This document shows, piece by piece, positions 1 to 64,000 of a stretch of 64,000 nt of DNA. The notes beneath the pieces are model-generated. The model was not told where the DNA came from, made no database searches, and worked only from the letters and a program-made list of their open reading frames with translations. Position 1 is the stretch's first letter, and the number at the start of each line of letters is the position of its first letter. The position numbers and the translations under genes were made by a program. The DNA comes from a virus (Duplodnaviria; Caudoviricetes), in the IMG/VR virus record IMGVR_UViG_3300014204_000014, positions 12,851 through 76,850 of that record; one strand, given 5' to 3'.

Positions 1-389
1 ATAATAAAATATACGTGATTTGGGCAATCTTCCAAAGGCTTTAAAAGTGCATTAGAAAAATCTGCTGTCCAGCGATGTGCCTCATCAAGTATATAAACTA
101 TACAATTCCCATTCATAGGAAGCAAACGAATTGATTGAGTAATTTCCCTAGCAGTATCTATACCTCGACTATTAGCAGAATTTATTTCCCTAATATCCAT
201 TTCATCAGCGCCTAATTCTTTAGCGATTATTCTAGCAGTTGTAGTTTTGCCAGTACCAGGAGGACCAGAGAATAAATAGGTATGAGAATGACTATCCTTT
301 TTTAGCATCCTCTGAAGTGTATTTATTGAGGATTCATTCCCAATCATTTCATCAAATGATTGTGGACGATACTTCTGATATAATCCCAT
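1..389 (-). CDS. dnaX: Clamp-loader AAA+ ATPase, DNA polymerase III gamma/tau-like (runs off window start)
   Basis: Not in ORF track; manual translation MGLYQKYRPQSFDEMIGNE...YLFSGPPGTGKTTTARIIA...EINSANSRGID...YILDEAH...NALLKPLED matches DnaX/RFC motifs (KYRP, Walker A, DEAH). ATG abuts the TAA of the upstream ORF. Confidence 0.9.
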   Translation of the reverse strand, partial: MGLYQKYRPQSFDEMIGNESSINTLQRMLKKDSHSHTYLFSGPPGTGKTTTARIIAKELGADEMDIREINSANSRGIDTAREITQSIRLLPMNGNCIVYILDEAHRWTADFSNALLKPLEDCPNHVYFI

Positions 390-800
390 TTACCACGACC
401 TATGTTTTTCTTCTACTGTTTCCATTCCATCATATTCTGAAATTGTCCAATCTGTTCCATCAGGAATTTCTACAATTTCTAGATCAGCAAAACAATCATT
501 AGCCTCTTTGCCTAATTCCTCAATAACTTTAATTAGATTTTTATCATCTCTAGAAATATCTCTATAGCTGAAATAGACTGATTCTTCCCCTTTCGGAAAT
601 TTTTTTAAATTCGGCTTTGTCAAATATATTGTGAATAAACCACTATCTTCAAATACTTGCTTGCACGTATTGGATTCAAAACTATTCATATCTTTATTAA
701 CATAAGCATAAATCTTCTTTCCAATTAATTCTCCATAACGCATTACTGCTTTATATGAAAGGCCAAACCCACCAAAGCATCTATTTACTACTATTTTCAT
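390..800 (-). CDS. Hypothetical phage protein
   Basis: 136 aa ORF with GGAG RBS and AGTATATAATATA promoter motif upstream; N-terminus MKIVVNRCFGGFGLS. Confidence 0.7.
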   Translation of the reverse strand: MKIVVNRCFGGFGLSYKAVMRYGELIGKKIYAYVNKDMNSFESNTCKQVFEDSGLFTIYLTKPNLKKFPKGEESVYFSYRDISRDDKNLIKVIEELGKEANDCFADLEIVEIPDGTDWTISEYDGMETVEEKHRSW

Positions 801-995
801 TTGTATCTCCTTATCTATATTATATACTTTACTTTGATTTATTTTCGATTATTCCTAATAATGTTTCATTTTCTTTAATCAATAATCCTAATAATTCTAA
901 TACTATTTTAATATGATTTGCTTCGGCTTTACTTCTCCTAGAGCTTCCAGCACAAGCTTCTAGCCATTTAATTGATTCTAAATATTGCCCTTGAA

Positions 996-1385
996 TTAAC
1001 ATATTTTACCATGCTTATATTCTCTAAATTCATTAAACCACATTTTTAGCTGGATATGCTTTTCTATATTTATTCCCATAAATCCGCACAAATCTAATAG
1101 TCTAATAATACAATCAGCAATCTCATCTTCAAAAGAGTCCTTAATTAAATCAGCAAATAAATCAACTTCAGTGGGACCAATAATTTTGTCTAATGCAATA
1201 TCATTACAGCTATCATCAAAAACTTTCATATTAGCATAATGATTTTTTCTATATGCTTCTGCCGCTTCACCTAATTCTGTAGCGATCAGCATTAGCTTTA
1301 CTAATACATGATTATCTTTTTCATCAGAATAAAATCCATGATTAACTGCATTCTTGTGAATCTTGTCTCGTAGTTCATTTAGCAT
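996..1385 (-). CDS. MazG-like nucleotide pyrophosphohydrolase
   Basis: LMLIATELGEAAEAYRK and EDEIADCIIRLLDL are the EXXE / EXXD acidic helices of the all-alpha NTP-PPase family. Confidence 0.8.
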   Translation of the reverse strand: MLNELRDKIHKNAVNHGFYSDEKDNHVLVKLMLIATELGEAAEAYRKNHYANMKVFDDSCNDIALDKIIGPTEVDLFADLIKDSFEDEIADCIIRLLDLCGFMGINIEKHIQLKMWFNEFREYKHGKIC

Positions 1386-1399
1386 TTTGTTTGCTCCTT

Positions 1400-2278
1400 T
1401 TATTTATAATCTTTCCATTCTACTGTTTTGAAAATAGCTTTATGATTAACCCATCTTGCAAACCTACTTGCTTGTTTATCTATTTTATTATTTTCAAAAT
1501 CTCTATAAGGCTGAGCAAATGGATCTAATTTTAATTTTTTACAAAACATTACTCTTTCATAAGCATCAGGAATATCCTTTACTAAAACATATACAAAATA
1601 ACTTTGAGGCTTACATCCATATTTTCTTAAAAGACTAGTAGCTTTTTCTATTGATTCCATTTGTGATTTTTGATCACAAGCCATTCGTAACGATTTCAAC
1701 CACTTTACTTTAGAAAGTAATTTTGCAATATCTTTATTTTCTGCAATTATTCTAGCATCTAATCCTTGATTAAAGTCAACTTTTATTTTCATATCAATTA
1801 TTTTTTCTATTTGTTTTAGTCCATAATCAGATGCTAAAACATTATTATCCATAAGAACTGCTGATTTTTTATCTCCAATAAATTCACTAATATCTGAAGC
1901 TGGTTTTAATTTTCCTTCTTTTATTGGGACTATACACCAAGGACATTTTCTAATACATCCTCTAGTTAAAAACCCATAGGCGTGCTCACAATTATATAAA
2001 TTATAATCTGGTAGAATATGCTCTAGTTCATCAGATAAGTTCTCATATAATTTATAACCAATTCCTCCTCTTATTATTTTATTTCCATCATAAAAACCTG
2101 TTATTTTGTCTGGCGTAAAAGTAAAAACTTTTGACTTATAAATAATATCATAATTCCCAAAATTTACAAATGATACTTTATCTCCTTTTTGTTTATGATA
2201 TGCTGATATTTTCATTAATGCTAAATTAGGATAATTTTTTCCATCAATATCAATTAAACCAATATTCATTGAATACAT
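1400..2278 (-). CDS. Radical SAM protein (phage type)
   Basis: TRGCIRKCPWCIV = CxxxCxxC; N-terminal PNLALMKISAYHK; MDNN and DFNQGLDAR motifs. Confidence 0.85.
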   Translation of the reverse strand: MYSMNIGLIDIDGKNYPNLALMKISAYHKQKGDKVSFVNFGNYDIIYKSKVFTFTPDKITGFYDGNKIIRGGIGYKLYENLSDELEHILPDYNLYNCEHAYGFLTRGCIRKCPWCIVPIKEGKLKPASDISEFIGDKKSAVLMDNNVLASDYGLKQIEKIIDMKIKVDFNQGLDARIIAENKDIAKLLSKVKWLKSLRMACDQKSQMESIEKATSLLRKYGCKPQSYFVYVLVKDIPDAYERVMFCKKLKLDPFAQPYRDFENNKIDKQASRFARWVNHKAIFKTVEWKDYK

Positions 2279-2523
2279 GGTTTTTCTGGAATAATAATTC
2301 CTTCAGTATCTTCTCTAGGCATCCACCAAGTTACATCATTACTTAAAAATCCACTCCTGCCATAAAATATATTTGATGAATATGTCCCATAAGGCATAAG
2401 ATATAGACAAGAAACATCCTCTTTAAAATAAAATCCATAAAATACTTTATTGTGAAAGTAATAATAAACAGGTTCATCATCGTAAGGCTTTTCATCATGG
2501 ATATTGATCCATTTATTTGCCAT
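2266..2523 (-). CDS. Small hypothetical protein (DUF551-like)
   Basis: WINIHDEKP ... VTWWMPRE pattern typical of DUF551-like phage proteins. Confidence 0.5.
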   Translation of the reverse strand: MANKWINIHDEKPYDDEPVYYYFHNKVFYGFYFKEDVSCLYLMPYGTYSSNIFYGRSGFLSNDVTWWMPREDTEGIIIPEKPCIQ

Positions 2524-5116
2524 TTAATATTCCTATCGTATTCATTTCTGCCCAAGAGCCATTTATTTCTGATACGCTTTTCTCTATCGCTAAAGGTACG
2601 ATCAGCCAATCCCAATGCTTTCTAATTTTTTGTGTTCCATAATTCCAAATAATATAGTCCAATTCATCTTCCTCTTCGGGTGGAAAATCAGGATAAATGC
2701 TATCATGCACTTGTCCATCTATTATAGTTTTCATATTGCGCTTTTCTAATTCTTTTTGTACTTGAGTCAATGTCCATAATAAACAATGAAAAGCCGGCCC
2801 TTGTACTTGGTAATTTAATATCTGGTTATGACTCATTGGAGCTTGGTATCTAAATCCATTTAAAGTATCTACATAACCATTTTTTTCATATTCCTTTACG
2901 GTTTTTTCTTTCCAATCATACCCTACATGAAATTCGTTCCAAAATTCATTCTCTACTTTTTGCACATGATTAGTATAATCTTCTACGGTTTTTATTCCTT
3001 GCTCTTTTAAATAATTCCTAGTTTCTCTTTCACAATTATTCCATAATTCTACAGAAGTCTTTTTATACCACGATCCATAAAAAGTAGGGAATATAAAACT
3101 ATTTTTTGTTACATAACGGACATTTTTAGATATACCAACGTTTTTCATTACTTCACTAACCGGCATTAAATATAGTTTTGAAGCGAATCCTCTATGTGGG
3201 TCTTTTCCTGATTCTATGTACTTAATTAAATTCGGGTCTTTATTACAACAAGCTATTATTTTTACTTCCATCGCACCATAGTCATATTCGCCTAATTTAT
3301 TTCCTTTTCGTGGTCCTAACAATTTTCTTAATAGTTTTGCTACTTCTTCATCATGCTTAGGAATATTTTGAAAATTAGGTGAATCAGAACTAGAACGGAA
3401 AGTATCGACCATATTTAAATTGTATAGTGCGCGAATTACTCCTGATATATTTTCCTTTTCAAATCCCTTTAAATATGTATTATAAACCTTTTGCCATTTT
3501 CGCCATTCTAGACAATCTTTAACTATTGGTAATTTATATTTTCTTAATGCTTCAATATCCGACTTCGCTCGACCCGTAGCAGTTTTATCCTTTATTGAAT
3601 ACTTCATTATATCAAATAATAAATGTGTAATATCAGCAGGAGCGCTCACTCTAAATTGCTTTTCTTTATCCCATTTTTTCAATTCAGAATAAGCCAATAT
3701 TTTCTTCTCAATAGAATTTAATTTTGTAGTTAAATTTGTATCTTCCTTTTTTGCTAACTTCTCATTAAAAACAATTCCATTTTGTTCTAGCTTAGATAAA
3801 GCCATTGATCCTTTAGTAAAAAATCTAACTCCCTTTTGTAATTTAGGTTCAAGTTTAGCTAACTGATCTTCATATAATTTATATGTTAGTAAAGAATCTA
3901 AAGCATTATATTTTAGTATTTTATCTAATGGAGCTTTTTCAATACTGTTAAAAGCATTAGCTCCATACAATTCTTCTTCCTTTGATGATGGCTCTAAATA
4001 CTGTTCTATTTCAGAATCATAACCTAAAATACCAAAATGAATATAAGCATAAAACTTCAATCCTGTTCTTTTATTATTGTATAATGAATGCCCACCTAGC
4101 ATTGTATCCCAATATAAATTATTTATTTCCAAGCCCCCAGAATCATCATACCCGCCGCGAACTAATCCCCACATATTTTCAAACTTTCCATTATGACATA
4201 TTTTCTTTATATCAGAATTAAGCAACCTTAACCATTTTTGCCTAAACTTTTTATCATTAAAGTAAGGGAATGAATAACTGACTAATCCATCTGATATAGA
4301 TAAACTATATATTTTATGCCCTTCTCGATGTGGCTTTTTTCCTGTAGTCTCATAATCAAATGCTATTATTTCCTTTGTAGAAAAATCTTCAATTATTTTT
4401 ATTGCTTCTAAACTATCATAAATAGGTATACAATCAGATAAATAATTTGATACATAAAAAGACTTATTAGATATTTCTATGGCGTTTTTTATTGATTGCT
4501 TTAATTGGTTTCGTAAAACTACATCTTCACTTTCATAATTTCCTTGGCGTAAAATATATGAAGGATGCCATGTAGGAATGATAAACTTTTCTAATTCTTG
4601 ATCAGGAATAATTGTATTAGCCCAATCAGTCATTGAGCATCCAGTTATTCTACCTTGAAGCCTATGGCCAATTATTCCATCAATAGCAGTTTTTCCTAAT
4701 GCTAGAATTACTTTGCAATTACTACTTTTTATATCATCTAAAAGATATTTTCTACAAGCACTTATTTGAATTCCTGTGGGGGTTTTATTATCTGTAGGAT
4801 GACATCTAACAGCATTTGTTTTAAAAAAATCTTCATCTAAATCATAACTCAATTCTTTAATAATTTTTCTTAATAATTTTCCTGACTTTCCTACAAATTG
4901 AGTATTTTCTTCATCCTCAGTTTCACCTGGAACCTCTCCAATAATCAGTATATTTAACTTACCTTCACCTGACATAACCATTTTAGGAGAATTACATTTA
5001 TTAGATAGTCCACACTTTAAACAATTAAATACAGGGGCTTTTTTTACATGATTTTTTATTTGCTCATCACCGCGAGTAATAGAAGTTTCCTCTTGAGAGA
5101 AAAAACCTTTATTCAT
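2513..5116 (-). CDS. polA: Family A DNA polymerase with N-terminal family-4 uracil-DNA glycosylase-like domain and 3'-5' exonuclease (SPO1-type architecture)
   Basis: UDG4: CLKCGLSNKC, IIGEVPGETED..FVGKSG, RCHP, TWHPSY; exonuclease AFDYETTG; polymerase RSSSDSPNFQNIP, motif A EYDYGAMEVKI, motif B RYVTKNSFIFPTFYG, motif C QVHDSI. Confidence 0.95.
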   Translation of the reverse strand: MNKGFFSQEETSITRGDEQIKNHVKKAPVFNCLKCGLSNKCNSPKMVMSGEGKLNILIIGEVPGETEDEENTQFVGKSGKLLRKIIKELSYDLDEDFFKTNAVRCHPTDNKTPTGIQISACRKYLLDDIKSSNCKVILALGKTAIDGIIGHRLQGRITGCSMTDWANTIIPDQELEKFIIPTWHPSYILRQGNYESEDVVLRNQLKQSIKNAIEISNKSFYVSNYLSDCIPIYDSLEAIKIIEDFSTKEIIAFDYETTGKKPHREGHKIYSLSISDGLVSYSFPYFNDKKFRQKWLRLLNSDIKKICHNGKFENMWGLVRGGYDDSGGLEINNLYWDTMLGGHSLYNNKRTGLKFYAYIHFGILGYDSEIEQYLEPSSKEEELYGANAFNSIEKAPLDKILKYNALDSLLTYKLYEDQLAKLEPKLQKGVRFFTKGSMALSKLEQNGIVFNEKLAKKEDTNLTTKLNSIEKKILAYSELKKWDKEKQFRVSAPADITHLLFDIMKYSIKDKTATGRAKSDIEALRKYKLPIVKDCLEWRKWQKVYNTYLKGFEKENISGVIRALYNLNMVDTFRSSSDSPNFQNIPKHDEEVAKLLRKLLGPRKGNKLGEYDYGAMEVKIIACCNKDPNLIKYIESGKDPHRGFASKLYLMPVSEVMKNVGISKNVRYVTKNSFIFPTFYGSWYKKTSVELWNNCERETRNYLKEQGIKTVEDYTNHVQKVENEFWNEFHVGYDWKEKTVKEYEKNGYVDTLNGFRYQAPMSHNQILNYQVQGPAFHCLLWTLTQVQKELEKRNMKTIIDGQVHDSIYPDFPPEEEDELDYIIWNYGTQKIRKHWDWLIVPLAIEKSVSEINGSWAEMNTIGILNGK

Positions 5117-6107
5117 TTATTTTCTTTATTATTTTCTTCAAATCTACACCATCCTTGACTAAGTATGATAAATGCTGCTGCTGCCACTGAAGGAACTTGT
5201 CCATTTCCAATGGCTGCAATGCGGTCCACGCGATTGGCCACCCCATCAGCCACTCTACCCAATCCGGATTCAGTTTCCCACCATTGCTTTCCGTTAATAT
5301 TATTGTACTTAGCATTATTTCGTGGTTCTGATTTTTTATATATCCCCGTGCCGTTTCTAGTTTGCTGTTCATAAAGTCCTTGTCTAATTTTCTCGGAGTT
5401 AGAAATATCCGTGTTCCTAACATCTGTTCCGCTTCTTTTTGATTGATTTCTCCATTTATTATTTTTTGTTGCATCATCCAACGTGAGCCCTCGCCCCCTA
5501 GAATTCCTGATTTGCGTGCTGTTGGATACATCCTTACATAACGGTCTAATGTCATTTGACTTTTGCCTTTGCGAACTAGATTCAATGTATGTTCTGATTT
5601 TCCTGCTTCGCTTTTCATTGGAGTTGGCAAGAATCCAGATACGGTCCCTTCTATGTGGCGCTCCAACATCGCAAGCTCCCAGCACTCCCCATCTAGCATC
5701 ATACCCCATCTTGGCCAAGTCTCCAAGGACTGTTCCGAGTCCTCGAATAGTGAGAAGTGGTGAGTTTTCTGCAAGAACCCATTTAGGTTTAACTTCGCAA
5801 ATGATCCGGGCCATTTCTTTCCAAAGCCCAGAGCGTTCGCCTTCCAATCCAGCTCCCTTTCCTGCTGAGGAAATGTCTTGACAAGGGAATCCGCCGGTAA
5901 TAATATCCACTCTTCCTTTCCACGGTTTACCATCAAATGTTGTAATATCATCCCATATAGGGAATCTTGGTAATATTCCGTCTCTTTGTCTTTGTAATAA
6001 GATTTCAATACAATATTTTTCGATTTCGACGGCGCAAACTGTTTTCCATCCCAGTAAAGCCCCTCCGAGGATTCCGCCGCCTGCCCCACTAAATAATGAA
6101 AGCTCAC
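5109..6107 (-). CDS. Overprinted alternative-frame ORF; putative beta chain of the C5 methyltransferase (motif IX-like)
   Basis: 332 codons without a stop in the adjacent frame of the same strand; contains FLPTP / MYPTA / FLTP repeats and GGKLNPDWVEWLMGWP. Confidence 0.7.
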   Translation of the reverse strand: MSFHYLVGQAAESSEGLYWDGKQFAPSKSKNIVLKSYYKDKETEYYQDSLYGMILQHLMVNRGKEEWILLPADSLVKTFPQQERELDWKANALGFGKKWPGSFAKLNLNGFLQKTHHFSLFEDSEQSLETWPRWGMMLDGECWELAMLERHIEGTVSGFLPTPMKSEAGKSEHTLNLVRKGKSQMTLDRYVRMYPTARKSGILGGEGSRWMMQQKIINGEINQKEAEQMLGTRIFLTPRKLDKDFMNSKLETARGYIKNQNHEIMLSTIILTESNGGKLNPDWVEWLMGWPIAWTALQPLEMDKFLQWQQQHLSYLVKDGVDLKKIIKKINE

Positions 6108-6123
6108 GCATCATTTCCTTCAA
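5113..6123 (-). CDS. C5-cytosine DNA methyltransferase, alpha-type chain (motifs I-VIII and X)
   Basis: LSLFSGAGG (I), TGGFPCQD (IV), ENSP (VI), RRDRIW (VIII), AIGNGQVP (X); no recognisable motif IX in this frame. Confidence 0.9.
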   Translation of the reverse strand: MKEMMRELSLFSGAGGGILGGALLGWKTVCAVEIEKYCIEILLQRQRDGILPRFPIWDDITTFDGKPWKGRVDIITGGFPCQDISSAGKGAGLEGERSGLWKEMARIICEVKPKWVLAENSPLLTIRGLGTVLGDLAKMGYDARWGVLGACDVGAPHRRDRIWILANSNEKRSRKIRTYIESSSQRQKSNDIRPLCKDVSNSTQIRNSRGRGLTLDDATKNNKWRNQSKRSGTDVRNTDISNSEKIRQGLYEQQTRNGTGIYKKSEPRNNAKYNNINGKQWWETESGLGRVADGVANRVDRIAAIGNGQVPSVAAAAFIILSQGWCRFEENNKENK

Positions 6124-7174
6124 ATGTATTTACTACTTGCAATCCATTAGTATGGACAAAAATAATCTTTGAAGCCTTACCTTCCTCTTGCTTCAAATAA
6201 AAGCTATCGCTATTCGCTATACCCTGCTCGATGAAACTATAATCTACCAAAATAGTAATTTCAGGAATATTCTTTATAGGTTTATCCCATGAAACTTTTT
6301 CTGTATACTTTCCCGTAGGACGTTCACTATATACTTCAATATATTCATTAGTAAAAGTTAATTTTATTGAATTGAAGCTTTCAATATTCATAGCCAATGC
6401 TGATGCACGATTTATTGCTTCTGATAATCCTTTAGGCAAAATACCTTTTATATCTCCCTTAGCAAAAACATTATCATTTATTACTTTTTCAATCTTATTA
6501 TAAGGATACATATCATTTTGCAGTCTCTTACAAGAAAACATAGTTTTACTTTTTGATAAAAAATGTACCCATGAAGCGTCTACAAAATACTTTTCTACTT
6601 CATTTAGTTTCAATAGTTCCATAGCGGAATTATCAGAAATCCAAAACGTTCCATTTATTGAAGTATCTAAAATATACTTGCTAATTCTACTTTCATCAGT
6701 GGAAACAATAATATCATCGGAACAATAAATGCCTGATAAGCTGGATTTGTTAGAAGTGAATAAACATAGTTTTATTCCATCAAAAAATCTCTCAGGAAGT
6801 TTTGACCACTTTGGCTTTTCTGGTTTTATCTTGCTGATATAATCCATTATTGAAGATTCAATCAAAGTCAATTCTGCCCTGCTTGACTCATTTTTGATAA
6901 TCCACTTATTATCTTTTTGAATAATTTTTATTGCATCAGTTTTGAATCTGTTAATAAGATCGAAAAACTCTTTAGCTTTGATAGCTCCTTGAAGTTGACA
7001 CTCTTCATTAAGGCTGGATAATGGAACAGATACTGAAATGTTATCATTATAAGAATGTATAAATCCATCCTTAAAAATGAAAGTATCAGCACCTTCGAGA
7101 ATAGTATTACCAGTTTCAACTCCAGGTAAAGCTTCCTTCATTGCAGAAATTAAATCTCTTCGAGTAATAGTCAT
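6104..7174 (-). CDS. DNA sliding clamp (beta/DnaN-like) 1
   Basis: About 356 aa from the GGAG-preceded ATG at 7174 (MTITRRDLISAMKEALPG); three-domain clamp length; LSGIYC..VSTDESRIS and QNDMYPYNKI resemble DnaN domain II/III motifs; replication gene context. Confidence 0.7.
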   Translation of the reverse strand: MTITRRDLISAMKEALPGVETGNTILEGADTFIFKDGFIHSYNDNISVSVPLSSLNEECQLQGAIKAKEFFDLINRFKTDAIKIIQKDNKWIIKNESSRAELTLIESSIMDYISKIKPEKPKWSKLPERFFDGIKLCLFTSNKSSLSGIYCSDDIIVSTDESRISKYILDTSINGTFWISDNSAMELLKLNEVEKYFVDASWVHFLSKSKTMFSCKRLQNDMYPYNKIEKVINDNVFAKGDIKGILPKGLSEAINRASALAMNIESFNSIKLTFTNEYIEVYSERPTGKYTEKVSWDKPIKNIPEITILVDYSFIEQGIANSDSFYLKQEEGKASKIIFVHTNGLQVVNTFEGNDA

Positions 7175-7184
7175 ACTTTCTCCT

Positions 7185-8273
7185 TTAGTCTTTTTGCATA
7201 GGCATAACAATAGATATACTATTATTTGTGTAAATAAAAGTTACAGCTTTAATCCATTCTGTAAATTGAATTTCTTTCAATGGATACAATGTTAAAGCAT
7301 CATTAAAGTATTTATAATTTATTGCTAAAGTAGTTAATAAAGAAATAAATGGTTTTCTAGGATTTTCTGTAGTATCTTCAATTTTTTCCCAGCCTAATTT
7401 CTCATTAGCTAATCTAGTTTCATCATAAAATCCTATCCATTTCATTTTTCCTATAATTTTACTATCCCATTCAACAGAAACTTCATCATCTTTTTCATGT
7501 TTAATATATATTCTTTCTGAATTGCTTTTACTTTTTAGTAAAACTATTTTTGAATAAATATCCTTCCATGCAGTTAAATCAGGAACACCAATAGTAAATC
7601 TTTGCTTTTCAGGAACTACTTTTTGCCAATTAGGAAACTGGCCTTCGATATTACTAGCACAATAAAACATCATACTGCCTTTATATTCAAATTGGAATAT
7701 TGAAAAAGTTTTATCAATTTTATACTTTATATTTGTACCTTTTTTCAATAGCCATTCTAAGCATTTTGAATTAGGTAGAATTACTGATGGGAAATTATCA
7801 AATCCTTGTGAATAAAATAATCTTCTTCCATCAGTAGAAACTACAAATCCCTTTTCAAAATAAATACCTGCCATAAAATATCTAGTTACATCATCAGTAA
7901 CAAATTTATAAGCATCAGTTATTAGTTGTGCTTGTGAAGCATTTATATTAACCCATTCCCCATTCACTAAATCAATTTCTGCTTGCGGATACTTTTCTAA
8001 ATTAGTTTCATTTGTATTGAACCCATCTAGTTTATCAAATGCTTTGCTTAGTAAATACTCATAAACGCCATTTTCTTCATTACCAGTATAGTCCATAATG
8101 AGGAAGTTTTTTATATTAGAAGCTATTAGTTTGTTATCATTTTTAGCTATGTAAGAGCATATTGATAAACTATTTTTAGATAATTCCATGTGAGAACATA
8201 CACCTAAAAACACTTTTAATGTATCAGTATCTTTTGTTTCTTGTACAATTTCATCATCAAATATATTTTTCAT
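7185..8273 (-). CDS. DNA sliding clamp (beta/DnaN-like) 2
   Basis: DDVTRYFMAGIYFEKGFVVSTDGRRL and IEGQFPNWQKVVP closely follow DnaN R..LNG...VATDGHRL and DG.FPDY..V.P. Confidence 0.75.
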   Translation of the reverse strand: MKNIFDDEIVQETKDTDTLKVFLGVCSHMELSKNSLSICSYIAKNDNKLIASNIKNFLIMDYTGNEENGVYEYLLSKAFDKLDGFNTNETNLEKYPQAEIDLVNGEWVNINASQAQLITDAYKFVTDDVTRYFMAGIYFEKGFVVSTDGRRLFYSQGFDNFPSVILPNSKCLEWLLKKGTNIKYKIDKTFSIFQFEYKGSMMFYCASNIEGQFPNWQKVVPEKQRFTIGVPDLTAWKDIYSKIVLLKSKSNSERIYIKHEKDDEVSVEWDSKIIGKMKWIGFYDETRLANEKLGWEKIEDTTENPRKPFISLLTTLAINYKYFNDALTLYPLKEIQFTEWIKAVTFIYTNNSISIVMPMQKD

Positions 8274-8283
8274 TTTTACTCCT

Positions 8284-9861
8284 TTATTCTATCATCTTAA
8301 TATTTTCGTTTTTAACATATTCAATCGCGCCTACATTCTTATTATATACTTCCCGTCCTTCAAATGATTTTACAACATCCTTTTCCTCTTTATCCATATC
8401 TGAATATTTTTTCTGTCCATAATCTTCAGGAAGCCATTTTTTGTATTTACAAGCAATGATATTAAATCTTCGTAAAGTGCCTTCATTTCTAAATTTCAAA
8501 TGCATAGTACCTTTTTTATATAGGCTAATTACAAAATGAGTGGATACTATATTTCGTGTACTCTCCTTTTCAAATGCTTCATTAATTGCTTCTTCCATTG
8601 AAATAAAATCTTTTTCATACGTAAAATAATTCATTACTAAATCAATATCATTTAATGCTGATTTAAAATCACTGCTTAAACGTAATTCTCCGCGATAACC
8701 ATAAAAAGGATGATCGTATGTTCTATACTGATTATAAGGAATTATTATTTTACTATTAGCATAAAATGATTTGTTTGTTTTCCACCCATTAAAGTAATGT
8801 ATATTAGTTTTACAATCATCATAATAAGCATATTGGCGAGTAAAACTATCAAATAAATCTGCTACAGCTTTATTTAAAATATCTTGATAATTTCCTACTA
8901 GTTTCAATATAAATTCTCTTATATTATTTTCAGTAAAATCCATATCTGATTGTAATTTTATTTGTTCATAAAATTTATCTTTTTCCTTTTTTGTCATACG
9001 TTTTTTTACTTCATCTAAATCCAATACTTTTATCCAATAACTTTTTCTAATATTTGAAATAAAATCATTCATCAAAGCATTTATATTTGACTGATTACTA
9101 CGTGAATATGTTTTTTCATTCGTAGGAGTATCTAAAATAAGATATTCACCAATCAATCTTCTATTGGTGTAAAAGTAAACTATAATTTCCATTCCCTTAT
9201 TTAATAAAGCATTATATTCCTCTACTATAAAAGATACACCATTCCTAGAAGCTACTGACTTTTCTTCATCATCAATTTTTGTATTAACTTGTTTTACTTT
9301 ATCAGTACATTTTTCAAATAAATCATCTTCAATATTTTTATCAACTTTAATATAAACTAATGCAATTTCAACACCTGTTTTTCTTTCAGCATCTATAAAG
9401 GCATTAGATATATATTCAATACTAGCGTTTAATTCATCTAATTTATGCACTAAAGTTTTTCTGATGTTTGTATGAGGATTCTTTATTGTCTCAGCATTAA
9501 GTAAACATACAATTTGCCCTGAATATAAAATATCTATTGCTTTTAGTAAATGCTTATCTCCCTCATCAAAGGGGGGATTCATAATAATTAAATCAAACTT
9601 ATCTAGTCCTGAATAAGATAGAAAATCTGAATCAATTATCTTATATTTTTTACCTTGTAAAATTGAACGCAAATCATATTCTTTTTCAATACACGATATA
9701 TTAAAGTTGCCATTATAACTATATTTATCTTTTATCCAATCTAAAATATCTCCTTTTCCCGCTGATGGTTCTAAAATATTTGAAACATCATTATGATCTA
9801 TTTTTGACCACATCTTAGAGATTAGTTTTTTAGGTGTTGGATAAAATGAATCTAGTAACAA
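8284..9861 (-). CDS. SAM-dependent N6-adenine-type methyltransferase with C-terminal DUF4942-like domain
   Basis: FYPTP, ILEPSAGKGDI (motif I), IIMNPPF (motif IV); C-terminal GWKTNK...YKKGTMHLKF region; TTG start. Confidence 0.8.
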   Translation of the reverse strand: MLLDSFYPTPKKLISKMWSKIDHNDVSNILEPSAGKGDILDWIKDKYSYNGNFNISCIEKEYDLRSILQGKKYKIIDSDFLSYSGLDKFDLIIMNPPFDEGDKHLLKAIDILYSGQIVCLLNAETIKNPHTNIRKTLVHKLDELNASIEYISNAFIDAERKTGVEIALVYIKVDKNIEDDLFEKCTDKVKQVNTKIDDEEKSVASRNGVSFIVEEYNALLNKGMEIIVYFYTNRRLIGEYLILDTPTNEKTYSRSNQSNINALMNDFISNIRKSYWIKVLDLDEVKKRMTKKEKDKFYEQIKLQSDMDFTENNIREFILKLVGNYQDILNKAVADLFDSFTRQYAYYDDCKTNIHYFNGWKTNKSFYANSKIIIPYNQYRTYDHPFYGYRGELRLSSDFKSALNDIDLVMNYFTYEKDFISMEEAINEAFEKESTRNIVSTHFVISLYKKGTMHLKFRNEGTLRRFNIIACKYKKWLPEDYGQKKYSDMDKEEKDVVKSFEGREVYNKNVGAIEYVKNENIKMIE

Positions 9862-9886
9862 ATTATCTCCTTTAATATATTATATA

Positions 9887-11317
9887 CTATCCCTTGCGTT
9901 TTTTATCATATTCTGGCTTTTCTTCTTCAATTAATTTTACTAAGCTTTTCAAATGGCTATCTAAGCATGGCCTACCTAAATCCAAACATTGTGTAACTAC
10001 TACCTGTTCATTTATTCCTCGCCCTTCACGTATTTCCATTAAGCCTAATCTCATTATATTTAAACTTTGCTCTTTTTTAGTTTGATTCAATCCTATTGCC
10101 ATTGTTACGTTATTTATTTTCCTAATATCCTCAGAAGCATGAGAAGTTTTTACATCAGTATCGAATGTAGCCTTAGCAGTATGACTCGCTGTTATTATTG
10201 CTATATTCCTTCTTATTGCCAACTGCCGTAATCCTACCCAAATATTATTTAATCTTTCTCTTGCTACATTTTCCTTAAAGCCCTTATCAGGAACCATATA
10301 ATCAGCATAATCCAAAACTATAACATCAGGAATAAAATTCTCATAGTGATATAAATTATCTAAAGTAGATTCGATCCATGAAACATTTATTACATCAAGC
10401 GGGCGAAGTATTTTTATTTCACCTTTTCTGTATAACCTTTTTATTTTCTTTTGAAATTGCGAAATGTTTTCTAGGTCGATTCCTTCTTTTTGTTTTTCGT
10501 GCTGAATAATATCATATTTCCCTTCATCATCTTGCTCAAAAGTTGCATAACTAATTTCTTGAGTTGTTTTTGGATGGCCTGTTAAAGAAGGCCATGCTCG
10601 CCTAATCATTTCATTTTCAGTCATTTCCAAAGTAATGTGCAAAACTTTACACCCATGTGCTAATGCTTGCAATGAACTATACCATAGCCAATGGCTTTTT
10701 CCGCGCTTGGCGGGGCCAAAAAAACTTACAAAATCTCCTCGATTTATTGGTTGAATTACTTTACCTAAATCTCCAGGGAAAGTTATTAGTGTATCATTTT
10801 CCATAGTAAATGCTTGAATTATTTTATTTGTGTCTTTTAATAAATCTACTCCTTGCCCTGAAGGCTTTTCTATTCGTTTATAATTGGCTATTAAATTTTC
10901 TAGCTTATCGCAATCATTTTCAATTAGTGCTGATTCAATTTGACTTTTCAATAATTCCCCTGAGCGGATTTTTAAATACTTAATGGCTTCATTGATAGAA
11001 AAATCTACATTATTTATTTCTGATAATTGCTCATACTTATTTGATAGATTGGTCAATAAAAGCGAAATAGCATCTTTATCTTCATTGTCCTTATGAATCA
11101 TTATCTTATTCTTGTATAGATTCTGTATATCCTTTTTTGGAGCGCATTTAAATTCATCATAATACTCTAGACACCAATTCGCTATAGTTCTTGAATAACT
11201 AGTTTTTAGCAATTTAGAATTAAATATGGGGGCTATCTCTGATAAAAACCTATCAGAAGTAATCATATAAATAAGTAGGGTTACTTCCTTGTCTGAGTTT
11301 ATTTTTTTATGAACCAA
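9887..11317 (-). CDS. Replicative DNA helicase, DnaB-like
   Basis: Walker A GPAKRGKS, ITLEM, Walker B VIVLDYAD, ITASH; C-terminal REGR. Confidence 0.85.
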   Translation of the reverse strand: MVHKKINSDKEVTLLIYMITSDRFLSEIAPIFNSKLLKTSYSRTIANWCLEYYDEFKCAPKKDIQNLYKNKIMIHKDNEDKDAISLLLTNLSNKYEQLSEINNVDFSINEAIKYLKIRSGELLKSQIESALIENDCDKLENLIANYKRIEKPSGQGVDLLKDTNKIIQAFTMENDTLITFPGDLGKVIQPINRGDFVSFFGPAKRGKSHWLWYSSLQALAHGCKVLHITLEMTENEMIRRAWPSLTGHPKTTQEISYATFEQDDEGKYDIIQHEKQKEGIDLENISQFQKKIKRLYRKGEIKILRPLDVINVSWIESTLDNLYHYENFIPDVIVLDYADYMVPDKGFKENVARERLNNIWVGLRQLAIRRNIAIITASHTAKATFDTDVKTSHASEDIRKINNVTMAIGLNQTKKEQSLNIMRLGLMEIREGRGINEQVVVTQCLDLGRPCLDSHLKSLVKLIEEEKPEYDKKRKG

Positions 11318-11320
11318 ATT

Positions 11321-12142
11321 TTATTCCTCAAGTAAATTTCCATATTTAGAAATAGGATTTGGATTTTGCTCTGGATGTTTAATTCTATTGACTGCTATTT
11401 CAAAATACTTTTCATCCTTTTCTATGCCAATAAATTTTCTATTTGTATATTTACAAGCTATTCCAACACTACCACTCCCCATACAATTATCCAATATAGT
11501 TTCATTCTCTAAAGTATATGTTTTTATTAAATATTCCAATAGTTTTATAGGTTTCTGGTTAGGGTGATACCTTCCACTATTATTTCGTATTTCCCTATTA
11601 AATCTTATCACATCTCTAGGGAATCGTTTTGTGTTGTCATACTCATCTTGTATCACAGTATTTATAGGTATTGATTCTGGCCTATTCATAATCCCACTTT
11701 GACTCAGATTTAATCCCTTTTTATTATTTTTAGGCTGGATGCTATTCTCCATTATAGGATAATATATTTTTGAATTAAATATAGAAATTATTTCGTGCAC
11801 TCTACCAGGAGAATAGTGCATACCAGTAATATTTGAAGGTCTTTCCTTTTCCCATACCCAATCATATTTAAATCCTTTTATATTTGACATTCTTAGGTAA
11901 CTAGAAAACGGCTCACTACCAAATAAAGCAATACAGCCTTTGTCCTTAATAATTCTTTTATATTGTTCCCATAAAGGCTCAAAGGGAATTATTACATCCC
12001 ATTTACAAGCTGTAGTTCCATAGGGCAAATCACATAAAATCATATCTATACTTTTATCAGGAATTAATTTCATAACTTCTAAACAATCACCATGATAGAG
12101 AGTACAATTATCTATTACTGTTTTATTATATAAATTCTTCAA
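11321..12142 (-). CDS. DNA methyltransferase, N4-C/N6-A beta class
   Basis: GDCLEVM, ILCDLPYG (motif IV), HPNQKP, ILDNCMGSGS (motif I). Confidence 0.9.
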   Translation of the reverse strand: MKNLYNKTVIDNCTLYHGDCLEVMKLIPDKSIDMILCDLPYGTTACKWDVIIPFEPLWEQYKRIIKDKGCIALFGSEPFSSYLRMSNIKGFKYDWVWEKERPSNITGMHYSPGRVHEIISIFNSKIYYPIMENSIQPKNNKKGLNLSQSGIMNRPESIPINTVIQDEYDNTKRFPRDVIRFNREIRNNSGRYHPNQKPIKLLEYLIKTYTLENETILDNCMGSGSVGIACKYTNRKFIGIEKDEKYFEIAVNRIKHPEQNPNPISKYGNLLEE

Positions 12143-12483
12143 AATCTACTTATCCCGCTTATCAAAATTCTTCTTCATAATATAATAGCTTTTTATTGCA
12201 TCAAATAACGGTACTGGCTTTAGTCCAGCATTTATACGCTCTCTACGAATCTCAGTATTAATCCAGATTAAATACTCAATTAGTTTTTTCATTTTACTTC
12301 CACCTTTCCGTTAAAAGCTTCAGATGCCTTTAACGCATTTACTTTATTAACATATTTGAAAGCCTTATCTTCAAATGGAATTAGTACAACCTTACACTTT
12401 TTGTAATTCATAACTCGTTTAATATACCATTCATCAAAAAATGTACTACGCTTAATTACCTTAACAATATAATGAGTCATTAA

Positions 12484-12696
12484 TTAGCATTTCCCTTCTA
12501 CTGGAGCAAAACTTGGTTTTTGTGGAACCATCCAATAGTCAGGGCGTTCACATTCATATTCGCCATCCCACCATTTATAATTTTCTAAGCGATACCCAGC
12601 GAACCAGCACCCACCAGAGTACATTCCTAATACTTGCAAGTCTAAAGGAGGCAATATATCTTCAGATAAATACCACCTGCCCTTTTCTATATTCAC
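12484..12696 (-). CDS. Small hypothetical protein (DUF551-like)
   Basis: W...EDILPP ... PDYWMVPQKP. Confidence 0.5.
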   Translation of the reverse strand: MNIEKGRWYLSEDILPPLDLQVLGMYSGGCWFAGYRLENYKWWDGEYECERPDYWMVPQKPSFAPVEGKC

Positions 12697-12861
12697 AATT
12701 ATCTTCCTGAATAAGTAATAATATACTTTAGTGCAAACTTATCTCCATCGAATGGATTTTGTCTAAAGTATTTTATATCAGGATCAACTAGCAATCCATT
12801 AGGGCATTCAACTTCAATGTTTTTATCTTGCTGAAGACTATTCAAGCTTCTTATTAGCTGC

Positions 12862-13332
12862 TTAACTGTCATTTTGATGCTCCTCATCAAACCGCTTCCA
12901 GCATATTTCTTTATTAGGAAATCTGACGCAACTTTTAAAACTTCCGCAACATATGCAGTCATCCCATATAGGCTTTAATTTATAATTAGCTGTTTGATAC
13001 CACCAAGCAGGACAAACATACTTTCTCATTTCCCTTTTATTTGGAAAAGGTCCGCCCTCTTCCCAATCAGAATACAATACCCCACCAAAATCTTCTAATT
13101 TACAATCATTATTTTCCCCTATATAAATACCTGGATTAACTTCAAACACTCTTTTTACTCTTGGATTGTATTTTATTACACTAAATTCTTTGTACTCGTG
13201 CTCAAAATGAAATTTTCCACTTCCATTACACTTATAACAAACTACTGCTGCTCCATCTTTTTCAGCACTCCCAATGTATAGTCCAGTTCCTTCGCAAGCT
13301 GAACATTCTTCATCAAATTCTATTTTACTCAT
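12862..13332 (-). CDS. Cys-rich hypothetical protein with DnaJ-like zinc-finger repeats
   Basis: CSACEGTG and CYKCNGSG (CxxCxGxG), further Cys cluster at the C-terminus. Confidence 0.6.
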   Translation of the reverse strand: MSKIEFDEECSACEGTGLYIGSAEKDGAAVVCYKCNGSGKFHFEHEYKEFSVIKYNPRVKRVFEVNPGIYIGENNDCKLEDFGGVLYSDWEEGGPFPNKREMRKYVCPAWWYQTANYKLKPIWDDCICCGSFKSCVRFPNKEICWKRFDEEHQNDS

Positions 13333-13362
13333 GCATATCTCCTTACCTATAAATCTAATACT

Positions 13363-13647
13363 TTAATTGATTTCAAAAATATCTTTAATGTCTGAATGAG
13401 TAAAATTATTTGACCCCGTTATTTTCTTAAATATTTTCTTCTTATAGTATACGCATTTCTTTAATTCTGATATGGCACATCTAAGAGCAAAGAAAGCATC
13501 CAATCGTTTAAATTCTAATTTATAGTTCTTGGTCCTTTCTTCGTGAAATATTGCTCTCTTTATTAACTGATTGTAAGCCTCTTTATCTTTACAATAAACA
13601 TCCCAGCCGTCGGTATAAAAATTCTTACAACTTTCACATATACTCAT
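13363..13647 (-). CDS. Hypothetical protein
   Basis: 94 aa, GGAG RBS, promoter motif at 13663-13675. Confidence 0.55.
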   Translation of the reverse strand: MSICESCKNFYTDGWDVYCKDKEAYNQLIKRAIFHEERTKNYKLEFKRLDAFFALRCAISELKKCVYYKKKIFKKITGSNNFTHSDIKDIFEIN

Positions 13648-13674
13648 TTATTACTCCTTACATATATTATATAC

Positions 13675-15324
13675 TTAGGAAAGCAATTTTTTACGATACT
13701 TCTTAATCACTTCCATAGTCATATTAGTTTGGAAAAAGTCATCATTAGATTTTCCATCAAGCACCTTAGAAACATTATCATATTTTGTATTCAATAAATC
13801 CATCAAATCAGTTTCTACAGAATCCTCATTTAGTAAATAATAAGCAGTGATTGAATCCGCTTCCTGCCCGATGCGGTTCACTCGATCCTCGGCTTGCTCG
13901 TGGTCAAATGGACTATAACCAAATTCCACAAAAGCGCAAGCATTTGCCGCTGTTAAAGTAATTCCAATCCCTGCCGCTTGAATCTGCCCTATAAATAATC
14001 TAATCTTTAGATCGTTTTGAAATTTATCTACAACTGATTTTCTTTCATCAGCAGGAGTGGAGCCGTCTAAGGTGACGGAAATATCTTTGAATTGTGAATA
14101 AATATCTGCCAGAGCTTTTGTGTGGTAAGTAAAAACTACCAATTTATTATCAGTAGTTAAATAATCTCTGATCCATTGAATTACAGAATTGCGCTTTGCT
14201 AGATAAGCCAACTGCTTTAATTTTTCCATTTGGGTCTGAGCATCTAAGCCATTTTTAATATGATCTTTTAGCCATAATATAAAATCCTGATCTGCTTTCA
14301 AATACTCTTTTTCATCAATAGGATTTAATTCCATAGGGACAATTATTTTCTGCTTGGGAGGAAGCTCTTTTAATACTTCACTTTTTAATCTGCGAATCAT
14401 CATTGGAGATATTTTGCTATGAAGCTCTTCAGTATTTGTAGCTCCTATAAACTGCCAGCCAAATCCATTGTTTTTTGGTCCGCAGAATTTCCAAAGGTAT
14501 TTCCAACGATTAGGAAACATTAAAGGATTTAATAGATTAAGCATTGGAAATAAATCAGCAGGACGATTTCTCATCGGTGTCCCTGATAATCCTATAAACA
14601 TTTTTGGCGATAAAGTCTTTTTAGCTTTTGTTACTGCTCTGGTTCTCAATGAAGCATTATTGGAAATGAACTGAAACTCGTCAACTATAATTCCTTTGAT
14701 ATTTAATTCAGGTAATCTATCCACCCAGCCTTTTATATCCACAACTTTTCTTTTGCCATTTTTAGGATCAGTGGAAATTATATTGTATGCCATTACATCA
14801 TAATTGATAATATACCATTTAAATCCTCTTTGAATAACAGGAGTTGGTTTTTCACCTGACAATATATAAGCATCTTCATTTATCCATTTATGAATTTCAT
14901 ACGCCCAATTTAGCTTTATTGATGCAGGACAAATCACTAATATGGGACGAATCTCTGGATGAAGTTTTGCATAGCCAATTGCTTGAATTGTTTTTCCAAT
15001 TCCCATGTCATCATTTAACATTCCTTGACCATTAACTGATTCTAAGAAAGTTACTCCATCAATCTGATAATCTCTAAATCCTTCAAATAAACTTCTATCA
15101 ATTTTTGGTTTAGCCTTTTCTGTTATGCTTATTATAGGCATTTCAAAGCCGGCTTCTTTCAATAACTTATAATTATTTTCTGTATTAGGAGCGATCCACA
15201 GGCTTTTATCCTTGACGAATTCCCTTCCATCCAAGCTCTTTACCAAAGCCAAGTTTTGAGCGAAATCAGAGCCGAAAAACTTGATTACGAGCTGACCTTG
15301 CTCTAAACTGACGATCTTAGCCAT
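13675..15324 (-). CDS. SNF2/SWI2-family helicase-like ATPase (HARP/SMARCAL1-like)
   Basis: RDYQIDG, NDDMGIGKT, IINYD, IVDEFQ, LSGTPMRN, IRRLKSEVLKELP, GIGITLT, QAEDRVNRIGQ. Confidence 0.92.
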   Translation of the reverse strand: MAKIVSLEQGQLVIKFFGSDFAQNLALVKSLDGREFVKDKSLWIAPNTENNYKLLKEAGFEMPIISITEKAKPKIDRSLFEGFRDYQIDGVTFLESVNGQGMLNDDMGIGKTIQAIGYAKLHPEIRPILVICPASIKLNWAYEIHKWINEDAYILSGEKPTPVIQRGFKWYIINYDVMAYNIISTDPKNGKRKVVDIKGWVDRLPELNIKGIIVDEFQFISNNASLRTRAVTKAKKTLSPKMFIGLSGTPMRNRPADLFPMLNLLNPLMFPNRWKYLWKFCGPKNNGFGWQFIGATNTEELHSKISPMMIRRLKSEVLKELPPKQKIIVPMELNPIDEKEYLKADQDFILWLKDHIKNGLDAQTQMEKLKQLAYLAKRNSVIQWIRDYLTTDNKLVVFTYHTKALADIYSQFKDISVTLDGSTPADERKSVVDKFQNDLKIRLFIGQIQAAGIGITLTAANACAFVEFGYSPFDHEQAEDRVNRIGQEADSITAYYLLNEDSVETDLMDLLNTKYDNVSKVLDGKSNDDFFQTNMTMEVIKKYRKKLLS

Positions 15325-15671
15325 TTCTGCCTTCCTACAGCCCTTGAAATCTCGTCTATAATGATAAAAATCGCGTCAAAACGATATGTCTAACCGATTT
15401 AAGGTATAAAGCCCCATTCCATTGATTTATAGTATAAATTTACCTAATTTTTACGCTATAAATCTATCTCTGGATCATAGGGGTGGATTGACATTATACT
15501 TGCCCATTTTTGCTCTTTATCATTCAAATATAAAGCCTGTTCTCTATTAAGTTTCATATTCCATTTATTATGCAAAAAATCTATCGCATCTTTCATTGTT
15601 AAAAAATAATAATCATTTGAATATCCATCGCAGTAATAATTTCCATTTTCAATAGTATAAATAGTTTTCAT

Positions 15672-16790
15672 TTAATCAGCTCCTGCTTTGAAGTTATAAA
15701 TAGGTTTAACAAAATCAATAATATCTACTGTTTCTTTTATAGAGTTAATAATCATTTGAGTATTTTTATAAGCATCAGGCGCTTCATCAATAGTATTAAG
15801 ATTAGCCGTTGTAGTATAAATATCTCTCATTTGAGCTTCAAATATTTCTATTGATAAAAGTTCCTTAGCCTTAGTACGAGATAAAGCTCTACCAGCTCCG
15901 TGAGGAGCAGAATAATTCCATTTGCTATTTCCTTTACCCTTACAGATTGCTAAGCCGTCTCGCATATTAAATGGAATAATTACATACTCATTTTCTCGTG
16001 CTGGTGTAGCCCCTTTACGAATAATATTATCATCACCGATAAAATTATGTACTGATTCAATTTCTTGCATAGGAATTGAATTCTTCAAATATTCTGTGAT
16101 CCTGTTCATCATTTCATGTCGATTTAGTGATGCAAACTTTTGGGCAACCTTCAAATCCCCAATATAATCTTGTCCATCTTTTTCATTAGTTAATAGAAAT
16201 TCCAAATCTTTATATTCATTTCCAATAAAATACTTTTTCAAATTAGCCTTAGCAATTGATTGATAATAATTGGCGACTTTCAATCCAAAGTTTCTGCTTC
16301 CAGAATGAATAGTTACCCAATAATTATTTTCAGAATCTTTGCCAATCTCCACGAAGTGATTACCTGAACCAAGCGACCCGATAGACAAGAAAACTCGTAA
16401 TGATTCAATTCCTATATTCATACAAACATTTTCAATATCTTCAAGAAATGGATTCGATCTAAATCCGCTATTAACTGAAAATCCTGATGGGATATTTTTC
16501 TTTATGAAATTATCAAATTTTGGCAAGTCAATCTTTTCTATTGCAAACTTCCTAGATAGCATTCCGCAACCAATATCTACCCCAACTATATTAGGAATTA
16601 TATAATCATTCATTTTCATAGTAAATCCGATGCAAGAACCAGAGCCAGTGTGGCAATCCGGCATTATAGCAATATAAGTATTTTCAAAAGCAGGATGATT
16701 CAAAAAAGTTTGAATCTGCTCCTTTGTACTTTCATCAATCTCGTCAATCATAATATTTGCTGAATTGTATTTACCTTTCATTGTAATCAT
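15672..16790 (-). CDS. rtcB: RtcB-family RNA ligase
   Basis: MPDCHTG, VGVDIGCGM, GSLGSGNHFVE, HSGSRNFG, PFNMRDG, SAPHGAGR, DEAPDAYK. Confidence 0.95.
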   Translation of the reverse strand: MITMKGKYNSANIMIDEIDESTKEQIQTFLNHPAFENTYIAIMPDCHTGSGSCIGFTMKMNDYIIPNIVGVDIGCGMLSRKFAIEKIDLPKFDNFIKKNIPSGFSVNSGFRSNPFLEDIENVCMNIGIESLRVFLSIGSLGSGNHFVEIGKDSENNYWVTIHSGSRNFGLKVANYYQSIAKANLKKYFIGNEYKDLEFLLTNEKDGQDYIGDLKVAQKFASLNRHEMMNRITEYLKNSIPMQEIESVHNFIGDDNIIRKGATPARENEYVIIPFNMRDGLAICKGKGNSKWNYSAPHGAGRALSRTKAKELLSIEIFEAQMRDIYTTTANLNTIDEAPDAYKNTQMIINSIKETVDIIDFVKPIYNFKAGAD

Positions 16791-17689
16791 AGCCCTAACT
16801 CCTTTTTAACAAATTCTTCCTCTAACTTATTATACGCGCCAGGATCATGTTTAAATCCGGGATTAAATATCCAAGCGTCTTTTCCAAAACTACTTAATCT
16901 ATCTGCATATTGCTCCGCTCGCTCTTGCGCTTCCTTTTCGTTATCAAATAAAAATGTAATTTCATCAAATCTATTAGCCAGCAAAATAATCTGCTCTTCA
17001 CTTAAACTTGTACCCATAGTAGCACAGACGTTTTTTGGCCCTAGTCGCCAGCAATCAAAAACTCCTTCAACTACTAATACTCTTTTCTCTAAACAATTAT
17101 CCAAATTATATAATATATGTTTAGGATTTATTATGCTCTTTTCTATAGAATAATTCTTATACCTTAATATTTGTAGTTCATCGCATTTTGCTTTTGAAAA
17201 AATACTTCTTGCTTGAAATGAAACTAATTGCTTATTGTAATAAATAGGTATAATAATTCTAAAGGACCAATCTCCTGTTATACCACCCCAAGTAATGCCA
17301 TAATCTCGAATAATATAATCAGGCTTAAAACCACGTTTGCTAACATATAAATATGCCATTCCTTTATTTTCAATTTCTTCTCCTGGTAATGATATGTCTA
17401 TATTAACTTTTTTATGATTTAGTTTATTATGTAAAACTGATTCTGTAGAATATTGCTTTAGAATCTCTTTTGCTTTGTGAAAGGATACTTGCAATAGTTC
17501 GGCAAAAACTTCTTCAGTAGAATGCCCTGTGCAAGTCCAGCAGTGATAGTAACCTTTTTCAATATTTAATCCACCTTTAAATCCTCTGGAGCCATTCTCA
17601 TGGAATGGACAGTTTATATTAATCCATTCTTTAGTATCATTTTTATATTCAATATTATAATCATTTAGTAAAGATACAAAATCGTACAT
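16787..17689 (-). CDS. DNA primase (zinc finger plus TOPRIM)
   Basis: NCPFH...YHCWTC zinc-binding domain; VLVVEGVFD and FLFDNE TOPRIM motifs; GGAG RBS before ATG at 17689. Confidence 0.88.
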   Translation of the reverse strand: MYDFVSLLNDYNIEYKNDTKEWININCPFHENGSRGFKGGLNIEKGYYHCWTCTGHSTEEVFAELLQVSFHKAKEILKQYSTESVLHNKLNHKKVNIDISLPGEEIENKGMAYLYVSKRGFKPDYIIRDYGITWGGITGDWSFRIIIPIYYNKQLVSFQARSIFSKAKCDELQILRYKNYSIEKSIINPKHILYNLDNCLEKRVLVVEGVFDCWRLGPKNVCATMGTSLSEEQIILLANRFDEITFLFDNEKEAQERAEQYADRLSSFGKDAWIFNPGFKHDPGAYNKLEEEFVKKELGL

Positions 17690-17700
17690 TATTTTTCTCC

Positions 17701-17746
17701 AAAAAAAAGAGGTCATAGCCAAGCATTTCTGCCTAGCCATGACCTC
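17701..17746 (-). terminator. Rho-independent terminator after 17755-18057
   Basis: Minus strand AGAGGTCATGGCTAGG-loop-CTTGGCTATGACCTCT followed by a T run. Confidence 0.8.
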
Positions 17747-17754
17747 TGATAAAT

Positions 17755-18057
17755 CTAATGAGCCTCTTCAGAAATTTCTTCAGCCTTTTCCTTTGCCTTT
17801 CGCTTAGGCTTCGCTTCAATAATCTTTTCTGCTACAGCTTCAACTGCCTTTTCAGAAACCTTTACGGGATCGTGGAGAATCGTATAGCGACCATCAGCAT
17901 AAGTGCCAACTAGCAAATGCATTACTGCCCCGATATCAACCCGTCCATGATCATCTACAAAGCAATTTTCTTCTTTCGCGCGAGTAATAAAATTGCTGAA
18001 AGTCTCATTTGTCTCTCGCGTCCACATCGCGTGATTCGCATTTCCATCAAACTTCAT
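17755..18057 (-). CDS. Hypothetical protein with charged C-terminal tail
   Basis: 100 aa, GGAG RBS, own terminator, higher GC than neighbours. Confidence 0.7.
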   Translation of the reverse strand: MKFDGNANHAMWTRETNETFSNFITRAKEENCFVDDHGRVDIGAVMHLLVGTYADGRYTILHDPVKVSEKAVEAVAEKIIEAKPKRKAKEKAEEISEEAH

Positions 18058-18088
18058 TTTGCACTCCTTAGATAAATTTAACTATATC

Positions 18089-18517
18089 TTATGATATAGC
18101 GTTTGCCTTTTTCTTTTCCCAATACTCAGTCATTCGCTTTCTCGAAGCTTCCTTCTTCACAGGATCGCTTCTCTTGTCCATCTTCTTTATTATATACTTG
18201 CTTGACGCTTTTTTATCCTTAACTAGAATAAAGTATTTTTGTAGAATTATTTTAATTGCTTTTATATCATTCCAAACATTCGTCCCTGCTACCTCCTGCT
18301 CTATTTTCTTGCATAAAGCATATTGATGAATTGGCCTAAGCGTATCACGAATCTCTGGCCAAAAATCAAACCCACACTTTTCCTTTCCTGTAATTTGAAG
18401 CTCCACTATATTATATTCAGGATCATTTTTAATTTTTCCTAGTTTGTTTTTCTTTCTTGTTTCGTGGGCCTTCATCTTTGTTTCAACTGATACCTTAAAG
18501 CCTTTTGCTCTACCCAT
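18089..18517 (-). CDS. Basic protein with NUMOD3-like N-terminal motif
   Basis: GGAGG RBS then MGRAKGFKVSVETKMKAHETRKKNK; N-terminus similar to 19663-19935. Confidence 0.55.
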   Translation of the reverse strand: MGRAKGFKVSVETKMKAHETRKKNKLGKIKNDPEYNIVELQITGKEKCGFDFWPEIRDTLRPIHQYALCKKIEQEVAGTNVWNDIKAIKIILQKYFILVKDKKASSKYIIKKMDKRSDPVKKEASRKRMTEYWEKKKANAIS

Positions 18518-18518
18518 G

Positions 18519-19034
18519 TTAACTCGCCTCCTTATTCCACCAATCACCAATTTCATTCCAAGCATTTATGATTCTATTCTTGTCCCAACCATACACATAA
18601 TGATACCATTTTGATACAGAAAAGAATGAAGGTCTTTTTGTATACTCTCCTGGCAATTCCCATTTTCTACTTATGATAAAATCTAAAATTGTTTTAGCAT
18701 CATTTGATAAACTTATTTTATCGTCTATGCTCTCCATAGTTTCGATAAATCTATCAAATGATTTCTCTGGCCATTGGGCATCAATTAAATAATGATACCT
18801 TTTATACTGTACTTTGCAATAATTGTTTATTTTATCTTTTAGCCCTCTAAAAAGATACGTTGAAAATGAAGCTCGCTGTGGATCATATTTTTCTGCAATC
18901 TCGCAAAAGAATAAATATGCTTCTGACTGCAATTCCTCCTTTTCAAAAACTCTATAGCGTTTATATGCTCTCCAAACAAAACCTTCAACCATAGGACGAA
19001 ATTGATTGAATAATTCTGTAGTTGCTTCCATCAA
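18519..19034 (-). CDS. RNA polymerase sigma-70-family factor (region 2)
   Basis: FNQFRPMVEGFV...EELQSEAYLFFCEIAEKYDPQRASFSTYL fits sigma region 2.1-2.3. Confidence 0.75.
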   Translation of the reverse strand: MMEATTELFNQFRPMVEGFVWRAYKRYRVFEKEELQSEAYLFFCEIAEKYDPQRASFSTYLFRGLKDKINNYCKVQYKRYHYLIDAQWPEKSFDRFIETMESIDDKISLSNDAKTILDFIISRKWELPGEYTKRPSFFSVSKWYHYVYGWDKNRIINAWNEIGDWWNKEAS

Positions 19035-19199
19035 TTTGCCTCTTGTATTTCTCGCTCATTGAAAATAAGTCTAGCTTGACTTGAAGGAATAGAAGCTAGA
19101 ACATTATTTTCCCTATCATAAATAATAATTCTATCATTAACATTTTCCATCAAAGTACAGCGAAACATTTTTTTAGTATTGCTATCAAATAGCTTCATA

Positions 19200-19490
19200 T
19201 TAAATCTCCTTATAGCGAGTCAAGGCATGGCTTTCATCCTTTTCAGGAGAAAGATCAAAAAGGAAATTTTTAATGATAACAAATAGTCTGATAAATACAC
19301 TTTGCATTTTTACATAAATTATATTGTCAGTATTAATTCCCATATCTCTAGCTTTGACCTCACACAAAGCAAGATCATCATACAATTCCATATCATAAAA
19401 AAGCGTAGGGCTCTCTTTTTCGATCATTTTATAGTATAACACATCAGAAATAGCATCTTCTTTTTCTTCCTCAGAATAATTCATTTTCAT
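19200..19490 (-). CDS. Hypothetical protein
   Basis: 96 aa ORF with GGAGG RBS. Confidence 0.55.
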   Translation of the reverse strand: MKMNYSEEEKEDAISDVLYYKMIEKESPTLFYDMELYDDLALCEVKARDMGINTDNIIYVKMQSVFIRLFVIIKNFLFDLSPEKDESHALTRYKEI

Positions 19491-19662
19491 TCCTCCTCAA
19501 TATGAATCTTATGGCCAGTCCACAATCTGAACAATTCATTTTTAATTTCATTTTCCATACCTAACATTATATTATATGATTTTTCCATCTCTGCTGTATA
19601 GATTGATTTAGAAAAAGTTTCTCTAGCTTCAAAATACTTCTTTGCATAAAATCCTAAATCGT

Positions 19663-19935
19663 TCATTTTACGCTCTCCTTTGCTTTCTTTACCGTTGGAT
19701 ATAATCTGCCTCTAAAATTATTTTCTTCAGAAGCAAATACAGGATATGGAAGAGCATTTATTTCTTTATCAATTCCATATCCTACGATTTTTACTTCTCG
19801 CTCTGCCTTCTTAGTCTTTACTTTTTCTTGTCCTGCAATCATCCCCTCCTCAGCTTTTAGCTTTGCCGCTTTTCGGCCAGCTTGCATTTTGGCCTTTTGA
19901 GACTCTGATAACTTAAAGCCTTTTGGTCTAGCCAT
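19663..19935 (-). CDS. Basic protein with NUMOD3-like N-terminal motif
   Basis: MARPKGFKLSESQKAKMQAGRKAAK. Confidence 0.55.
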   Translation of the reverse strand: MARPKGFKLSESQKAKMQAGRKAAKLKAEEGMIAGQEKVKTKKAEREVKIVGYGIDKEINALPYPVFASEENNFRGRLYPTVKKAKESVK

Positions 19936-20507
19936 TACTCTATCCTCGATCCAGCCCTTTGCCACATTCCGATAGCGAAGGCCAGTTCCATTTTTGTAAT
20001 TTCCCCTCGATGGAACATTACAAAATACCTCTTCAGTTCTGAATAATTCATAAAACCTCCTTTACCAATATCTGTTTCTAGCAAGAGTATCGCTTTTATA
20101 TTCAGCAATTGCATTTGTTAAATTTTTATCTTCCTCGTCAATTAGAGCATGGCGAATCTTTTTGTTATCACATCTTGCTCTGAATTTGCATTTTGTATTG
20201 CAATATTTCCTGTACTCCTCCTTCCAAGACTCTACAACGCCATCTTCATTTCTCGTAAGCTTGAAAAAAGGCTTATGTCTAAATGTCCTGCTCATTTACT
20301 CCTCCTCAATGACCCCATTATTCAAAGCAAAATTCAAATCATCACAAAAACAGTTTTCATTTTTAAATCTATTTCTTAAATAATAGTATTCAGTAAATGT
20401 TTTTGTTACTAATATCCTATAGCCTAACTTTTCAATTCTGTTTTTTACTTTAATAAACGCTTCAAACCCATCACAATCAATCATCTAATCCTCCTTATAA
20501 AAATATA

Positions 20508-20581
20508 TGCGCCATGATGGACTTGAACCACCGACCTTTTGTGTATCAGACAACTGCTCTGACCAACTGAGCTAATGGCGC
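20508..20581 (-). tRNA. tRNA-Ile (GAT)
   Basis: GCGCCAT/ATGGCGC acceptor, TAGCTCAGTTGGTCAGAGC D arm, CT-GAT-AC anticodon loop, GGTTCAAGTCC T arm; no encoded CCA. Confidence 0.9.
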
Positions 20582-20591
20582 GAAAACATTT

Positions 20592-21545
20592 TTACCTAAC
20601 TAGCACTGCCACTTTTTCAATGGCTTCCTGTGCTTGCTTCAGAATCCTATTGCCATCAATAAAGCTGGCAAATCGCTTTTCCTGAAAAGTTTGGGTAAGG
20701 CGCAAAGGCTCAGCATGGGAAGCAAAATCCGCGAAAGCATTATATACTCCCCAAGCATCTCCAGCGAACTTTCTCAAATCCTGAGCCTCTGAATAAATGT
20801 CTTGAACCTGTTGGCGAAGGGTCAAGGCATTATTCTTTTGCCTATCGCTATCCTTTTCTTCAACAGGAAAAACAAATTCCAGAATATCATTAAATTTACT
20901 TTTATTGATTTTTGTCTGCTGATATTTTTCCGCTACTACATTCATCTCCTTCATATAATCGAAGGTTAAGCCAAGCGTCATTGCCGCATCTTTCTTTTTT
21001 CCTTCCACATCTCCCATATGGCGAATTGACCATGAGCGCTTTGCTTCTCGTAAAGCGAGGTTAAGCGTATTCTGGCACACCACGCGAGTGGGAGTAAGAG
21101 CGGCTGTTATAGCTTGGCTTCCATCGAAGCTGTTTGCGAAAACTAAATAAGGAACAACTTCCTCGCCTAAGATTTTCTCAGCAGGAAGATGCGCAAGAAT
21201 CCAAATCTTCCTACCATGATTTAATGATCCTGCTGATTCATAAGTAACTTTTGCTTTTTTACTTTTTACCAATTCATCAGTAAAAGCAAAGGCATCACGA
21301 TTCAAAACTATCTTATATTTTTCCGAAGTATCGCCAAGCACCATCCTATCGCTCGTCCTGACGTTTACTCGCATATCAGGAATTTCCGTTCCATCAGCGA
21401 GATAAACTTTTTCAGGAATTACGTCCCAGTCAAGCCCTGCTAGCTTTAGCGCCGTCAAGCTATCAGGTGCTTCCTGAACTACAGTACCAAGCCCATGCCA
21501 TGCGGGCTTCTTATACAAAAAACAAGTTTCGACATTAGCAGACAT
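20592..21545 (-). CDS. DUF932 / TIGR03299-like phage protein
   Basis: KPAWHGLGTVV, ALKLAGLDWDV, YESAGSLNHGRKIWILA, NSFDGS, TPTRVVCQNTL. Confidence 0.85.
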   Translation of the reverse strand: MSANVETCFLYKKPAWHGLGTVVQEAPDSLTALKLAGLDWDVIPEKVYLADGTEIPDMRVNVRTSDRMVLGDTSEKYKIVLNRDAFAFTDELVKSKKAKVTYESAGSLNHGRKIWILAHLPAEKILGEEVVPYLVFANSFDGSQAITAALTPTRVVCQNTLNLALREAKRSWSIRHMGDVEGKKKDAAMTLGLTFDYMKEMNVVAEKYQQTKINKSKFNDILEFVFPVEEKDSDRQKNNALTLRQQVQDIYSEAQDLRKFAGDAWGVYNAFADFASHAEPLRLTQTFQEKRFASFIDGNRILKQAQEAIEKVAVLVR

Positions 21546-21943
21546 TTGATTCTCCTCAAATAAAAATATTCAGGAAATACATCCTGAATCTACCTTCCTG
21601 AAGCAATAATGATTTTTTGTGCATTATCCTTAGTGAGAGGAATTCCAACTACGAATTTTTTATTATGGTTTTTAATATTTTCTACAATTGTTAAAGAGCT
21701 TCCAGGAACTTGCCTTAGTACATAATCATTAAAAATAATCTTGATCATTTCTTTGCCTCCTTACTCTTTTGCGAACAAATGCCCAAAGCAGGGCATCCTC
21801 GACATCCCATCAAATGCCTTCTTTCACAATCATTAACAATCTTTCTTTTCATCAAAACCTCCTTCAAAACCTGCCATCATCAGGCCGAGTAGGTAAATTC
21901 TCGGCGACCAGGGAAGCATTTAATCCTCCCTAGTTTCGGCTAT

Positions 21944-22180
21944 TTATACGAGATATTTTCGCGCTTCCCGAGTCCCGTACTGGACTCCATCAACGACTAA
22001 TTTTGCAACTCGGCGACTCCAAGTTTTGCTGTACACATTAACATAGGATATGATTTTCCATTCTGTACCCTCAATTTTTTCTTCCCATGATCCACGCTCA
22101 TCTACCCGCACATAAGGTTTTTTGTAGTTATTAGACTGATTAACAAGCTCCATCGTCCTCATCGCTACTTGCTTTGTCAT
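21944..22180 (-). CDS. Hypothetical early-region protein
   Basis: 78 aa ORF in the co-oriented early cluster. Confidence 0.5.
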   Translation of the reverse strand: MTKQVAMRTMELVNQSNNYKKPYVRVDERGSWEEKIEGTEWKIISYVNVYSKTWSRRVAKLVVDGVQYGTREARKYLV

Positions 22181-22245
22181 TGCACTTGCTCGTTACTGGC
22201 TACCAGCTCAGCCAAACCAAATAACCAAACCCATACGGGATGGCT

Positions 22246-22947
22246 TTAGTCAATAAAAGCATTCGCCTTTCTTCCTCCAACTTGCTTATTTAAGTTGAAG
22301 GAGCTTCCATCCATCTGCCCTCGAATATAACCTTGAGCGTCTTTTATATTGCTTTTGATTGAGCTATTTTTTAGATTTTTCTGATTCATGTGATTTTTTA
22401 ATTCCGAATCAATCACCATAAGAGCTGTGCAATTTACTACTTCCTCATTTTTGTGAATTTCTTTTAACCTTTTGCAAAGAGCTTCAGAAAATCCTGTTTT
22501 GTAGCTTTCCTTCATATCGTGGTCAATGTCCTTGGAAAGCCTTTCGATGCTTGCGAAAATATATTTCAGCATTTCCTTCGCAGAAATTACATTCGCTTCC
22601 CTGCCTACTATTTTTATTACTTGCTTTCCTTTCGTATCGTATTTATATGATCCGCGAGTTACCATTGTATACGAGGCGCAGTAATTCGCTTTTGTTACAT
22701 AATAGATTAAAAGTTTTTTCCATGCTCTCATCCTTCCTGCTTCGCAAAATTCCAATTCGTTTATTTCTGTTTTTGATTCTTCCTTCAAATCGCTGACTGT
22801 TAAATTGTACTGAAGCAAAAGCGCATGAGCTTTTTCCATTGCACTCATCGCCTCTGCCTCGTTGGGGCTTTCCGCTAAGGCGAAAAGTTTTCTGATCCTG
22901 TCGATGATCTTGTCACTAGCTTCCATCATAAACTCCTTTTCAAACAA
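22246..22947 (-). CDS. DUF2786-domain protein
   Basis: KIIDRIRKLFALAESPNEAEAMSAMEKAHALLLQYNL; C-terminal GQMDG. Confidence 0.85.
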   Translation of the reverse strand: MFEKEFMMEASDKIIDRIRKLFALAESPNEAEAMSAMEKAHALLLQYNLTVSDLKEESKTEINELEFCEAGRMRAWKKLLIYYVTKANYCASYTMVTRGSYKYDTKGKQVIKIVGREANVISAKEMLKYIFASIERLSKDIDHDMKESYKTGFSEALCKRLKEIHKNEEVVNCTALMVIDSELKNHMNQKNLKNSSIKSNIKDAQGYIRGQMDGSSFNLNKQVGGRKANAFID

Positions 22948-22950
22948 AAT

Positions 22951-23370
22951 TTAGTTGAGGAAAAAGCCTTTTATGTCTACCCAAGAGCCGTGGGCCAAGG
23001 GCTTTTCAAATTTATTTTCTGGCCCACATACCTGAGCTTCATTATTATATACAGTATGTCCGCTTTTCGGAGTAACCCAAAAAAGCACATTGCCAGTATG
23101 AATATCACAAATTGAAAAAGAATCGTAAAGTCTACCGACACCAGGACAATTATTTTTGAAGAAAATATAAACTTTGCTAGGATCGAATTTCTTACTTTTC
23201 ATAATGCTGATTACTTTAGCATACAGAGCCTTTGTTTTTCCAGCGAGAGCTGAATCTTTGCAGAACCAATCATACCAGCCAGCACTTATTTGCGTATCAG
23301 TATCAACTTCATCGTACTTGCCAGCCATAAAAGCTCCGATCTGCTCCAGTAAAGTTTTCTGCTCTTTCAT
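22951..23370 (-). CDS. Hypothetical early-region protein
   Basis: AAGGAG RBS before ATG at 23370; AGWYDWFCKD, YIFFKNNCP, LYDSFSIC motifs. Confidence 0.65.
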   Translation of the reverse strand: MKEQKTLLEQIGAFMAGKYDEVDTDTQISAGWYDWFCKDSALAGKTKALYAKVISIMKSKKFDPSKVYIFFKNNCPGVGRLYDSFSICDIHTGNVLFWVTPKSGHTVYNNEAQVCGPENKFEKPLAHGSWVDIKGFFLN

Positions 23371-23519
23371 CGTGGTCTCCTTCAAAACTAAAATCACTTT
23401 TCCTCCGAAGGGAAAAGATATGGCACGAATTGGACTTGGACCAATTGCTGGGCTATCATCCAGCGCCACCTGACCGTGCCGTGGAAAACCATTTTTAAAT
23501 TATTTTGAATTATACGCTT

Positions 23520-23975
23520 TTACAAAAGACTGTATTCCTTTTCCGTTACGATCCTGTACAGGCCGTCGACCATTGAAAAGTTGCAGAACGCTCCGAGCTT
23601 AGAAGCCTTCTTCCTGAGCTGGGTCATTTCCATCCTGCCTACGTGACTGGCTTTCCAAATCAGGTCTTCGTGCTTTGTACCTTCAGGGCCGATGATATCG
23701 AGGAGCTTCTTAGCGGCATTTTCCTTGGCCTTCTTTGCCTTCATGCAATTGGGGAAAACCATCTTGGTTGCGATGATGATGTCCGCGTCGCCAGAAGCGA
23801 GGCAGAACTGAATAACCTTTTCCCTTGCTTCCTGCTTTGCCTTTTTGCTTTCGACTTTTTCCTCAGGCGTGAGCGGAATTCTTTTCTTTCCCTTCTCCTT
23901 GACTTCCTTTTCCGCTTTCTTCTCTACCTTCACACCATTGTCCACGATCTTGCCATTCACATAAGCCTTGGCCAT
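23520..23975 (-). CDS. Lysine-rich hypothetical protein, first gene of the leftward early cluster
   Basis: GGAGG RBS at 23982-23986 before ATG 23975; higher GC than genome average. Confidence 0.7.
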   Translation of the reverse strand: MAKAYVNGKIVDNGVKVEKKAEKEVKEKGKKRIPLTPEEKVESKKAKQEAREKVIQFCLASGDADIIIATKMVFPNCMKAKKAKENAAKKLLDIIGPEGTKHEDLIWKASHVGRMEMTQLRKKASKLGAFCNFSMVDGLYRIVTEKEYSLL

Positions 23976-23995
23976 TTGAGCCCTCCACAAATAAC

Positions 23996-24056
23996 TTTCC
24001 GATTTCGTAGCAATTTTCAGCTACTCATCAGCTTCCATAAAAGGAAGGATCGGAAA
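23996..24056 (-). ncRNA. Type III hammerhead ribozyme
   Basis: Minus strand TTTCCGA-TC-CTTCC-TTTTAT-GGAAG-CTGATGA-GTAGC-TGAAAATT-GCTAC-GAAA-TCGGAAA: intact core and three perfectly paired stems; predicted cut after AUC, between 24048 and 24047. Confidence 0.93.
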
Positions 24057-24277
24057 CTTTTTTAAATTGTTTTTGGGTGGGCAAAGTCTTTATATAAACT
24101 AATGAAGCTACTCAAGCACTTCCGTGACTTGAGGACCTTGCAGAAACTGAACGCCCCTGCAACGATCGCGGGCTAGCTCCCGCCTGCAACCGATATTTTT
24201 AATTTCTTTATACTTTATTATAAGGTATTGCAAGGAAAAATAAAGCCCTATATAAATGATAATTCACATACTTCATA

Positions 24278-24343
24278 TAAATCTATATAATACAAGTAAT
24301 TAACTAAGTATAGTAAATCTATATCTTATAAGTAATTAACTAA
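24278..24343. repeat. Two imperfect 30-bp direct repeats (36-bp period) in a very AT-rich tract
   Basis: TAAATCTATAT-N5-AAGTAATTAACTAA at 24278-24307 and 24314-24343. Confidence 0.8.
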
Positions 24344-24399
24344 ATATGCAATAATTCGTCAATAAATCGTTCATTTACGATATAAATTTACGCAATAAA

Positions 24400-25629
24400 T
24401 TATGATTTGTTAAGAAAAGCCTTTATATCGTGCTCCTTCTTAGCGTTCAATAGATAGGCGCTCCACGTTGGGCAATTCGTTCCTAGGTGGGATAAATACA
24501 CATGATCAATAAAAGATTTCAAAAAGCTTACATATTCATATAGCCATTTTTCAATTCCGCAGTCAAGCCAATAAGTACAATTAGAATCTTCATTCATCAA
24601 ATCATTAGCATATTTTTTGTACCAACTAACTAATGATTTTATTCTACTCCAAAAAGCAAAGCCGTCAGTACGCTCATCAATAAATTCCTTAAAAATAATT
24701 CTTACTTCTTTAGGAATTGAAAGAAAAATTTTTTCTGCTGATACTTCGCGCATAGGGAAAGCAGGACCATCTAGACAAGCTAAAAATAATGAGCCATTTG
24801 AATTATAATTAAATAGCCATGAGTCTATATTTTTAGGGAGCCAATTTTTATCAGATGGATTATTACTAGGATCAAACCATGTGATATAATTCTTAGCTGC
24901 TTTTATAATAACTTCTTCAATGCTGTTCCAGCTTCCTTGGCAATTCAAGATTATTTCTTTTGCACTATTTATACTATGGTCTTTATTCTTAGCAATAAAT
25001 TCATCTGCTTGCCTAAATGTTTTTAGGAATGATCCTTTATATATTGCTGTTAGCTTAAAACAGAATTCTTTCATGCCTTTTGTATAGCTTCCATCTTTGT
25101 TTAATCTATTTCTAAATAGCTTTGAACCATCTGGTAATTTTATTTGCAAAAGTTTATCCATTATTTGCGTAGCATTTTTGTTACAATTGTTTTTTATGGC
25201 AGTGGGTTTTTTTGATTCAATCGGCTTATTGGTAATTAGACTATTCATATCTATACCTCCTGAATCTCGTAGCCATTCTATTATATTCTCCCTAATAGCA
25301 AATCCTACCATTTTGCCATCAATAGTAGGCACAACTATTTTTATTAATGGAAATTTCTCTATAGGTAAAGTTTTGCTAGTTTTCCCTGATAAATCTTCAA
25401 ATATTTTACTGATGGTTTGATTAGAACGAAATGGTAAAGTAGGAAAATCCTCAAATACTTTGTGATATTCGACCCAATAGTAATGCTCTTTATCATTTTT
25501 TGTCTTTATTATTGTTTGATTTCCTGAATGGGCAAAATAGACTAGCCATTCAAGAATTTTAGAATGTATTATATTTAATCCTAAATAGACTAATTTTTCT
25601 TGATTGAATCCATCTATGGCTACTTTCAT
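24400..25629 (-). CDS. Putative replication initiator / winged-helix DNA-binding protein
   Basis: N-terminus (IDGFNQEKLVYLGLNIIHSKILEWLVYF ... YYWVEYHKVFEDFP) resembles phage initiator N-terminal domains as recalled; flanked by repeats on both sides. Confidence 0.5.
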   Translation of the reverse strand: MKVAIDGFNQEKLVYLGLNIIHSKILEWLVYFAHSGNQTIIKTKNDKEHYYWVEYHKVFEDFPTLPFRSNQTISKIFEDLSGKTSKTLPIEKFPLIKIVVPTIDGKMVGFAIRENIIEWLRDSGGIDMNSLITNKPIESKKPTAIKNNCNKNATQIMDKLLQIKLPDGSKLFRNRLNKDGSYTKGMKEFCFKLTAIYKGSFLKTFRQADEFIAKNKDHSINSAKEIILNCQGSWNSIEEVIIKAAKNYITWFDPSNNPSDKNWLPKNIDSWLFNYNSNGSLFLACLDGPAFPMREVSAEKIFLSIPKEVRIIFKEFIDERTDGFAFWSRIKSLVSWYKKYANDLMNEDSNCTYWLDCGIEKWLYEYVSFLKSFIDHVYLSHLGTNCPTWSAYLLNAKKEHDIKAFLNKS

Positions 25630-25715
25630 ACTAACTCCTTTTTATAGCAAATACTTTTCAAAACCGAAGGTTTATAATATCTTTAGATATTTATTAAATA
25701 AGAATAGTATATATA

Positions 25716-25761
25716 GCAACTATAAAAAGTAGCGTTGCGCAACTATAAAAAGTAGCGTTGC
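25716..25761. repeat. Perfect 2 x 23-bp tandem repeat, each unit with GCAAC/GTTGC inverted ends
   Basis: GCAACTATAAAAAGTAGCGTTGC at 25716-25738 and 25739-25761. Confidence 0.9.
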
Positions 25762-25821
25762 TTATAAACATTGGGTGATATTCACTTTGCTTCATATTTG
25801 CCCTTATAATGATTGGATAAA

Positions 25822-25908
25822 ATAAAAAGCTCCTGATCGCGCCGTCACTCGCTTTCAGGAGCCAGGATTCTAAAAATCCTTTCTGATTATGACGGGCATC
25901 AGAAAGGA
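25822..25908 (-). terminator. Terminator hairpin with upstream hairpin and complementary loops (possible attenuator)
   Basis: GCTCCTGA/TCAGGAGC stem followed by a T tract on the minus strand; second stem TCCTTTCTGAT/ATCAGAAAGGA; loops carry CCGTCA and TGACGG. Confidence 0.7.
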
Positions 25909-25961
25909 CTCTCTATACTTATGATTATATAGTATTTGTAAGAAAAAATAAAGTCTACTAA

Positions 25962-26483
25962 TTACTTTTCTTTTAGTAGCTTTGTTTCATTTGTAGGAGA
26001 ATTAATTTTTGAGAAATCTGAAATACGTGGCAATTTTATATTGTATTTCATTTTATCATTTCCATCTTCTAGCATTTTATTATAAGTTTCTTTCCTAGTT
26101 TCTAATTCTTTCAACTCCCTTGATAGAATTTCTGTATATTGCTTTTTATTCAAAAACATCCATAATCCTCTTAGTGAATCCTTTGGTCGGTGATAAGCAA
26201 AAGGATGATAATTTTCCGTACTGATTTCTTTTATATCTTTCATGTGCATACGAATATAAAAAATTGATAAATCCCATTTCGATCCTGAAGCTCTTAGATT
26301 TTCTTTAAAGCCTTCTTTCTTATAATATTCAATAATTACTTTACATAATCTATGAATATTAGGGAGTGGCAAATCTTTTTTCTTTTCCATGAGATACAAA
26401 ATATCTACTATCATTTGACAGCGGGCATGTCGTAAAGGACTTTCTGAGTCTTTTTGATGTGGCATAAATGAAAACCTACTCAT
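25962..26483 (-). CDS. Hypothetical protein, overlapping partner of the ParB-like gene
   Basis: 173 aa, start overlaps the ParB-like stop. Confidence 0.65.
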   Translation of the reverse strand: MSRFSFMPHQKDSESPLRHARCQMIVDILYLMEKKKDLPLPNIHRLCKVIIEYYKKEGFKENLRASGSKWDLSIFYIRMHMKDIKEISTENYHPFAYHRPKDSLRGLWMFLNKKQYTEILSRELKELETRKETYNKMLEDGNDKMKYNIKLPRISDFSKINSPTNETKLLKEK

Positions 26484-27324
26484 TTTTCCCTACCTCCATT
26501 TCTTTCATTAGACTTTTTATTTGTTCGTGTATTCTATGGATAAATTGAATTGCCTCGGGTGAAAACATACCTTCTTTTGCTAGTATAGTTGCAGTAGAAA
26601 GAATATTTTTGAATTCCTTTACATCATGAATATATTCAGAAACAGCTTTTGGGTATTCATTAGGAAGCTTCTTATTTCTTTTGGTCTCTTTTTCTTTTTC
26701 TCCTTTTGCAAATCGCTTATCATGTAATTCTTTATCCGCCGCTCCCAGTGTTTTCTTTCCTTTATGGATATCATCAATAATACCTTTATCTAGTTCTCCA
26801 TCATCTACAGCTTTCTTTATCCGTTTAGCTTTTTGTACTGATGATCCAGATACTCCGAACTGCTTGCCGGCTTCATTTGCTGAATCAAATTTGTCTTCCG
26901 TGCGAACTTTTTTAAAAGGTTTCACGGATTTTACAAATTTTCCATTTGCAGTCTTTTGGTCTTTTACTTGTTTAGATTTTATTTTGTTATAATGTTCCCT
27001 TGCTTGCTTTTCAAACTCTGGAAGCATTTCAGTTGCAAGCAAGGCTCGCTGGCTTTCCGTTAGATGCCTGCGATTTATATTTTCTGCAATAACAAAATCT
27101 AGCGGATCACTTCCAGAATATTCTTCAGTAATGGGTTCGATGCCTAATTCTTGACAAGCTCGATAGCGGTTTTTCCCATCTAGAATTTTTCCTTCAAATA
27201 AAATAATGGGATTTATCTGCCCATTTTTTCTAATGCTCTCTACAAGATCATTAAATTCTGTTCCTTGTATTGCGGGAAAATAGTTAGCCAATCGGTGTCC
27301 CTCCAATTCAATAATATTTTTCAT
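26476..27324 (-). CDS. ParB/Spo0J N-terminal-like domain protein with HTH
   Basis: LVESIRKNGQINPIILFEGKILDGKNRYRAC, AENINRRHLTESQRA, HTH AGKQFGVSGSSVQKAKRI. Confidence 0.85.
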   Translation of the reverse strand: MKNIIELEGHRLANYFPAIQGTEFNDLVESIRKNGQINPIILFEGKILDGKNRYRACQELGIEPITEEYSGSDPLDFVIAENINRRHLTESQRALLATEMLPEFEKQAREHYNKIKSKQVKDQKTANGKFVKSVKPFKKVRTEDKFDSANEAGKQFGVSGSSVQKAKRIKKAVDDGELDKGIIDDIHKGKKTLGAADKELHDKRFAKGEKEKETKRNKKLPNEYPKAVSEYIHDVKEFKNILSTATILAKEGMFSPEAIQFIHRIHEQIKSLMKEMEVGKNE

Positions 27325-27352
27325 TCTAACTCCTTTGTTTGTTGCATCTATA

Positions 27353-27419
27353 TATATTATATACTTTCTACCAATTTATTTTTCATAATAAAAATTCGTC
27401 TCTCTAAGTATATAATATA
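27353..27419. promoter_or_regulatory. Back-to-back divergent promoters at the strand switch of the genome
   Basis: AGTATATAATATA on minus (27353-27365) and plus (27407-27419), each upstream of an RBS and ATG. Confidence 0.75.
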
Positions 27420-27434
27420 GATAAGAGGTACAAA

Positions 27435-27599
27435 ATGGATGAGAAACAAGTAAATGATGTAGCTAACAAGATTATGAAAGTAGGGAAAATCCTGACATTA
27501 TTGATTACTATTCCCTTTATTGGCTTTATTATCTTCGGCACTGCAGGGCTAATTATCGGAATTATCTTAGGTGTTGCTCTCTCCTTGGGTACAAAATGA
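27435..27599 (+). CDS. Small membrane protein (54 aa)
   Basis: Below ORF track cut-off; MDEKQVNDVANKIMKVGKILTLLITIPFIGFIIFGTAGLIIGIILGVALSLGTK; GAGG RBS; long hydrophobic stretch with GxxxG spacing. Confidence 0.65.
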   Translation: MDEKQVNDVANKIMKVGKILTLLITIPFIGFIIFGTAGLIIGIILGVALSLGTK

Positions 27600-27783
27600 C
27601 TGAAGGCACAATGCTAAAGTTAAACAATACCGATGCTAAGGCAAGAGTGATAAAAATCCTTTCAAATCAGGCTTTTATTATTGAGTGTGATGATAGAAGA
27701 TTATCATTTACTCGTTTAGTTGATCCTAATAATATCTCAGATGGATTGGCTTTTTCTTCATGGGCAAATATTTTAAGGAGAAA

Positions 27784-27815
27784 TTGAAAAAACCATTTGC
27801 TCAGTATATAATATA
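27784..27815 (+). promoter_or_regulatory. Sigma70-like promoter
   Basis: TTGAAA-17 nt-TATAAT, embedded in the AGTATATAATATA motif. Confidence 0.75.
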
Positions 27816-27819
27816 TATG

Positions 27820-28015
27820 GAGGCTTTGGAAATGGTGGCAAGTAATGAGAATGACGATTCTCGTGAGGGCCGAAATTCCTAGCAGGACTAAATACCTGCT
27901 CATTGCCTTTTAAAACGTTGTGGCTAGGTCGTATGACTAATGCCGAAATCGGAACGCTTTGCGTAGGCCGAAAATAGCAAGCCGGAGACAAACGTAACCG
28001 GCACTTTATTTTTTA
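27820..28015 (+). ncRNA. Putative stand-alone structured RNA, class unknown
   Basis: Promoter upstream, GCCGG/CCGGC hairpin plus T-rich tract downstream, several hairpins, GC-richer than flanks, no credible plus-strand ORF. Confidence 0.5.
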
Positions 28016-28072
28016 TGAAAAGTATTATATAATTATATAGTACCGTACTGAAAACAGTAGGAGAAAAAGTAT

Positions 28073-29158
28073 TTGATTAAATCAATCCAATTACAGAATT
28101 ATCAATCCCATAAAAAAACTATTATAGAATTCTCTCCAGGAATAAACTGTATTATTGGCCCATCTGATCAAGGAAAAACAGCAATACTTCGCGCGCTATA
28201 TTGGACTGTATATAATCGCCCTTCAGGATTAGCATATATTTCACATTGGAATAGGGACAAAGATGGCAAGCCAATAAAATCTACTTATGTAAAAGTTGAA
28301 AATGATTCTAATATAATTGAACGTAGGCGAGGCAAGGTAAAAAGATCAGATGATTATGAAGAATTTAATGGCTATGTAATAAATGATTCTGAGTATCTTG
28401 AAGCGATAGGCCAAGACGTTCCTGATGAAGTAAATAAGTTATTCAATTTAGACTCGGTAAATATCCAAAAACAAATGGATGCCCCTTTCCTATTATCGGA
28501 AAGTGCTGGAGAAGTAGCTAGATTTTTTAATCAAATTATTAGATTGGATTTGATTGATAAAGTATTGTCAAAAGCAGAATCAAAAAAGCGCGAAATGAAT
28601 AAGGACAAAATAAGATTAGAAAATGAATCTGAAAATATTGCTAAGGAAATATTAGAATATGACTGGATAGATGAAGCGGAAAGTTTAGCAAATAAAATAA
28701 GTAAGGCTGAAGATAGAGTAAATGAAAATAATGGGATTAGGGATAATTTGATCCTTACAGTTACTAAAAATAAAGTTCTAATTGACGAAATTTCTTTACA
28801 GGAGGAAATTCTATCCGCCGCTCCTTTGGTTAATAAGATAAAAATAGTACAGGAATCGCTTGAACAGAATAGTTCAAAATATAAGCGATTACAAAATCTG
28901 TCTAGCCAGTGGCAAGAACAAAATGATATTATTAAGGGAGTGGCGGATTTTTCTTCTATTGATTTGCTAATTGAAAAAATAGATTCTTTTAGGCGAAGTA
29001 TTTTCGATAAGGTAAAAGTAAAAGAAAATTTGGAAAATCTTACAGAAGAGTATAAAATAAAGTATGCTGGAGTTGAAGTGGAAATTGAAAAAATAAGTTT
29101 GATGGAAAAAGAATTACCTCAAATATGTCCGTACTGTGGTAATAAAATAAAGGAGTGA
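28073..29158 (+). CDS. SbcC/Rad50/gp46-like ATPase, N-terminal half
   Basis: IQLQNYQSH, Walker A GPSDQGKT, Q-loop NIQKQMD, coiled coil, ends at CPYCG zinc hook; no Walker B. Confidence 0.88.
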   Translation: MIKSIQLQNYQSHKKTIIEFSPGINCIIGPSDQGKTAILRALYWTVYNRPSGLAYISHWNRDKDGKPIKSTYVKVENDSNIIERRRGKVKRSDDYEEFNGYVINDSEYLEAIGQDVPDEVNKLFNLDSVNIQKQMDAPFLLSESAGEVARFFNQIIRLDLIDKVLSKAESKKREMNKDKIRLENESENIAKEILEYDWIDEAESLANKISKAEDRVNENNGIRDNLILTVTKNKVLIDEISLQEEILSAAPLVNKIKIVQESLEQNSSKYKRLQNLSSQWQEQNDIIKGVADFSSIDLLIEKIDSFRRSIFDKVKVKENLENLTEEYKIKYAGVEVEIEKISLMEKELPQICPYCGNKIKE

Positions 29159-29769
29159 TGATGGTAGAGTTTAAAGACTTTCAAAAAATTGCTAGGTATT
29201 CAAGAGAAGTTATAGTAACAGAAAAAATTGATGGTACAAATGCTCAGATTTTTATTGCAAATAAGGACTCCCTTCCTGCTAGTGATTATAACGATCCAAT
29301 TATTGCAAGTAAAGATAATTTAATTATGTGTGCTGGTTCACGAAATAGATTTATTTCTATTGAGCATGATAATTATGGATTTGCAAAATGGGTAAACGAA
29401 AATGCTGATGAATTATTCCATTTGGGTCCAGGAAGGCATTTCGGAGAATGGTGGGGAAGTGGAATACAGAGAAAATACGATCAGACAGAAAAGCATTGGA
29501 GCTTATTTAATGTTCATAAATACTTGGATAATTATGATAATGAAAAGCCCACCTGTCCTAAGTGCTGTAGAGTAGTACCTATTTTATGGCGAGGGAATTT
29601 TGATGATTTTAATGCTAGGGAAATAATGGATAAGTTACAATTTGATGGTTCTAGTGCTGCGCCTTTCTACATGAAGCCTGAAGGAATAGTAATTTTTCAT
29701 TCAGCTAGTGGATCATTATTCAAGAAAACATTTGAAAATGATTCTACAGGGAAAGGTGAAAATGCCTAA
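29155..29769 (+). CDS. RNA ligase, Rnl2-like nucleotidyltransferase domain
   Basis: Motif I TEKIDGTNA, GSRNR, motif III FGEWWG, motif IV KPEGIVI. Confidence 0.8.
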   Translation: MMMVEFKDFQKIARYSREVIVTEKIDGTNAQIFIANKDSLPASDYNDPIIASKDNLIMCAGSRNRFISIEHDNYGFAKWVNENADELFHLGPGRHFGEWWGSGIQRKYDQTEKHWSLFNVHKYLDNYDNEKPTCPKCCRVVPILWRGNFDDFNAREIMDKLQFDGSSAAPFYMKPEGIVIFHSASGSLFKKTFENDSTGKGENA

Positions 29770-30652
29770 GTTTATTTTTACTGCTGATTGGCATTTGCGA
29801 GACAAAGCTCCTCGCTGTAGAAAAGATGAAGATTGGTTTGCCTTTCAGGAAATACTCGTAGAATGGGTAATAAATAAAGCCAATGAAAATAATTGCGATT
29901 TAATTATAGGTGGTGATATTTTTGATGCACCTAATGTTTCTTCAGCTTTGCTCTCTATGTTAATAAAGCAATTATCAAAAATAGATAAGAAGGTATATTT
30001 TATTGCTGGCAATCACGACCTCCCTTATCACGCTATTGAAAATATAGATTCGTCTTCAATTGGAGTACTAAAAAATATATCCACAAACCATACAAAAATA
30101 GTTTATGGATTATCTGCTTTTGGAGAATGGGCAGATTTTGGAAATAAAATACAAGGAATAGATACAGGATTACTTTTTTTACATAGATTAGTATTTGAAA
30201 ATGCTAGAACGCTTCCTCCTAATGTAAATGTTTGTACTGCTCAAGAATTGCTAAATGAATATCCTGATAAATGGCTAGTTTTAGTAGGAGATAATCATAC
30301 TACTTTTCATTATGAGAAAAAAGATCACCATGTAATAAATCCTGGTAGTCTGTATCGAGATACAAGTGATAAAAAAAATTACATTCCAAGTATATACTAT
30401 ATTGATATAGATAAAAAGATTTTTGATTCTATTCCCGTTCCCGATGATGGCCCAGTAGTAGATGACAGCTATATAAAAAGTGAAGAGGAAAGGGATAGTA
30501 GAATAATGGCATTTATTGAAAGTGTAAAAAATAATGGTAAAGTATCATTAGATTTTATGAAGAATATTGAAATTGCTTTGGAAAAAAATAAATCTGATAT
30601 TGATGAAAATACATTAGAGATGATACACGAGCTTATGGAAGGAGAAGGCTGA
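29762..30652 (+). CDS. SbcD/Mre11/gp47-like metallophosphoesterase nuclease
   Basis: ADWH, GGDIFD, AGNHD, GDNH, NPGSL. Confidence 0.9.
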   Translation: MPKFIFTADWHLRDKAPRCRKDEDWFAFQEILVEWVINKANENNCDLIIGGDIFDAPNVSSALLSMLIKQLSKIDKKVYFIAGNHDLPYHAIENIDSSSIGVLKNISTNHTKIVYGLSAFGEWADFGNKIQGIDTGLLFLHRLVFENARTLPPNVNVCTAQELLNEYPDKWLVLVGDNHTTFHYEKKDHHVINPGSLYRDTSDKKNYIPSIYYIDIDKKIFDSIPVPDDGPVVDDSYIKSEEERDSRIMAFIESVKNNGKVSLDFMKNIEIALEKNKSDIDENTLEMIHELMEGEG

Positions 30653-31094
30653 TGAAAGAAAATCCTTATGATATGGAATTATGGGGGTCTATTTATATTG
30701 ATGTAGGATGTACAGAAGTTACTAGGGTTCCTGGTGGCTGGGTGATTATATATCGTCGAGACAGTGGTAATTCTATGTGCTTTATTCCATTTGATAATGA
30801 ATTTATGGAGACTTTTAAATGACGCCCATTGATGGTTTTAAATATGCAATGGATGTTAAGACTATACGTGGATTGGTTCAAATTATTTATGAAAGTATTT
30901 TAGTGAATAAAATTGCAATAAAAGATGAAGCACGATTTGTTTCAAAAGAAGAGAAGATTTTACTATTCAAATTAATTTCCAATTCTATTTTTAGTGAAGA
31001 TGCCTTTCAAATAGCAAATGAATTTTTAGCATGTCCTCCGATTAGTTCTGCTGAAGTATGCAAACAGAATTTAGATACAGGAGAAGGCTGATGA
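30640..31094 (+). repeat. 16-bp direct repeat bracketing two small ORFs
   Basis: AGGAGAAGGCTGATGA at 30640-30655 and 31079-31094. Confidence 0.85.
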
Positions 31095-31327
31095 CACCAG
31101 AACGATTTTCACAAATAAAAAAGTCTATAGAAATTGCTAAAACAAATCGTGATAAGGCAGAAGGAGCAAAACAGAAAATTGAAGAGCAATGGAAAAGTGA
31201 TTATGATTTAGATTCATTAGAGGAAGCAGAAAATAAGATTAAGGAATTGGAAGAAGAAATTGATTCTGATAAAAAGAAGTTGGAAAAAATGTATGCACAG
31301 CTAGAAAAAGTTACAGATTGGAATTAA
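31091..31327 (+). CDS. Small coiled-coil protein, likely part of the split SbcC
   Basis: AGGAG RBS; MTPERFSQIKKSIEIAKTNRDKAEGAKQKIEEQWK... heptad pattern; directly precedes the SbcC C-half. Confidence 0.65.
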   Translation: MTPERFSQIKKSIEIAKTNRDKAEGAKQKIEEQWKSDYDLDSLEEAENKIKELEEEIDSDKKKLEKMYAQLEKVTDWN

Positions 31328-31328
31328 G

Positions 31329-31946
31329 TTGAATATACAAGAATATAAAAATAAAATAAATATGGCAAAAGGTAAACTAAATCTTTTGCAAGAGAATCGA
31401 GTTGATATATTGACTAATTTGAAAATGCTTATTATCAGACAAAAGGCTTTAGAGGAAGCTCAAGCATTTATTCAGTTAGTAGCAAAAAATACTCAAGAGC
31501 AATTACGATTTAATATTGTGGACATTGTGAACTTGGCCCTTTCGACTTGCTTTCCTGACGAGTATATATTTGATGTAGTATTTGAAATAAAGCGAGGAAG
31601 GACAGAAGCAAAATTAGTTTTTATGAAGAATGGAAATGAAGTTGATCCACTTGAAGCCTCTGGTGGCGGAGTAGTTGACCTCGCTAGCTTTGCTCTAAGA
31701 ATATCCGCATGGAGCTTGGGTAATACTGATAATGTAATTATTTTAGATGAGCCGTTTAGATTTTTGTCTAAGGATTTACAGCCACGAGCTGGAGAGATAA
31801 TGAAAAAGATATCTAAGAATTTAGGATTACAGTTTATTACAGTTACCCATAATGAGGCAATTATTGATTCAGCAGATAGGATTTTTGAAGTAAGAAAAAT
31901 TGATAATGTTTCTAAAGTTATTATGAAGGAGAATAATAATGGGTAA
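31329..31946 (+). CDS. SbcC/Rad50/gp46-like ATPase, C-terminal half
   Basis: Signature ASGGG, Walker B VIILDEPF, H-loop VTHN. Confidence 0.88.
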   Translation: MNIQEYKNKINMAKGKLNLLQENRVDILTNLKMLIIRQKALEEAQAFIQLVAKNTQEQLRFNIVDIVNLALSTCFPDEYIFDVVFEIKRGRTEAKLVFMKNGNEVDPLEASGGGVVDLASFALRISAWSLGNTDNVIILDEPFRFLSKDLQPRAGEIMKKISKNLGLQFITVTHNEAIIDSADRIFEVRKIDNVSKVIMKENNNG

Positions 31947-32107
31947 TAGGTTTGGATTTTTAGGCAATAATAAAAGGATTTATTTGCAGAGATGCCCGAT
32001 CTGTAAAAAAGAAAATTATGCTATGAATGTTTCTTCAGGAATGTGTACTTGGTGTGGGCATAAGGCTACACTTGAAGATATAGGCGAAAAGGAAAAGGAT
32101 TATTCAA

Positions 32108-32365
32108 ATGACTGCTGAAAAAATGAATAATAAAGTTATAGGAAGTAGCTTAGATGATTTCTTGAAAGAGGAAGGCATATATGAAGAATGTAAGGCCAGA
32201 GCTATAAAAATAGTTATTGAAGATTTAAAATATGGTGATATTGTTTATGATAATGAAACGGGAGAAAAATATAAATTTGCTCAAGCACAATTTCCTAATG
32301 TTTTAGTATTTGATGAAAAAGGTTTAGCAGTATGGCTTCCTCCAGAAAGGATTGCAAATGAATAA
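32108..32365 (+). CDS. Hypothetical protein with antitoxin-like N-terminal peptide
   Basis: VIGSSLDDFLKEEGIYEECKARAIK resembles the N-terminus of a family of XRE/HTH antitoxins (recalled), but no HTH follows. Confidence 0.45.
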   Translation: MTAEKMNNKVIGSSLDDFLKEEGIYEECKARAIKIVIEDLKYGDIVYDNETGEKYKFAQAQFPNVLVFDEKGLAVWLPPERIANE

Positions 32366-32548
32366 ACTAAATTATGTGAATAAGGAAAAGAAAATTAAAG
32401 TTGAATTGGATGATAGGTATTTTGGTACTAAAAAGATTGAAGTAAATGAGCCTTTGATTGAGCATCCTTGTATTCATCGTTTAGGAGCATGGCGTGGGTA
32501 TTAAATTCTATTCGTATGAGTAGAATAAATATTTTTTAGGAGAACGTA

Positions 32549-33805
32549 ATGAGAAAGATTTTTGCGATTCTAATGATTTGCATGGGAGTATTTGCTTTTG
32601 CCTCTCCAAAGATTACTGTACTTGTTTCTGGTATGGGCGATTTTCCTGATGGAACAAAGGGTACAATTTCTCAGGCAAAGGAAAAGGTACAGAAGGATTT
32701 TCCTGGGCTTGAAGTTGAACTAATTCAGATGAATCTTTCGGGTGGCAGTACAATTTCTATGGATGCTATGCTTGCGGCTGGCACTCCTCCTAATGTTTAT
32801 ATGGATAATATGGTTCGCGCATCTAAGTACATGGTGCCTGAATTCGCGCTTAATTTGAATAAGTATATTCGTGATATTAAGATGTATGATAAGAATATTC
32901 TTGCTCAGTATACTAGGAATAAGGCACTTCTTGGAATGCCTATGCCTTCTCATACTCAAGGAGTTTGCATCAACCTTGATATTATGAAGGAAATTGGATT
33001 TGAAGTAAAGTGGGATTGGACTATTGATGATTTCCTAAAGATGGCTGAGTTGGTAAAGCAGAAGTATGGGAATAAGAAATATGCTACGATGCTTTTTGCC
33101 GCGAATCAGTCAGGCGATTATCTTCTTCATAACTGGTTCGAGGCTTTTGGAGCACATTATTATAAGACAGGAGATTATGATAATGCAACTATTGCTAAGA
33201 CTGGTGGAGCAAAAACTTATGAATTTTATCAGAAGCTAATTAAGAATGGATACGTTCCACCTAATGCTTCTACGCTTAATGATGATGATTACGCGCTAGA
33301 ATGGTCAAAGGGAACTCTTGCGGCAACTCCATTTTTTACCGCATGGAATGATGTTTATTTTAAATCTTCTATGGATCAGAAGCTAATTGAAAAGCCTTTT
33401 AATTATAAGTATGTTCCATTTCCTCATGCTCCTGGTGTAAAGGGAACTCCTGGGTATTCTATGACTGGAGCTTACGTAGTTTATAAGTCTCCTGATGAAA
33501 ATATCAATAAAATCTCTGCTCGATTTGTTGAATATGCCACAAGCGCTGAAATGCAGAGTCTTGATTCAAAGTATTCTTTTACAGTTCCTACTCGCTCTGA
33601 TGCAGTAATGCCTATTGGTCCTCACGTTGAAGCTACGATGAGGATCGCAAAAGAAAATGGCATTTATGATTGTGGCATTACTGATCCTAGATTTACTGAG
33701 CGCCGAGCACTTCAGTTCCCAATTCTACAGAAGCTATTTAATTTCAAGATCTCTCCTGAGGAAGCAATTAAGGAATATGAGAAGAAGCTGTCAGCAGTAA
33801 AGTAA
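32549..33805 (+). CDS. Carbohydrate ABC transporter substrate-binding protein (CUT1 family)
   Basis: Signal peptide MRKIFAILMICMGVFAFA; 418 aa; AGTPPNVYM, GMPMP...VCINLDIMKEIG, WTIDDFLKMAELV, YVPFP typical of SBP_bac_1/8 proteins. Confidence 0.88.
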   Translation: MRKIFAILMICMGVFAFASPKITVLVSGMGDFPDGTKGTISQAKEKVQKDFPGLEVELIQMNLSGGSTISMDAMLAAGTPPNVYMDNMVRASKYMVPEFALNLNKYIRDIKMYDKNILAQYTRNKALLGMPMPSHTQGVCINLDIMKEIGFEVKWDWTIDDFLKMAELVKQKYGNKKYATMLFAANQSGDYLLHNWFEAFGAHYYKTGDYDNATIAKTGGAKTYEFYQKLIKNGYVPPNASTLNDDDYALEWSKGTLAATPFFTAWNDVYFKSSMDQKLIEKPFNYKYVPFPHAPGVKGTPGYSMTGAYVVYKSPDENINKISARFVEYATSAEMQSLDSKYSFTVPTRSDAVMPIGPHVEATMRIAKENGIYDCGITDPRFTERRALQFPILQKLFNFKISPEEAIKEYEKKLSAVK

Positions 33806-33896
33806 AATTTAATTTTCTAGGGACTCTCCCTAGGAGCCTATGGCACGGCTAACTTGCCCGGTCATTCTTCCATTAAAAGTTGAATGGCCGTTATAT

Positions 33897-33980
33897 GCCG
33901 GAATGGTGGAACAGGAAGACACTCCGGACTTAAAATCCGTTGCCTGTAAAGGTGTGAGGGTTCAAATCCCTCTTCCGGCA
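33897..33980 (+). tRNA. tRNA-Leu (TAA)
   Basis: GCCGGAA/TTCCGGC-A acceptor, CT-TAA-AA loop, long variable arm, GGTTCAAATCC T arm. Confidence 0.92.
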
Positions 33981-33983
33981 TTT

Positions 33984-34056
33984 GGGGCATTAGCTCAGTT
34001 GGTAGAGCATTTGACTGTTAATCAAAATGTGGATGGTTCAATTCCATCATGCCCCG
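33984..34056 (+). tRNA. tRNA-Asn (GTT)
   Basis: GGGGCAT/ATGCCCC acceptor, TTTGA-CTGTTAA-TCAAA anticodon arm. Confidence 0.93.
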
Positions 34057-34080
34057 AGGATTTTATTTGAAATAATTTGA

Positions 34081-34151
34081 AGCAGGGTAGCCCAATGGTA
34101 CGGTAGCGGCCTCATAAGCCGATGATGGAGGTTCGATTCCTTCCCCTGCTA
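34081..34151 (+). tRNA. tRNA with CAT anticodon (Met; initiator-like)
   Basis: AGCAGGG/CCCTGCT-A acceptor, CGGC-CTCATAA-GCCG, GGTTCGATTCC T arm. Confidence 0.85.
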
Positions 34152-34172
34152 TAGTGAATTTATTTGAATCTC

Positions 34173-34275
34173 GGCACCATGATGGAAAGGTAGACTTGCC
34201 CAGACAGTGGGAAAAGACGAGAATAACTTAAAATAATATCGTCTAAGTGTAAGGTTCGATTCCTTACTGGTGCCA
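34173..34275 (+). ncRNA. Aberrant tRNA-like RNA (103 nt)
   Basis: GGCACCA/TGGTGCC-A acceptor, Leu/Ser-type D loop, 6-bp T stem with TTCGATT loop, two non-canonical central hairpins. Confidence 0.65.
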
Positions 34276-34604
34276 GTTATTTAAGGAGGATAAAATGTCA
34301 GGTATTATTATTCGTCCAAAATCAGAACTTTATGTAGGAATGATTATTCGTCATAAAGGCGAAAGGAAAGTAGTAAAAAGATTTTATAGAGCGAGCAACG
34401 GTGATTTTATTATTGAATTTGTAGACTTGTCCGTAAGCAAAAATTATTCAGATATAGAATGGGATGGAAGAAAATGATTATAGTAATTATACTAATACTT
34501 ATTTTTGGTTCAATTATAATAAGTGCTGAACATAATATTGCTTTACTTTCCAATCAATTAGAGGAAGTAAAAAAGATTTTAATAAAAATGCATAAGGACA
34601 ATAG

Positions 34605-35417
34605 TTGAAGTTTATATTACTAATACCTTCCTTTATATTTTTTATCCTCTTTACTGTATGGCCTTTAATAGAGGTTTTTAGGCTATCTTTTTACAAAATA
34701 AATTTTATAACATCTAAATTTATAGGCTTATCTAATTATATAGAATCATTTACCGATCCTGTTTTTTTAACCTCAATAGCAAACTCATTTTTATATGCTA
34801 TATTATTAGTATTGGGTGTTGGCGTAAGTGTATTTTTAGCTTTGTATTTATATAGAATGAATAGAAAGTGGCAAGATGCTTCGAGGATATTATTATATTT
34901 GCCAACCTTATCAGCAGGAATAATAATATCATTAGCTTGGAAATGGATTTTTCAATCAAATGGAATAATGAACTGGATATTAGGCAAAAATATAAATTGG
35001 TTTGGACAATGGCAAACAGCGATCCCTGTAATTGCTTTCACTATTATTTTTGCTTCATTTGGCTCTAATACAATTATTTTACTTTCAGCAATACAAAACG
35101 TAAATAAGGAGTTAATCGAGGCCGCTAAAATTGATGGAGCTTCTTGGTGGCAAATAGTTACGCATATAATACTTCCTATAATATCTCCAGTTATTTATAT
35201 GATGGTTATTTCTACTATATTAGGAGCGTTCATGGTGTTTGAGAGCATTTTTATGTTAGCTCCTTATGATTATACTGCTACAATAACTTATTCAATCTAT
35301 ACTAAGGGCTTTATGTTTAGCAAATATGGATTAGCTGCGGCACAAGCAGTTATACTATTATTTATTAGCGTTATTTTATTTATAATAAAGCGAAAATTGG
35401 AAAAGAAGTATGATTAA
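34605..35417 (+). CDS. Carbohydrate ABC transporter permease 1 (MalF/UgpA-like)
   Basis: Six hydrophobic segments; EAA loop ELIEAAKIDGASWWQIVTHIILPII; TTG start. Confidence 0.9.
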   Translation: MKFILLIPSFIFFILFTVWPLIEVFRLSFYKINFITSKFIGLSNYIESFTDPVFLTSIANSFLYAILLVLGVGVSVFLALYLYRMNRKWQDASRILLYLPTLSAGIIISLAWKWIFQSNGIMNWILGKNINWFGQWQTAIPVIAFTIIFASFGSNTIILLSAIQNVNKELIEAAKIDGASWWQIVTHIILPIISPVIYMMVISTILGAFMVFESIFMLAPYDYTATITYSIYTKGFMFSKYGLAAAQAVILLFISVILFIIKRKLEKKYD

Positions 35418-36165
35418 AATAGAGTGCTCTGATAATTTGCCTTTTATGAAAAAAATTAAATCAAATACTATTGATTTAATTTATTGCGATATACTTTATG
35501 GAACAGGAAAAGATTTTGGTGATTATAAAGATTTAAAGGCAATAAGAAAAATAATAAATGAACACTATATTCCTAGAATAAAGGAAATGAATAGATTACT
35601 AAAAGAAACAGGGACTATTTATTTGCAAATGGATTTTCATATTAGTCATTGGATTAGAATGATTTTGGATGATATTTTTGGGTATGATAATTTTATGAAT
35701 GAAGTAATATGGAGAATAGGGTGGGTAAGCGGATTTAAAGGAAAAGGAAAATGTTTTGTGAGGAATCATGATACTATATTGATGTATGTTAAAGATAGAG
35801 CTAGTTATAAATTTAATAAATTGATGTTATTAAAAACAGGAAAAATAAGAGGAACTAATATATTAATTGCTGATAAAGAGTATCCAATAGAAGATACTTG
35901 GAATTGTTCAGAACATGATAAACTAGACAGTAATATGATAAAAAGTTTTTCAAAAGAAAAAGGGTATCCTACTCAAAAACCATTAGAATTAATTGAAAGA
36001 ATAATAAAAAGCAGTTCTGATGAAAATGATCTGGTAGCAGATTTTTATTTAGGTTCTGGAACTACTGCGGTTGCTTGTAAGAAATTAAACAGGAATTTTA
36101 TTGGATGCGATATAAATAAAATGGCGATAGTAATAGCTAAAGAGCGAGTAAACAAATGCAGCTAG
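35410..36165 (+). CDS. DNA methyltransferase, N4/N6 beta class, with atypical motif IV
   Basis: DLIYCDILYG (instead of DPPY), GYPTQKP, VADFYLGSGTT; lies between the two permeases. Confidence 0.85.
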   Translation: MIKIECSDNLPFMKKIKSNTIDLIYCDILYGTGKDFGDYKDLKAIRKIINEHYIPRIKEMNRLLKETGTIYLQMDFHISHWIRMILDDIFGYDNFMNEVIWRIGWVSGFKGKGKCFVRNHDTILMYVKDRASYKFNKLMLLKTGKIRGTNILIADKEYPIEDTWNCSEHDKLDSNMIKSFSKEKGYPTQKPLELIERIIKSSSDENDLVADFYLGSGTTAVACKKLNRNFIGCDINKMAIVIAKERVNKCS

Positions 36166-36980
36166 TTAAAAAATTATTTTTAGTTTTGCTATTCATAGTA
36201 ATGTTTATTCCTGTTTATTTCATGATCATAGGAGGATTCCAAAATATAACAGGCATAATGAAAACTCCCCCCAATCTGATCCCTGTTAATCCTACTTTGC
36301 GTAATTATGAAATGATTTTATCTTTGCCATTATTGAAATGGTTATATAATTCGATTATTGTTACAGTATCTACAGTTATTTTTACTATATTATTAAGTGC
36401 TTCAACTGGATATTCCTTTGCTTTTTATAATTGGAAATTCAAGGAACTGTTATGGGGAATAATGCTAGTAGGATTGATGGTCCCAAGAATATCATTCATC
36501 ATTCCTACTTTCGTAATAATAAAAAAATTATCATTATCAGGCAGTTTAATAGCGGCAATAATTCCTAATATATATAGTTGTGGATCAATATATTTAACTA
36601 GGATTTATTTTGAAACCGTTCCTAAATCATTATTGGAGAGCGCGAGATTGGATGGGGCTAGTGAAGTGCAAGTATTGTGGCATATTGTTATGCCTATGAG
36701 TAAGCCTCTCATAACAACGATAGCTTTATTTTCTGCTATTGGGGCATTAGGCGATTATCTGTGGCAAATGTTAATTTTACAAAGAGAAGAAAATCAGACT
36801 TTAATTGTAGGCATGATTATGTCAGTAATAAAATTAGGTAATAATACAATTCAAGGAGGAATAAATCCATTTGGTATGCAATTAGCAGTAGGTACGGTTT
36901 TACTTTTACCACTATTGATTATTTTTCTTTTGGCAAACAAACATTTCACGCAAAACATCGGAGGAGCAATCAAAGAATGA
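36156..36980 (+). CDS. Carbohydrate ABC transporter permease 2 (MalG/UgpE-like)
   Basis: NPTLRNY, WLYNSIIV, GYSFA, EAA loop SLLESARLDGASEVQVLWHIVMPMSKP. Confidence 0.9.
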   Translation: MQLVKKLFLVLLFIVMFIPVYFMIIGGFQNITGIMKTPPNLIPVNPTLRNYEMILSLPLLKWLYNSIIVTVSTVIFTILLSASTGYSFAFYNWKFKELLWGIMLVGLMVPRISFIIPTFVIIKKLSLSGSLIAAIIPNIYSCGSIYLTRIYFETVPKSLLESARLDGASEVQVLWHIVMPMSKPLITTIALFSAIGALGDYLWQMLILQREENQTLIVGMIMSVIKLGNNTIQGGINPFGMQLAVGTVLLLPLLIIFLLANKHFTQNIGGAIKE

Positions 36981-37164
36981 AAACAAAAATATATTTTGCT
37001 AATTACTATGATAGAAAATATAATTGGCAGTTTACTTTATTGCCAGACATTACGATTGAAAATTGGAATTATGGGAGTGAATATAAAGAAGATAATAATT
37101 TATTTTTCATTACTATTAGCTGGTTATTTTGGGATATAGTATTTGGCAGAGGAAATAATATAGA

Positions 37165-37500
37165 ATGAATACAAAACCTTTAGAAGTTGGGGAAAGAATC
37201 GCTGCTATATTGAAATTAAATGTTATGAATAAAAAGTGCTATTTTTTAGGCTATGGGGTATATGAAGGAAAGGATATAGTACCAGAAAATACTTCAGGCA
37301 AGCGAAGTAAAAAGTTTATTAGGTTTCATATCCCTTGCTGTAAACTTTGTATGGATGATGGCAATATATACTATGATTTTCAATGCTGGTTTATGTCAGA
37401 GGAAAGATTTAAGGAGGTTTTTATTAAAGACTGTTATAAGGAAGGATGGAAAGTGGTAGAGGTAGATTTGAAAGGGAGAAGAAAAGATGCCCCAGTCTAA
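37165..37500 (+). CDS. Hypothetical protein
   Basis: 111 aa, translationally coupled to neighbours. Confidence 0.55.
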   Translation: MNTKPLEVGERIAAILKLNVMNKKCYFLGYGVYEGKDIVPENTSGKRSKKFIRFHIPCCKLCMDDGNIYYDFQCWFMSEERFKEVFIKDCYKEGWKVVEVDLKGRRKDAPV

Positions 37501-37715
37501 TAAACCTTTTGATAAAAAACTATTTCTTTTTAAACTAAAAGAGTATGTGAATAATTTGAATGATAAAGCATTAATTGATGGGAATGTAAATATAACTTAT
37601 AGTTTTGAAGATAGAGCAGATGAATGTGGATTTATTATTTCAGAGCCTACTGGATGGGTAGACTGTGAAATAAAATTAACCATTGACACTACAAAAATAA
37701 AAAAGGAAAGTAAAA

Positions 37716-38603
37716 ATGTTAGAAACTAAAAAGCCATTTGTTTTAGCACTTATCACTGCGCGTGGTGGATCAATTCGTTTACCTAGAAAAAATGCCTTAG
37801 ATTTTCTCGGACATCCTTTGGTTGCCTGGAGCATTATTCAAGCGCGATGCTCACGGCTCGTGGACCTCACGGTTTTAACGACCGATGACGATGAGCTGGC
37901 TGATATAGGTAGACGGTATGGAGCAAAAGTAATTCGTCGTCCTGTTATGGATAATGATACTACTGCTGGTGTTCCTTTTAGAATGGCTGTTGAAGAATTA
38001 GAAAAAGAAGGTATTTTTGCTGATGAAATAATTTCAATCCTTCCTACTAGTCCACTAAAAAAAGTTTCTGATATAGATGATTTAATTAATGCATTTCATT
38101 TAGTAAATCAATTTGAAGATTGTACAGATATGGGTATCTATTGCCCAGAAAGAGAATGCTTTGTATATGAAAATTTATCAGATATGACTGCTACTTATGG
38201 AAAGCCTTATTATGTTAAATTAAAATTAGCTGATAAGTCTTGGAGATATTCAGAATTAGGTGGTGGCTGGGGTATAGCAAAAAAAGATTGGCTGATGAAT
38301 ACTTGGAAGAGTAATCCAGTTTCTGATACTGTTATTGATGATAGTTTAGCTGATTATATTCCTAATAATCAAAAACTTTTAGGGTATGCTATTGAGCCGT
38401 GGCAATGTTTTGAAACTGATTACGCAAGTTATTTTAGAATATGTGAAGCTCTTATGGATGAATTTATTTTGCATGGTCAAGGAATGGAAGTATATACAAG
38501 ATACGCTAGGGAGTTTAGGCGAATAGTTACATGGGAAGAAAAAACTGAGCAACCAGAACTTTTAGATGTATCAAAATGCATTGGTAATTTAAATCAATTA
38601 TAA
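37716..38603 (+). CDS. Acylneuraminate cytidylyltransferase-like enzyme (NeuA/PseF/LegF family)
   Basis: ITARGGSIRLPRKN, GHPLVAWSI, LTTDDDE, YGAKVIRRP, ILPTSPLK (cf. LQPTSPLR; not the KdsB QGDEP), ETDYASYF (cf. DIDT.EDF). Confidence 0.88.
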   Translation: MLETKKPFVLALITARGGSIRLPRKNALDFLGHPLVAWSIIQARCSRLVDLTVLTTDDDELADIGRRYGAKVIRRPVMDNDTTAGVPFRMAVEELEKEGIFADEIISILPTSPLKKVSDIDDLINAFHLVNQFEDCTDMGIYCPERECFVYENLSDMTATYGKPYYVKLKLADKSWRYSELGGGWGIAKKDWLMNTWKSNPVSDTVIDDSLADYIPNNQKLLGYAIEPWQCFETDYASYFRICEALMDEFILHGQGMEVYTRYAREFRRIVTWEEKTEQPELLDVSKCIGNLNQL

Positions 38604-38612
38604 GGAATAAAT

Positions 38613-40094
38613 ATGTCAGAAAAAGAATTAGGCGGAGTAAAAGAATGGGCGGAAGGGAATCCTGAATTAAATACTGAATCTAAGATTAATTGCGATTCGG
38701 CAAAATATAATGCCGGTACTAAGCAGATGCAGTTGATTCATGAGATATTAAATAGTGCTATGAATTGGAAGCCTATAGTGGATAGAATAAAATCAGGTAA
38801 GGCTAGAGATATTTCCGAGGAGCCAAAAGTAATAGAAAATAAAACTTGCTTTATTATTGGCTCTGGGCCATCGCTTGACGATTCTATTGAATATCTAAAA
38901 GAATGGAAGGGCGGAATAATCTGTTCAACTTCTCATGCTTTGACATTAATGCACTATGGAATTGAGCCTACACATATTTTAATGCTTGATCCATTTTGTT
39001 GCTGGGATGAAATAAAAGGAGTTGACTGGAGTAAGACTAGAACAAAGTTAATTGCCCATCCTGGCTGCTATCCTGATATTATAGAGAATTGGCCTAATGA
39101 GATTTTATTATACTTGCAGAATAGTGGGCGAGTTGGAGCTTTTTATCAAGATGAACAGATGAAAATGTATACATGGCGCGATGGAGATTTTAGGCGAAGC
39201 ACTTTTCATTTTTATATTCGTACTAATATAACTATTTTTGCTTGCTCTCCTCCTATGCAATTATTCGTAGGCGAAATGTTAGGTTATGATACTTTCTTTT
39301 TAGCAGGATGTGATTTTGCTTTCCATTCAGATAAAGATCGTTTTACTGAATATACTATAAATAAAAAACTGAATGAATTTAATTGTTACAATGATAATTT
39401 AACCGAAGAAGATTGGGAAAAGCATGAGCACATATTCGATCCTAATCAGAAGGACTTAGTAAAAACTAATAATGGATTGTGGACTAAGGAAATTCATATT
39501 TACTATAAAAAGAATTTCCTTTCAGCATGGCGCTTATGCGAAAAAACAGTTTATACTACTGATCATGGCGCAATGACTGAAATTCCCTATCACGATATAA
39601 AGGCAGTAATAAAAAAGCAGGGTGATTTCCCTAAGCAAAGTAAATTCTTTATTGAGGATACTACAGAAAGATATTTAGAGGGAGTAGGATTATTTATTAT
39701 TGAAACGAATATGGGCAAGGCTTTTGTGGAATCATATAAGCCTGAATCTGAATTGCCTATTTATATGAAAGAGACAATGAGGAGATATGTTTGCGATACT
39801 TGTGGATCAAAAATGACTTCTAATAATTATGTTTATAGATTAAAATGGAAGGAAAAATTAGAAGATAAAGTTGAAGATTTTTCTAACCAAGAAGCTTTGC
39901 TGAGTAGATATACTGAATTGAAGTTGAATAAAAATATTATAGGTACTATTGAGATAATGGATGTATCTAATTTATTCCATGATGATGAAGAATGCCCTGC
40001 TTGCAAAAAAGGTAAGGTGCATAGGGAAGTAATTGTGGATATTGAGGCTAATATGAAACGGATTATGGAACGAATGCCGAAGAAGACTGTATGA
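38613..40094 (+). CDS. Maf / DUF115 (MptE-like) family putative nonulosonate transferase with C-terminal zinc ribbon
   Basis: CFIIGSGPSLDDSIEYLK, LMHYGIEPTHILMLDP, LGYDTFFLAGCDFAF; CDTC and CPAC pairs near the C-terminus. Confidence 0.75.
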   Translation: MSEKELGGVKEWAEGNPELNTESKINCDSAKYNAGTKQMQLIHEILNSAMNWKPIVDRIKSGKARDISEEPKVIENKTCFIIGSGPSLDDSIEYLKEWKGGIICSTSHALTLMHYGIEPTHILMLDPFCCWDEIKGVDWSKTRTKLIAHPGCYPDIIENWPNEILLYLQNSGRVGAFYQDEQMKMYTWRDGDFRRSTFHFYIRTNITIFACSPPMQLFVGEMLGYDTFFLAGCDFAFHSDKDRFTEYTINKKLNEFNCYNDNLTEEDWEKHEHIFDPNQKDLVKTNNGLWTKEIHIYYKKNFLSAWRLCEKTVYTTDHGAMTEIPYHDIKAVIKKQGDFPKQSKFFIEDTTERYLEGVGLFIIETNMGKAFVESYKPESELPIYMKETMRRYVCDTCGSKMTSNNYVYRLKWKEKLEDKVEDFSNQEALLSRYTELKLNKNIIGTIEIMDVSNLFHDDEECPACKKGKVHREVIVDIEANMKRIMERMPKKTV

Positions 40095-40915
40095 GAAAAG
40101 AAGATTTTGATTTTTCAGATATAGACAATAGATTTGTTAATGAAAATATCGGTTTAATAAAATATGCTTTAAAAGATTTTTATTGGGTAAAGGATTGGGA
40201 AGATGTTTTTCAGGAAGCTTGCATTTGGCTACTCATGGCAAAAAAGAAATTTGATAATAGAAAATCAGCATGGGTAACTTATGCGAGCAAGTTTATTTTA
40301 TGGCAATATCATATTTATAGAGGGCGAGATAAAGCGCAATATCGTTCTCCTGAAAAGGCAGGATTTACAGTTTCTAGTTTAGATAAAATATCTGAGACTA
40401 GAGATATTGGCTATAAAGATACATTTGAAGATGACTTGGAAATAAAAATGTTTAATGAATCTATAATCGATATGATTCCAGAAAAGCGTACTAAGGAAAT
40501 TATTAGGTTAGCTTTATTGGGATATAATCAGCCGCAGATAGCAAAGAAATTTGGCATATCCCATCAAAGGATTCAGCAGATTTATAAAACAGAATTAGAT
40601 AAACTAAAAAAGGAGATAGACTCAATGAAGAAAATGCTAGTATATATTTCAGGGCCGATGAGAGGAAAATTAGACTTAAACAAAGCAGCCTTTGAACAAG
40701 CAGAGAATTATATAATTAGCCTTGGCCATACTCCAGTGAATCCACATAATCTAACTAAAGATTTAATTAATCCTTCTGTTGAAGAATGCTTAAAGGTAGA
40801 TATAAAAAATCTTTTATCGTGTGATGCTATACATATGCTTGATGGATGGAAAGGTTCAAAAGGCGCGAAGCTTGAATATGATATAGCAAAAGCGATTGGC
40901 TTAAAAGTGATATGA
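40091..40915 (+). CDS. Sigma-70-family factor fused in frame to a DUF4406 (nucleoside deoxyribosyltransferase-like) domain
   Basis: NENIGLI..EDVFQEACIWLLMAKKKFD (region 2), GYNQPQIAKKFGISHQRIQQI (region 4), then VYISGPMRG...VNPH...CDAIHMLDGWKGSKGAKLEYDIAKAIG. Confidence 0.8.
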   Translation: MRKEDFDFSDIDNRFVNENIGLIKYALKDFYWVKDWEDVFQEACIWLLMAKKKFDNRKSAWVTYASKFILWQYHIYRGRDKAQYRSPEKAGFTVSSLDKISETRDIGYKDTFEDDLEIKMFNESIIDMIPEKRTKEIIRLALLGYNQPQIAKKFGISHQRIQQIYKTELDKLKKEIDSMKKMLVYISGPMRGKLDLNKAAFEQAENYIISLGHTPVNPHNLTKDLINPSVEECLKVDIKNLLSCDAIHMLDGWKGSKGAKLEYDIAKAIGLKVI

Positions 40916-41330
40916 AGAATTTAGTTATTCAGGTAACGGAAAATCCTGATTCCTCTGTACAAATAAAAGTATATGAGGAAGCAAAGGATGAATCTACAGA
41001 AAATGAATTTAATACTTGTGAAGATATAATTGAAATGATAAATTATTATGTTTATGGGGATGAGATGGATAAAACTGTAGAAGAAATAGTTAAGAATATG
41101 AAAGATCAGAATAAGGAGCAAAATAATGGTGAAAGTCCAGTGTGAATATATAATAATTGATGGTGGAATAAAAAGTATGGATGCTATAAGAATAGATGAT
41201 CCTTCAAGTACGGGATTTGAAAAGGCTACCGCTAATTATATTTTAGCATTATTCAAGGAAGCTAGTAAGACAATAAAAACTCCCAAAAATGAAGTGGATG
41301 ATATACTAAAAAATATAGGTACAAATCCTG

Positions 41331-41840
41331 ATGCTAACCAACAAAATTAAAGCAGCACTATTTGATTATTATACTTTTCAGCGAGGAAGCGAATTAGTTT
41401 GCACTGAATTATGGGACGGATTTAATATAGCAGATATGATCGTATTAAAGAAAAAGGTAATAACAGAAATAGAAATAAAAGTTACCTATGCTGACTTGAA
41501 AAATGAATTAAATAAAATTAAAACCCGTTATGATATTGAACAGAAATATATAAATTATACAAAGCATGATATTATTGCCAACCCTAATTATCCATTCCCT
41601 AATAAATTCTATTTTTGCGTCCCTACGGAATTAATAGAAAAAGCTTTACATTTTGCAAACAAATTGAATCCTTTATATGGTGTTATTGAATTCACTAATA
41701 AAAGAATTAAGCATTCAATTAAGATTATTAAGCCAGCAAAAATGCTCCATAAGGTAGATAATTCTATAAATTACTCTCATAGAATGGCGGATAGAATGTG
41801 TGATGATTTAGCTAGAAAATATTTTCTACTTTATTTTTAA
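41331..41840 (+). CDS. PD-(D/E)XK nuclease-like protein (MmcB-like)
   Basis: IADMIV...EIEIKVTYADL...PNKFYFCVP. Confidence 0.7.
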   Translation: MLTNKIKAALFDYYTFQRGSELVCTELWDGFNIADMIVLKKKVITEIEIKVTYADLKNELNKIKTRYDIEQKYINYTKHDIIANPNYPFPNKFYFCVPTELIEKALHFANKLNPLYGVIEFTNKRIKHSIKIIKPAKMLHKVDNSINYSHRMADRMCDDLARKYFLLYF

Positions 41841-41865
41841 CGAAAAATATTATATAATATATAGT

Positions 41866-42420
41866 ATGAAAACAGTAAAAACGTCTGCTAAGAAAACCAA
41901 TAAAAAAACTTTAACAAAGCCTACAATGAAAAGTCCTGAAAAGGAAGATCGAAGGGGGAATCCAAAATATGCTCCTTGGATGGATAATGTGGCAAAAGCC
42001 CTAGCTAAAGAAGGTAGAAAAGATTTATACATATATAAAGTATTGGGAATATCAGAAGCAACAGGAATTAGTTATAAGAAGAAATATCCTAGTTTTCTTA
42101 AAGCATTGAACGATGGTTTTGCAGAGCCAATAAAAATAGCAGAGAATAACTTGTTTAAATTAGTAAAAGGTTATTCAGAACCAAATCGTGAAAAGTTATT
42201 TGTAGTTAGTGATGGGGCTAAAAATGGGGCTCATGTTGAAAGAGTAAAAGTAGTTGAACATTTTGAACCTAATCTTAGAGCGATAGAATACTTTTTAAAT
42301 AATAAAAAGCCTAGAAAGAAATATCCTGAGGATGGATATGGTGAAATGATTGAAGTAAATGGATCTATGAATTACAAAATAATTCCTGATAATGAACTAG
42401 AGGAAAAAGATGATCAATAG
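41866..42420 (+). CDS. Terminase small subunit
   Basis: HTH IYKVLGISEATGISYKKKYPSFLKAL; ENNLFKLVKGY; PNLRAIEYFLNNK; upstream of TerL. Confidence 0.8.
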   Translation: MKTVKTSAKKTNKKTLTKPTMKSPEKEDRRGNPKYAPWMDNVAKALAKEGRKDLYIYKVLGISEATGISYKKKYPSFLKALNDGFAEPIKIAENNLFKLVKGYSEPNREKLFVVSDGAKNGAHVERVKVVEHFEPNLRAIEYFLNNKKPRKKYPEDGYGEMIEVNGSMNYKIIPDNELEEKDDQ

Positions 42421-42890
42421 CATAAAAACTAAAATGGAAATGGAAACTGATGAAGTAGTTTCTGTTACTTGTGATGTATGTAAAAAAGTTTATTCTAGTG
42501 ATGATATATTTGAGACTCAGGAATTTACTTATATAAGGAATGATTGTGGATATGGGTCTGTATTTGGAGACGGTGATACAATAAGTCTAGATATTTGTCA
42601 GCATTGCTTGAAAGAAATTTTAGGAAAATATATTCGAACAAAAGAAGGAGAATGAGGGATGAATACACTGCAAAAAATAGTTTATCACGATGATGATGAT
42701 TGTGGTTGTAGATTAGAGGTTCAATTTTTTGATGATAAAATTTATTTTAGTAGTTGGTTAGGTAAATTAAATAGCGTATTTAAATTTAAACTAGATGCTG
42801 TGCAGGCGCGAAGCCTTGCTGAAGATATATTAGAAATAATTCCCGATCCAGCTATATTAGAAGATAATTTAGCAGCAATACAAGGATAAA

Positions 42891-44153
42891 ATGCCAGAAC
42901 CAACTATTGACTTGCGTGGATTTTCTCAAGGAGTAAATGATAAGTTTAGAATACTTGTCAAGGATCGCCATCCATTGCAAGTCATAGTTGGCGGAGCCAA
43001 TAGTTCAAAAAGTTATTCATATGCCCAAAAGGTAATTTATCATTGCATTAGGGAAAAGTATTATAGGTGTTTAGCTACGAGAAAAGTTAAAAAAGATGTC
43101 AAGCATTCAGTTTATGATCAATTACGAGAAGTATTATTCAGATATAAGTTAGAAAATTATTTTACTCCTAACAGATCAGAAAGTAATTTAACTTGCAAGA
43201 TAAATGGAAATGATATTTTAGGCGTAGGATTGGATGATGTAAACAAATTAAAGTCATTTACTAATCCTACTATGTTTTGGGCAGAAGAAGCAGATCAAAT
43301 GACTCCTAATGATATTGAGCAATTGTCTTTAAGGTTACGCGGCCCTGATTATTGCTTTTTCCAAGGAGGCTTAACACTCAACCCAATAAATGCTCAGCAC
43401 TGGATTAAATTAAAGTATTTTGACCATACTGATGAAAATGTTTTAACCCATCATTCTACATATAAGGATAATAAATTCCTTCCTGAGAAAATTGTTAAGC
43501 GTATGCAAAACATTACTGATCCTTATTATGTGAAGGTATATGTTAATGGAGAATGGGGAATATTTTCTAATGGAGTATTCAGCAATTATGTTATTGAAGA
43601 TTTCCCTTATACAGAAAACGATTTAGAAAATGTTTGCTATGGTATGGACTTTGGATTTACGCACGCTCAGGCTATTGAATGCGCAGGATTTAAAGATGGT
43701 GAAATATATGTATTTGATGAATTATGGGAAAAAGGTAGAACAAATCCACAATTTATTTCTGATGCTGAAGAATACTTTGGCGATAATTTATCTAATATGT
43801 GCATGACGGCTGATTCTGCCGATCCTGATAAAATAGCAGAATGGAATCAAAAAGGTTATCATGTTGAAGCGGCTAAAAAAGGTTCAGGATCATTACGATT
43901 TGGCATTGAATATCTTATAGATAAAAAGATCCATATACATGAAAGTAAATGTTCAAATTTAGCTAGGGAAATTCAGCAGTTTAAGCGTAGGGAAGACAAG
44001 GAAGGAAATGTTACTGAGGATTTTGTAGAAATAAATGATGATGGAATTGCCGCGCTTAGATATGCTACGGAATATATATGGTCAAATCTTGAAGGGACTA
44101 AATATTATGATAGCAATGATTCTGAATGGACGGCGGACGATTTAGGACTATAA
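42891..44153 (+). CDS. Terminase large subunit (PBSX-like)
   Basis: VGGANSSKS, WAEEADQ, TLNP, STYKDNKFL, GMDFGF, DDGIAALRY. Confidence 0.93.
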   Translation: MPEPTIDLRGFSQGVNDKFRILVKDRHPLQVIVGGANSSKSYSYAQKVIYHCIREKYYRCLATRKVKKDVKHSVYDQLREVLFRYKLENYFTPNRSESNLTCKINGNDILGVGLDDVNKLKSFTNPTMFWAEEADQMTPNDIEQLSLRLRGPDYCFFQGGLTLNPINAQHWIKLKYFDHTDENVLTHHSTYKDNKFLPEKIVKRMQNITDPYYVKVYVNGEWGIFSNGVFSNYVIEDFPYTENDLENVCYGMDFGFTHAQAIECAGFKDGEIYVFDELWEKGRTNPQFISDAEEYFGDNLSNMCMTADSADPDKIAEWNQKGYHVEAAKKGSGSLRFGIEYLIDKKIHIHESKCSNLAREIQQFKRREDKEGNVTEDFVEINDDGIAALRYATEYIWSNLEGTKYYDSNDSEWTADDLGL

Positions 44154-44171
44154 ACAAAAGGAGAAAAACAA

Positions 44172-44390
44172 ATGGGTGGACCAGGAAGCGGAAGGAAGAA
44201 GGGAAGTGGTGGGAAAGTTAAATATACTAAAAAAAGATTACTAAGTAAAAAGCAAGCAGATGAGATTCGTACCTTAGCAGGATCAACAGCTCCTAAAAGT
44301 GTGTATAATGCTCGATTAAATTCTATGATAAAGGGCAATCGAAAGCGCGGAGGCTTTCCTGGTTCAGCTATTAAGGGCAAAAAAGCTTGA
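44172..44390 (+). CDS. Small basic MGGPGSGR-protein 1
   Basis: GGAG RBS; MGGPGSGRKKGSGGK; K/R-rich. Confidence 0.8.
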   Translation: MGGPGSGRKKGSGGKVKYTKKRLLSKKQADEIRTLAGSTAPKSVYNARLNSMIKGNRKRGGFPGSAIKGKKA

Positions 44391-44628
44391 CAAGAATAAG
44401 GAGACTAAAATGGGATTAAGCAGAGTAGATTGTGTACATATCCATCATCCAAATTGCCCATATTATTTGGATGGTAGATTTTGTCCTAATCCATGTGAAG
44501 GATTTGTCCAGAAAGAGCCATCTGTGATAAATGTGTCCATAACTCATGATGTTATTATTGACGAACCAGAATCACAGATTACTTCTTTTGGTAGTACTAT
44601 TCATAAGAAGAAAAAGGTATAAAATAAA

Positions 44629-46143
44629 ATGGGTTTAACATTACAAAGAACTACAAAAACTATTTTATCTTCAGAGGATATATTAAAATACATATCTGAC
44701 TATGAAGTAAAAGTAGTTCCCGAATTAGACAAATTATGGGAATACTATAAAGGTAAAAATGTAAAGATCACTAAGCGTAAAATGATTGATCCTAATAATC
44801 CTGATAATAGAATTATAGTTAGCTATGCAAGAAAAATAGTTAATACTTGGACTGGATATGGCGCTCGTCCTCATTACATAACATATAAGGCTAATATAAA
44901 AGAAGTTGATAAGCCTAAAGAAAATGCTGAGGAAATAAAGGTAGTTGAAAATCCTTTAGAGAAGCAATACCTAGATGAATTATCAGTAATATTCAGGACA
45001 AATAATGAGCCAATAAAAACAAATCGCGCGTGGAGAAATATAGCTATATTCGGTGCTTCTTATGAATTGACTTATATTGATTTTGTTAATACTCCTATGG
45101 ATAAAGAGCTTCCAATAAAATCCATGCCTAAGTTTTTTACAGTTGATCCTAGGGAAATGATTTTATTATATGATTATTCTCCAGAGCCAAAAATAGTTTG
45201 TGGTATACGTTATTATAAAATGGATTCTGATTCTAAGTATAAAGTTGAAGTTTATTATTCAGATCATATTGATACTTATATTAGGGAACGTAAGGAAGAA
45301 AATAGTACAGTATGGGTATTGACTGTAGAGCAGTTAGGAATAACTAATTATTTTAATACAGTTCCTATTGTAGCTTTTTATAATGGTGACGAAATGCAAA
45401 GTATATTTGAAAATATATTAAGTTTGATTGATGCTTTTGATACCTTGTATAGCGATTCCATGAATGAATTTGATAGATTTGCTTTTGCTTATTTAGTTAT
45501 GAAGAAGTTTGGCCTAACTAATCCTACAGATAAAAAAGATCCCACTAAGTCAAATGAAAATCTAAAGAATATAAAGCGCCGGAGGGTATTTGAGCATTTG
45601 GATAAGGATGCTGAGATTTCATTCTTAACAAAAGATATTCCTACTCAATTTATTCAGTGGATGAATATAGCATTACGGGAGCAAATACATATTCAATCCC
45701 ATGTGCCTGATTTTAGTGGTGATAAAATGGCAGGGGCTTCTGGTATAGCTATACAAAGATTAATGTTTGATTTTGAAAACTTAGTATCTAGCGTTGAAGC
45801 AGATTTTGATATAGGGTTATATCACCGAATAACTTTAATAGCAGGAGTATTAAAGAAGTTAAATCGGCCTAATGGAACTAATGATATGATTATAATAAGC
45901 CATAAAAGAAATGTTCCATTAAATACTCAGGAGTTTGCTCAAACAGCAATGACTATGGCTACAGCTGGATTTAGTAGGCGAGCAATTGTAGGAGTTATGC
46001 CTGAGGATATTATTCCTGATATTGAAAAAGAATTAGAGGAGGAAAGAAAAGAACGCGAGGAGATGGTAGGACAATATAATTTAGAAGCTCCTATTGAAGA
46101 TGAAGAAATATTAGAAGAAAATGTAGAGGAAGAAAATGTCTGA
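44629..46143 (+). CDS. Portal protein (SPP1 gp6-like)
   Basis: LWEYYKGK, NRIIVSYARKIV, VPIVAFYN, LSLIDAFD..SDSMNE, SGIAIQ; acidic tail; follows TerL. Confidence 0.92.
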   Translation: MGLTLQRTTKTILSSEDILKYISDYEVKVVPELDKLWEYYKGKNVKITKRKMIDPNNPDNRIIVSYARKIVNTWTGYGARPHYITYKANIKEVDKPKENAEEIKVVENPLEKQYLDELSVIFRTNNEPIKTNRAWRNIAIFGASYELTYIDFVNTPMDKELPIKSMPKFFTVDPREMILLYDYSPEPKIVCGIRYYKMDSDSKYKVEVYYSDHIDTYIRERKEENSTVWVLTVEQLGITNYFNTVPIVAFYNGDEMQSIFENILSLIDAFDTLYSDSMNEFDRFAFAYLVMKKFGLTNPTDKKDPTKSNENLKNIKRRRVFEHLDKDAEISFLTKDIPTQFIQWMNIALREQIHIQSHVPDFSGDKMAGASGIAIQRLMFDFENLVSSVEADFDIGLYHRITLIAGVLKKLNRPNGTNDMIIISHKRNVPLNTQEFAQTAMTMATAGFSRRAIVGVMPEDIIPDIEKELEEERKEREEMVGQYNLEAPIEDEEILEENVEEENV

Positions 46144-46359
46144 AACATATTGGAATTATAGAATAGTAATAGATAAAAATGGTATGTATTCAATAAGAGA
46201 AGTTTATTATAATGAAGATAATTCTATTTATATGTGTAGTGAAGAGCCAGAAGGAGTTAGTGGAGAATCATTAGAAGATTTAAAATTATGCTTTGAGCAT
46301 ATGAAATTAGCTTTTGGTAAACCTTGTCTGATAGAAGAAAATATAGTTTATAAGGATAG

Positions 46360-47328
46360 ATGATGGACATAAAAAAGTTAGAGCATTCTGCTTACACATT
46401 CTTGGCTAATAGGGAAAATATTTATTCTCGACAAATCCAGCAGGAATTGGCTAATGCTCTAACTTCTATCTATGGTGAAATGAAAAAGATTTATAATAAG
46501 TTTGCAGTAAATGGTGTATTAACAAAATCAGAAATGACAAAATATAATAAGTATTCTACGATGGAAAAAGACATTTTACGAAAGCTCGATCCTGCAATAA
46601 AGGCTAATATAAAAAGTATAAAGCATTTATTACCTGAGCAATTTAATGAAAGCTTTTTCCATTATGCTTGGGCAATAGATAATGCTACAGGATTAAGGCT
46701 ATCCTGGGGAATGGTTAATACAAAATCATTATTACAAATCTTTGATATTACCAATCCTAAAAACCTAGAATTGAAAGAAGCATTAAGCAATTATGGCCCA
46801 ACTGCAAAGAAAAGAATTCGTTCAGCTTTATTATCAGGATTAAGTCAAGGTAAAAGTTATGACCAAATGGCTAGAGATTTAAAAAAGGTTATGAATAAGA
46901 TTTATAGCTCTGCAATAACTATTGTAAGGACTGAAGGGCAATCAGCTATAAATGCTGGCCAGTCTTTAGCGTATGCTCGCGCGCAGGAAAATGGTGTTAA
47001 GGGAAATGAAATGTGGGATTCTACAAGGGATCAAAAAACTCGTTACGATCATAGACATGCTGATGGAAAGTTTAGAAATGAAAATGGTAAATTTTGGGTA
47101 GGAGGAGAGGAGGCAGATTATCCAGGTGATCCAAATTTATCAGCGGAGAATAGAATAAATTGCCGCTGTTCTACACATTTTGAAATAGAAGGATATTCAC
47201 CAGAGTTAATGCGAACTAGAGAAGAAGGGATTCTGCCTAGAATGAGCTATGATGCTTATGCAGAGCAATATCATCCTGAATGGGTAGAGCAAGAAAAGAA
47301 ATTTTTAGCTAGAAAAAATAAGGAGTAA
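46360..47328 (+). CDS. Minor head protein (SPP1 gp7 / MuF-like)
   Basis: IVRTEGQSAIN, WDSTRDQKTRYDHRHADG, YPGDP, INCRC. Confidence 0.9.
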   Translation: MMDIKKLEHSAYTFLANRENIYSRQIQQELANALTSIYGEMKKIYNKFAVNGVLTKSEMTKYNKYSTMEKDILRKLDPAIKANIKSIKHLLPEQFNESFFHYAWAIDNATGLRLSWGMVNTKSLLQIFDITNPKNLELKEALSNYGPTAKKRIRSALLSGLSQGKSYDQMARDLKKVMNKIYSSAITIVRTEGQSAINAGQSLAYARAQENGVKGNEMWDSTRDQKTRYDHRHADGKFRNENGKFWVGGEEADYPGDPNLSAENRINCRCSTHFEIEGYSPELMRTREEGILPRMSYDAYAEQYHPEWVEQEKKFLARKNKE

Positions 47329-47331
47329 AGT

Positions 47332-47568
47332 ATGGGTGGACCAGGAAGTGGAAGGAAGCGAGGATCAGGAAGTACAAGATCATCTACTAGAAGTGGTGAA
47401 ACTAAATTTGGTATGAAGGTACATAAATATAAAACAAAGGCTAGTGCTGAGCAAGCTATGGGCCAGAGTAGAAAAGCTAGAGAAAAAAGATATGCTGAAT
47501 ATAAAAAAAGAATGGCAAAGGAGACTGCAAAAATTATTAATAGGCCAAGAAAAGGAAAAGTAATTTAA
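47332..47568 (+). CDS. Small basic MGGPGSGR-protein 2
   Basis: AAGGAG RBS; MGGPGSGRKRGSGS; K/R-rich. Confidence 0.8.
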   Translation: MGGPGSGRKRGSGSTRSSTRSGETKFGMKVHKYKTKASAEQAMGQSRKAREKRYAEYKKRMAKETAKIINRPRKGKVI

Positions 47569-47581
47569 ATAAGGATTTATA

Positions 47582-47878
47582 ATGGACTTTAAAATCCCTA
47601 AACAGCTTTATCTCGGAGCGCAAAAAATAGTTATAGAAAATGTAGATCGAATAACTGATGGGGAAAAGGATTTTATAGGATTTGCATTTTATACAGAAGG
47701 CAAGATTGAAATAAAAAAAGATAAAAGCTGTTCTAAGGATTATAAAGATTACTTATTTTTCCATGAGTTAGTTCATCATATTCTTTATCAGATTCAGGAA
47801 GAAAAATTAAGCCAAGATGAAAAGTTTATAAGTAGGTTTGCTATATTATTGCATCAAGCAATTATTACTATGAAATAA
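47582..47878 (+). CDS. Small HExxH metallopeptidase-like protein
   Basis: FFHELVHHIL motif. Confidence 0.6.
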   Translation: MDFKIPKQLYLGAQKIVIENVDRITDGEKDFIGFAFYTEGKIEIKKDKSCSKDYKDYLFFHELVHHILYQIQEEKLSQDEKFISRFAILLHQAIITMK

Positions 47879-47889
47879 AGGAGAATAAA

Positions 47890-48153
47890 ATGGGTGGACC
47901 AGGAAGCGGTAGACGAAAAGGTGGTGGGAGAGGTAAGATAAGTATTAAGAATCCGGTTACAGGTAAAAAAGAAAGAGCTGGTATAGCAAGTTCAAAGGCT
48001 ATGCTTGCAAACAAAAGAATAAGTAATGCAAATAAAAATTTAGGTGGTCGTAGTCTTAAAGGGCAAAGTCATTCCGCAAAAACATTACGTAAGTCAACAA
48101 AAACATATATGAATGCAAGTGGGCAACAAATTTCCCGAGGTTATTCTAGATAA
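47890..48153 (+). CDS. Small basic MGGPGSGR-protein 3
   Basis: GGAG RBS; MGGPGSGRRKGGGRGK; K/R-rich. Confidence 0.8.
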   Translation: MGGPGSGRRKGGGRGKISIKNPVTGKKERAGIASSKAMLANKRISNANKNLGGRSLKGQSHSAKTLRKSTKTYMNASGQQISRGYSR

Positions 48154-48168
48154 AATAAGGATTATGAA

Positions 48169-48771
48169 ATGACTATAAAAGAATTATTAGATTTAACAAT
48201 TCATGGAAATTGGATAACTTCAGGAAATGATGTCCAATACAAAATAGATAAAATTGATGATACTTTGTATATTGCTTTCCAATGGACCGTATCAAAAACT
48301 GATTGGAGGCAGAATTTTAAGTTTGTAATAAAGCCCTATCGCAATATGAAAGATTTATGGTTTGTGCATAAGGGCTTTATAGAGAATTATAAATCAGTCA
48401 GAGATGAAATATATGATAAAATAAAGTATTATGATTTTAATAGAATAGTTATTTTGGGTTATTCACATGGAGCGGCATTAGCAACTTTATGTTATGAGGA
48501 TTTGTATTATAATAATTTAGGCTGGAACATTACTGCTTATGTTTTTGGAAGCCCTAGAGTAGTTTGGTTTCCTAGTAAAAAGATTCGCTATAGATTTCAT
48601 AATTTATTTAATCATTTAGTAAGAGGCGATATTGTTACGAGGGTTCCATTTAATCTTTTAGGATATTTTCACGTTGGAAATAAAATTAGATTAGGGTCAT
48701 TTAAGCTGTTTGGATGGGTCAAGTACCATATGATAGAAACATACTATAATTTACTATCAGCGCGTGGATAA
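48169..48771 (+). CDS. Class 3 lipase-like alpha/beta hydrolase
   Basis: VHKGF, ILGYSHGAALA (GxSxG), FGSPRV, DIVTRVP, YFHVG, YH. Confidence 0.85.
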   Translation: MTIKELLDLTIHGNWITSGNDVQYKIDKIDDTLYIAFQWTVSKTDWRQNFKFVIKPYRNMKDLWFVHKGFIENYKSVRDEIYDKIKYYDFNRIVILGYSHGAALATLCYEDLYYNNLGWNITAYVFGSPRVVWFPSKKIRYRFHNLFNHLVRGDIVTRVPFNLLGYFHVGNKIRLGSFKLFGWVKYHMIETYYNLLSARG

Positions 48772-48982
48772 GGGTTTTATACGAAAACAGGGCTGGATAT
48801 ATGAAATTTCGTAGATTTTTATCAGTATAGAGGAGATTTTTAGGTGAGTATCGAAGCAGATTGTAAAAAGCTAGAAAGAATTATTTTAGAGCAAAATAAA
48901 GCTTATGCTAGACTGCTTCCTGCTAGATGGCCAATTATATTTGAAAGATTAGATATTGATGATATAAAAAAGGAGGAGATAA

Positions 48983-49303
48983 GTGCCGCTAACCAAAAAA
49001 GGTAAAAAGGTAAAGAAAGAATTTGAAAAGGAATATGGTAAAAAAGGTGAACAAGTATTTTATGCTACTGAGAATAAACGTAAAATGAAAGGCTTAGTCA
49101 AGAAAGGAAAAAAAGAAATGAATGAGTTAGACATGGAATTAAATATGCCTAACACGATTGGTTCTATGTTTTATGTATTGTTTGATGATGAAACGTGGAC
49201 ATGGGATGGATTGGCTAAGATTTTAGTTGAAAGATTTTCGCAGGAAGATATTGAGGGATTGATAAATTGCTTAAAAATGGAAGTAGAAGAAAATGGAATC
49301 TAA
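48983..49303 (+). CDS. Basic N-terminal domain protein (possible fusion of two small ORFs)
   Basis: GTG start after GGAGG; MPLTKKGKKVKKEFEKEYGKKGEQVFYA followed by an acidic domain with an internal ATG. Confidence 0.6.
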   Translation: MPLTKKGKKVKKEFEKEYGKKGEQVFYATENKRKMKGLVKKGKKEMNELDMELNMPNTIGSMFYVLFDDETWTWDGLAKILVERFSQEDIEGLINCLKMEVEENGI

Positions 49304-49968
49304 ATTATTAAAGTTATTAGAAGCATTATCACAGCAAGAAATAAAAAACGATTTATTGGATAAGCAGATTAAGGAAACGATTGACAAGAAATTAGAATAT
49401 ATAAACATAGAAGCAAGTTTAATGAATCAGCAGGAAGAATTAAAAAAGGAATTACATTGGTCATACGATAAGTTATCTGAGTATTTAAGGAAGGGAATAA
49501 AATGACTAGTACCACAGGAACAAGCATAGAGCAGTATTTGGAATGGGCAAGGAAGGAGATAGAAAAAAAGAATTATGGGGAAGTAAGTATTAATTTTATT
49601 ATAAATAATGGATTTGTAGTTGATGTTAAAAAGATTTCTATGGATCATGAGCATTATCAATTAAAGAAAAAGGAGTAAAATAAATTGCAAGAAGGCTGGC
49701 TATGCCCTAAATGTGGAAAGGTAAATTCACCTTATATTTCTCAATGTCCTTGTACTATAAATAATCCTATTGTTTATCCTAGTTTTCCTATATACCCAAC
49801 TTATCCTACTTGTCCACAGATTAGATATCCTCCTTATATTGTTACTTGTACTTGTCATGATCGAGAGGAACTGGTGAAATGCGTGGCTAAATAAAAGTTT
49901 ACTTTATTTTTTTTAAGATTTATTATATAATATATAGTATAAGCATTTAGTTCCGAACAGTAATCTGT

Positions 49969-50010
49969 AGGCAACTAGAATCCGAAAGGATTTTATAGTT
50001 GCCTTTTTTA
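49969..50010 (+). terminator. Terminator-like hairpin in the leader of the scaffold/capsid operon
   Basis: AGGCAACTA/TAGTTGCCT stem with inner AATCC-GAAA-GGATT and a T run, about 35 nt downstream of a TATAAT motif. Confidence 0.7.
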
Positions 50011-50032
50011 TTTGTATAAAAAGGAGAATAAA

Positions 50033-50275
50033 ATGGGTGGACCAGGAAGCGGAAGAAAGAAAGGTGGTGGGAAAAGCAATTCAAAAAAATTAGGGATGAT
50101 GAAAGAGAAATTTTATATTCCTAAAAAAGCAGTCACTAAAATTGGATTAGCTAGGGGATCTAAAAATAGTAAAATTTCCGCAAAAGTTTCAACTTCAAGG
50201 AAGTTAGGTGGAAAATCTTTTAAATCAAGTAAGATGGGCAAAGAATATAAATCAGATAGTAAGTTTAGAGTGTAA
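50033..50275 (+). CDS. Small basic MGGPGSGR-protein 4
   Basis: AAAAGGAG RBS before ATG 50033; MGGPGSGRKKGGGK. Confidence 0.8.
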   Translation: MGGPGSGRKKGGGKSNSKKLGMMKEKFYIPKKAVTKIGLARGSKNSKISAKVSTSRKLGGKSFKSSKMGKEYKSDSKFRV

Positions 50276-50288
50276 GGGAGAAAATTAA

Positions 50289-50564
50289 ATGGGAGCATTA
50301 CGGCAACGGAAATTGGATGCTCGGGCTAGAAGGCAGGAATCATTAAGAAACCAAGGAATGATTACTGCTGAAAAAACCATTATCCAAGCGCCTCAGCCAA
50401 AAGCATTAAAAAAGGAAGAAGTAATTAAGGTAAATAAAGTAGTTAAAAATAATGTAAAAGTACCTGAGAAGCGTGGCCCTGGCCGCCCGCCTAAATCAGT
50501 TGCTTCCAAAAACTTGAAGGGAATTAAAAAGACTTCAAAGGGCAAGGAGAAAAAGTATGCGTGA
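50289..50564 (+). CDS. Small basic protein with AT-hook-like motif
   Basis: KRGPGRPPK; very K/R-rich. Confidence 0.7.
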   Translation: MGALRQRKLDARARRQESLRNQGMITAEKTIIQAPQPKALKKEEVIKVNKVVKNNVKVPEKRGPGRPPKSVASKNLKGIKKTSKGKEKKYA

Positions 50565-51252
50565 TGTATCAAAAGTTAATCTTCAGTGGTTTGGTAAGGA
50601 CGATGAAGGGATTACTCTTGAACAGGTGAAAGCATTTATTGAAGCTAATAAGGAAAATCCTGACGTTGCTGAGTTTGTAGTTTCTGTTAGCGTAGATAAA
50701 CCATTAAATCCTGAATTGGTATCTGCATATTTGCAGACAACTGAAGGTAAAAATCTAATTCAGCCCATGATGGATCAGCGCGTAACAGACGCTATTAAAA
50801 CTCATGATGAAAAGGCCAAGCCTAAGATTGATGCGGCAATAAAATCTGGCATTGCGGCAGAGATGTTAAGGCTTAATCCTCAGGAGACTCCTGAACAGCG
50901 GCAAGTTCGAGAGCTAATGCAGAAACAAAAAGAAATGGAAGATGCTTGGGAAAATGATAAGCGGAATTCAAAGATTAAAGAGCTTGCTTTTAAGGAAGGG
51001 CTTGATCCTACATTTATTGAAGGCATTCCTTTCCCATCAGTTGAAGAGGCTACTTTATATATGCAGAGATATAAAGATCATTTTGGAAAATCGCTTGAGA
51101 AGGAATTAAATGAAAGATTAGCGACAAGTTCGTACAAGCCAAATAAGGGCGATGATAAAGACAAAAATAAGGTCGATCTTTCTAAATTATCTCAGGCTGA
51201 TCTTATTAGGATGGAGATGGATGGTAAACTTGATGATGCAATCGAAGGTTAA
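50557..51252 (+). CDS. Head scaffolding protein (DUF4355-like)
   Basis: NLQWFG start, MMDQRVTDAIKT, ETPEQR, helical; directly before the capsid gene. Confidence 0.8.
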   Translation: MRDVSKVNLQWFGKDDEGITLEQVKAFIEANKENPDVAEFVVSVSVDKPLNPELVSAYLQTTEGKNLIQPMMDQRVTDAIKTHDEKAKPKIDAAIKSGIAAEMLRLNPQETPEQRQVRELMQKQKEMEDAWENDKRNSKIKELAFKEGLDPTFIEGIPFPSVEEATLYMQRYKDHFGKSLEKELNERLATSSYKPNKGDDKDKNKVDLSKLSQADLIRMEMDGKLDDAIEG

Positions 51253-51276
51253 AATTTTTATTAAAGGAGAAAGAAT

Positions 51277-52149
51277 ATGGCTGGTTTAGAGAATTTTATT
51301 CCACAGATTTGGAGCGCTAAGCTTTTTGTTAGGCTCCGAAAGGCACTAGTTTTTGGCGATGTAGTTAATAATGATTATCAGGGTGAAATTACAGGTATGG
51401 GCGATACAGTAAAGATCAATGAAATTGGTCCTATTACTGTAAATGATTATACAAAGTATGGTTCCCTTACTTGGCAGGCTCTAACCTCTGCTCAGAAAAC
51501 ATTACTTATTGATCAGGCTAAATCTTTTAGCTTTGCAGTAGATGATGTTGATACTGTTCAGATGAATCCTAAGTTAATGAATGATGCGATGGATGAAGCT
51601 TCCTATGCAATTGCCGATACTATTGACCAGTTTATTGCTGGCCTTTATGCTCAGGCAGGTGCTACTCCTTCTGCTACTACCTATATTGGTTCTAGCGGTT
51701 CGAGCCTTTCCGTTTCATCTGGTAATGTAATTGAAACTTTATCTTATGCCGCTCGTTATCTTTCTGAAAAGAATGTTCCTGAAGCTGGGCGCTGGATTGT
51801 AATTCCTCCTTGGGTTCACCAGAAGCTTTTACTTGCAGAAGTTGGTGGAATTTCCGCTACTGCTGTTCCTAAGATTTCTACTGGTGAAGTTATTCCTGGC
51901 TACGTTGGTCAGGCATTAGGATTTGCTGAGATTCGTGTTTCCAATAATGTTTCTAATGATGCTACTCAGTATAGGGTGATGTGCGCGAATCGTTCCGCAA
52001 TTTCTTATGCTGGTCAGGTTTCAAAGATCAAGGCAGTTGAGCGAGAATCTTATTTTGATCAGGGCGTGAAGGGATTATATGTTTATGGAGCAAAGGTTGT
52101 TCGTCCTGAAGCCCTGCTAACATTATATCTTGCTGAAGCTGCGGGCTAA
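51277..52149 (+). CDS. Major capsid protein (P22 coat-like family)
   Basis: NFIPQIWSAKL, DYQGEI..GDTVKI, TLLIDQAKSFSF.VDD, GLYVYGAKVVRPEAL. Confidence 0.92.
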   Translation: MAGLENFIPQIWSAKLFVRLRKALVFGDVVNNDYQGEITGMGDTVKINEIGPITVNDYTKYGSLTWQALTSAQKTLLIDQAKSFSFAVDDVDTVQMNPKLMNDAMDEASYAIADTIDQFIAGLYAQAGATPSATTYIGSSGSSLSVSSGNVIETLSYAARYLSEKNVPEAGRWIVIPPWVHQKLLLAEVGGISATAVPKISTGEVIPGYVGQALGFAEIRVSNNVSNDATQYRVMCANRSAISYAGQVSKIKAVERESYFDQGVKGLYVYGAKVVRPEALLTLYLAEAAG

Positions 52150-52164
52150 GGGAGGGAGAATAAA

Positions 52165-52554
52165 ATGACTGCACGAACCTTAAAAATTACTACTCCTGTT
52201 ATTACTGGTACTGCTTATACTGCCGCTTCTGGCACTACCGCATCCAGCGATACCATGACAATTTCTGCTACCACTGCTCAGGGCGCAATTGATTTTGCTA
52301 CTTTAGTTATTCTTGTTGCTAACCCTAACAGCACTGAATCTGCCGTACTTACTCTTGCGGCTGGTACTGAATACTCTTCAATCGGCCAGGGTTCAAAGGC
52401 TATTACTGTTGCTACTGAAGCTACGGTAATAATTGGTGGCCAGGATTTTGAAGGTGCTAGGTTCTTATCCTCTGGTGATACTATTGTATTTACTCAGGCC
52501 GGAACTGGTCCCGTTACTTGGACTGCTTCTCAGGCTCCACGAGCCACTGAGTAA
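52165..52554 (+). CDS. Putative capsid decoration protein
   Basis: 129 aa, T/A-rich beta-type sequence, between capsid gene and terminator. Confidence 0.6.
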   Translation: MTARTLKITTPVITGTAYTAASGTTASSDTMTISATTAQGAIDFATLVILVANPNSTESAVLTLAAGTEYSSIGQGSKAITVATEATVIIGGQDFEGARFLSSGDTIVFTQAGTGPVTWTASQAPRATE

Positions 52555-52572
52555 TAGCTGAATAACTGAAAT

Positions 52573-52642
52573 AAAGGGCATGAGGAGAAATGAAAAATAG
52601 TTTTCTTTCTCATTATAAAATAAACCTCATGCCCTTTTATTT
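52573..52642 (+). terminator. Long stem-loop terminator after the capsid operon
   Basis: AAAGGGCATGAGG/CCTCATGCCCTTT followed by TATTT. Confidence 0.8.
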
Positions 52643-52668
52643 ACTGCTAATTTAAAAAGGAAAATAAG

Positions 52669-53208
52669 ATGAGCGTAACAAAATCATTTACTATAAATAG
52701 TCCTATAGATGATATTACAAATACGATTCCAACTATAGATATTGTTCATCATGAAATACATGAAGGTGAGCATTTTTTTACCTCTTACTATGAAAAAATA
52801 GGAGCAACTTCTGCTATAAATGTTTTAATTACAGTTGGTAGTAAGGACGTACATTTTGTAGGAGAAATTGTCTGTGATAATCCAGGAGTAGCTTATTTTT
52901 GTGAAAGTCCAAATGCGACTACATCTGATAGCTCAGTAATAGTTTCTTATAATAATTATCGTTCAAGCACAAAAACAGCTTCCGCTGTAACTACGGTTGG
53001 TGGGACATATACGAGTTCAGGTACAGTATTAAGGTATTATTTGATGGGGAGCGCGTCAGGTACTGGTGGGAACAAAGTATCAGTAGGAGCAACTGCTGGT
53101 GAAGTAAATGAAATTATATTAAAGCCAAGCACAAAATATCTATTAAGATTCGTTGCTGATGCTGCTTCAACTAGAACAATAATTAGAACGGCTTTTTACG
53201 AGGAATAA
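52669..53208 (+). CDS. Putative virion structural protein
   Basis: 179 aa, HHEIHEGEHF; S/T/G-rich; in the head-tail region. Confidence 0.55.
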   Translation: MSVTKSFTINSPIDDITNTIPTIDIVHHEIHEGEHFFTSYYEKIGATSAINVLITVGSKDVHFVGEIVCDNPGVAYFCESPNATTSDSSVIVSYNNYRSSTKTASAVTTVGGTYTSSGTVLRYYLMGSASGTGGNKVSVGATAGEVNEIILKPSTKYLLRFVADAASTRTIIRTAFYEE

Positions 53209-53213
53209 TTAAA

Positions 53214-53798
53214 ATGATTTGCACAGCTACACAGGTTACTTTATTTACCTCAATTACAGCCTCAGTAGCAACAATTATTTCTAAGGAAATGGTAGAAATA
53301 GTACAAGAAAGAATTTTATTGATTACTAATAATTATTTTACTTCAGAGGTTGTAGCCATTTGTGATACTGCTGATTTTAATGCTACGAATAGAACGATTA
53401 TATTGGATGGAAATAAATGGGAAGAGTTTGGATTTAAAGCTAATGATGATACGCTTATTTATCAAAGTTTAAGGAATGATAAAGTAGTTACTATTAGCTC
53501 TATTTCTGATTATACAGCAACTTTAACTTCGGCTTGTTCTGTAGTAGATGAAAGTTATTCTAGTAATGATGGGCCACTAATTTATTTCTTCATGGTCCAA
53601 TGGCCAATAGATATTCAGCATATTGCTTGTGATATGATTTATTTTGATAATGATGTTAGGAATAAAGTAGCTTCTAATATACGCTCAAGGAGCTTAGGGC
53701 CATTGAGTGAGAGCTACACAGTGGATAGTGATAAATTCGGCTATCCTGATTCTATATTAAAAAAGCTAGAAAAATATACTTTGGTGAGATTGAATTAA
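53214..53798 (+). CDS. Head-tail adaptor
   Basis: WPIDIQHIACDM, SRSLGPLSESY..., ILKKLEKY pattern of gp15/gp6-like adaptors; gene position. Confidence 0.65.
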   Translation: MICTATQVTLFTSITASVATIISKEMVEIVQERILLITNNYFTSEVVAICDTADFNATNRTIILDGNKWEEFGFKANDDTLIYQSLRNDKVVTISSISDYTATLTSACSVVDESYSSNDGPLIYFFMVQWPIDIQHIACDMIYFDNDVRNKVASNIRSRSLGPLSESYTVDSDKFGYPDSILKKLEKYTLVRLN

Positions 53799-53799
53799 A

Positions 53800-54156
53800 A
53801 TGGCTTTAAGGGATTGGCTTAATCTTGTCTCAGTTGTTTCGGTAATAAAAACTATTTCTACAGGCGATGGCATGGGAGGATTTTCTTCCACTTCATCTAC
53901 TACAGTTATTCCTTTGTGTGCTTTATGGCAAAACGGATCGTCTAATAAATACGCGGCTGATAAGTATGCTATGGAGTCCTCGCATACTTTAGCAATGGAA
54001 TACGGTGCATACAACTTTGGGACTATTGATGCTTCAGGTGGAAGTATAATCGAAGTTGTAACATATAATAATGAAACATATAAAGTAGTTGGATTCCAAA
54101 ATAATTATTTGGAATTAAATGAAATTGTTACTCAGCAATTAAGTAGGACATCATGA
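53800..54156 (+). CDS. Head closure / stopper protein
   Basis: DGMGG motif, length and position. Confidence 0.65.
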   Translation: MALRDWLNLVSVVSVIKTISTGDGMGGFSSTSSTTVIPLCALWQNGSSNKYAADKYAMESSHTLAMEYGAYNFGTIDASGGSIIEVVTYNNETYKVVGFQNNYLELNEIVTQQLSRTS

Positions 54157-54635
54157 CCAGAATAGATGTTAGCATGAAGTGGAATGGTCCTATAGTAAAA
54201 AAGCAAGGCAAAAAAGTTATAAATAAATCTGTGTATGAAACAGGATTGATTGTAGAATCAAAAGCTAAATTATTATGCGCTAGACGATATGGGTATTTAG
54301 CTGCAAGTATAAATACTCAATCAATAGAAAATGGAACTGAACTTGAATCCCCAGGTAAATATGCAAAAGAAAATCCTCCAGCAAAGCATAAAACTGAAAC
54401 ATTTGAAAAAGTAGAGAAGCCGCCTATAACGAATGAAACGTATGTGGGAACTCATGTGGATTATGGGCCTCATGTTGAATTCGGAACTATTTATCAAGAT
54501 GCACAGCCTTTTTTACGTCCCGCGCTAGAGTTGGCTAAAGGTAACGTTTTGGAAATTGTAAAAATAAATGGTAAAAGACATTTTTTAGGCTATCTTCTTG
54601 AGCATGAAAATTATCTAAGAAGTAGAGGATTATAA
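54153..54635 (+). CDS. Tail completion protein (HK97 gp10-like)
   Basis: GYLAASI, VDYGPHVEFGT, AQPFLRPA. Confidence 0.85.
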   Translation: MTRIDVSMKWNGPIVKKQGKKVINKSVYETGLIVESKAKLLCARRYGYLAASINTQSIENGTELESPGKYAKENPPAKHKTETFEKVEKPPITNETYVGTHVDYGPHVEFGTIYQDAQPFLRPALELAKGNVLEIVKINGKRHFLGYLLEHENYLRSRGL

Positions 54636-55060
54636 TGAGTCCTTCGCAAATGATCGGAGCGTTACTCAATGAAGCCTCTGCTATTACAAATATAGTTTCT
54701 ACTAGAATATATGGGGGATTAAAGCCGGGAGCCACTACAGTCCCAGCAACTTTTCCTGCAATAAACTATTTTGAATTAGCTGGAGGAAAAAAGATTTATG
54801 GTTTTTATTCACAAGCTTATTCTATAAATTGCAGAGCGGCCACAGCGGAGACAGCATTAAACCTAGCCAGAAAGGTTGATGACTTATTTAGCGGAACTAG
54901 TGGAATGGGAACTTATGGAGATGCTTCTAATGTATCGGTATTTGGTTTTGCTAGAGCGAGTACGAGACAAATGCAAGGATTAATCCCCGAGCCAGACGAG
55001 GGATTATATAATGCTCCTGTTGATGTTCAAGTAGTTTTTCCTGTATCAAGTATTAGTTAA
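54635..55060 (+). CDS. Tail terminator (DUF3168-like)
   Basis: IVSTRIYG..P...FPAINY; gene position. Confidence 0.7.
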   Translation: MSPSQMIGALLNEASAITNIVSTRIYGGLKPGATTVPATFPAINYFELAGGKKIYGFYSQAYSINCRAATAETALNLARKVDDLFSGTSGMGTYGDASNVSVFGFARASTRQMQGLIPEPDEGLYNAPVDVQVVFPVSSIS

Positions 55061-55080
55061 AATAAAAAGGAGAAAGAATT

Positions 55081-55620
55081 ATGCCTACTTATCAGAATGG
55101 AACGGTAACAGATGCGAAAGTTGAGATTGGTAACTATGCTATTTATGTAGGAACTGTAGGTGCTACTGCTGGTGCTATTGTAACAAACCTTGGTGCTGGT
55201 ATGGTAAAAAGTTTTGCTCATAATGCTGAGATGTTTACAGCTCAGGCAGGAAATGCTGTTGATCCTATTATGGGTGTTGCGCGCGAGACTTGCACGCTCG
55301 AAGTAGATTTAATTGAATATGATGGTTCTGCTTTTAGCGTATTTACTGGCGATATGTGGAATGGCACTTCAGGATCAATTTTAGTTGGTGGCCAAGTTTC
55401 CTCATTAGCTGGTGTAGGAATGAAGCTAGTAAATACCAGGAAATTAAATACTGGCTCTACGCAAACTACAACTTATCTTATTAGTAAGGCAGTGGCTGGC
55501 GGATTTACTATGAATCCAAAATCAGATAACGACGCCGACCCTGTTAACGTTTATTCCTTTAGTGTTATTTGCTATCAGTATGCAACTGCACAGACAATCT
55601 TTTCTAAGACGGTAGCGTAA
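55081..55620 (+). CDS. Major tail tube protein
   Basis: Position between terminator and chaperone; NLGAG, LEVDLIEY. Confidence 0.7.
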   Translation: MPTYQNGTVTDAKVEIGNYAIYVGTVGATAGAIVTNLGAGMVKSFAHNAEMFTAQAGNAVDPIMGVARETCTLEVDLIEYDGSAFSVFTGDMWNGTSGSILVGGQVSSLAGVGMKLVNTRKLNTGSTQTTTYLISKAVAGGFTMNPKSDNDADPVNVYSFSVICYQYATAQTIFSKTVA

Positions 55621-56001
55621 ATGAAAGTAGAAGATTTAGATGTTCTGCGTCCTGAGCCTAATTACATTAAAATAGGTGGCAAGGAAATAGATGTAAGTTT
55701 TATTCCTTGTGGAATTACTTTTGATATTGATACTATTTTGCAGGAATTAGGTACAATGACTCAGGAGGATATAAAAACCACTCCTGAGAAAACGAAAAGG
55801 GCATTTGAATTATCTATCGAATTATGTGCTACTTTTTGCAAACATAGTTATCCAGAGATGGATGAGGGATGGTTTTATAAAAATACTGATGCTCTGCAAG
55901 TCAAGGCATTTGCCGAATCAATAAAGGATGCTTTAACCAGAGCGTATGCAGGGATTGAGTCCTACCCAAACGCGAAAACGCCCAAGAAGAAAAGCCGATA
56001 G
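55621..56001 (+). CDS. Tail assembly chaperone (G)
   Basis: Position before tape measure; slippery site near the 3' end. Confidence 0.75.
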   Translation: MKVEDLDVLRPEPNYIKIGGKEIDVSFIPCGITFDIDTILQELGTMTQEDIKTTPEKTKRAFELSIELCATFCKHSYPEMDEGWFYKNTDALQVKAFAESIKDALTRAYAGIESYPNAKTPKKKSR

Positions 56002-56020
56002 TTCTTGGGCGTATTTTCGC
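55965..56020 (+). other. -1 programmed ribosomal frameshift site with stimulatory hairpin
   Basis: C CCA AAC (XXXYYYZ) at 55965-55971 in the chaperone frame; ACGCCCAAGAA/TTCTTGGGCGT stem 6 nt downstream; -1 frame is open into 56025-56267. Confidence 0.85.
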
Positions 56021-56024
56021 TGAA

Positions 56025-56267
56025 ATGGGTTTAATGTACGCATGGGCAACTAAGGAATATTTATTATGGAATATGACTATTGGCCAGATAGTTATGTACC
56101 TTAATAAAGGCATTGAAATAAAATTAGGCATAAATAATGATAAGAGTAATTTATCAAAAGATAATTTAGATGAATTAAAAAAGATTAGAGATGAAATGAA
56201 AGCTGAGGAAAATAAATCAAGTCAAATTGAAGAGATGAAACGAAAATATGGGGAGATAGAAAAATGA
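56025..56267 (+). CDS. Tail chaperone frameshift extension (T part of G-T)
   Basis: In -1 frame relative to 55621; WNMTIGQI resembles the usual MTxxQ motif. Confidence 0.7.
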   Translation: MGLMYAWATKEYLLWNMTIGQIVMYLNKGIEIKLGINNDKSNLSKDNLDELKKIRDEMKAEENKSSQIEEMKRKYGEIEK

Positions 56268-59062
56268 ATGGCAGCCCTATTGGGGATATGATAGTAAGAA
56301 TTGTAGGTGATAATGCTCAATTCGATTCCTCAATAGACAAGTCCGAAAGTAAATTAAATACTTTTGGTGACTCTGCAAGTAAGATAGGCAGGAGCTTATC
56401 ATTATTTGTTACCACTCCTTTAATTGGTTTAGGTATCGCGGCAGTAAAATCTTCAGCTCAAATGGAAATGCTTGAAACTTCTTTTTCTACGATGTTAAGT
56501 AGTGCTAGTAAAGCTTCTCAGTTAATGGCTGATTTAAAAGACATGGCCGCAAAAACGCCATTTGAAACTACTGACTTAGCAAACGTAACAAAATCATTAT
56601 TACAATATGGCGTCTCTGTAAATGATATTCTTCCTACATTGCAAATATTAGGAGACGTATCAGGAGGGAATGCCGCTAAATTCGCAGGAATAAGTTATCA
56701 GTATGCTCAGATGACTGCGGCTGGTAGATTATTAGGTGGCGATTTACGCTCAATGGTTAACCACGGCTTTAACCCATTACAGGAAATAGCTAGAACTACA
56801 GGCGAGACGATGGCATCCCTTCAGCAGAAAATGGCTAGAGGAGCTATCACAACTGAGATGGTGGCTAAGGCATTCAAATCCGCTACTAGTGAAGGCGGAA
56901 AATTTTATAATGGAATGAATGCCGCATCTCAAACGATGGAAGGATTAATTTCTACATTAAAAGATGATATTGGGGCATTAGGAAGAAGTTTAGCCGATCA
57001 ATTTATTCCTGCAATAAAAGATGCGGTAAAACAACTTAGTGCAATGGCACAAAAATTTACAGCATTAGACCCAAAAACTAAAAATCTTATTTTAGGAGTA
57101 TTAGGATTTACAGCAGCGCTTGGCCCAGCGTTAATTGTAATAGGTACTGGAGCAAAATTACTTTCAGCTTTATCTTTAGGTTTTCATGGAACTGCTTTAG
57201 CTGCTAACGCTTCATCATTATCTTTGGGTATAAATAAAGTGGCACTAGTTGCACATAATATTGCTACAGGATTGGTAGCTGCTACTACAAAATTAATGGC
57301 TGGAGCTTTTGGTATTTCAACTTTAGCAATAAATGGCATGACAGCGGCAATAGCGGCGACAGGAATTGGATTATTAGTAGTTGGATTAGCTTTAGCAGTA
57401 TCTGAAATAGTAAAATTTGCACAAAGAACTAAAGCGGCAAAGGAAGCCCAAGAAGAGTTTAATAAATCCGTTGCTAATAATCAAGCTGATTATTTAGTTA
57501 AAAAATATGGTGATATAAAAGACACTCGTGTTAGAATGGTTGAAGAAGAAAAGAAATTAACTAAAGAGCAAAAAGCTCAAATAGAACAATTTTATACTTT
57601 AATTAGATTAGATAAATTACGTTATGAGCAAGCTGAAGCAATGCGGGAGGCTTCTCGTTTAGGAAATACTGCTGCTGCTGAAGCTGCTAGAAAGAAAATG
57701 GAAAACATTGATGCTGAAATAGCCGGAATGAAAAATCAGGCAGCTGCTCTTACCGAATCTCAGCAATTAAGAATTAAAGCTAGTGAAACAATAAGAAAAG
57801 AAATTACTCTTATAGATGAAAATGCAAAATTAGCAGCTTTATCTGGTGAAGAGTATAATGCTGATCAAGAAAAAAGAGCAGTTATATTGCGAGAAGTTAG
57901 TAATCTAATACAGAATAATTTTACGGTTGAGGGTGAAGGGATTCAGTTTATATTAAAAGAATATGAATTTCTTTTAGCCCATACTGAAAATCTTGGTCAA
58001 GGAATGGAAGTTGCATTTGGTACAGGTACAAATTCATTAAGGCAATTTAATGATGAATTTAAGGTAACGATGACTGTAGGGAAACAAGGAATTGATTGGG
58101 TAAGATTATTTGATGGAACTATAGTTGATCTATCAAAAGGTTTAAAGTCTACGGGCAGTAATGGAATAGCAGCAATAAGACTATTAGATGATAAGATAAA
58201 AGGAACAGCTGTTGACTCAGTAGATTGGGAAGAATGGGCTAAAAATGAAAAGTTAAAAAAATGGGAAGAATATACTTCATTAGCAATTAGTCAAGTAAAA
58301 AGTATGATGAGTGATATTTCCGCTATTACTAGTGGTGGACTGCAAAATCAAATAGACGAAATAACTTCCTTAGCTGATGCAAAATTGCGTATTAATGATA
58401 AGGATTTACAAGATGAATTAAAAAAATATAACCTACAAGAAAAAACAGCAATAGAAGCAGCTCAGATAGAATTAGATGCTGCTTTGAAAACAAATGATGC
58501 CATAGCAATTGATGATGCTAAAAAAGCTTTGCAAAAAGCTCAGATAGAACAGGCTTATGCTGATAAAAAGAAAGCTATAGAAAAAGATACTGCGATGAAA
58601 TTATATGACTTGCAATTAAAACAGTTTAAAGCGAGTCAGGCATTTAGTATTGCGCAAACCACAATAGAAACAGCGGAAGCAGCAATAAGAGCATATAAAG
58701 CATTAGCAGGAATTCCAATAGTTGGCCCTGCAATGGCTATAGCGGCGGCTGGAGTTGCCGCAGGATTAGGAGCGGCTAAAATAGCTATTATCTCTGGGCA
58801 AACTCCTCCCTCTGCACCTTCATTCGCTCAGGGTGGTGTGGTGATGCCTCGACCTAATGGTGTTGCCGCGAGGATAGCAGAAGCAGGACAAGCAGAAGCA
58901 GTAATTCCCTTAGATAGATTAGAACGTATGATAGAAAGTAATAATAGTAGTGGTTTGATGGAGCTTACTGTGCAAATGGATTCTGATGTTTTACTAAAAA
59001 AGATTTTCCCTGCTACAAAAAATCGCAAAGTATTGATTCATGCTAATGCAGTTGTATCATAA
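56264..59062 (+). CDS. Tape measure protein
   Basis: 932 aa, A-rich helical; AAKTPFET, GFNPLQEIA, GLISTLKD; C-terminal FAQGGVV...IAEAGQAEAVIPL. Confidence 0.93.
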   Translation: MNGSPIGDMIVRIVGDNAQFDSSIDKSESKLNTFGDSASKIGRSLSLFVTTPLIGLGIAAVKSSAQMEMLETSFSTMLSSASKASQLMADLKDMAAKTPFETTDLANVTKSLLQYGVSVNDILPTLQILGDVSGGNAAKFAGISYQYAQMTAAGRLLGGDLRSMVNHGFNPLQEIARTTGETMASLQQKMARGAITTEMVAKAFKSATSEGGKFYNGMNAASQTMEGLISTLKDDIGALGRSLADQFIPAIKDAVKQLSAMAQKFTALDPKTKNLILGVLGFTAALGPALIVIGTGAKLLSALSLGFHGTALAANASSLSLGINKVALVAHNIATGLVAATTKLMAGAFGISTLAINGMTAAIAATGIGLLVVGLALAVSEIVKFAQRTKAAKEAQEEFNKSVANNQADYLVKKYGDIKDTRVRMVEEEKKLTKEQKAQIEQFYTLIRLDKLRYEQAEAMREASRLGNTAAAEAARKKMENIDAEIAGMKNQAAALTESQQLRIKASETIRKEITLIDENAKLAALSGEEYNADQEKRAVILREVSNLIQNNFTVEGEGIQFILKEYEFLLAHTENLGQGMEVAFGTGTNSLRQFNDEFKVTMTVGKQGIDWVRLFDGTIVDLSKGLKSTGSNGIAAIRLLDDKIKGTAVDSVDWEEWAKNEKLKKWEEYTSLAISQVKSMMSDISAITSGGLQNQIDEITSLADAKLRINDKDLQDELKKYNLQEKTAIEAAQIELDAALKTNDAIAIDDAKKALQKAQIEQAYADKKKAIEKDTAMKLYDLQLKQFKASQAFSIAQTTIETAEAAIRAYKALAGIPIVGPAMAIAAAGVAAGLGAAKIAIISGQTPPSAPSFAQGGVVMPRPNGVAARIAEAGQAEAVIPLDRLERMIESNNSSGLMELTVQMDSDVLLKKIFPATKNRKVLIHANAVVS

Positions 59063-59071
59063 GGAATAAAA

Positions 59072-60877
59072 ATGCGTATAGCATATGACAATATATTAGA
59101 TGATTTAACCTCCACAGCAATCTCAGCATTAAGCGAAGAAAGTGGATATGAAATAACTAACGCTTTAGACCAGAGATTAAGTACGCTATGGAAAACTTCC
59201 TCAGCAACTACTCAAACTGCAACTTTTACTTTGGATACTTTCCCTACATATCCTGATAATGTTTCAGGGCAAAGTTATTTCCAGCATTTTGATACTGCTA
59301 CTGTAGATGGATGCATAGCCACTTTAACTGCATCAAATATGACTATATATGCCACAACTTCTAGTTTAGTATTGAAAGCAACTACAGCTACTGAGTTTGA
59401 TTATCTAGGATTTTCAAGAGGATTGGCTTGGACTACAGGACAAACATTGATAATGAAAACCCCTTATGATGTAGATATATCTTCAATACAATACTGGAAT
59501 GGAACTTCATATACTTCAATGACTTTAGTAAATGATAATGATATAAATTATTTTGCAGAAGCAAGTATGATTAGAGGTAATGCTTATTTATTATTAACAA
59601 CATCATTTAATTATACTTCCACAGCAATAGCGGCCACAAAAACAGTAAATATAGATTATGTTTATTTAGGTGATGGGAAATATGACTTTCCTTTGACTGA
59701 TTTATCAGGGAATGGGAATGATGGTACTTGCTACAATGTAGTGCCAGGGCAAAAGGGATTATTGTTTGGTGGAATAAAAAGCTATTGTACCATTGTCAAC
59801 ATTTCCTCCTTCTTCGGCGTCGGTAAAATATCGGTTATATCGTGCAAGGTCACGCCGCTGTCTGCGACGGCAGGATTTATAGTCTCCTATGCTGACACGG
59901 CGAACAACAACCGCTTTTACCTCTACCTCTTAAACGCTACCACGCTACTTTTTTATGCGAACGACAACACAACTACAATAGCCATCCCTTGCGCGACAAA
60001 CGAGGAAGCGCGCGTCCTGCTCGTCCGCGACAACAGCGGCGCGGGAGTGATGGCCGCGTACAAAAACGGTGTGCTTGTCGAATCGAAAGCCTGTACGCCA
60101 CCCGATACCGCATCAAGCTCGGTTGCATTTGTTCTCGGAGCGAACGCTACTGGAGGCGATAACGCCGAGCCCTGCCTCATAAGTGACGTGGCCCTCTATA
60201 ACCGTATTCCATCTGATTTTGAAATATCTCATTTATACGCTGGTGAATCCTTCATAACAGAAAATGATGGCTTAGTAGGAAAATGGAATATAAATGATGG
60301 CTTAGGAGTAAATACATCTGCTATATTAAATCACAATATAAAAACAGGCTCAGTAGCAAAAATCCAAGCTAGTGATAATAACTATTGGACTGATCCTCCT
60401 GTAGATGAAACCTTTACTATAAATCCTACAACTATATTAAAGTTTTTATCTGATACTTATTATTACAAATACTGGAGATTTTATATAGAGCAAGGCTCAT
60501 TGGAAATAGGCAGATTATGGTTAGGAGATTATTTAACTATTGATCCTTCAAGTCTTACCGATTTTAAAGTAACAAAGCGTAGATCAGACATGGTAATACA
60601 TGGAAAGAATCGCCAGAAGTGGGCTAATATAGGAACTGATTGGAGAAAGTTTGAGTTTAGTTTCCCTAGAACTGAAGAAACTATGATTTATAACTTAACT
60701 AAAATGTATGATACAGTTGGGAATCATTCTAGCTTCATATTTTGTAACCTCGACACCTTGAGAGACTACACTTTGATCGAGCCAGTATATTGTTCAATAG
60801 CCGATGAAGAATTAAGTTTTATGCATACTAACAGAACTGATTGGACATATTCACTTACATTAGAAGAGGAGAAGTAA
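59072..60877 (+). CDS. Distal tail (Dit-like) protein with inserted carbohydrate-binding / LamG-like domains
   Basis: Follows TMP; N- and C-terminal Dit-like halves (RIAYDN..., YKYWRFYI, LEIGRLWLG) enclose DLSGNGNDG...ISDVALYNR...EISHLY LamG hallmarks. Confidence 0.7.
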   Translation: MRIAYDNILDDLTSTAISALSEESGYEITNALDQRLSTLWKTSSATTQTATFTLDTFPTYPDNVSGQSYFQHFDTATVDGCIATLTASNMTIYATTSSLVLKATTATEFDYLGFSRGLAWTTGQTLIMKTPYDVDISSIQYWNGTSYTSMTLVNDNDINYFAEASMIRGNAYLLLTTSFNYTSTAIAATKTVNIDYVYLGDGKYDFPLTDLSGNGNDGTCYNVVPGQKGLLFGGIKSYCTIVNISSFFGVGKISVISCKVTPLSATAGFIVSYADTANNNRFYLYLLNATTLLFYANDNTTTIAIPCATNEEARVLLVRDNSGAGVMAAYKNGVLVESKACTPPDTASSSVAFVLGANATGGDNAEPCLISDVALYNRIPSDFEISHLYAGESFITENDGLVGKWNINDGLGVNTSAILNHNIKTGSVAKIQASDNNYWTDPPVDETFTINPTTILKFLSDTYYYKYWRFYIEQGSLEIGRLWLGDYLTIDPSSLTDFKVTKRRSDMVIHGKNRQKWANIGTDWRKFEFSFPRTEETMIYNLTKMYDTVGNHSSFIFCNLDTLRDYTLIEPVYCSIADEELSFMHTNRTDWTYSLTLEEEK

Positions 60878-60878
60878 A

Positions 60879-61658
60879 ATGGCGTTTTCGCAAATATCTA
60901 CGTCGGTCACTATAATCAATTCTGGCTTAAAAGGTTATATAGGATTATCATTAACCAATTTTACTTCAACTGCTGTTTCTGCTATAGCATCAGGAAGTGC
61001 TGTAGAAATTGCTGGGGCATTTTTTCTTGCTGATGCAGATATAACTATTAATGCATCGAGTTGGACAGCCATCACTACTGCCACTACTTGCTACCTAGCT
61101 TTGACCCCAAGTGGAACAGCAGGAAGCCAGACGTTAGCCGCCGCATGGACTGCTACTGCTCCTGTATGGAGTACGAGCAAGCAAGGCTGGTATGCGACAG
61201 CGGCGAGTTCAGTTAGGGTTGTGGCTAGTGCATATAAAGATGGCCCAACTACAAGTGCATCCAGTAAAAAAATAATTGCTACTTTTGGTGATTATTACAA
61301 TGGTACTGATGGGGCCGGATTGGGGCATACCATAGGAAGTAAAAGTAATAATTTAATTCCTGCGGATGGTTCAAATATTGCTGTATCTGCTTTTTCTACT
61401 ATTCTTGCCGCTGCTTATGCTAATATTTTTGCTGATCCTGGAGATTTCAGCAAATTGGTAATTTGTAATGGAATATTTACTACAAATGTAACTGGAGCAA
61501 ATGAAGTAAGAATCCCTCACGGATTCTTCCGTGATAGCTTTGGGGGGTTCGTTTTTAGATGCTATAATCTTACTACAGGCACAGCATATGAGAGTGTGGC
61601 CTTTTCAACAACTGCTACAGCTGCGAGTGTTATAAATGGATTTATTTATCCAGTTTAA
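60879..61658 (+). CDS. Putative tail/receptor-binding structural protein
   Basis: 259 aa, A/T/S-rich beta-type sequence in the tail module. Confidence 0.55.
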   Translation: MAFSQISTSVTIINSGLKGYIGLSLTNFTSTAVSAIASGSAVEIAGAFFLADADITINASSWTAITTATTCYLALTPSGTAGSQTLAAAWTATAPVWSTSKQGWYATAASSVRVVASAYKDGPTTSASSKKIIATFGDYYNGTDGAGLGHTIGSKSNNLIPADGSNIAVSAFSTILAAAYANIFADPGDFSKLVICNGIFTTNVTGANEVRIPHGFFRDSFGGFVFRCYNLTTGTAYESVAFSTTATAASVINGFIYPV

Positions 61659-62041
61659 GGATTTATTTTTGATTCATATCTTGCATATATTTCAGTATTC
61701 ATTGAACCTATTGTTTTTGTATTAGTAAATGAGGACAGAATAGAATGGTTACAAGTATGAATAAAACCAAACTCCAAACCATTATATTTAATATTTGTAC
61801 TAAATCCATAATCAATTTCATAAGGACTGAAAAAATTATTCATAGTATTTTTAATCTGATACGATTTCATAAAGCTAGATATTTCAATGCTCTTGAAAAG
61901 TTCTATTCCCATTTCCATATCAATATAAAAAGCATCTTCAGGACTACCCCATGAACATATACTTACAGATTCACGATAAATCTTTACTTGATTATCAGAA
62001 GTCCCTATTTGAAAAGCTAAAAGAATTGCTAACCAGTTCAT
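61655..62041 (-). CDS. Moron-like exported/membrane protein on the opposite strand
   Basis: AAGGAG RBS, AGTATATAATATA promoter at 62058-62070, hydrophobic N-terminus MNWLAILLAFQIG, alternating beta-strand pattern. Confidence 0.65.
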   Translation of the reverse strand: MNWLAILLAFQIGTSDNQVKIYRESVSICSWGSPEDAFYIDMEMGIELFKSIEISSFMKSYQIKNTMNNFFSPYEIDYGFSTNIKYNGLEFGFIHTCNHSILSSFTNTKTIGSMNTEIYARYESKINP

Positions 62042-62105
62042 TTATATCTCCTTATTTATATTATATACTAATGCTTGATATTTTTACAGCAAAAGGAATG
62101 ATGCT

Positions 62106-63542
62106 TTGACCCTATCTGCATATTCCATTTTATCTGTCTCAAAGCCAAGAGTATTGGTCCAGCTAGATATTTCTATAACAAATACTCAGTGGATTAACTG
62201 TGGAGCAGGAATATGGTATACAAACTTTGATGGATTATATCCTGAAGTAGATTTAACTTTATTATCAGGATTTACTGCACAGACTTTTGGCGAAATAGGC
62301 TCTGTATATGTAGACGGTATTTTTCAAACTAAAAAAACTACTTTAGCCTCGTTAACTGACGCTACTGAATCTTATTATTTTGATAGAACTAATGAAGAAT
62401 TATATGTTTGTATAAAAAATTATGATGAGCCATTTATACATGATATTCATTTAGGAGTTATTTACGGATATAGCGCTGATGAGTTTACTCCTATTGATTC
62501 AACTATTCTTTATGAAGGGCGATTAACTAATGTACCTTCAGTATCAATTTCTCGTGACCCATTGTTCTTCGGTAAAATGCAATATAACTTCTCAGGTATT
62601 TCATTAGTAAACGCTGATGGAAATTTTGATACTTTTGCCGATACAAAAAACATATATGGAAATGAAGCAAGAATATTACTTGGATATGAAGAACTATCCA
62701 TTGATGATTATATAAACATTTATACAGGATTAGTTGAAGATATTACTATATCAGAAGAAACCGCTGAATTTACTATTGGCGATAAGCGCAAGCAATTATC
62801 AAAAAGCGTAACATATTCATGCTCAGCACTAAACGCTCTAAGCGCAATAAAAGAGCTTTTAGTAAATGAATATAATGTTACTTATAATGGTACTTATTTT
62901 GATACTACAGCATGGGAAGCCGCGTCTGCGTTAGCTCCTAACATAACGATAAATATAGCTGCAGGAAAAGCAATAACTGATAAGCCAGTGAATGAAATAA
63001 TAGAAGATATATGCGGAACGGTATTTGGATTATTTATTATTGATGAAAATAATAAGTTTAGCTTTAAGATAGTTGATACTACAGCGACAGCCTCGGCTAC
63101 AATTTTAGATATTGATATATTGAATTACCATAATATTTCTTATGATCCTTCTGAAGTTATTTCTTCAACAAAAGTTGGTTATAGTAAAAACTGGGAGGAA
63201 GGGTATACTTCACCTTATATGTGGCTTTATGACACTACTCAAGAAAACGCTGTATTCTTAAAGTACAAAACATTTAATCAAAAAGAATCTTTTACTTTGC
63301 TTATCAATCCTGCTGATGCACAAAGTTTTTCCAATACGATTTTAGCTTACTCAAAAGATGTTCATGGCATCGGCGAAATAGAAGTGCCTATTAAATACTA
63401 TACTATTGAATTAGGAGATATTGTAAACATAGAAATAAATCGTCCTGCAAGCACAATGTTAGGGACTAAAAAGTGCGAAATAATAGGTAAGACTTATAAC
63501 CTATTATTTCCAACAATATCTTTCACATACAGAATAATATAA
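62106..63542 (+). CDS. Baseplate hub / Tal-like tail protein
   Basis: 478 aa after Dit region; YEGRLTNVPSVS, ISLVNADGNFD, IYTGLVEDI, IELGDIV. Confidence 0.65.
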   Translation: MTLSAYSILSVSKPRVLVQLDISITNTQWINCGAGIWYTNFDGLYPEVDLTLLSGFTAQTFGEIGSVYVDGIFQTKKTTLASLTDATESYYFDRTNEELYVCIKNYDEPFIHDIHLGVIYGYSADEFTPIDSTILYEGRLTNVPSVSISRDPLFFGKMQYNFSGISLVNADGNFDTFADTKNIYGNEARILLGYEELSIDDYINIYTGLVEDITISEETAEFTIGDKRKQLSKSVTYSCSALNALSAIKELLVNEYNVTYNGTYFDTTAWEAASALAPNITINIAAGKAITDKPVNEIIEDICGTVFGLFIIDENNKFSFKIVDTTATASATILDIDILNYHNISYDPSEVISSTKVGYSKNWEEGYTSPYMWLYDTTQENAVFLKYKTFNQKESFTLLINPADAQSFSNTILAYSKDVHGIGEIEVPIKYYTIELGDIVNIEINRPASTMLGTKKCEIIGKTYNLLFPTISFTYRII

Positions 63543-63552
63543 CGGAGAGATC

Positions 63553-64000
63553 ATGGCATTTTTAGGGGAGATTACGAGAGAGTATTTAAAAAAGTATCCA
63601 GCTGCTGGTAGTTTCTGCATAGCAAAAATAATGTTTGATGAAAATAAATCAATATTTAGCTCCGCTGAACAAGCTAGACATTTAATAAGATATTATCGTG
63701 GGTCTAATGGAGCAAGAGATAGATCAAGAATAGCAGATAAATCATACATGGCGAAAATAAATATTCCTCCTGCTGATGAAACTGATTTTGCTCCTTATAA
63801 ATTATCAGATGAAGATTATCCGATTATAGTAGGAGCTGATGCTCATATTCCTTATTATGACCAAGACGCATTAGAATTATTTATAGAACGAATCGATGAG
63901 ATAAAGCCCAAGACAATTATTTTAGCTGGTGATTGGATTGACTTTTATTCCATATCTAAATTTCAGCATGACCCAAGAAAGCGAACAGTAAAAGGCGAAA
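63553..64000 (+). CDS. Calcineurin-like metallophosphoesterase (runs off window end)
   Basis: Not in ORF track; manual translation MAFLGEITREYLKKYP...VGADAHIPY...ILAGDWIDFY (DxH, GDxxD); GGAG RBS. Confidence 0.75.
   Translation, partial: MAFLGEITREYLKKYPAAGSFCIAKIMFDENKSIFSSAEQARHLIRYYRGSNGARDRSRIADKSYMAKINIPPADETDFAPYKLSDEDYPIIVGADAHIPYYDQDALELFIERIDEIKPKTIILAGDWIDFYSISKFQHDPRKRTVKGE

Follow-up and report, generated by a model that had tools for sequence, protein, structure and literature searches.

Overlapping reading frames under alternating constraint encode a probable two-chain C5 DNA methyltransferase in a phage

Two genes that overlap end to end in different frames were found on the minus strand of the 64 000-nucleotide stretch of viral DNA analysed here (the window; Caudoviricetes, IMG/VR record IMGVR_UViG_3300014204_000014), and we consider it probable (roughly 70%) that this locus encodes an orphan C5 DNA methyltransferase of the phage, produced as two chains from one mRNA, with the specificity lying in the second chain. 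Both frames are kept open, their paired starts are conserved and constraint alternates between them; from this we infer that both proteins are made, bind each other and are both needed, with specificity in the second. The dual-frame layout is no artefact: it is conserved across hundreds of phages, the window being a low-GC example in which chance openness is firmly excluded.

Gene A (alpha chain; 5113..6111, minus strand) comprises 332 codons from ATG 6111 to a TGA stop at 5115-5113, and gene B (beta chain; 5109..6107, minus strand), in frame +1 relative to A, comprises 332 codons from GTG 6107 to a TAA stop at 5111-5109, i.e. 2 nt beyond the stop of A, the overlap amounting to ~995 nt. The ORF listing confirmed the preliminary description of two minus-strand ORFs of 336 and 332 codons offset by one frame over ~1 kb. 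The longest A ORF as listed (5113..6123, minus strand, 336 amino acids) opens at TTG 6123, but ATG 6111 is, by homology, the probable start since homologues share a conserved start 18 nt before motif I. The DNA had also been called AT-rich, which is true of the flanks (29% GC) but not of the gene itself (41–43% GC). At its 3′ end the TGA of A overlaps the ATG of a downstream 867-amino-acid polymerase gene (ATGA, 5113..5116, minus strand). The gene call for the window's genome kept merely a 197-amino-acid piece of B starting MMLDGECW (P0003).

A single Shine–Dalgarno sequence, AAGGA (6116..6120, minus strand), is common to both starts, lying 4 nt before the ATG and 8 nt before the GTG of the paired starts ATG-C-GTG (6104..6111, minus strand; spacing 4 nt), and the GTG of B overlaps the TGA stop of an upstream 368-amino-acid gene (as GTGA). 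Across loci an NTG-A-ATG start pattern is kept behind the Shine–Dalgarno sequence: of 199 loci, 184 have a start codon for B 14 nt before motif I, and 146 have a purine run resembling a Shine–Dalgarno sequence upstream of their paired starts. The position of the paired starts is conserved, as judged from the asparagine codon that forms the ATG of B, for which 156 loci use AAT and one uses AAC; elsewhere in the catalytic domain of A asparagine is encoded by AAC 445 times and by AAT 170 times, so the B start is kept against codon preference. At conserved A residues the codon used depended on the position (1.21 bits; null, 1.61), and one glycine codon of A was GGG in 65 of 65 loci.

Openness by chance was excluded by synonymous shuffles in which one protein and its codon usage were held fixed: 7.6 stops were expected in frame B and 12.2 in frame A, none being present in either, and none of 5000 shuffles reached zero for frame B. 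Taken by halves, the probability of zero stops was 0.002 for B over the catalytic half of A (4.6 expected in the window) and 0.0002 for A over the recognition half of B, and over 42 non-redundant loci the two passenger halves were expected to hold 131 and 211 stops and held none. The layout was present in 78 of 84 viral loci, with an offset that was always +1, and in 66 of 80 loci taken from bacterial genomes, which belong to many phyla; identities among its carriers go down to ~30%. It was likewise present in 64 of 68 loci picked by the catalytic domain of A alone, i.e. without reference to frame B, which removes selection bias. Close and distant homologues alike were open in both frames, and neither frame was interrupted in a relative of 87% nucleotide identity (292 and 292 amino acids despite several indels); in another close relative (L091) A ends after 185 codons.

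Frame A matches Pfam PF00145 (E 2e-42, the alignment beginning at profile position 1) and phrog_363 (E 4e-77), and all the motifs previously reported for it, I–VIII and X around a low-complexity variable region, were identified. Motif I (AdoMet-binding, FxGxGG) reads FSGAGGG, its columns being invariant in 59 relatives; motif IV (catalytic Pro-Cys, PCQ) reads GGFPCQ, is also invariant and aligns to the catalytic loop of M.HhaI; motif VI (ENV) is an ENSP variant that aligns to the ENV of M.HhaI, with E and N invariant; motif VIII (QxRxR) reads PHRRDR and aligns to PQKRER of M.HhaI, with both arginines invariant; and motif X (GNxV plus helix) is a conserved AIGNGQVP. The catalytic large domain with motifs I–VIII (5614..6111, minus strand) was predicted by AF2 with a pLDDT of ~90 over residues 1–170, and Foldseek matched it over ~170 columns (E 8e-14) to the large domain only of M.HaeIII and M.HhaI. 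Between motifs VIII and X lies a low-complexity, disordered linker of ~110 residues (185–293; 5269-5616, minus strand; pLDDT 33–46), followed by the motif X block, GRV..G.A.RVDR..AIGNGQVP plus helix (5164..5268, minus strand; conservation 0.75–0.84; pLDDT 71–93), with invariant G, R and Q columns. Chain A is thus a large domain only: the small domain, with the recognition region and motif IX, is absent from it, residues 185–293 being disordered and neutral.

Frame B was found to contain the xPTP-type repeats that had been noted (LPTP, YPTA and LTP elements) together with KLNPDWVEWLMGWP. It matches phrog_1008 ‘DNA methyltransferase’ (E 1.6e-19) and has 1666 database relatives, none assigned a Pfam family. 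Its leader (~130–165 residues) is read from the bases of the catalytic domain of A, with a pLDDT of ~40 over residues 1–130. The putative variable target-recognition region with the xPTP anchors follows (5283..5720, minus strand); bases 5617-5720 of this region overlap the end of the catalytic domain of A, and bases 5616-5283 also encode most of its disordered linker. A motif-IX-like block (KLNPDWVEWLMGWP..WT; 5208..5279, minus strand) comes last, with invariant or near-invariant columns in 98 relatives. B folded alone gave a pLDDT of 56, which is insufficient for a fold search, rising to ~80 in helix 281–288 of this block.

The proposal that frame B supplies motif IX has its basis in sequence pattern and in motif order. 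KLNPDWVEWLMGWP fits the pattern of RKLTPRECWRLQGFP in a canonical enzyme, and in P0006, phiBT1, Twister and Schuy the motif-IX-like block is followed by motif X on one chain; neither Pfam nor searches of PDB sequences recovered the block. Pfam assigned no family to frame B, to longer B-type proteins or to the B ORFs of phiBT1 and Diva, an HMM built from 98 B relatives matched PDB sequences only by chance and showed no link to a solved methyltransferase, and a search for longer single-chain relatives of B returned three weak matches only.

The dual-frame dN/dS check proposed in the preliminary description was run as dN/dS-like ratios from 24 independent pairs, with the +2 frame as control. In the N-terminal half the ratio for A was 0.20. 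In the middle region it was 0.19 (0.14–0.24) for B against 1.06 (0.75–1.38) for A, indicating strong purifying selection on B and no amino-acid constraint on the linker of A. Target recognition therefore most likely sits in frame B, as had been suggested. In the tail, where the motif IX block of B and the motif X block of A share bases, constraint acts on both frames (A, 0.42; B, 0.27). The earlier claim of near-total dual coding goes too far: both frames are open end to end, but double constraint is demonstrated for ~35 codons only (motif IX over motif X); outside these, one frame would be an unconstrained translated spacer, both frames being, we propose, translated.

For the leader of B a first estimate of 0.60 had been read as purifying selection. 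This reading was withdrawn because the +2-frame control (1.5–1.6) shows that a codon-position bias of equal size could account for it; at 0.57, against 1.59 in the control, the leader displays no constraint beyond that bias. The conserved WPRWGMM of B was similarly rejected as proof that B is translated across motifs VI–VIII of A: the same stretch encodes the motif around GYD in A, and a single-chain streptococcal enzyme has an equal +1 shadow, so WPRWGMM is at least partly a frame shadow.

A leader of this kind would suit a B made from an internal start (e.g. the methionine pair at residues 136–137, taken as the start in the genome's gene call), with the leader untranslated and its openness a side effect. 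The 197-amino-acid database call (P0003) begins at MMLDGECW, and B begins within A in Paenibacillus and mycobacteriophage relatives. This explanation nevertheless appears unlikely, given that the leader is stop-free against the 4.6 stops expected in the window and the 131 over 42 loci, that a start at -14 is kept against codon preference and that the B start overlaps the upstream stop as GTGA.

We give still less credence to a single fused protein produced by programmed frameshifting, in which ribosomes would read motifs I–VIII in A, shift +1 into B and then -1 back for motif X. Such a fusion would hold precisely the constrained segments (the N-terminal half of A and the middle of B), and PRFect predicts frameshift genes that include phage methyltransferases (PMC10885494); yet it requires two shifts of opposite direction and leaves unexplained both the stop-free unused parts (131 + 211 stops expected, none seen) and a B start codon adjoining that of A. 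Moreover, the same bases encode the motif IX and motif X blocks, both of which are constrained, and no single ribosome can translate those bases twice. A hypothetical A-B-A read-through (P0126) scored lower in Pfam than A alone (133 against 146 bits) and was rejected, its PDB matches still ending at motif VIII.

Equally improbable, in our estimate, is that A alone is the enzyme and B a protein with an unrelated role of its own, such as a regulator or counter-defence factor. B does lack a Pfam family and any HMM link to solved methyltransferases, but A lacks both a small domain and a recognition region, its middle being disordered and neutral, B occurs always together with A, and in the B-type chains of relatives motif X directly follows the motif-IX-like block, which is the canonical order. 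It is scarcely credible that the second frame goes untranslated and is a by-product of composition or recent common descent: the +1 frame of C5-methyltransferase catalytic domains is often open and mirrors their motifs even in a single-chain enzyme, but the flanks are 29% GC, shuffles that keep codon usage still expect many stops, the middle of B has a ratio of 0.19, and the layout extends across phyla at identities down to ~30%.

In the two-chain reading that we prefer, one Shine–Dalgarno sequence would load ribosomes that begin translation at ATG 6111, giving A, or 4 nt downstream at GTG 6107, giving B. Chain A would fold into the AdoMet-binding catalytic large domain with motifs I–VIII, go on as a disordered linker of ~110 residues of free sequence and complete the large domain with a terminal motif X helix. 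Chain B would open with a disordered leader of ~130 residues over the catalytic domain of A, and its recognition region and motif-IX-like helix would substitute for the small domain missing from A. A and B would then assemble and methylate the phage's own DNA, protecting it from host restriction. It is also possible, if rather doubtful, that the overlap is itself functional, with competition between the two starts at their one ribosome-binding site fixing the alpha:beta ratio, synthesis from a common mRNA favouring assembly in cis and the spacers (the leader of B and the linker of A) serving as disordered tethers in the complex. Coding would then be interleaved, each frame alternating folded and spacer segments, over ~900 nt and in many bacterial phyla.

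If the two-chain model holds, the overlap would rank with the longest that are conserved between same-strand genes of double-stranded DNA phages, and the enzyme would be a natural, widespread split methyltransferase whose recognition modules could be swapped apart from the catalytic core. It could help to predict how phages escape restriction and could serve as a scaffold in building split-enzyme tools. Standard annotation calls one frame or a fragment thereof, and relatives in GenBank bear the labels ‘hypothetical’ or ‘may be inactive’; the specificity of phage methyltransferases would consequently be predicted from the wrong chain. The layout was already known, being printed in PMC5601072 and annotated in several phage groups, and the window adds a low-GC instance rather than a new kind of system. 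A literature search for a functional study of the gene family found none.

Passages of PMC5601072 describe totally overlapping C5 methyltransferase genes in Streptococcus thermophilus 5093-group phages, S. pneumoniae phage MM1 and Tn5252, citing Obregon 2003 and Sampath and Vijayakumar 1998 for the overlapping genes. These belong to a Firmicutes lineage and resemble the window in the total overlap. A tblastn search with frame B aligned it to Paenibacillus (Diva) and Streptomyces (phiBT1) loci, no Streptococcus phage being among the matches listed. In GenBank, Paenibacillus phage Diva carries gp49 and gp50, the latter labelled ‘g49 internal gene’, and mycobacteriophages Twister (gp79/gp78) and Schuy (gp6/gp5) carry paired overlapping ‘DNA methyltransferase’ genes; in all three records B begins within A, which makes the overlap partial. 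Among the actinophages, unlike in the window, A ends after motif VIII.

The two-chain reading has precedent in M.EcoHK31I and M.AquI, both active as two chains. M.AquI (CYCGRG; Karreman and de Waard 1990) is described in PMC3404938 as a C5 methyltransferase split within the variable region that requires both chains, its beta chain bearing motifs IX and X. The window has motif X in alpha instead, whereas an AquI-like division with partial overlap is seen in relatives of the window gene (P0006/P0016, phiBT1, and mycobacteriophages Twister and Schuy). M.EcoHK31I (Escherichia coli HK31, YGGCCR; Lee, Kam and Shaw 1995) is, as described in PMC2836561 and PMC3404938, a two-chain C5 methyltransferase whose alpha chain includes the recognition domain and whose small beta chain, bearing only motif IX, is nested in another frame. 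The likeness drawn earlier to this enzyme was borne out by the ORF listing and by the layout in relatives, the second chain lying in both systems in an alternative frame inside the gene of the first. The window differs in its end-to-end overlap (~995 nt), in the single ribosome-binding site for both starts and, compared by published description, in having the probable recognition region in beta and a spacer at that place in alpha; a recognition domain in alpha, as in M.EcoHK31I, is at odds with the middle-region ratios (B, 0.19; A, 1.06). On the best reading of the sequences, the enzyme would belong with M.EcoHK31I as a two-chain methyltransferase, differing from it in that the second chain is responsible for recognition.

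The minus strand of the window carries two overlapping open reading frames, ORF A (5113–6123, 336 codons from TTG) and ORF B (5109–6107, 332 codons from GTG), with B in the +1 frame relative to A, and the ORF listing confirmed the one-frame offset of the preliminary description. [quoted passage not shown] Frame B, for which the Pfam search returned no family, contains xPTP elements and the block KLNPDWVEWLMGWP. The paired starts (ATG at 6111, then C, then GTG at 6107; minus strand) lie downstream of AAGGA; the GTG of B overlaps the stop of the upstream 368-aa gene (GTGA, minus strand), and the TGA of A overlaps the ATG of the downstream polymerase gene (ATGA, minus strand). The methyltransferase is part of a tightly coupled minus-strand operon (2513–8273) with the order 362-aa and 368-aa clamp-like genes, two-frame gene and an 867-aa polymerase whose N-terminal part is UDG-like. 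The two-frame gene has 41–43% GC versus 29% in its surroundings, an excess that could stem from stop avoidance in two frames or from horizontal origin. In low-GC contigs of relatives it is likewise richer in GC than its flanks, and other GC-rich islands (39–43%) of the AT-rich window lie at 21000–24000, 33000–34000 and 50000–53000.

The dual openness of this locus is not due to chance. When synonymous codons were shuffled in one frame, keeping its protein and codon usage, and stops were counted in the other, 7.6 stops were expected in frame B of the window (zero being reached in 0 of 5000 shuffles) and 12.2 in frame A. By region, 4.6 stops were expected in B across the catalytic half of A (P 0.002) and 6.3 in A across the recognition half of B (P 0.0002). 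Over 42 non-redundant relatives, 131 and 211 stops were expected in these respective halves and none was observed.

The layout is widespread. Frame B as query matched 1666 database proteins, nearly all without names, and 596 stretches in viral contigs. Both frames were open in 78 of 84 loci, B being A+1 without exception (median overlap 894 nt). Since picking these loci with B may have introduced a bias, 80 further loci were retrieved by the catalytic domain of A only; in 64 of the 68 untruncated ones, a start codon adjoining that of A opens a B frame of 200 codons or more. Among bacterial-genome loci, 66 of 80 had the layout (Proteobacteria, Spirochaetes, Verrucomicrobia, Planctomycetes, Patescibacteria and other phyla), and cultured carriers include Acinetobacter phage ABMM1, Microcystis phage Mel-JY01 and Vibrio phage ZQ26, each annotated for one frame only; the B of Paenibacillus phage Diva is annotated as 'g49 internal gene'. 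Interruption of B in close homologues, named beforehand as one part of the evidence that would count against the pair, was looked for, and a relative on a 78-kb contig (87% nucleotide identity) keeps both frames at 292 codons, several indels notwithstanding. Another close relative (IMGVR_UViG_3300005898_000025, from about 1500; 86% nucleotide identity) has a frame A ending at 185 codons, hence without motif X, and a degenerate motif-IX-like block in B; it may represent a copy undergoing decay, a misassembly or another division of the enzyme.

The starts are also conserved. NTG-A-ATG follows a Shine–Dalgarno sequence in nearly all loci, with the A start 18 nt and the B start 14 nt upstream of motif I, and ATG or GTG occupies the B start position in 184 of 199 distinct loci. 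The ATG of B takes its first two bases from the end of an A codon, and this codon is AAT in 156 of these loci and AAC in one; for the other Asn residues of that domain, AAC is used 445 times and AAT 170 times.

Selection was assessed in 24 independent pairs (76–95% identity) by an OLGenie-style count, in which each change is classified by what it does in either frame. Over motifs I–VIII the ratio was 0.20 for A and 0.57 for B, the latter being explicable by codon-position bias alone because the +2-frame control gave 1.59; an earlier argument for amino-acid constraint on the leader of B (its N-terminal part, over the catalytic domain of A) was dropped, its value falling within that bias. The middle region was neutral in A (1.06) and strongly constrained in B (0.19; 0.14–0.24), in line with the proposal that recognition resides in frame B, which is most likely. 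Both frames were constrained over the last ~35 codons (A 0.42; B 0.27), where the motif-IX-like block of B and motif X of A share the same bases. The near-total dual coding first proposed thus stands for openness, end to end in both frames; double constraint is claimed for the last ~35 codons and none for the leader of B. Per-region conservation profiles were consistent with these ratios, and codon choice at conserved A residues was position-specific (1.21 bits vs null 1.61), one conserved Gly being GGG in 65 of 65 loci. The WPRWGMM of B failed as an earlier argument: it is partly a frame shadow of the motif around GYD in A, since the same shadow is seen in a single-chain streptococcal enzyme. 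In Streptococcus phage phiARI0746 (L089:1239–1724) the C5 methyltransferase is of the canonical single-chain type (386 aa) and has both motif IX and motif X in its own frame, yet a 161-codon +1 ORF runs across its motifs II–VIII and ends in the TRD-like SLSDILEEEVDERYFLS. This +1 frame, matched in 242 phage records, mostly Streptococcus (tblastn), may correspond to the overlap that PMC5601072 describes, or may be no more than a frame shadow.

The structure of A, predicted from an alignment of 59 relatives, comprises a Rossmann-type core (residues 1–170, pLDDT about 90), a disordered stretch (185–293, pLDDT 33–46) and a C-terminal helix (pLDDT 71–93), and its Foldseek match to M.HaeIII and M.HhaI is limited to about 170 columns, i.e. 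the large domain. B by itself folds poorly (pLDDT 56; residues 1–130 disordered), with a helix of fair confidence predicted at its motif-IX-like block. Two chains are the simplest account of the locus: A would form the large domain, with a spacer in the usual place of the small domain, and B would begin with a translated leader and continue into the recognition region and motif IX. Each spacer would have to stay open for the functional end beyond it to be reached, which would explain why both frames are open over their full length. One fused chain produced by frameshifting is unlikely, as it would need neither open spacers nor a start codon for B, would require two shifts in opposite directions and could not read the common motif IX/motif X bases twice; a modelled fusion gave no gain in Pfam score. 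The overlapping gene pair is real, and the evidence supports its preliminary reading as a split enzyme, with the qualifications given here.

The split point shifts within this family. In several relatives (proteins P0006 and P0016, two Spirochaetia genomes, Streptomyces phage phiBT1, and mycobacteriophages Twister and Schuy) A stops after motif VIII and B holds motif IX followed by motif X (A 170–179 aa and B 378–453 aa in P0006, P0016 and the spirochaete loci L170 and L172). Because motif X comes next in the same chain, we read the preceding block as motif IX, which supports this putative name for the block in the window. The variant with both motifs in B could derive from the window type if the segment shared by IX and X was duplicated and the frame moved by 1 nt.

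Our literature search found no functional study of this two-frame family. The tested precedent is M.EcoHK31I, in which a beta chain with motif IX is encoded in another frame inside alpha, and alpha holds motifs I–VIII, X and the recognition domain (PMC2836561; PMC3404938). In the window, by contrast, the putative recognition region lies in beta and the overlap is total. An 'apparent total overlap' of different-frame C5 methyltransferases was described in S. thermophilus 5093-group phages (McDonnell et al., 2017; PMC5601072); the authors cite the same arrangement in S. pneumoniae phage MM1 and Tn5252. The window locus belongs to an already known, under-annotated type of gene pair.

Follow-up and report, generated by a model that had tools for sequence, protein, structure and literature searches.

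What does a self-cleaving ribozyme do when it stands directly ahead of the ribosome binding site of a phage gene? The question arises from a type III hammerhead at positions 24056..23996 (minus strand) of the window, by which we mean the whole 64,000-nt stretch of viral DNA analysed (C1:12851-76850 of genome G000); the genome scanned is the complete 76,850-bp viral genome from which the window is taken, an IMG/VR record with terminal repeats. The reading we favour, with a probability of roughly 0.6, is that a leftward phage transcription unit encodes a canonical, active-type type III hammerhead in its 5' leader, where it trims the message. It builds on features that are observed, namely the motif and its statistical significance, its covariation, its synteny with a related phage and a recurrent promoter-like motif.

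On the minus strand the element is laid out as UUUCCGAU-C / CUUCC-UUUUAU-GGAAG-CUGAUGA-GUAGC-UGAAAAUU-GCUAC-GAA-AUCGGAAA, with the slash at the predicted cut (Table 1). The CUGAUGA/GAAA core is complete (C3 U4 G5 A6 N7 G8 A9, G12 A13 A14, the pair A15.1-U16.1, and C17 at the H17 position), the core-adjacent pairs C1.1-G2.1 and G10.1-C11.1 are Watson-Crick, and stems I, II and III, of 5, 5 and 8 bp with A15.1-U16.1 counted in stem III, are all perfect. Stems I and II are capped by loops and stem III is open, which is the topology of type III, and only the type III descriptor matches. The MFE and centroid structures of a 73-nt segment both reproduce the exact three-way junction (-22.2 kcal/mol, z -4.47, equalled in 0/200 shuffles), and this fold is retained in a 266-nt context. 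Loop I (6 nt) and loop II (8 nt) of the window element could pair through UUUU/AAAA, and no Watson-Crick pairing between the two loops is consistent across the relatives compared. Exactly one type III match is present in the whole 76,850-bp genome, against a chance expectation of 0.003 matches per genome at stems of at least 4/4/4 bp (300 Markov shuffles) and no match in 300 Markov shuffles at stems of at least 5/5/6 bp; a generic type I/II/III scan detected no type I or II hammerhead elsewhere in the genome.

Table 1. Features at and around the hammerhead, in window coordinates; signs after positions give the strand.
Feature	Position	Strand	Basis or remark
Promoter-like motif CTTTATTTTT-N13-TATAAT	24217..24245	minus	TATAAT at 24222-24217
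Copies of the promoter-like motif	28004+, 41829+, 49902+, 25953-, 24245-		genome motif scan
Predicted ~163-nt 5' leader	24049..24210	minus	folds; released by cut
Stem III, 5' strand	24056-24049	minus	sequence
C17	24048	minus	hammerhead numbering
Predicted self-cleavage site	24047..24048	minus	C17 position; cut 3' of C24048
Stem I hairpin	24047-24032	minus	sequence and fold
CUGAUGA	24031-24025	minus	sequence
Stem II hairpin, loop UGAAAAUU	24024-24007	minus	sequence and fold
GAA	24006-24004	minus	sequence
Stem III, 3' strand	24003-23996	minus	sequence
Shine-Dalgarno GGAGGG	23986-23981	minus	9 nt past ribozyme, 5 nt before ATG
ATG of 151-aa ORF	23975-23973	minus	sequence
151-aa ORF (P0001)	23520..23975	minus	served by ribozyme leader
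RtcB gene	15672-16790	minus	same strand as ribozyme

The element escaped Rfam at the gathering level, a permissive scan of 301 nt and a search of genomes with RF00008 (clan CL00010), none of which gave a match. When the 73-nt element alone is compared with RF00008, model positions 1-54 are aligned at 37.7 bits (E 1.7e-07), short of the gathering cut-off of 48.5 bits, which is an annotation convention and not a biochemical criterion; the wider scans remained blank because of their filters and this high cut-off. The element is a clear RF00008 match though under the curated cut-off, and the hammerhead model search that the first-pass annotation had proposed thus yields the full-length alignment but not a score above that threshold. 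With the family it has in common the full core, the three-way junction, capped stems I and II and an open stem III, and its loop II UGAAAAUU is similar to UGAaAu, the loop of the Rfam consensus. It differs in the context of the cleavage site, GAUC compared with the common GUC, and in its setting, a dsDNA phage and not the circular RNA replicons in which most type III hammerheads occur (PMC13725137). The chemistry of hammerhead cleavage, which leaves 2',3'-cyclic phosphate and 5'-OH ends, is established (PMC8782182); C24048 is accordingly the residue predicted to carry the cyclic phosphate and C24047 the predicted 5'-OH end of the message.

Pattern scans of IMG/VR returned more than 119 contigs with CUGAUGA-stem II-UGAAAAUU-stem II-GAAA, and since this pattern demanded loop II, conservation of that loop is not independent evidence. 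Closure of the matches gave 96 copies of type I and 12 of type III (74 and 10 distinct sequences, respectively). Five type III copies that aligned cleanly were made into a covariance model (R1), which recovered 11 type III elements, nine of them distinct, in viral contigs. Across the nine, in an alignment fitted to the model made from five of them, 95.8% of cells are paired and 13/16 pairs exhibit double-sided changes, values of pairing and compensatory change that 0/500 shuffles match; the covariation score is 0.77, compared with 0.12 or less in slid-partner controls. One relative with the same layout and loop II (L040) scores 52.6 bits against RF00008 and is the only one to pass the Rfam cut-off, several others being no less canonical. 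Sequence, statistics and covariation together identify the element as a genuine hammerhead, with cleavage itself a prediction. The first-pass annotation had called a canonical type III hammerhead on the minus strand, with stems of 5/5/8 bp including A15.1-U16.1 and a 5' end at 24047 just upstream of a ribosome binding site. The core, fold, single genome match and covariation bear out the call, the sequence confirms the stems, C17 at 24048 is consistent with the 5' end, and the GGAGGG sequence occupies the expected place.

Other searches led away from the element. In GenBank phages, the 4-kb region had no match and the element itself gave chance matches only, and a pattern with stem III fixed (CCGATC...GAAATCGG) returned mostly chance matches. 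The sole match in a genome contig (L132, an Acidimicrobiaceae MAG) is a different hammerhead with stem II as the common part, and most metagenome matches are likewise different hammerheads with only stem II in common. Two lake-type viral contigs (L002:4467-4520 and L003:3060-3117) carry a type I hammerhead that is distinct from the window element, shares its stem II (GUAGC/GCUAC) but has another loop, and is located between a stop codon and the RBS of the next gene. Several hammerhead-bearing phage contigs are rich in other self-cleaving or associated RNAs: L022:1-1041 contains two Hatchet, a RAGATH-6 and a RAGATH-14, L007:984-1054 a Pistol, and L065:6740-6812 a RAGATH-1 hammerhead on a contig that also has 13 Rfam tRNA matches.

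The ORFs from about 27991 down to 390 are all encoded on the minus strand and those from 28073 onward all on the plus strand, which places the ribozyme 4 kb inside the leftward arm and not where the arm begins. Before it come at least four minus-strand ORFs (27991..24400), the last being a 409-aa ORF (24400-25629) behind which it occupies a 424-nt non-coding gap, 344 nt past the previous stop. As no terminator was found between these ORFs and the ribozyme, read-through RNA would be cut too. The element had initially been assigned to the leader of the 'first early gene' of a GC-richer leftward cluster. A leader remains a reasonable description, given the promoter-like motif ~160 nt upstream, whereas 'first early gene' is unproven, with the arm beginning near 28000 and at least four ORFs and no detected terminator in between. 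The GC-richer cluster is indeed present, as a block at 20400-24200 with GC of 0.39-0.47 compared with ~0.30-0.34 elsewhere, and the ribozyme is found at its very edge, where the block starts in the leftward sense. This island comprises the ribozyme leader, two ORFans and the DUF2786 and DUF932 genes, ends beside a tRNA-Ile (20508-20581), and is probably a module imported from a higher-GC phage.

The promoter-like motif CTTTATTTTT-N12-15-TATAAT occurs in five copies in the genome, compared with 0.03 in shuffles; all five are co-oriented with their gene arm, and the motif is usually followed by (T)AGTAT. Such recurrence probably marks a phage-specific promoter class, and transcription would presumably start near 24210 from the copy ~160 nt upstream of the ribozyme. 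A sigma-70 consensus scan found sites in the ribozyme region to be no commoner than expected by chance. Just upstream of the motif, at 24278-24347, are two tandem 34-nt direct repeats (88% identical, 36-nt spacing) that look like operators or iterons; a strong plus-strand sigma-70-like site, TTCACA-17-TATAAT (11/12), overlaps them at 24263-24291.

These elements can be assembled into a course of events. Transcripts would probably begin at the promoter-like motif, although a fraction may arise by read-through from the 409-aa gene. The RNA would then fold into the three-way junction co-transcriptionally and cut itself between C24048 and C24047, which would detach the ~163-nt three-hairpin leader, together with any upstream cistron, as an RNA ending in a 2',3'-cyclic phosphate. 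The remaining message would have a 5'-OH, its first 16 nt would form the stem I hairpin, and the leader left after the ribozyme would be short and fixed, with the Shine-Dalgarno sequence after 9 nt and the ATG of the 151-aa ORF after 20 nt. The downstream genes would likely gain a 5' end that is defined, independent of context and probably more stable; the presumed steps of the scheme are the use of the promoter, the cut in vivo and its consequence for stability or translation. The effect of a 5'-OH on stability is host-dependent: in Bacillus, the glmS ribozyme yields a 5'-OH product that RNase J1 goes on to degrade.

The closest precedent is the HHphage hammerhead of the haloviruses HF1/HF2 (Perreault et al. 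2011, PMC3088659), also found in a tailed dsDNA virus. HHphage precedes the first ORF of an early multi-gene transcript by 13 nt, compared with the 20 nt to the ATG here, and a mapped 5' end lies within 3 nt of its cleavage site (PMC3088659). It is, however, a core/structure variant that needs very high Mg2+, whereas the core of the window element is fully canonical, and its viruses infect archaea, whereas the window element is next to a bacterial-type Shine-Dalgarno sequence. The clustered prophage hammerheads, which flank genes, resemble the window element in their phage context, in lying on the gene strand and in their position between or ahead of cistrons, and the role proposed for them is the processing of transcripts into messages of differing stability or translation (Perreault et al. 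2011, PMC3088659; review by Weinberg et al., PMC6765202). A similar order of parts is found in RiboJ, a synthetic insulator derived from sTRSV (e.g. PMC7536230), in which a type III hammerhead between promoter and RBS removes a variable 5' leader and leaves a fixed, hairpin-started 5' UTR, as is predicted for the window element. RiboJ is engineered, with an added 3' hairpin that exposes the RBS, whereas the window element is natural, and the analogy would make it a natural counterpart of that insulator.

The type I copies give a measure of which part of this scheme is general. They start at the upstream stop codon (median 1 nt) with the next start ~35 nt later, and 60/96 fall within 40 nt compared with 27% of random positions; because of this stop- and start-adjacent placement they act as intercistronic spacers. 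The window copy, in contrast, is single, of type III, 344 nt past a stop, and has a promoter-like motif of its own. As no more than ~6 nt of the ribozyme stay with the message in the 74 distinct type I copies, a 5' hairpin cap is not the common function of the class, and the feature common to the class is therefore the cut itself.

More specific information is provided by a related phage, L001 (contig IMGVR_UViG_3300014205_000494, also listed as L130), which has 13 proteins in common with the genome at 37-70% identity and carries two type III copies whose core, stem II and loop II are identical to those of the window element. Copy A is located at the syntenic head of the DUF932/DUF2786 module; its stems II and III are identical to those in the window, its stem I is fully compensated, and the ribozyme-to-Shine-Dalgarno spacer is conserved, with a gene behind it that is non-homologous to the 151-aa ORF. 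In its loops, AAUU/AAUU could pair. Copy B has stem I of the window element and a different, compensated stem III, and the two copies bracket a 1.8-kb block of small genes. The distance from ribozyme to ATG is 20 nt in the window, 22 nt in copy A and 18 nt in copy B. The 151-aa protein, which has no Pfam or PHROG match, offers no route to orthologous leaders because it has no IMG/VR relative. No hammerhead lies within 6 kb in five or six further-removed relatives (DUF932 identity 41-48%), which makes the element dispensable for the DUF932/DUF2786 module. The unit would appear to be a ribozyme-plus-RBS cassette of patchy distribution that has been kept catalytically intact.

Would such a unit need a function at all? 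A mobile ribozyme-plus-RBS cassette could be spread by phage recombination with little or no benefit, in agreement with its presence in the window phage and L001 and absence from the more distant relatives, its position at the edge of the GC-richer, probably imported block, the mosaic pattern in which stems are common to the three copies, and the unrelated genes before which it stands. We nevertheless regard a mere passenger as unlikely, as the perfect core and the strictly compensatory changes argue for continued selection on catalytic competence, and the spacing to the ATG is constant (18-22 nt).

The cut may instead matter for what lies upstream of it, with the ribozyme serving to make the 3' end of a functional ~163-nt three-hairpin RNA that the cyclic phosphate protects, and with any effect on the downstream message secondary. 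The predicted leader has three GC-rich hairpins (~24193-24100) followed by an A-rich tail with GCCCACCCAAA (~24082-24072); at an MFE of -44.7 kcal/mol it is more structured than shuffles (z -2.9), and it starts right behind the promoter-like motif. In L001, a tRNA-like acceptor/T-arm minihelix stands ahead of copy A and a strong hairpin ahead of copy B. However, L001 shows no conservation of the leader sequence, for which Rfam has no matching family either, and between the last hairpin and the cut lie ~50 A-rich nt without structure; it is the ribozyme and the spacer to the Shine-Dalgarno sequence that are conserved between the phages while the upstream RNA is not. A small RNA as the purpose of the ribozyme is on this evidence improbable.

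Some further details of these upstream regions may be recorded. The leader hairpins at 24100-24193 (minus strand) contain GTTGCAGG twice and an inverted TTGCAG...CTGCAA, and the segment 24106-24123 bears a weak likeness to a portion of the ribozyme (GGAAG..UGAGUAGCU). That hairpin 3 of the leader (repeat D3) could be the decayed remnant of a second hammerhead was considered and set aside as weakly supported, 73/2000 shuffles giving an equal local alignment. The L001 minihelix, GGCCG...CCGGGGUUCGAUUCCCCGG-CGGCC, lies at L001:5750-5800 (minus strand), ~45 nt upstream of copy A; ARAGORN called no tRNA there, and a tRNA fragment of the attP type or a signal for processing are possible explanations.

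A more elaborate proposal is that of a portable 'gene-head' cassette, hammerhead plus 18-22-nt spacer, which recombines between phages and genes while releasing a small RNA and unmasking the RBS. Both the mosaic in which the three copies share stems and their position before unrelated ORFans would then be explained, and, if true, the cassette would do two jobs here, release of a three-hairpin small RNA with a cyclic phosphate and unmasking of the RBS. We consider the whole of it decidedly unlikely.

Unmasking can also be judged by itself, as a translation switch in which an anti-Shine-Dalgarno sequence, GCCCACC, pairs with GGAGGGC in an extension of stem III until cleavage frees the RBS. This outer helix is present in both the MFE and the centroid structure of the 266-nt fold, the unpaired probability of the Shine-Dalgarno sequence rises in the window from 0.30 uncleaved to 0.56 cleaved, and the released tail would rebind at just -9.8 kcal/mol net. 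The same calculation gives 0.34 to 0.35 for L001 copy A, which has a competing fold, and 0.23 to 0.23 for copy B, which is without masking, and a 6-bp purine/pyrimidine match may easily arise by chance. Unmasking of the RBS as a conserved feature was thus rejected, the change being found in the window only and neither L001 copy exhibiting it, and a switch of this kind is very unlikely to be what the ribozyme is for.

The proposal that RtcB ligates or circularises the released cleavage products is hardly credible: the phage does encode RtcB on the strand of the ribozyme, as the first-pass annotation had reported, and the enzyme joins 2',3'-cP or 3'-P ends to 5'-OH ends (PMC8782182), but two sites or a multimeric transcript would be needed, and with one self-cleaving ribozyme in the genome no RNA has both a 5'-OH and a cyclic phosphate, so that RtcB could only rejoin the cut. 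The earlier suggestion that the cyclic-phosphate RNA is an RtcB substrate likewise loses ground at the level of the class, as RtcB is present in 0/39 hammerhead-bearing viral records searched (16 of these at least 90% complete), a class-level test only since these are mostly type I copies from other phage groups. Spliced or circular products of prophage hammerhead arrays were sought by Perreault et al. and none were found (PMC3088659). The phage also carries an Rnl-type RNA ligase (PF09414) at 29155-29769 and four tRNA genes, and RtcB, this ligase and the tRNAs together fit tRNA repair better than a link to the ribozyme.

Trimming of the message to a defined 5' end thus remains the reading we prefer. 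Standard Rfam annotation misses elements of this kind, and the element is otherwise one further example of the class described in 2011. The function of hammerheads in bacterial and phage genomes is still regarded as open (PMC6765202), and for that question the locus would provide a clean test case, in which a canonical ribozyme has a promoter-like motif 160 nt upstream and a strong Shine-Dalgarno sequence 9 nt downstream, and for which the related phage L001 supplies two natural stem-swapped variants for testing.
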